Shown here in pieces: positions 1 through 17,198 of a DNA stretch of 17,198 nt. Source of the DNA: Elusimicrobiota bacterium (GTDB taxonomy: Bacteria; Elusimicrobiota; Elusimicrobia; Elusimicrobiales; UBA9959); assembly GCA_027340875.1 (NCBI GenBank), contig DAIENX010000107.1, forward strand, positions 1 through 17,198. Direction: 5' to 3'. The position numbers were made by a program, and so were the translations under genes. The notes under the pieces were generated by a model. It did no database searches. It saw nothing but the letters and a program-made list of their open reading frames with translations, and was not told where the DNA came from. Every line of letters starts with the position of its first letter. Positions within the stretch are counted from its first letter, which is position 1.

Positions 1-1029
1 GTCGCCGAAGAGTATCTCCGTCTCCTCCGGGGTGAAGCCGATGCCGGAGTTGCCTACCGCCGCCATGATGCGGCCCCAGTTGGCGTCCTCGCCGTTGATG
101 GCGGTCTTCACCAGGTTGGAGCTGGCTATCGCGCGGGCGGCCGCTACGGCGTCATCCTGGCTGGCGGCGCCCACCACCTGCACCTCCACGAACTTGGTGG
201 CGCCCTCGCCGTCCATGACTATCATCTTGGAGAGCCGCACCAGCAGGTGCTCCAGGGCCGCGGTGAACTCGGCGTAGCCCGGGTCCGTCTCCGAGGCCAG
301 CGGCGCGTTGCCGGCCAGCCCGTTGGCCAGCACCACCACCATGTCGTTAGTGCTGGTGTCGCCGTCAACGGTTATGCGGTTGAACGAGCGGTCCACGACG
401 TCCTTCACCGTCCTCTGCAGCAGCTCGGGGGTTATCGCGGCGTCGGTGGAGATGAAGGCCAGCATCGTGGCCATGTTCGGGGCTATCATGCCCGAGCCCT
501 TGGCCATGCCGCCCAGCTTGACCTCGGCGCCGTCGATCCGCACCGTCACGGCCAGCTCCTTCACGAAAGTGTCGGTGGTCATGATGGCCTCGGCGGCCGC
601 GCGGCCGCCCTCGGCGGAGAGCTGAGGTACCGCCTCTGCCAGGCCGGCTATGATCTTTTCCATCGGCAGGTACTGGCCGATGACGCCGGTGGAGGAGACC
701 AGCACCTCTTCCTTTTTAAGGCCGGTGACCAGCGCGGTCTGCGCTATCATCGTGCGGGCGTCCTCCAGGCCCCTGGCGCCGGTACAGGCGTTGGCGTTGC
801 CGCTGTTGACCGAAACGGCGCGTATCCAGCGGGAGGCGGCCAGCTGTTCCTTGCACGCCGTGACCGGCGCGCCAGGCACCGCGTTCTGGGTGAACACCGC
901 CCCGCAGGCCGCCGGTCTCTCGGAGACCAGCAGCGCAAGATCCTTCTTGGCCCGCTTTATACCGCAATGCAGCCCGGCGGCCTTGTAGCCATTCGCCGCC
1001 GTAACTCCGCCCGCGATTTCCTGTATCAT
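1..1029 (-). CDS. argJ: Bifunctional ornithine acetyltransferase/N-acetylglutamate synthase ArgJ (3' end beyond window)
   Basis: Not in the ORF track because it has no stop in the window. Manual translation from ATG at 1029 gives MIQEIAGGVTAANGYKAAGLHCGIK...KDLALL...VNSGNANACTG...SSTGVIG...AIMTTDT...GGMAKGSGMIAPNMATMLAF...DGDTSTND...DGEGATK...DANWGRI, which are ArgJ hallmark motifs including the autocleavage site A/TML. AGGAG RBS upstream. Confidence 0.97.
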   Translation of the reverse strand, partial: MIQEIAGGVTAANGYKAAGLHCGIKRAKKDLALLVSERPAACGAVFTQNAVPGAPVTACKEQLAASRWIRAVSVNSGNANACTGARGLEDARTMIAQTALVTGLKKEEVLVSSTGVIGQYLPMEKIIAGLAEAVPQLSAEGGRAAAEAIMTTDTFVKELAVTVRIDGAEVKLGGMAKGSGMIAPNMATMLAFISTDAAITPELLQRTVKDVVDRSFNRITVDGDTSTNDMVVVLANGLAGNAPLASETDPGYAEFTAALEHLLVRLSKMIVMDGEGATKFVEVQVVGAASQDDAVAAARAIASSNLVKTAINGEDANWGRIMAAVGNSGIGFTPEETEILFGD

Positions 1030-1056
1030 TTACTTTTTCTCTCCTTTATATACCGC

Positions 1057-2070
1057 TCAATTCAGTCCGGCTTTCTCCGGCAGGCCGAACATGATGTTCA
1101 TGTTCTGTATGGCCTGGCCGGCCGCGCCCTTGCCCAGGTTGTCTATGGCCGCCATGACCGTCAGGTGGCCGGTGCGCGCGTCCACGGAAAGGCCGATGTC
1201 GCAGTAGTTGCTTCGCGCCACCGCCTGTATCTGCGGCATGCCCTTCTTGACCCGCACGAAGGCCGCGTCCCTGTAGAAGTCCTCGTACACGGCCAGCGCG
1301 GCCGCCGCGTCGGTCTTCGCGGCCAGCGCGGCGTGTATCGTGGAATGTATGCCGCGGGTCAGCGGCACCAGGTGGGGGATGAAAGATACCGTGGGCTCGA
1401 GGCCGGTGGCCGCGCGCAAAGCGCTCTCTATCTCCGGGACGTGCTGATGGCTGCCGGGCTTGTAGGCGCGCACGTTCTCGTTCAGCTCGGTGAAGTTCAT
1501 GTCCGCCTTGGCGGTGCGGCCCGCGCCCGAGATCCCGGACACCGCGCTGACCGCTATGGACCCGGGTTTCGCCAGGCCTTTGGCCAGGGCCGGCAGCAGG
1601 CCCAGTATCACGCTGGTGGCGTAGCAGCCGGGGTTGGCGACCAGGCGGGCCTTCTTAATATCTTCCTTATTGACCTCGGGAAGGCCGTACACGGCCTGCG
1701 TCAGCAGGTGCTTCGCCGTGTGCTCCTTGCCGTAGTAGCGCAGGTACTCCTCCGTGCGCTGGAGCCTGAAGTCGCCGCCCAGGTCTATCACCCTTTCGGC
1801 CGTATCCAGCAGGGAAGGCACCACGTCCATGCCCTGGCCGGAGGGCAGCGCCACGAAGGCCACGTCGGCCTTCTTCATTCTGCCCGGCACGTACTCCTCG
1901 AACTTCAGGTCCACGCGGCCCGCGAGCGCGGGATAGAGCTCGTCCACGCGCTGCCCGGCGGAAGTGTTGGCGGTGACAGCATCTATGGAAACGTCGGCGC
2001 GCGACGAGAGCAGCCGCATCAGCTCCGCGCCGGAATAACCGGAAGCCCCGACGATAATTGCCTTGATCAT
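1057..2070 (-). CDS. argC: N-acetyl-gamma-glutamyl-phosphate reductase ArgC (337 aa)
   Basis: C-terminal part of ORF 1057..2982. True start is likely MIKAIIVGASGYSG (ATG at 2070, AGGAG upstream). Motifs GASGYSG, ANPGCY (catalytic Cys), SGISGAGR and DNLGKGAAGQAIQNMN. Confidence 0.96.
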   Translation of the reverse strand: MIKAIIVGASGYSGAELMRLLSSRADVSIDAVTANTSAGQRVDELYPALAGRVDLKFEEYVPGRMKKADVAFVALPSGQGMDVVPSLLDTAERVIDLGGDFRLQRTEEYLRYYGKEHTAKHLLTQAVYGLPEVNKEDIKKARLVANPGCYATSVILGLLPALAKGLAKPGSIAVSAVSGISGAGRTAKADMNFTELNENVRAYKPGSHQHVPEIESALRAATGLEPTVSFIPHLVPLTRGIHSTIHAALAAKTDAAAALAVYEDFYRDAAFVRVKKGMPQIQAVARSNYCDIGLSVDARTGHLTVMAAIDNLGKGAAGQAIQNMNIMFGLPEKAGLN

Positions 2071-2090
2071 CCTTTCTTTCTCCTTGACCG

Positions 2091-2128
2091 CTTGCATAAA
2101 TATACAACATTTTGTATGATTATGCAAT
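2091..2128. promoter_or_regulatory. Tandem ARG boxes (ArgR/AhrC operator) in the argC/argD divergent promoter region
   Basis: Two 18-bp imperfect palindromes, CTTGCATAAATATACAAC (2091-2108) and TTTGTATGATTATGCAAT (2111-2128), 2 bp apart. Both match TGCAT-N4-ATGCA and lie in an AT-rich gap between divergent arg genes. Confidence 0.85.
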
Positions 2129-2166
2129 AGCCTCCGTGGAGAAAGCGGAAGGCGGGGAGAATAAAA

Positions 2167-3375
2167 ATGAGCCAGCAGCAGAGAGAGCAGGCGGTATTCC
2201 TGAAGACCTACAAGCGCCTCCCGCTCGAGATAGAGAAGGGAAAAGGCGCCCGCCTGACCACCCCGACAGGGGAGACATATCTGGACATGATCTCCGGCGT
2301 GGCCGTTAACGCGCTTGGCCACGGGCACCCGGCCGTCCTTTCGGCCATAGCGGAGCAGGCGGCGCGCTACGTGCATGTCTCCAACTATTTCCTGCAGGAG
2401 CCTCAGATAGCGCTGGCCGAGCTGCTGGTGAAATATTCCGGCTGCGAGAAGGTATTCTTCTGCAACAGCGGCACCGAAGCCGTAGAGGGCGCGCTGAAGA
2501 TAGCCCGCCGCTGGGGTTCCACCCGCGGCAAGACGGAGCTGGTCTCGATGAGCAACGCCTTCCACGGCCGCACGATGGGCGCGCTGTCGCTGATGGACCG
2601 CCCCGGCTACCGCGACGGCTTCGGTCCGTTCCTCGGCGGCTGCGGCACCGCGGCCTTCAACGACCCGGCGTCGCTGCGCGCCGCGGTCGGGCCTTCCACC
2701 GCCGCCGTACTGCTGGAGTTCGTGCAGGGGGAGGGCGGCGTCAGGCCGGTTTCCGCTGAGTTCGCGGCCGAGCTGCAGAAGCTGCGCGCCGAGCACGGCT
2801 TCCTTATAATAGCCGACGAGATACAGTCCGGCGCCGGCCGGACCGGGAAGTTCTTCTCTTTCGAGCATTACGGCGTGAAACCCGACCTGGTCCTGATGGC
2901 CAAGCCTATCGGCGGCGGCCTGCCGCTGGGGGCGATACTGGCGTCGGGCGAGGCGACCTCCGTGCTGGCCCCAGGCATGCACGGCACCACCTTCGGCGGC
3001 AACCCCGTGGCCTGCGCCGCAGGCATAGCCGTTATTAAGGAAGTAATGGAGAAGGGCGTGCTCGCGAACGTGAACGCCATGGGCGTCCTGCTGAAGACTA
3101 AGCTCGAGGCCATACGCGCCGAGTTCCCGGCCCTCGTGTCGGAAGTCCGCGGCCTCGGCCTGCTGGCCGGGCTGGAGCTGGCCTCACCCGGAGACCCGCT
3201 TATAGTGGCCCTGCGCGAGAAGAAGCGCGTGCTGCTCAACTGCACCGACGGCAAGGTCATCCGCTTCCTGCCCCCGCTCAACGTGAAGGCGGAGGAGCTG
3301 GAGGAGGCCTGCGCGGCGGTGCGGGAGCTGCTGGCCGCCGGAGTTGTCGCCGGAAAGGACGCAGTAAAGGCGTAA
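2167..3375 (+). CDS. argD: Acetylornithine aminotransferase ArgD (class III PLP aminotransferase)
   Basis: YLDMISGVAVNALGHGHP, FFCNSGTEAVEGALKIAR, FHGRTMGALS, IADEIQSGAGRTG, LMAKPIGGG (PLP Lys), HGTTFGGNP; arg cluster context. Confidence 0.95.
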   Translation: MSQQQREQAVFLKTYKRLPLEIEKGKGARLTTPTGETYLDMISGVAVNALGHGHPAVLSAIAEQAARYVHVSNYFLQEPQIALAELLVKYSGCEKVFFCNSGTEAVEGALKIARRWGSTRGKTELVSMSNAFHGRTMGALSLMDRPGYRDGFGPFLGGCGTAAFNDPASLRAAVGPSTAAVLLEFVQGEGGVRPVSAEFAAELQKLRAEHGFLIIADEIQSGAGRTGKFFSFEHYGVKPDLVLMAKPIGGGLPLGAILASGEATSVLAPGMHGTTFGGNPVACAAGIAVIKEVMEKGVLANVNAMGVLLKTKLEAIRAEFPALVSEVRGLGLLAGLELASPGDPLIVALREKKRVLLNCTDGKVIRFLPPLNVKAEELEEACAAVRELLAAGVVAGKDAVKA

Positions 3376-3412
3376 TTGGTCTTTGTTGTGCGCGGGTGGC
3401 GGCGGTTAGTTT

Positions 3413-3549
3413 GCGCAGATACGACCGACTTGCCGAGACGGGCCGTCGCGGACTGAAGCCGCTTGCGTAGCGCGGCGAAGGAGTGACGAGCGGCGAGCAC
3501 GGTGTGCGAGACCGCGTGCCCGGTGAGGTAAGTCGGGCGGAAGCTGCGC
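3413..3549. repeat. Structured intergenic element (nested inverted repeats), related to the element at 12093-12220
   Basis: GCGCAG (3413-3418) pairs with CTGCGC (3544-3549), and CCGACTTGCC (3425-3434) pairs with GGTAAGTCGG (3527-3536). Internal motifs are GCTTGCGTAGCGC (3461-3473) and GCACGGTGTGCG (3497-3508). Confidence 0.6.
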
Positions 3550-3577
3550 TGAATAGTTTGGCTTTAAGGAGAACGAC

Positions 3578-4818
<1,241 letters not shown>

Positions 4819-4819
<1 letters not shown>

Positions 4820-5994
4820 TGAAGCTCTGGGCGAAGGGGTACGACCTCGACAAGGATATAGAGTCCTTCACCGTAGGGGACGACTACCTGCTCGACCGCA
4901 GGCTGGTGAAGTACGACTGCGCCGCGTCGCTCGCGCACGCGCGGGCCCTGAGAAAGGCCGGACTGCTGACGTCGGGCGAGCTGAAAGAGATCATCGCCGG
5001 CCTCGAAGAGATACTGGCCCTGGACGCCGCAGGCGAGTTCAGGATAAGGCCGGAGGACGAGGACTGCCACACGGCCATAGAGAGCCGGCTTACGGCCAGG
5101 TACGGCGCGGCCGGCAGGAAGGTGCATACCGGCCGTTCCCGCAACGACCAGGTGCTGACCGCGCTGCGGCTCTACGAACGGGACGCGCTGGCGGAGATGA
5201 AAGCGGCGCTGGCCGCCTTCGCCGGGGCCTGCAAGAAGCTGGCGGCTAAGCAGGGCGGCACGGCCCTGCCTGGCTACACGCATACGCGCCGCGCGATGCC
5301 GACCACGGCCGGCGCCTGGCTGGGCTGCTTCGCCGCGGCCGCGGCGGACGATTCCGGACACGCGGACTTTTTGATGAAGCTGCTGGACCAGTCCCCGCTG
5401 GGCTCGGCCGCCGGCTTCGGCGTGCCTGTGCTCGGGATAGACAAGGCCTACAGCGCGCGGCTGATGGGCTTCTCGAAGGCCATAGAGAACCCCATCTACG
5501 CCCAGTTCACCCGCAGCAAGTTCGAGCCGGCGGTGATGCATCTGTGTTCGCAGGTGATGCTGACGCTGAACAAGCTGGCCACGGACCTCATCTACTTCAG
5601 CGCGCCGGAGTTCGGTTTCGTGGCGCTGCCGAAGGAGTTCTGTACCGGCAGCTCGATAATGCCGCAAAAAAAGAACCCCGACGTGCTGGAACTGGTCAGG
5701 GGGAAGTACCACGTCGTGCTGGGCGAGGAGTTCAAGGCGCTGTCGCTGGCCGGCAACCTGCCGTCCGGCTACAACCGCGACGCGCAGCTGGGCAAAGGGC
5801 CGCTGTTCGCCAGCCTGGACGCCGTGCTGGCCTCGCTGCGGATCATGGCGAAGGTGGTGGCCGGGCTGAGGTTCGTCCCGGAGCGCTGCGTTCTGGCTCC
5901 GGAGCTGTTCGCCACGGAGGAGGCCTACCGGCTGGTGAAGTCCGGCGTGCCGTTCCGGGAGGCCTACCGCAGGGTGGCCGCCAAGTTCCGCTGA
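4819..5994 (+). CDS. argH: Argininosuccinate lyase ArgH (short 391-aa form)
   Basis: EDCHTAIE, HTGRSRNDQV, PGYTH, SPLGSAAG, GSSIMPQKKNPD fumarase-family signature, GVPFREAY. Translationally coupled to argG by a TGATG overlap. Confidence 0.95.
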
Positions 5995-6007
5995 ACCTGC
6001 CGGGGAC

Positions 6008-6047
6008 AAAAAAAGAACCGCCGCCCGAAAGGCGGCGGTCCTTTTTT
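6008..6047. terminator. Bidirectional rho-independent terminator between argH and the ACT gene
   Basis: AAAAAAAG-AACCGCCGCC-CGAAA-GGCGGCGGTC-CTTTTTT: GC stem flanked by an A tract and a T tract, between convergent genes. Confidence 0.9.
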
Positions 6048-6059
6048 CAGGCAGTGAGG

Positions 6060-6470
6060 CTACTTCAGTCCCAGCTCGCCCTTCAGCACTTCTATGGCCT
6101 TCTCGGGGTCGGAGGCGTTCAGCAGCAGCCTGCCGTCGGCGCCGCCTATCGAAGTGCCGTACACGGTGGTGATGTTGATCTTGTGCTCGCTCAGCGCTTT
6201 CGCCAGCTGGAGGAGCTGGCCGGGTTTGTCCGGCAGCTCGAGGGAGATCATCGGGGTCTCTATCGTGGTGAAGCCGGCTCCGGTCAGGATATGGCTGACC
6301 TTGCGGTCCGCGTCCACCGCCACGCGCACTACGCCGGAGTCGTCGCGGATCTCCGAGGCGATGCCGATGATGTTCACGCCCTCGTTGGCGAACAGCTCCA
6401 CGAACTTGGAGAGGGCGCCCGGCACGTTCGGCAGGAACACGGTATATTGTCTGACAAGTTTCACTGGCAT
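6060..6470 (-). CDS. Tandem ACT-domain (amino-acid-binding) protein
   Basis: 136 aa with two ACT-like repeats: QYTVFLPNVPGALSKFVELFANEGVNIIGI and SLELPDKPGQLLQLAKALSEHKINITTVY. Confidence 0.85.
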   Translation of the reverse strand: MPVKLVRQYTVFLPNVPGALSKFVELFANEGVNIIGIASEIRDDSGVVRVAVDADRKVSHILTGAGFTTIETPMISLELPDKPGQLLQLAKALSEHKINITTVYGTSIGGADGRLLLNASDPEKAIEVLKGELGLK

Positions 6471-6554
6471 AAAGGCTCCGGCGCCGCGGGTTTAGGTCTG
6501 CAGGCGCGCTATTATTAAATATTTTTTATATCCGCCGGTAAAGCGCAAAAGTTA

Positions 6555-6560
6555 TATAAT
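6555..6560 (+). promoter_or_regulatory. Putative sigma70 -10 element for the 6571-11164 operon
   Basis: Perfect TATAAT 10 nt before ATG 6571 in an AT-rich divergent gap. No convincing -35 or RBS. Confidence 0.4.
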
Positions 6561-6570
6561 CAGAGCCGGG

Positions 6571-7107
6571 ATGAAGCTCGTTCCGGAGGGGAGATCCAGG
6601 GTGCTGTCCTACGTCTCGCTGGCCGTCGCGGCGGCCTGCGCCGTCATGGCCTCGCGGGCGGCGTACGACCTGCTGACGCTGGCGGAGGTGCTCTCCACTC
6701 CCGCGTTCTACCTGAGCCTGGTCCATTCCACGCTTCCTATCGACCTGCCGCCGCTGGCCGCGCTGATGGTGCGGCACACGCTCCCCTTCTTCGTCTTCAT
6801 GCTGCTCTTCTGGTCTTCCGGCCTCGGTCTTTCCATCGGCGTGCTGGCCAGGAGGGAATGGGCCCGCCGCGGCGCCGTCTGGATGCTCTACCTGAACGCC
6901 GCCGCGGCCCTGCTGGTGCTGGGCTACCCGTGGCTGGCCGTGCCGCGCCCGCTGATGTACGGGGATATACCGCTGGCGCCGGACTTCAACGGCGCGGTGA
7001 GGACCGCGGCTTTCTTTTTAAGGCTGACCTCCATGCTGCACGGGGGGCTGTGCCTCTGGGGCGGCCTGGCGCTGGACCGAGGCTCCGTCAGGAGCGAATT
7101 CGACTGA
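6571..7107 (+). CDS. Hypothetical integral membrane protein (about 4 hydrophobic segments, 178 aa)
   Basis: Strongly hydrophobic ORF with GC-rich third codon positions. Ends 10 bp before the next gene, suggesting it is the first gene of an operon. Confidence 0.75.
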   Translation: MKLVPEGRSRVLSYVSLAVAAACAVMASRAAYDLLTLAEVLSTPAFYLSLVHSTLPIDLPPLAALMVRHTLPFFVFMLLFWSSGLGLSIGVLARREWARRGAVWMLYLNAAAALLVLGYPWLAVPRPLMYGDIPLAPDFNGAVRTAAFFLRLTSMLHGGLCLWGGLALDRGSVRSEFD

Positions 7108-7117
7108 TGAGGGGAAC

Positions 7118-8785
7118 ATGATAAGAACCAGATATCTTCTGCTGGCGGCGCTTCTGGCCCTGCCGCGCGCCGCGCTGGCCGGCTTCGGGATGAAATGGGC
7201 GGAGACCGAGGTGATACTGGACCGGGACGGCAAGGCGCAGGTCGCTTACGCGGTGCGCTGGGCCGGCAGCGGCCAGCTGCACGGCTTCTACTTCGAGGGC
7301 TTCCAGGAGACTCCGGTCTTCGACATGGGACGCGCCTACGCGCTGGACTCCTCCGGCAACAAGTACCAGCTCGACATAAAGAAGCTGTCGGACCGGAAGT
7401 ACGACATAGTGCTGGCCGGCGGCCAGGCCGTCACCTCGGGGGAGATCACCTACTTCTTCCGCTACGCGGCGGACCTGCAGGCTTCCGGTAACCTGACCCA
7501 GACCACGGCGGGGGAGAAGAAGCTCGCGGTCTTCAACTGGTCGCCCGTGCAGTGGGACGACCCGATGGAGCACGGGGCTCTTACCGTCCGTTTCCCGGTC
7601 GCGCTCGCTTCGCCGCAGGTGGACGAGAAGACGCTCTCCGGCCTCGGCTTCATGACGGAGAAATTCGTCAACGAGCGATATTCCATAGACTACCCGACGG
7701 TAAAGAACGCGGAAGGCAGGGACATCTTCAGCGTGCGCTTCTTCCGCAAGAACCTGGAGCGGCGCTACCATTTCCAGGTGCAGGTCTATCTGGACGCATC
7801 GCATTTCGGCCTGAACACGATGACGTACGGCAGCCTTACGAAGGGGCTGCCGGAGAAGATGGAATACAGGCCGGCCGCCGAAAAGTACTATCTGAACCGC
7901 TATTTCCCGGGCAGCATGCTCGCCTCGCTGCCTATGAACCGCCGGGGGACCCTGCTGGTCCTGATAGCCCTGGCCGTAGTGTTCGTGCTGCTGCCCTTCG
8001 TGGTGATGACTGTGAAGCACAACGCGATGCTGACCGCGCAGGCCGGCATCTCCGCGGTGAACTGGGACGGTACCGAGTGGGAGCCGCCTAAGGCGCAGGT
8101 GAGCTCTTTCCGCGTGCCCGGCAAGATAGCGAAGGACCTCAGCCCGCTGGAGGCCGGCGTGGTGATGGGCCTTCCGCTGGCCGAGCTGCTCGGGCTGATG
8201 GTGGGGAACATGGAGAGGAAGGGGCTGCTGAAGATAAAGAGCGGCACCCCGCTGGTGGTGGAGAGGGTACAGGGAGCCTCGGTCAGCATGGACCCCTACG
8301 AGAACTCCCTGCTGGCGGCGATACGGCCGGACGGCAGCATAGACGAGGTTTCCGCCACCGCGGCCGTGCGCGCGCTGGGCGACGGCGTGCAGCAGAAGGC
8401 CTGGGACTGCGACATGGAGGCCACCCGGGACTATTATCGAAAGCAGGTGGACCGTTATTCCGGCATGCGCACGGACGACGATACCGGCTTCTACTGGGGC
8501 GGCTACCGCCGGCATTACTACAGCCGGGATTACAACAACCCGCTCTATAATAACTCGCAGCAGGCGGCTGGCGGGCTGAAGACGGCCCTGCCGGCCGACT
8601 TCGCCGGAGGCTTCGACGCTTTCCGCGGCTCGGCCATGTGCTACGAAGGCGCCTTCTCCGGCTCGGCCTGCCACGACGCCTGCCACTCGGCCTGCCACGA
8701 TGCCTGCCACAGCGCGTGTCATTCCGCCTGCCACTCGGCGTGCCACGGGGCCTGCCATTCGGCCTGCGTCAGCAGCGGCCACTAG
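7118..8785 (+). CDS. Signal-peptide, single-TM protein (DUF2207-like) with a C-terminal (ACHx)8 Cys/His repeat; candidate radical SAM substrate
   Basis: N-terminal signal peptide MIRTRYLLLAALLALPRAALA, then a beta-rich extracytoplasmic region (FNWSPVQWDDPMEHGALTVRFP) and a TM helix TLLVLIALAVVFVLLPFVVMTV. The post-TM segment DLSPLEAGVVMG...MERKGLLKIK resembles DUF2207. Tail: SACHDACHSACHDACHSACHSACHSACHGACHSACVSSGH. GAGGGG RBS. Confidence 0.85.
   Translation: MIRTRYLLLAALLALPRAALAGFGMKWAETEVILDRDGKAQVAYAVRWAGSGQLHGFYFEGFQETPVFDMGRAYALDSSGNKYQLDIKKLSDRKYDIVLAGGQAVTSGEITYFFRYAADLQASGNLTQTTAGEKKLAVFNWSPVQWDDPMEHGALTVRFPVALASPQVDEKTLSGLGFMTEKFVNERYSIDYPTVKNAEGRDIFSVRFFRKNLERRYHFQVQVYLDASHFGLNTMTYGSLTKGLPEKMEYRPAAEKYYLNRYFPGSMLASLPMNRRGTLLVLIALAVVFVLLPFVVMTVKHNAMLTAQAGISAVNWDGTEWEPPKAQVSSFRVPGKIAKDLSPLEAGVVMGLPLAELLGLMVGNMERKGLLKIKSGTPLVVERVQGASVSMDPYENSLLAAIRPDGSIDEVSATAAVRALGDGVQQKAWDCDMEATRDYYRKQVDRYSGMRTDDDTGFYWGGYRRHYYSRDYNNPLYNNSQQAAGGLKTALPADFAGGFDAFRGSAMCYEGAFSGSACHDACHSACHDACHSACHSACHSACHGACHSACVSSGH
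8666..8773 (+). repeat. Coding 12-bp tandem repeat (9 units) encoding ACHD-ACHS-ACHD-ACHS-ACHS-ACHS-ACHG-ACHS-ACVS
   Basis: Units of GC(C/G) TG(C/T) CA(C/T) NNN read directly from 8666 to 8761, then GCC TGC GTC AGC. Units differ at synonymous positions. Confidence 0.95.
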
Positions 8786-8789
8786 AGCT

Positions 8790-10136
8790 ATGGACTGGAA
8801 GAAGAGGGTGGACTGGATAGACGGCTACGCCGCGCGCATCAAGCCCTACGTGCGCGTGCGCGAGGCCGACCGTTTGCTGATCAAGATCCCCAACCAGGCC
8901 CATAAGCTGAACGCGCAGGGCGCGAAGCTGCTGAAGTTCGTCCTGGACGGCGGCAGCGCCGTCTCCGTGGTGGAGGCCTATCCGCCGGAGAAGCGCGAGG
9001 CGGTATCGCTGGACGTCTACTATTTCTTCCGCGACCTGATGGCGCTGCTGAAGGGCTGCGCCGGAGAGGAGGGCGGCAGGAAGGCGCTTGAGGTGAAGCC
9101 TTTCGCGCTCGGGCACAACGCGCTGCCGGTCCTGAGCGAGATAGCCGTGACCTACCGGTGCAACCTCGCCTGCCGCTTCTGCTATGCCGGCTGCGGCTGC
9201 AAGAAGGACGAGGAGCACCCGGACCTGCCCGCTTCTTCGCTGAAAGAAATACTTGGCATGATAGCCGGCGAGGCGGAGGTCCCCTCGGTGAGCTTCACCG
9301 GCGGAGAGCCGCTGCTGCGGCGGGAGCTGCCTGAGCTGGTGGCCCACGCCAAGTCGCTCGGCTTGTGGGCCAACCTGATAACCAACGGCACGCTGGCCGA
9401 CGGCCGCACCGTGAAGCGCCTTAAAGCGGCCGGGCTGGACTCGGCCCAGGTCAGCGTGGAGGCCGGTTCGGCGAAGCTGCACGACGCCATCGCGGCGCAT
9501 ACAGGCGCCTTCGAGCGCACCGTCCGCGGCATAGAGAATTTCATGAAGGCCGGGATACGGGTGCACACCAACACCACGGTCTCGGCTCTGAACAAGGACG
9601 GCCTGGAGGGCATACTGGACCTGGTGAAGTCCCTCGGCCTGGACAAGTTCTCGATGAACCTGCTGATGCCGGTGGGCTCGGCGGGCAATAATCTCTCCGA
9701 CACCTTCGTCTCCTATACGGAGGCCGGTCCGCTGGTAGAGAGGGTGAAGGAACTGGCGGAGAAGCGCGGACTCGAGTTCATGTGGTATTCGCCCACGCCG
9801 TTGTGCATCTTCAATCCTATCGCCCGGGGGCTCGGCAACAAGGGCTGCGCCGCCTGCGACGGCCTGCTCAGCGTGGCGCCGAACGGCGACGTGCTGCCCT
9901 GCTCGAGCTATCCGAAGCCGCTGGGCAACATGCTAAAGGAAAAAGGCAATTTTAAAAAGCTCTGGAACGGGCCCGAGTTCGCCTGGTTCAGGGAGAAAGG
10001 CTTCGCGCACGAGAAATGCAGGACCTGCCGGCACCTGGCCGCCTGCAACGGCGGCTGCCCGCTGTACTGGGAGAAGGCCGGCTACGGGGAGCTGCTGCCG
10101 GCCGCCGAGGCCTGCGCCGCAAGGGAGACCATATGA
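8790..10136 (+). CDS. Radical SAM/SPASM-domain enzyme with N-terminal PqqD/RRE-like domain (448 aa)
   Basis: ATG at 8790, 4 bp after the upstream stop. Contains CNLACRFC (CxxxCxxC, 9159-9182), SFTGGEPLLR and LITNG. SPASM cysteines: CAAC...NGDVLPC...CRTCRHLAACNGGCP. The N-terminal HKLNAQGAKLLKFVLDG...DVYYFFRDL resembles PqqD-type winged-helix domains. Confidence 0.92.
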   Translation: MDWKKRVDWIDGYAARIKPYVRVREADRLLIKIPNQAHKLNAQGAKLLKFVLDGGSAVSVVEAYPPEKREAVSLDVYYFFRDLMALLKGCAGEEGGRKALEVKPFALGHNALPVLSEIAVTYRCNLACRFCYAGCGCKKDEEHPDLPASSLKEILGMIAGEAEVPSVSFTGGEPLLRRELPELVAHAKSLGLWANLITNGTLADGRTVKRLKAAGLDSAQVSVEAGSAKLHDAIAAHTGAFERTVRGIENFMKAGIRVHTNTTVSALNKDGLEGILDLVKSLGLDKFSMNLLMPVGSAGNNLSDTFVSYTEAGPLVERVKELAEKRGLEFMWYSPTPLCIFNPIARGLGNKGCAACDGLLSVAPNGDVLPCSSYPKPLGNMLKEKGNFKKLWNGPEFAWFREKGFAHEKCRTCRHLAACNGGCPLYWEKAGYGELLPAAEACAARETI

Positions 10137-11164
10137 GCATATTGCCGCCGCCGCAGAAGGACGGGGAGATAAAATTCTTCATCGCCGGCGGGCTGCCGTA
10201 CAGGGCCCGCATGGCGCTGGTGTTGGGCCTGCTGGCCGTAGGCCTCGGGGTGCAGGTAACGCTGGGGTTCTGGCCGGGTTTCATCGTGCTGATCTTCGCC
10301 CAGCTGCTCGGGATGAACTCGGGCTACGACGCCGCGCCCAGGATCTCCGGAGAGGAAAGCTGGGCTCGCGTGACCCCAGATGAGTATATCAAGGTCAGGA
10401 AGCGCGCCGACGAGCTCAGGCGCTGGGACGAGGATTTCTTCGACGCCACCAGCACCAGCGGCCAGGTAGGCCTCGGCGTCACGGCGCTGGCCTGCGCTAT
10501 AGCGTACGGTATAGCCGCCGCGACCTTCTCGTTCCCCGACGGGGCCTGGCTGCCGTTCGGCCTGGACGCGGCCGTGCTGCTGCTGCCGCTCTGGTTCATA
10601 GGAACGCGCGACTACCTGAAGAAGGACAAGCTGATCATAAAGATAAACGCGCTGGAGAACGTGATGGCCGCGCTGAAGCCCGGCAGCGACGTACAGGTGC
10701 AGCCCATGCTGTCGCTGGCGTCCACCAAGTCCGGCGGCAAGGAGCCGGAGGACGCGCGGCTGATGGTCAAGCTGGTCGGCGCGCCGGAGGGTTTCTACGG
10801 CGTGCAGGTGCAGCTTTCGATAAACAGCGTGCAGGGCAAGGACTTCCCGTACCTGTACTGCGTGGTGCTGGCCAAGCGGGGCTTCGGCCTGCTGAAGGAT
10901 TACAGGGACCTGCTGCCGGGGAGGACGGAGAAAAGCCTGATGGCCAGTCTCTCCGGCTTCCTGCTGGGCGGCCTTAGCGGCCCCGGCGGCGGCGACGTGG
11001 ACCTGGTCTACGAGCCGTCCAGCACCGGGGAAGTGGAGCTGATAGTGGTGCGCAGGCGCACCACGAAGCAGAGCGGCTATTATACGCCGCCCTCCGCGGC
11101 CATGCAGGTGGTGAACGGGGCGCTGCAGCTGGCCAAGGGGCTGGCCGCCCGGGGTCCGGCCTGA
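10133..11164 (+). CDS. Hypothetical membrane protein (about 4 TM helices plus soluble C-terminal domain, 343 aa)
   Basis: True start is likely MSILPPPQK at 10133, with an ATGA overlap with the rSAM stop. Two hydrophobic hairpins followed by a soluble domain. Confidence 0.8.
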   Translation: MSILPPPQKDGEIKFFIAGGLPYRARMALVLGLLAVGLGVQVTLGFWPGFIVLIFAQLLGMNSGYDAAPRISGEESWARVTPDEYIKVRKRADELRRWDEDFFDATSTSGQVGLGVTALACAIAYGIAAATFSFPDGAWLPFGLDAAVLLLPLWFIGTRDYLKKDKLIIKINALENVMAALKPGSDVQVQPMLSLASTKSGGKEPEDARLMVKLVGAPEGFYGVQVQLSINSVQGKDFPYLYCVVLAKRGFGLLKDYRDLLPGRTEKSLMASLSGFLLGGLSGPGGGDVDLVYEPSSTGEVELIVVRRRTTKQSGYYTPPSAAMQVVNGALQLAKGLAARGPA

Positions 11165-11185
11165 CAGGGCAAAAAGCCCCGAATT

Positions 11186-11194
11186 TGATAAAAT
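11186..11194 (+). promoter_or_regulatory. Putative extended -10 promoter for nifU-nifS
   Basis: TG-A-TAAAAT in an AT-rich patch about 60 nt upstream of nifU. Confidence 0.35.
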
Positions 11195-11255
11195 ATAGGT
11201 ACCGGCCTCTCTCCTGGTAGTTCCTGCCGAATCGCACCGTATCAGAGGTATTTCT

Positions 11256-12089
11256 ATGTGGAATTACACCGAAAAGGTATACGAGCATTTCAAGAACCCC
11301 CGCAACGTGGGAGAGGTGGAGAACCCGGACGCCGTGGGCGAGGTGGGCAGCATAGTCTGCGGCGACGCGTTGAAGCTGACGCTTAAGATAGACAAGGCCA
11401 CCGACACCATCACCGACGCCAAGTTCAAGACCTTCGGCTGCGCGAGCGCGATCGCCTCCTCCTCGGCGCTGACCGAGATGGTGAAGGGCATGAAGCTCGA
11501 CGACGCGGCGAAGATAACCAACCAGCAGATAGCGGATTTCCTCGGCGGCCTGCCCGGCGAGAAGATGCATTGCTCCGTGATGGGCATGGAGGCGCTTGAG
11601 GCCGCCATAAAGAACTACCGCGGCGGCAAGACCGAGAAGGTCATCATCGGGGTGGGCGAGCGCGTGGTCTGCAAGTGCTTCAACGTGACGGAGAGCCATA
11701 TCCTCAAGGCCATAAAGCTCAACAACCTGAAGACCGTGGACGAGGTGACCAATTTCACCAAGGCCGGCGGCGGCTGCGGCCAGTGCAAGGGCGAGATCGA
11801 GAAGATCCTCAAGGATTACTGGGCCGAGGCGGAACACAAGCGCTTCGCGAACATGACCGTGGTAGAGAAGATCAAGATGATAGAGAAGGTGCTGGCCGAG
11901 GAAGTGAACCCCAAGCTGAAGGCCGACGGCGGCTGGATAGAGCTGGTGGACATAGATGGCCAGAAAGTGAAGCTGCGCTTCCTGGGCATGTGCCATGGCT
12001 GCCCTTCCTCCGGCGCCACGCTGAAGAACGTGGTGGAGAAGGAGCTGAAGGAGCGCATCGACCCGGCGCTGGAGATAGTAGCGGAGTAG
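11256..12089 (+). CDS. nifU: Three-domain Fe-S scaffold NifU
   Basis: IscU-like N-terminal domain (YTEKVYEHFKNPRNVG, CGDAL, FKTFGCASAIASSS, KMHCS), a central BFD-like [2Fe-2S] domain (VCKCF...GGGCGQC), and a C-terminal Nfu domain (DGGWIEL...GMCHGCPSS). Confidence 0.95.
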   Translation: MWNYTEKVYEHFKNPRNVGEVENPDAVGEVGSIVCGDALKLTLKIDKATDTITDAKFKTFGCASAIASSSALTEMVKGMKLDDAAKITNQQIADFLGGLPGEKMHCSVMGMEALEAAIKNYRGGKTEKVIIGVGERVVCKCFNVTESHILKAIKLNNLKTVDEVTNFTKAGGGCGQCKGEIEKILKDYWAEAEHKRFANMTVVEKIKMIEKVLAEEVNPKLKADGGWIELVDIDGQKVKLRFLGMCHGCPSSGATLKNVVEKELKERIDPALEIVAE

Positions 12090-12092
12090 GGT

Positions 12093-12220
12093 CGGCGTCA
12101 CGGGGACCGGAACGCAAAAACAGCGTCGCGCACACCGTGCGCGCGCTTCCGGCTCTCGGCCTCGGCGCTTCGCAAGCCTCGGCCTCCGAGGCGGTTTTGC
12201 TAACCCGGTCCCCGCGCCGC
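12093..12220. repeat. Structured intergenic element between nifU and nifS, related (inverted) to 3413-3549
   Basis: GGGACCGG (12103-12110) pairs with CCGGTCCC (12205-12212), and GCAAAA pairs with TTTTGC. Contains CGCACACCGTGC (12129-12140) and GCGCTTCGCAAGC (12165-12177), the reverse complements (one mismatch in the second) of motifs in the argD-argG element. Confidence 0.6.
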
Positions 12221-12267
12221 CTCAGGGAGTTTCAGAAAGCAGGAGCTCCTTATGAAAGAGAGGAGAT

Positions 12268-13473
12268 ATGGAAAAGGTCTATTATTTCGATAATAACGCG
12301 ACGAGCAGGGTGGCTCCGGAAGTGGCAAAGGAGATGGAGCCGTTCTTCAACGAACTCTACGGCAACCCGTCCAGCATGCATTTCTTCGGCGGCGGCAACC
12401 AGAAGTACCTGGACCTCGGCCGCGAGCGCGTGGCCAAGCTCCTCGGCTGCGAGACCTCCGAGATAATATTCACCAGCTGCGGCACCGAGGCCGATTCCAC
12501 CGCCATCTGGTCCGCCGTGCGCTCCTTCCCCGAGAAGAAGCACATCATCACCACCAGGGTGGAGCATCCCGCGGTCCTCAACGTCTGCAAGCACCTGGAA
12601 TCCCAGGGCTGGCGCGTCACCTACCTGCCGGTGGACGGCGCCGGCCAGATAAACCTCGAGGACCTCAAGGTCGCGCTAACCCCGGAGACCGCCATAGTCT
12701 CCATCATGTGGGCCAATAACGAGACCGGCGTGGTATACCCGGTGGAAGAGGCCGCCCGCATCACGCACGCCAAGGGCGCCCTGTTCCATACCGACGCCGT
12801 CCAGGCCGCCGGCAAGATACCGATAAACCTCAAAGACACTAAGATAGACATGCTCTCCATCTCCGGCCACAAGCTGCACGCGCCCAAGGGCATAGGCGTG
12901 CTGTACGTGCGCAAGGGCACGCGCTTCATGCCGTTCATGATGGGCGGCCACCAGGAGCACGGCCGCCGCGCCGGAACCGAGAACGTGCCCTATATCGCCG
13001 GCCTGGGCAAGGCCGCGGAACTGGCTTTAGCCCACATCGAGAAAGAGAACACCTACGTGAAGGGCCTGCGCGACAGGCTCGAGGCCGGCCTGCTGAAGAT
13101 CCCCAACTCCCGCGTCAACGCCGGCGGCGCCGACCGCCTGCCCAACACCGCCAACATAAGCTTTGAGTACATCGAGGGCGAGTCCATACTGTTGATGCTC
13201 AGCGAAAAGGGCATCTGCGCCAGCTCCGGCTCGGCCTGCACCTCCGGCTCTCTCGAGCCCTCCCACGTGCTGATGTCCATGGCCGTGCCGCAGACCTACG
13301 CCCACGGCTCCGTGCGCTTCTCCCTGAGCGTCTACAACACCGAGGAAGAGGTGGACTACATTATCCGCGAGCTGCCGCCCATCATAGAGCGCCTGCGCGC
13401 CATCTCGCCCTTCGCCGACGGCAAGCCCCTCTTCGGCATGGACGCCTGCGAAGCCCACGACCATAAGCACTGA
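12268..13473 (+). CDS. nifS: Cysteine desulfurase NifS
   Basis: YFDNNATS, YGNPSSMH, FTSCGTE, VEHPAV, MWANNETG, HTDAVQA, SGHKLHAPKG (PLP Lys), SSGSACTSGSLEPSHVL (catalytic Cys); AGGAG RBS; follows nifU. Confidence 0.96.
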   Translation: MEKVYYFDNNATSRVAPEVAKEMEPFFNELYGNPSSMHFFGGGNQKYLDLGRERVAKLLGCETSEIIFTSCGTEADSTAIWSAVRSFPEKKHIITTRVEHPAVLNVCKHLESQGWRVTYLPVDGAGQINLEDLKVALTPETAIVSIMWANNETGVVYPVEEAARITHAKGALFHTDAVQAAGKIPINLKDTKIDMLSISGHKLHAPKGIGVLYVRKGTRFMPFMMGGHQEHGRRAGTENVPYIAGLGKAAELALAHIEKENTYVKGLRDRLEAGLLKIPNSRVNAGGADRLPNTANISFEYIEGESILLMLSEKGICASSGSACTSGSLEPSHVLMSMAVPQTYAHGSVRFSLSVYNTEEEVDYIIRELPPIIERLRAISPFADGKPLFGMDACEAHDHKH

Positions 13474-13526
13474 TTATCGGGCTGGAATGGTAACACTATT
13501 CCGGAGTTAATTTATTTGCAGTTATT

Positions 13527-13556
13527 GACCGGGGGGGAACCCTCCGGTCTTTTTTA
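13527..13556 (+). terminator. Rho-independent terminator after nifS
   Basis: GACCGGGGGG-GAA-CCCTCCGGTC followed by TTTTTT. Confidence 0.85.
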
Positions 13557-13694
13557 TCATACCTGTTGTTGTATATGTAAACCCTTCGAATAAATGCCGG
13601 TGAGAGAATGTTCTGAATAACTTCACGATATCCCCACCGCCACGCCGCTAAATGCCGACGAAATTGTTAAAATAGACGTTTTTAAGGAAACCAT

Positions 13695-13895
13695 ATGAAA
13701 CTCAATCTCGACCCCGGAAAATTGATAGGAGGATTTGCTGGCATAGTTATCCCGCATCTTCTTGGCTCGAATGGCTATGCCTGCTTGCCGAGAATATTCC
13801 ATTTCATGCTTCCGGTGGCAACCTGTATGCTCGGCGCTTTGATCGGGCATGAGATTTATACGTGGATAACGGTCGGACAGATTAAAAAATCATAA
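13695..13895 (+). CDS. Small hydrophobic hypothetical protein (66 aa) in an AT-rich islet
   Basis: TAAGGA RBS before the ATG and two hydrophobic segments. Codon usage and GC content are visibly unlike the flanking genes. Confidence 0.45.
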   Translation: MKLNLDPGKLIGGFAGIVIPHLLGSNGYACLPRIFHFMLPVATCMLGALIGHEIYTWITVGQIKKS

Positions 13896-14059
13896 GATCC
13901 CGCTTCTGCTATTGACCAAGCCGGTGTGACAGCCAATGAGGAGGCGGCCGACAAAAAAATCGCGCATGTGAGCGGCGCTGCAGCCGCTATTCTTGCTAAC
14001 GGTTTTTACCCGCAGGATTTTGGTAAGATTATACATCCGCATGATCCCGCTGCATCTTA

Positions 14060-14224
14060 GGAGCCTGTCCGACATAAGCGATTTCGTCTGCAATTGCCGC
14101 TTTTGGCCTGCGCCTTGCGCCGCTCGACTTACAGCCTCTCGTAGAGGATGCTCGTCTCGCGCCGCTTCGGCTCGTCAACAAAATCGTCAATTTCGCCATG
14201 AAAGCCTTATGTCGGACACGCTCC
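14060..14224. mobile_element. MITE-like element (165 bp) with 19-bp terminal inverted repeats
   Basis: GGAGCCTGTCCGACATAAG (14060-14078) versus CTTATGTCGGACACGCTCC (14206-14224), 18/19 complementary. Pairing continues inward (AATTGCCGCTTTTG with CAAAATCGTCAATT). No coding capacity, and no clean target-site duplication is seen. Confidence 0.7.
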
Positions 14225-14237
14225 AAGTGGAGGAACA

Positions 14238-16997
<2,760 letters not shown>

Positions 16998-17010
16998 CGG
17001 AGCTGGAAGG

Positions 17011-17050
17011 AAAGGGCGTGTTCCCCGCTGGGGACGCGCCCTTTTTCTTT
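17011..17050 (+). terminator. Rho-independent terminator after the peptidase gene
   Basis: AAAGGGCGTGTTCCCC-GCT-GGGGACGCGCCCTTTTTCTTT hairpin plus T tract. Confidence 0.85.
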
Positions 17051-17062
17051 GCCGGCCCCGGA

Positions 17063-17091
17063 TTGAAAGAGGGGGCCGGAAATGCTAGAAT
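17063..17091 (+). promoter_or_regulatory. Sigma70 promoter of the tRNA gene
   Basis: TTGAAA (17063-17068), a 17-bp spacer ending in TGC, then TAGAAT (17086-17091), 24 nt before the tRNA. Confidence 0.75.
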
Positions 17092-17115
17092 GCTTATAGA
17101 CGTACGGGGATTTAC

Positions 17116-17189
17116 GGGCCCATAGCTCAGTTGGTTAGAGCAAGCGACTCATAATCGCTGGGTCGTAGGTTCAAGTCCTACTGGGCCCA
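17116..17189 (+). tRNA. tRNA-Ile2 (CAT anticodon, lysidine-modified, reads AUA); CCA not encoded
   Basis: Cloverleaf GGGCCCA-TA-GCTC AGTTGGTTA GAGC-A-AGCGA CTCATAA TCGCT-GGGTC-GTAGG TTCAAGT CCTAC-TGGGCCC-A. The anticodon arm GCGACTCATAATCGC is the ileX type, and initiator features are absent. Confidence 0.9.
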
Positions 17190-17198
17190 GTTTTTACC

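Follow-up and report, generated by a model that had tools for sequence, protein, structure and literature searches.

A radical SAM/SPASM enzyme gene coupled to the gene of a DUF2207-like membrane protein with a repeat tail: a putative tail modification cassette in Elusimicrobiota and other uncultured lineages

The stretch of Elusimicrobiota DNA analysed here (17,198 nucleotides, hereafter the window) contains a core cassette of three genes, which encode a DUF2207-like tail protein, an RRE-radical SAM/SPASM enzyme and a predicted four-helix membrane partner. We consider it likely that the enzyme modifies the repeat tail while the latter is still carried by the intact membrane protein. The cassette and its immediate surroundings comprise the following features.

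6571..7107, + strand: 178-aa membrane protein, a co-oriented accessory (not core) gene with local linkage only
7118..8785, + strand: DUF2207-like single-pass membrane protein with repeat tail (555 aa), putative substrate, core gene
7118..7180, + strand: predicted signal peptide, about residues 1-21 (hydropathy and sequence)
7181..7801, + strand: predicted extracytoplasmic beta-sandwich, residues 22-228 (structure model, pLDDT about 95)
7952..8008, + strand: predicted transmembrane helix, residues 279-297 (Kyte-Doolittle 3.26)
8135..8572, + strand: predicted cytosolic DUF2207_C / GOLPH3-Vps74-like domain, residues 340-485 (fold, Atlas, alignment)
8666..8782, + strand: repeat tail, residues 517-555, eight His-x-Ala-Cys units followed by VSSGH
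8790..10136, + strand: 448-aa RRE-radical SAM-SPASM enzyme, core gene
9159..9182, + strand: CX3CX2C radical SAM motif (C124, C128, C131), each Cys present in 42/42 orthologues
9804..10058, + strand: SPASM region with seven conserved Cys (339, 353, 371, 410, 413, 419, 423)
10133..11164, + strand: 343-aa membrane partner of subtype A, four predicted transmembrane helices and a C-terminal alpha/beta domain

The coordinates of the four open reading frames (178, 555, 448 and 343 aa, the enzyme length being reckoned from the ATG at 8790) bear out the arrangement described in the original prediction, with all genes in one orientation, spacings of 10 bp and 4 bp and a 4-bp overlap, and the enzyme gene starting at 8790 immediately after the gene of the repeat-tailed protein ends at 8785. 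The reported absence of a short precursor from the operon also holds: the list of open reading frames (floor 60 aa) includes none, the gene spacings leave no space for one, and no conserved small frame with leader and core was found around the cassette loci (floors 60-90 aa). Of the two dedicated membrane partners that had been proposed, only one is retained. The 178-aa gene occurs in 12/17 genome loci, all from close relatives, and in 4/64 clustered loci, which rules it out as a core member; the 343-aa partner is found in 17/17 genome loci and is limited to one subtype, being replaced in subtype B by a coiled-coil protein and a zinc-ribbon protein. A promoter scan returned a single site, equal to the chance expectation, and three RNA runs of the same study gave zero coverage of the cassette, which says nothing on its expression.

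The coupling of tail and enzyme is near-constant, in agreement with the expectation that homologues of the enzyme would neighbour proteins with Cys-periodic tails. The two genes are adjacent in 10/301 Elusimicrobiota genomes and in 7/401 genomes of the phylum of a second reference genome, G301, the same 10 and the same 7 genomes for both genes, and neither a full-length tail-protein gene nor the enzyme gene was found alone in those 301 and 401 genomes. In the latter phylum the cassette enzyme reaches E 1e-194 and the next-best enzymes no better than 1e-55; two weak ectodomain-only matches from the Elusimicrobiota search lie in genomes without the enzyme. Metagenome loci chosen by the tail alone lead to the same family: after 34/120 loci without a terminal ACVS-type tail were dropped (these were simple repeats, copies cut short or frameshifted, and three proteins of the GSRGWR type), 47/47 readable bodies fit a tail-free profile of the tail-protein family, and the repeat terminates a protein of 500-1060 aa in 47/47 readable cases. 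The enzyme gene lies downstream in 38/43 tail-selected loci, a set that includes L068, a false positive that passed the filter; at L023, L052 and L069 no enzyme was found within 1.9-4.0 kb downstream. The trees of body and enzyme are congruent (r 0.91, 0/999 permutations, 28 pairs), an agreement that simple co-inheritance would produce likewise. The cassette occurs in many uncultured bacterial lineages (at least eight) and in Asgard archaea, and of 7,999 scored candidates 2,447 clusters belong to the family at an E value no higher than 1e-100. Tail-less homologues of the tail protein also exist in Treponemataceae (the P0210 cluster). An unrelated 144-aa protein with the CHxA repeat of the tail was seen amid three other radical SAM genes at L066.

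The tail itself reads as predicted: ACHD ACHS ACHD ACHS ACHS ACHS ACHG ACHS ACVS SGH. A scan of all six frames of the 2.8-Mb genome finds the pattern (CHxA)2+C a single time, and the repeat is therefore not due to chance. Recent slippage can be rejected as well because the units have diverged at the DNA level: 7/8 of the ACHx 12-mers differ, serine codons of the TCN and the AGY type both occur, and among 104 tails with at least four ACHS units none has identical DNA units. While the identity of the body falls to 22-25% among homologues, the tail is near-invariant. Position counts, however, argue for another register than the A-C-H-x unit first proposed. Cys stands three residues after His in 572/573 units of subtype A and 283/284 of subtype B, and Ala two residues after it in 572/573 and 275/284, whereas Cys directly precedes His in only 239/284 units of subtype B; in 25 tails found by profile the corresponding counts are 175/180 for the H-x-A-C spacing and 164/180 for the preceding Cys. 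Val precedes His in 43/284 subtype B units, so that insertions sit between Cys and His, and the sequence comparison thus points to His-x-Ala-Cys rather than Cys-His as the conserved unit. The last Cys is followed by a fixed 4-6 residues, and Lys and Arg are absent from the tail.

The same insertions bear on the possibility that the tail is a heme-attachment site. The string C-H-x-A-C-H includes CX3CH, and the top NCBIfam match of the enzyme is the heme b synthase AhbD, as would suit an AhbD-like enzyme that makes or attaches heme. Since the insertions break the motif at its CH end, we reject this reading as highly improbable; the AhbD score of 146 against a cut-off of 500, the lack, among scanned neighbours, of genes for heme or for the maturation of cytochrome c, and the predicted cytoplasmic location of the tail all speak against it too.

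The enzyme has the CX3CX2C motif together with Radical_SAM (E 1e-26) and SPASM (E 2e-10) domains, and each Cys of the SPASM region is conserved in 41-42 of 42 orthologues. The canonical seven-Cys SPASM motif, which ends on a terminal Cys in the portion of the reference consulted (PMC6231123), is represented by six motif Cys plus the upstream C339, and beyond C423 no Cys is conserved, which from the alignment would leave AuxII as the cluster short of a ligand. The PqqD/RRE domain of the original prediction stands in part: the window's enzyme itself gives no match, while PF05402 is matched by 15/42 orthologues (best E 1.7e-8), from which an RRE in the window's enzyme is probable. Its closest solved relatives are the peptide maturases SkfB (E 5e-32) and PqqE (E 2e-27). 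No curated family cut-off is reached, including the equivalog cut-offs of AhbD, NirJ, PqqE and MftC (AhbD 146/500 bits, NirJ2 141/500, PqqE 119/381, MftC 86/265), and the HxsC model scores 74 bits against 268; XyeB, GrrM, FxsB, YhhB and AmcB are absent from the best 25 NCBIfam matches listed, and no HaaB model appeared in the results. The highest NCBIfam scores go to AhbD and NirJ2, both tetrapyrrole enzymes, and not to peptide maturases, which speaks against the preferred reading. The likeness to SkfB in the core domain leaves the reaction type unfixed, as the consulted part of the literature cautions that such similarity does not settle radical SAM chemistry (PMC6231123).

The proposed topology of the tail protein, with a signal peptide, one transmembrane helix and a cytoplasmic tail, is favoured by hydropathy, charge bias and the structure model. 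The model has an unbroken helix at residues 275-313 around the predicted transmembrane segment, and the Lys/Arg count after this segment is higher in 30/49 homologues, equal in 9 and lower in 10; a second transmembrane segment at residues 344-362 was discarded, the model placing two short helices within a soluble domain there. A search with VIA-align (bar for a structural match, Z 8) relates the beta-sandwich to 6s7o_E (Z 15.6, rmsd 2.8, 177 aligned), 6c26_1 (Z 15.4) and 3qnf_A (Z 13.8), so the modelled ectodomain fold resembles human and yeast oligosaccharyltransferase chains, which we take to be ribophorin I/Ost1, and the N-terminal domain of M1 aminopeptidases. The cytosolic domain gives moderate matches only (3kn1_A Z 6.2, 2zih_A Z 5.9); it carries a KxWDCDxEAT motif that is conserved in the alignment of homologues. 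A profile of the tail protein found nothing significant among the sequences of solved structures. Compared with the DUF2207 families (PF09972 for the N-domain, PF20990 for the C-domain), the window's 555-aa protein stays below the cut-off (E 0.0012, 19.5 against 24.4), with matches at E 0.01 in 27/51 homologues; two homologues pass the cut-off, and the C-terminal part of the window's protein is tied to DUF2207_C clusters in the Atlas with a score of 0.90. A related cytosolic domain is also found in the TIGR04222 membrane proteins, matched by 14/51 homologues (score 14.5 against a cut-off of 43).

The 343-aa partner has no match in Pfam or NCBIfam. In its structure model (pLDDT 89) the C-terminal domain resembles YbjN and type III secretion chaperones, several of which head the structural list, all of them under the bar of 8 (1yb3, 4h5b, 8q8o, 2plg, 2xga, 1jyo and 5fr7, Z 5.5-7.3). 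The ectodomain of the tail protein occurs fused to a partner homologue in P0226 (probability 98.3, E 1.2e-14); P0176, which joins the ectodomain to the C-domain of the partner, was disregarded as a single short-contig sequence and possible assembly chimera. The profile of the coiled-coil protein of subtype B found nothing significant among the sequences of solved structures.

What could the enzyme do to the tail? The RRE would dock on a conserved cytosolic segment, for which the KxWDCDxEAT region is a candidate, the partner would hold the flexible tail at the membrane, and the enzyme would abstract hydrogen from each unit and close 7-9 small rings. The modified tail would then remain on the protein as a rigid element that responds to redox state or metals, the whole acting as a sensor across the membrane or as a scaffold in envelope stress; of these steps the last is the weakest, and a doubtful one. 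Our leading guess for the chemistry, a tentative one, is a thioether that links the sulfur of every Cys with the His located three positions before it. If modification is granted, a bond from Cys-S to the C-beta or C-alpha of His, by analogy with NxxcB, would have somewhat less than an even chance, a His-C2 to Ala-C-beta cyclophane of the HaaB kind would be rather unlikely, and some other chemistry would stand only a little behind the first.

As described in the consulted part of its source, the beta-thioether synthase NxxcB acts on a short streptococcal precursor under quorum-sensing control with Asn as the acceptor (PMC13361665); its Asn-x-x-Cys spacing equals that of the cassette with His in place of Asn, the enzymes being compared by motif only, and unlike the cassette it has no membrane substrate in that account. 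The thioether guess is weakened by the alignment, which would put the missing ligand at AuxII, whereas in CteB, itself an enzyme that forms thioethers, the open site is at AuxI according to the passages seen (PMC6231123). The triceptide synthases HaaB and HtkB close a ring from His1-C2 to Ala3-C-beta on an H-A-A motif (PMC11499958, PMC11002830), and the aromatic-X-X pattern recurs in the tail as His-x-Ala; their substrates are short precursors, as far as the cited text goes, and the invariant Cys lies outside their motif. Cyclophane-synthase models are absent from the best 25 NCBIfam matches of the enzyme, which weakens the His-Ala guess. PapB, CteB, SkfB and QhpD share with the cassette the combination of RRE, radical SAM and SPASM/Twitch domains as well as repeated Cys motifs, and QhpD modifies a protein subunit; in the sections available to us their substrates are soluble, cleaved or exported (PMC8172795, PMC6231123). 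The Cys-X3-Asp/Glu motif of PapB does not apply to the tail, where the fourth residue after Cys is again Cys in 560/572 subtype A positions.

The tail might instead be an unmodified metal or Fe-S array with His-x-x-Cys on a helix, the enzyme loading a cofactor or using a small molecule, which we hold to be improbable. H-x-x-C is an ordinary metal-ligand spacing as well, and it is fixed here. The tail is modelled as helical, at low confidence (pLDDT about 40), the window and four other loci from close relatives have nifU/nifS-like genes downstream of the cassette, the top NCBIfam matches AhbD and NirJ2 are small-molecule enzymes, and the C-terminus of the subtype B partner has a zinc-ribbon-like motif below the cut-off. 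Against this, the PqqD/RRE domain indicates a peptide substrate, the linkage to nifUS extends to just 4/64 clustered loci, and the near-invariant Ala and the fixed distance from the last Cys to the end seem stricter than is usual for metal sites.

A repeated C-terminal core next to an RRE enzyme is also the usual RiPP layout, and a cross-linked tail could be freed by a housekeeping protease as a small RiPP, the remainder serving as an oversized membrane-anchored leader. TIGR04117 peptides likewise have Cys at each fourth residue and lie beside a radical SAM gene, and 23/51 homologues match this model weakly via the repeat (best E 1.7e-4). In that family the targets are short peptides, and the window's protein matches neither TIGR04117 nor TIGR04114 at E 1. 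Among 87 neighbouring open reading frames from 29 loci (flanks up to 4-7 kb) no conserved protease or exporter was found, the protease-like neighbours being one C39-like, one U32 and one S9-like, each a single occurrence. This makes such a giant precursor, one of two readings offered in the original prediction, weaker than the other, a modified transmembrane protein; as both the ectodomain and the cytosolic domain are conserved and modelled as well folded, the former moreover found fused to a partner homologue, we regard release of the tail as quite improbable.

Permanent modification of the membrane protein, our preferred reading, is compatible in its chemistry with a role in anti-phage defence, which concerns purpose. 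In the consulted part of the description, the HXS system (HxsA-D) uses two enzymes on His-x-Ser repeats, with N-terminal cleavage and a shift of +8 Da, to mature a soluble periplasmic effector that blocks phage DNA entry (PMC13128918). Both systems have a full-size protein with His repeats, a radical SAM enzyme and a small accessory protein, and the matured tail protein could act at the membrane as an effector that senses phage entry or prevents it; the cassette is patchy even inside the window's own genus (3/6 genomes). The cassette differs from the HxsB, HxsC and HxsD set in its single RRE-SPASM enzyme, its H-x-A-C repeats with Ala two residues after His, and its integral membrane protein, whose tail is predicted to be cytoplasmic and lacks Lys and Arg, where HxsA is soluble, periplasmic and basic. 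PADLOC gave no match for the tail protein or the partner, and only generic viperin models for the enzyme; the neighbours are mostly housekeeping genes, and the site beside an ACT gene and nifUS recurs in relatives. A defensive purpose therefore appears to us a poor prospect.

Another comparison is with ordinary DUF2207 proteins, which share the N- and C-terminal domain families with the tail protein and differ in having neither repeat tail nor enzyme. In the part of the literature consulted, loss of one of them, SMU.243 of S. mutans, impairs acid and peroxide tolerance (PMC10457818), and LemA is a common neighbour (PMC12631010); LemA was not seen beside the cassette.

The statement that the architecture is not a recognised characterised system agrees with our search, in which the families and literature looked through gave no described match, including the literature on DUF2207 with radical SAM, the tail strings, TIGR04114/04117/04222 and His-Cys thioethers; an entry in a table may have escaped it. 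The nearest precedents are HXS, NxxcB, HaaB and QhpD. What is known of radical SAM peptide maturases comes mostly from short precursors, and the source sections at hand name few protein substrates, namely QhpC and HxsA (PMC8172795, PMC6231123, PMC13128918). The most specific form of our proposal, for two domains of life (eight or more bacterial lineages plus Asgard archaea), has the enzyme build 7-9 Cys-His thioethers in a ladder along the cytoplasmic tail while a membrane-anchored chaperone presents that tail; it is speculative and on balance unlikely. The tail protein, receptor-like in this view, would, by its modelled folds, combine a ribophorin-I-like ectodomain with a GOLPH3-like cytosolic domain.

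If the proposed modification is real, a full-size membrane protein rather than a short peptide would carry an undescribed modification, possibly a new His-Cys or His-Ala ladder, and radical SAM chemistry would reach a new substrate class, an integral membrane protein with 7-9 repeated sites. In the most specific form of the proposal, signalling across the membrane would make use of RiPP chemistry as a lasting change to a protein, and DUF2207 proteins would gain a biochemical handle. The family is large and unnamed, and the system is compact, with three genes, a 39-residue tail and a predicted unit.

The four open reading frames of the original prediction, their spacings and the repeat tail were confirmed in the window sequence. 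Judged by the closest homologues that carry a name, the genome groups with Elusimicrobia. The repeat was found once in the six frames of the window's genome, and its units in the 555-aa tail protein (7118..8785) vary at synonymous sites and use both Ser codon families, which indicates that the repeat is kept at the protein level. The window flanks (1-5994, 6060-6470, 11256-13473, 14238-16997) carry what we take, by eye, to be arginine biosynthesis, nifU/nifS-like and M16-type zinc peptidase genes; an ACT-domain gene is also among them. The hairpin features of the window are:

6017-6039, bidirectional: terminator-like hairpin
12096-12230: hairpin-forming dispersed repeat, between the nifU-like and nifS-like genes

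The dispersed repeat, which is REP- or MITE-like, measures 110-130 bp, with 43 blastn matches in the window's genome (self included) and a predicted RNA fold of -78 kcal/mol over 152 nt. Further copies occur in metagenome loci L010 (7767-7874), L016 (2767-2867) and L012 (8758-8846), and in three relatives a copy separates the tail gene from the enzyme gene.

In whole-genome searches of 301 Elusimicrobiota genomes, the tail protein and the radical SAM/SPASM enzyme (8790..10136) turn up in an identical set of 10, adjacent in every one; two more matches in this phylum are weak, cover the ectodomain only and come from genomes without the enzyme. Both proteins likewise share the same 7 of 401 genomes in the phylum of genome G301. 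At 17 genome loci with the 555-aa protein, the enzyme and the 343-aa partner gene (10133..11164) follow directly downstream in all 17, and the 178-aa upstream membrane gene is present in 12. A metagenome scan by tail motif alone gave at least 120 matches, with flanking DNA for 80, and 86 passed a terminal-tail filter. Among the matches listed, all 47 bodies (the tail protein minus its repeat) of at least 250 aa match the tail-free profile, and the enzyme is present at 38 of 43 tail loci with at least 1.5 kb downstream, the five exceptions being one false positive, one cut enzyme and three loci with no enzyme in the available downstream DNA. Body and enzyme trees agree (r 0.91), which speaks for co-inheritance, not contact. 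Among the source labels given to the enzyme or to its 90% clusters are Elusimicrobiota, Omnitrophota, Spirochaetota, Planctomycetota, Firestonebacteria, Caldisericia, Anaerolineales, Polyangiaceae and Helarchaeota. The enzyme of L028 clusters with Helarchaeota proteins; L023, archaeal-looking by eye, has a tail protein and no enzyme within 2.5 kb downstream.

The tail-protein model has a mean pLDDT of 85, with the repeat tail modelled without confidence. Its predicted N-terminal beta-sandwich resembles oligosaccharyltransferase chains 6s7o_E (Z 15.6) and 6c26_1 (Z 15.4), presumably ribophorin I/Ost1, and also M1 aminopeptidase N-domains; a single long helix spans aa 275-313, and the predicted cytosolic domain is similar to GOLPH3/Vps74 at moderate Z (6.2, 5.9). 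A signal-like N-terminus, one strong transmembrane segment by hydropathy and basic residues commoner after that segment in 30 of 49 homologues make a cytoplasmic repeat tail the likely prediction. Among homologues, P0229 has its tail extended by CDSSCDSCHSSC-type repeats, and the ectodomain of P0146 (843 aa) seems duplicated.

The cassette exists in two forms differing in the genes after the enzyme. Subtype A, the window's own (35 of 64 clustered loci), combines a tail ending in ACVS-(G/S)-G-x-H with the 343-aa partner. In subtype B the tail ends in ACVSSF or similar, with Val or Val-Cys insertions within the repeat, and two other proteins take the place of the partner. One is a 390-aa coiled-coil protein in which the stretch NPxLDxxEExLKA is conserved (9 loci), the other a 165-aa membrane protein whose end is zinc-ribbon-like (6 loci); neither gave a family match.

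Subtype B loci: L018, L021, L024, L037, L041, L051, L054, L058, L094

The 343-aa partner model (pLDDT 89) has four helices of transmembrane length and a predicted C-terminal domain similar in fold to YbjN and to type III secretion chaperones at Z 5.5-7.3, under the structural-search bar. Type III secretion chaperones bind extended polypeptides. The fusion of an ectodomain to a partner homologue in the three-member cluster P0226 argues for a functional link between tail protein and partner. The 87 neighbour ORFs at 29 loci are otherwise miscellaneous, with no conserved protease, exporter, heme or defence gene among them. A conserved membrane gene of ~210 aa without a Pfam match, distinct from the window's 178-aa gene, takes its position directly upstream of the tail gene in one subclade (L031, L032, L033, L056, L083, L085).

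Insertions in natural tails fall between Cys and the following His, almost never within His-x-Ala-Cys. Counted with a pattern that itself forces three units per tail, His+3 is Cys in 572/573 (subtype A) and 283/284 (subtype B) cases and His-1 in 560/573 and 239/284; a pattern-independent check on 25 profile-found tails gave 175/180 versus 164/180. Residues at position x are nearly confined to Ser, Asp, Gly and Asn (844 of 855 units). The insertion sites and the fixed His+3 Cys argue for a His-x-Ala-Cys register and against both a Cys-X3-Asp unit and a heme motif. This unit is compatible with an NxxC-like thioether from Cys to an upstream residue (available text of PMC13361665), a HaaB-like His-Ala ring (available text of PMC11499958 and PMC11002830) or a His-x-x-Cys metal pair. 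A Cys-His thioether would be the leading tail chemistry, yet a minority option.

The enzyme has a CX3CX2C motif invariant among orthologues, a PqqD-like N-terminus detected in 15 of 42, and a SPASM region with seven conserved cysteines, in which the canonical motif's terminal Cys (as described in the accessible part of PMC6231123) is missing. Its open cluster site would fall at AuxII by alignment, compared with AuxI in CteB (same source), which counts against the mechanism. So do its top profile scores, which are to tetrapyrrole enzymes and far under cut-off; no curated family cut-off was reached. Independent support for tail modification comes from a small protein, secreted by its looks, that has the same repeat and lies among three unrelated radical SAM genes:

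L066 3980-4411, (-): 144-aa CHxA-repeat protein, also in L101 and L119

This protein, with a signal-like N-terminus and C-terminal CHxA repeats plus GSRGWR, is an independent use of the repeat; it sits among three radical SAM genes of a DynA/anSME-like group, a neighbourhood in which no family cut-off was reached. Full-length tail-less homologues (the P0210 cluster of 56 members with Treponemataceae labels, P0243 and P0248), which have likewise lost the conserved cytosolic motifs WxPPK and KxWDCDxEAT, are a putative natural negative control.

The cassette fits none of the tested families as a member, and the original view that the architecture is uncharacterised stands for the literature searched, whose available main texts hold no description of it. 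It is likened to an RRE-dependent RiPP maturase working on a repeated core, and the available text on HXS (PMC13128918) and QhpD (PMC8172795, PMC6231123) offers precedents for a protein substrate. The cassette is real, widespread and undescribed in the sources searched, and the enzyme probably modifies the repeat tail on the intact protein.
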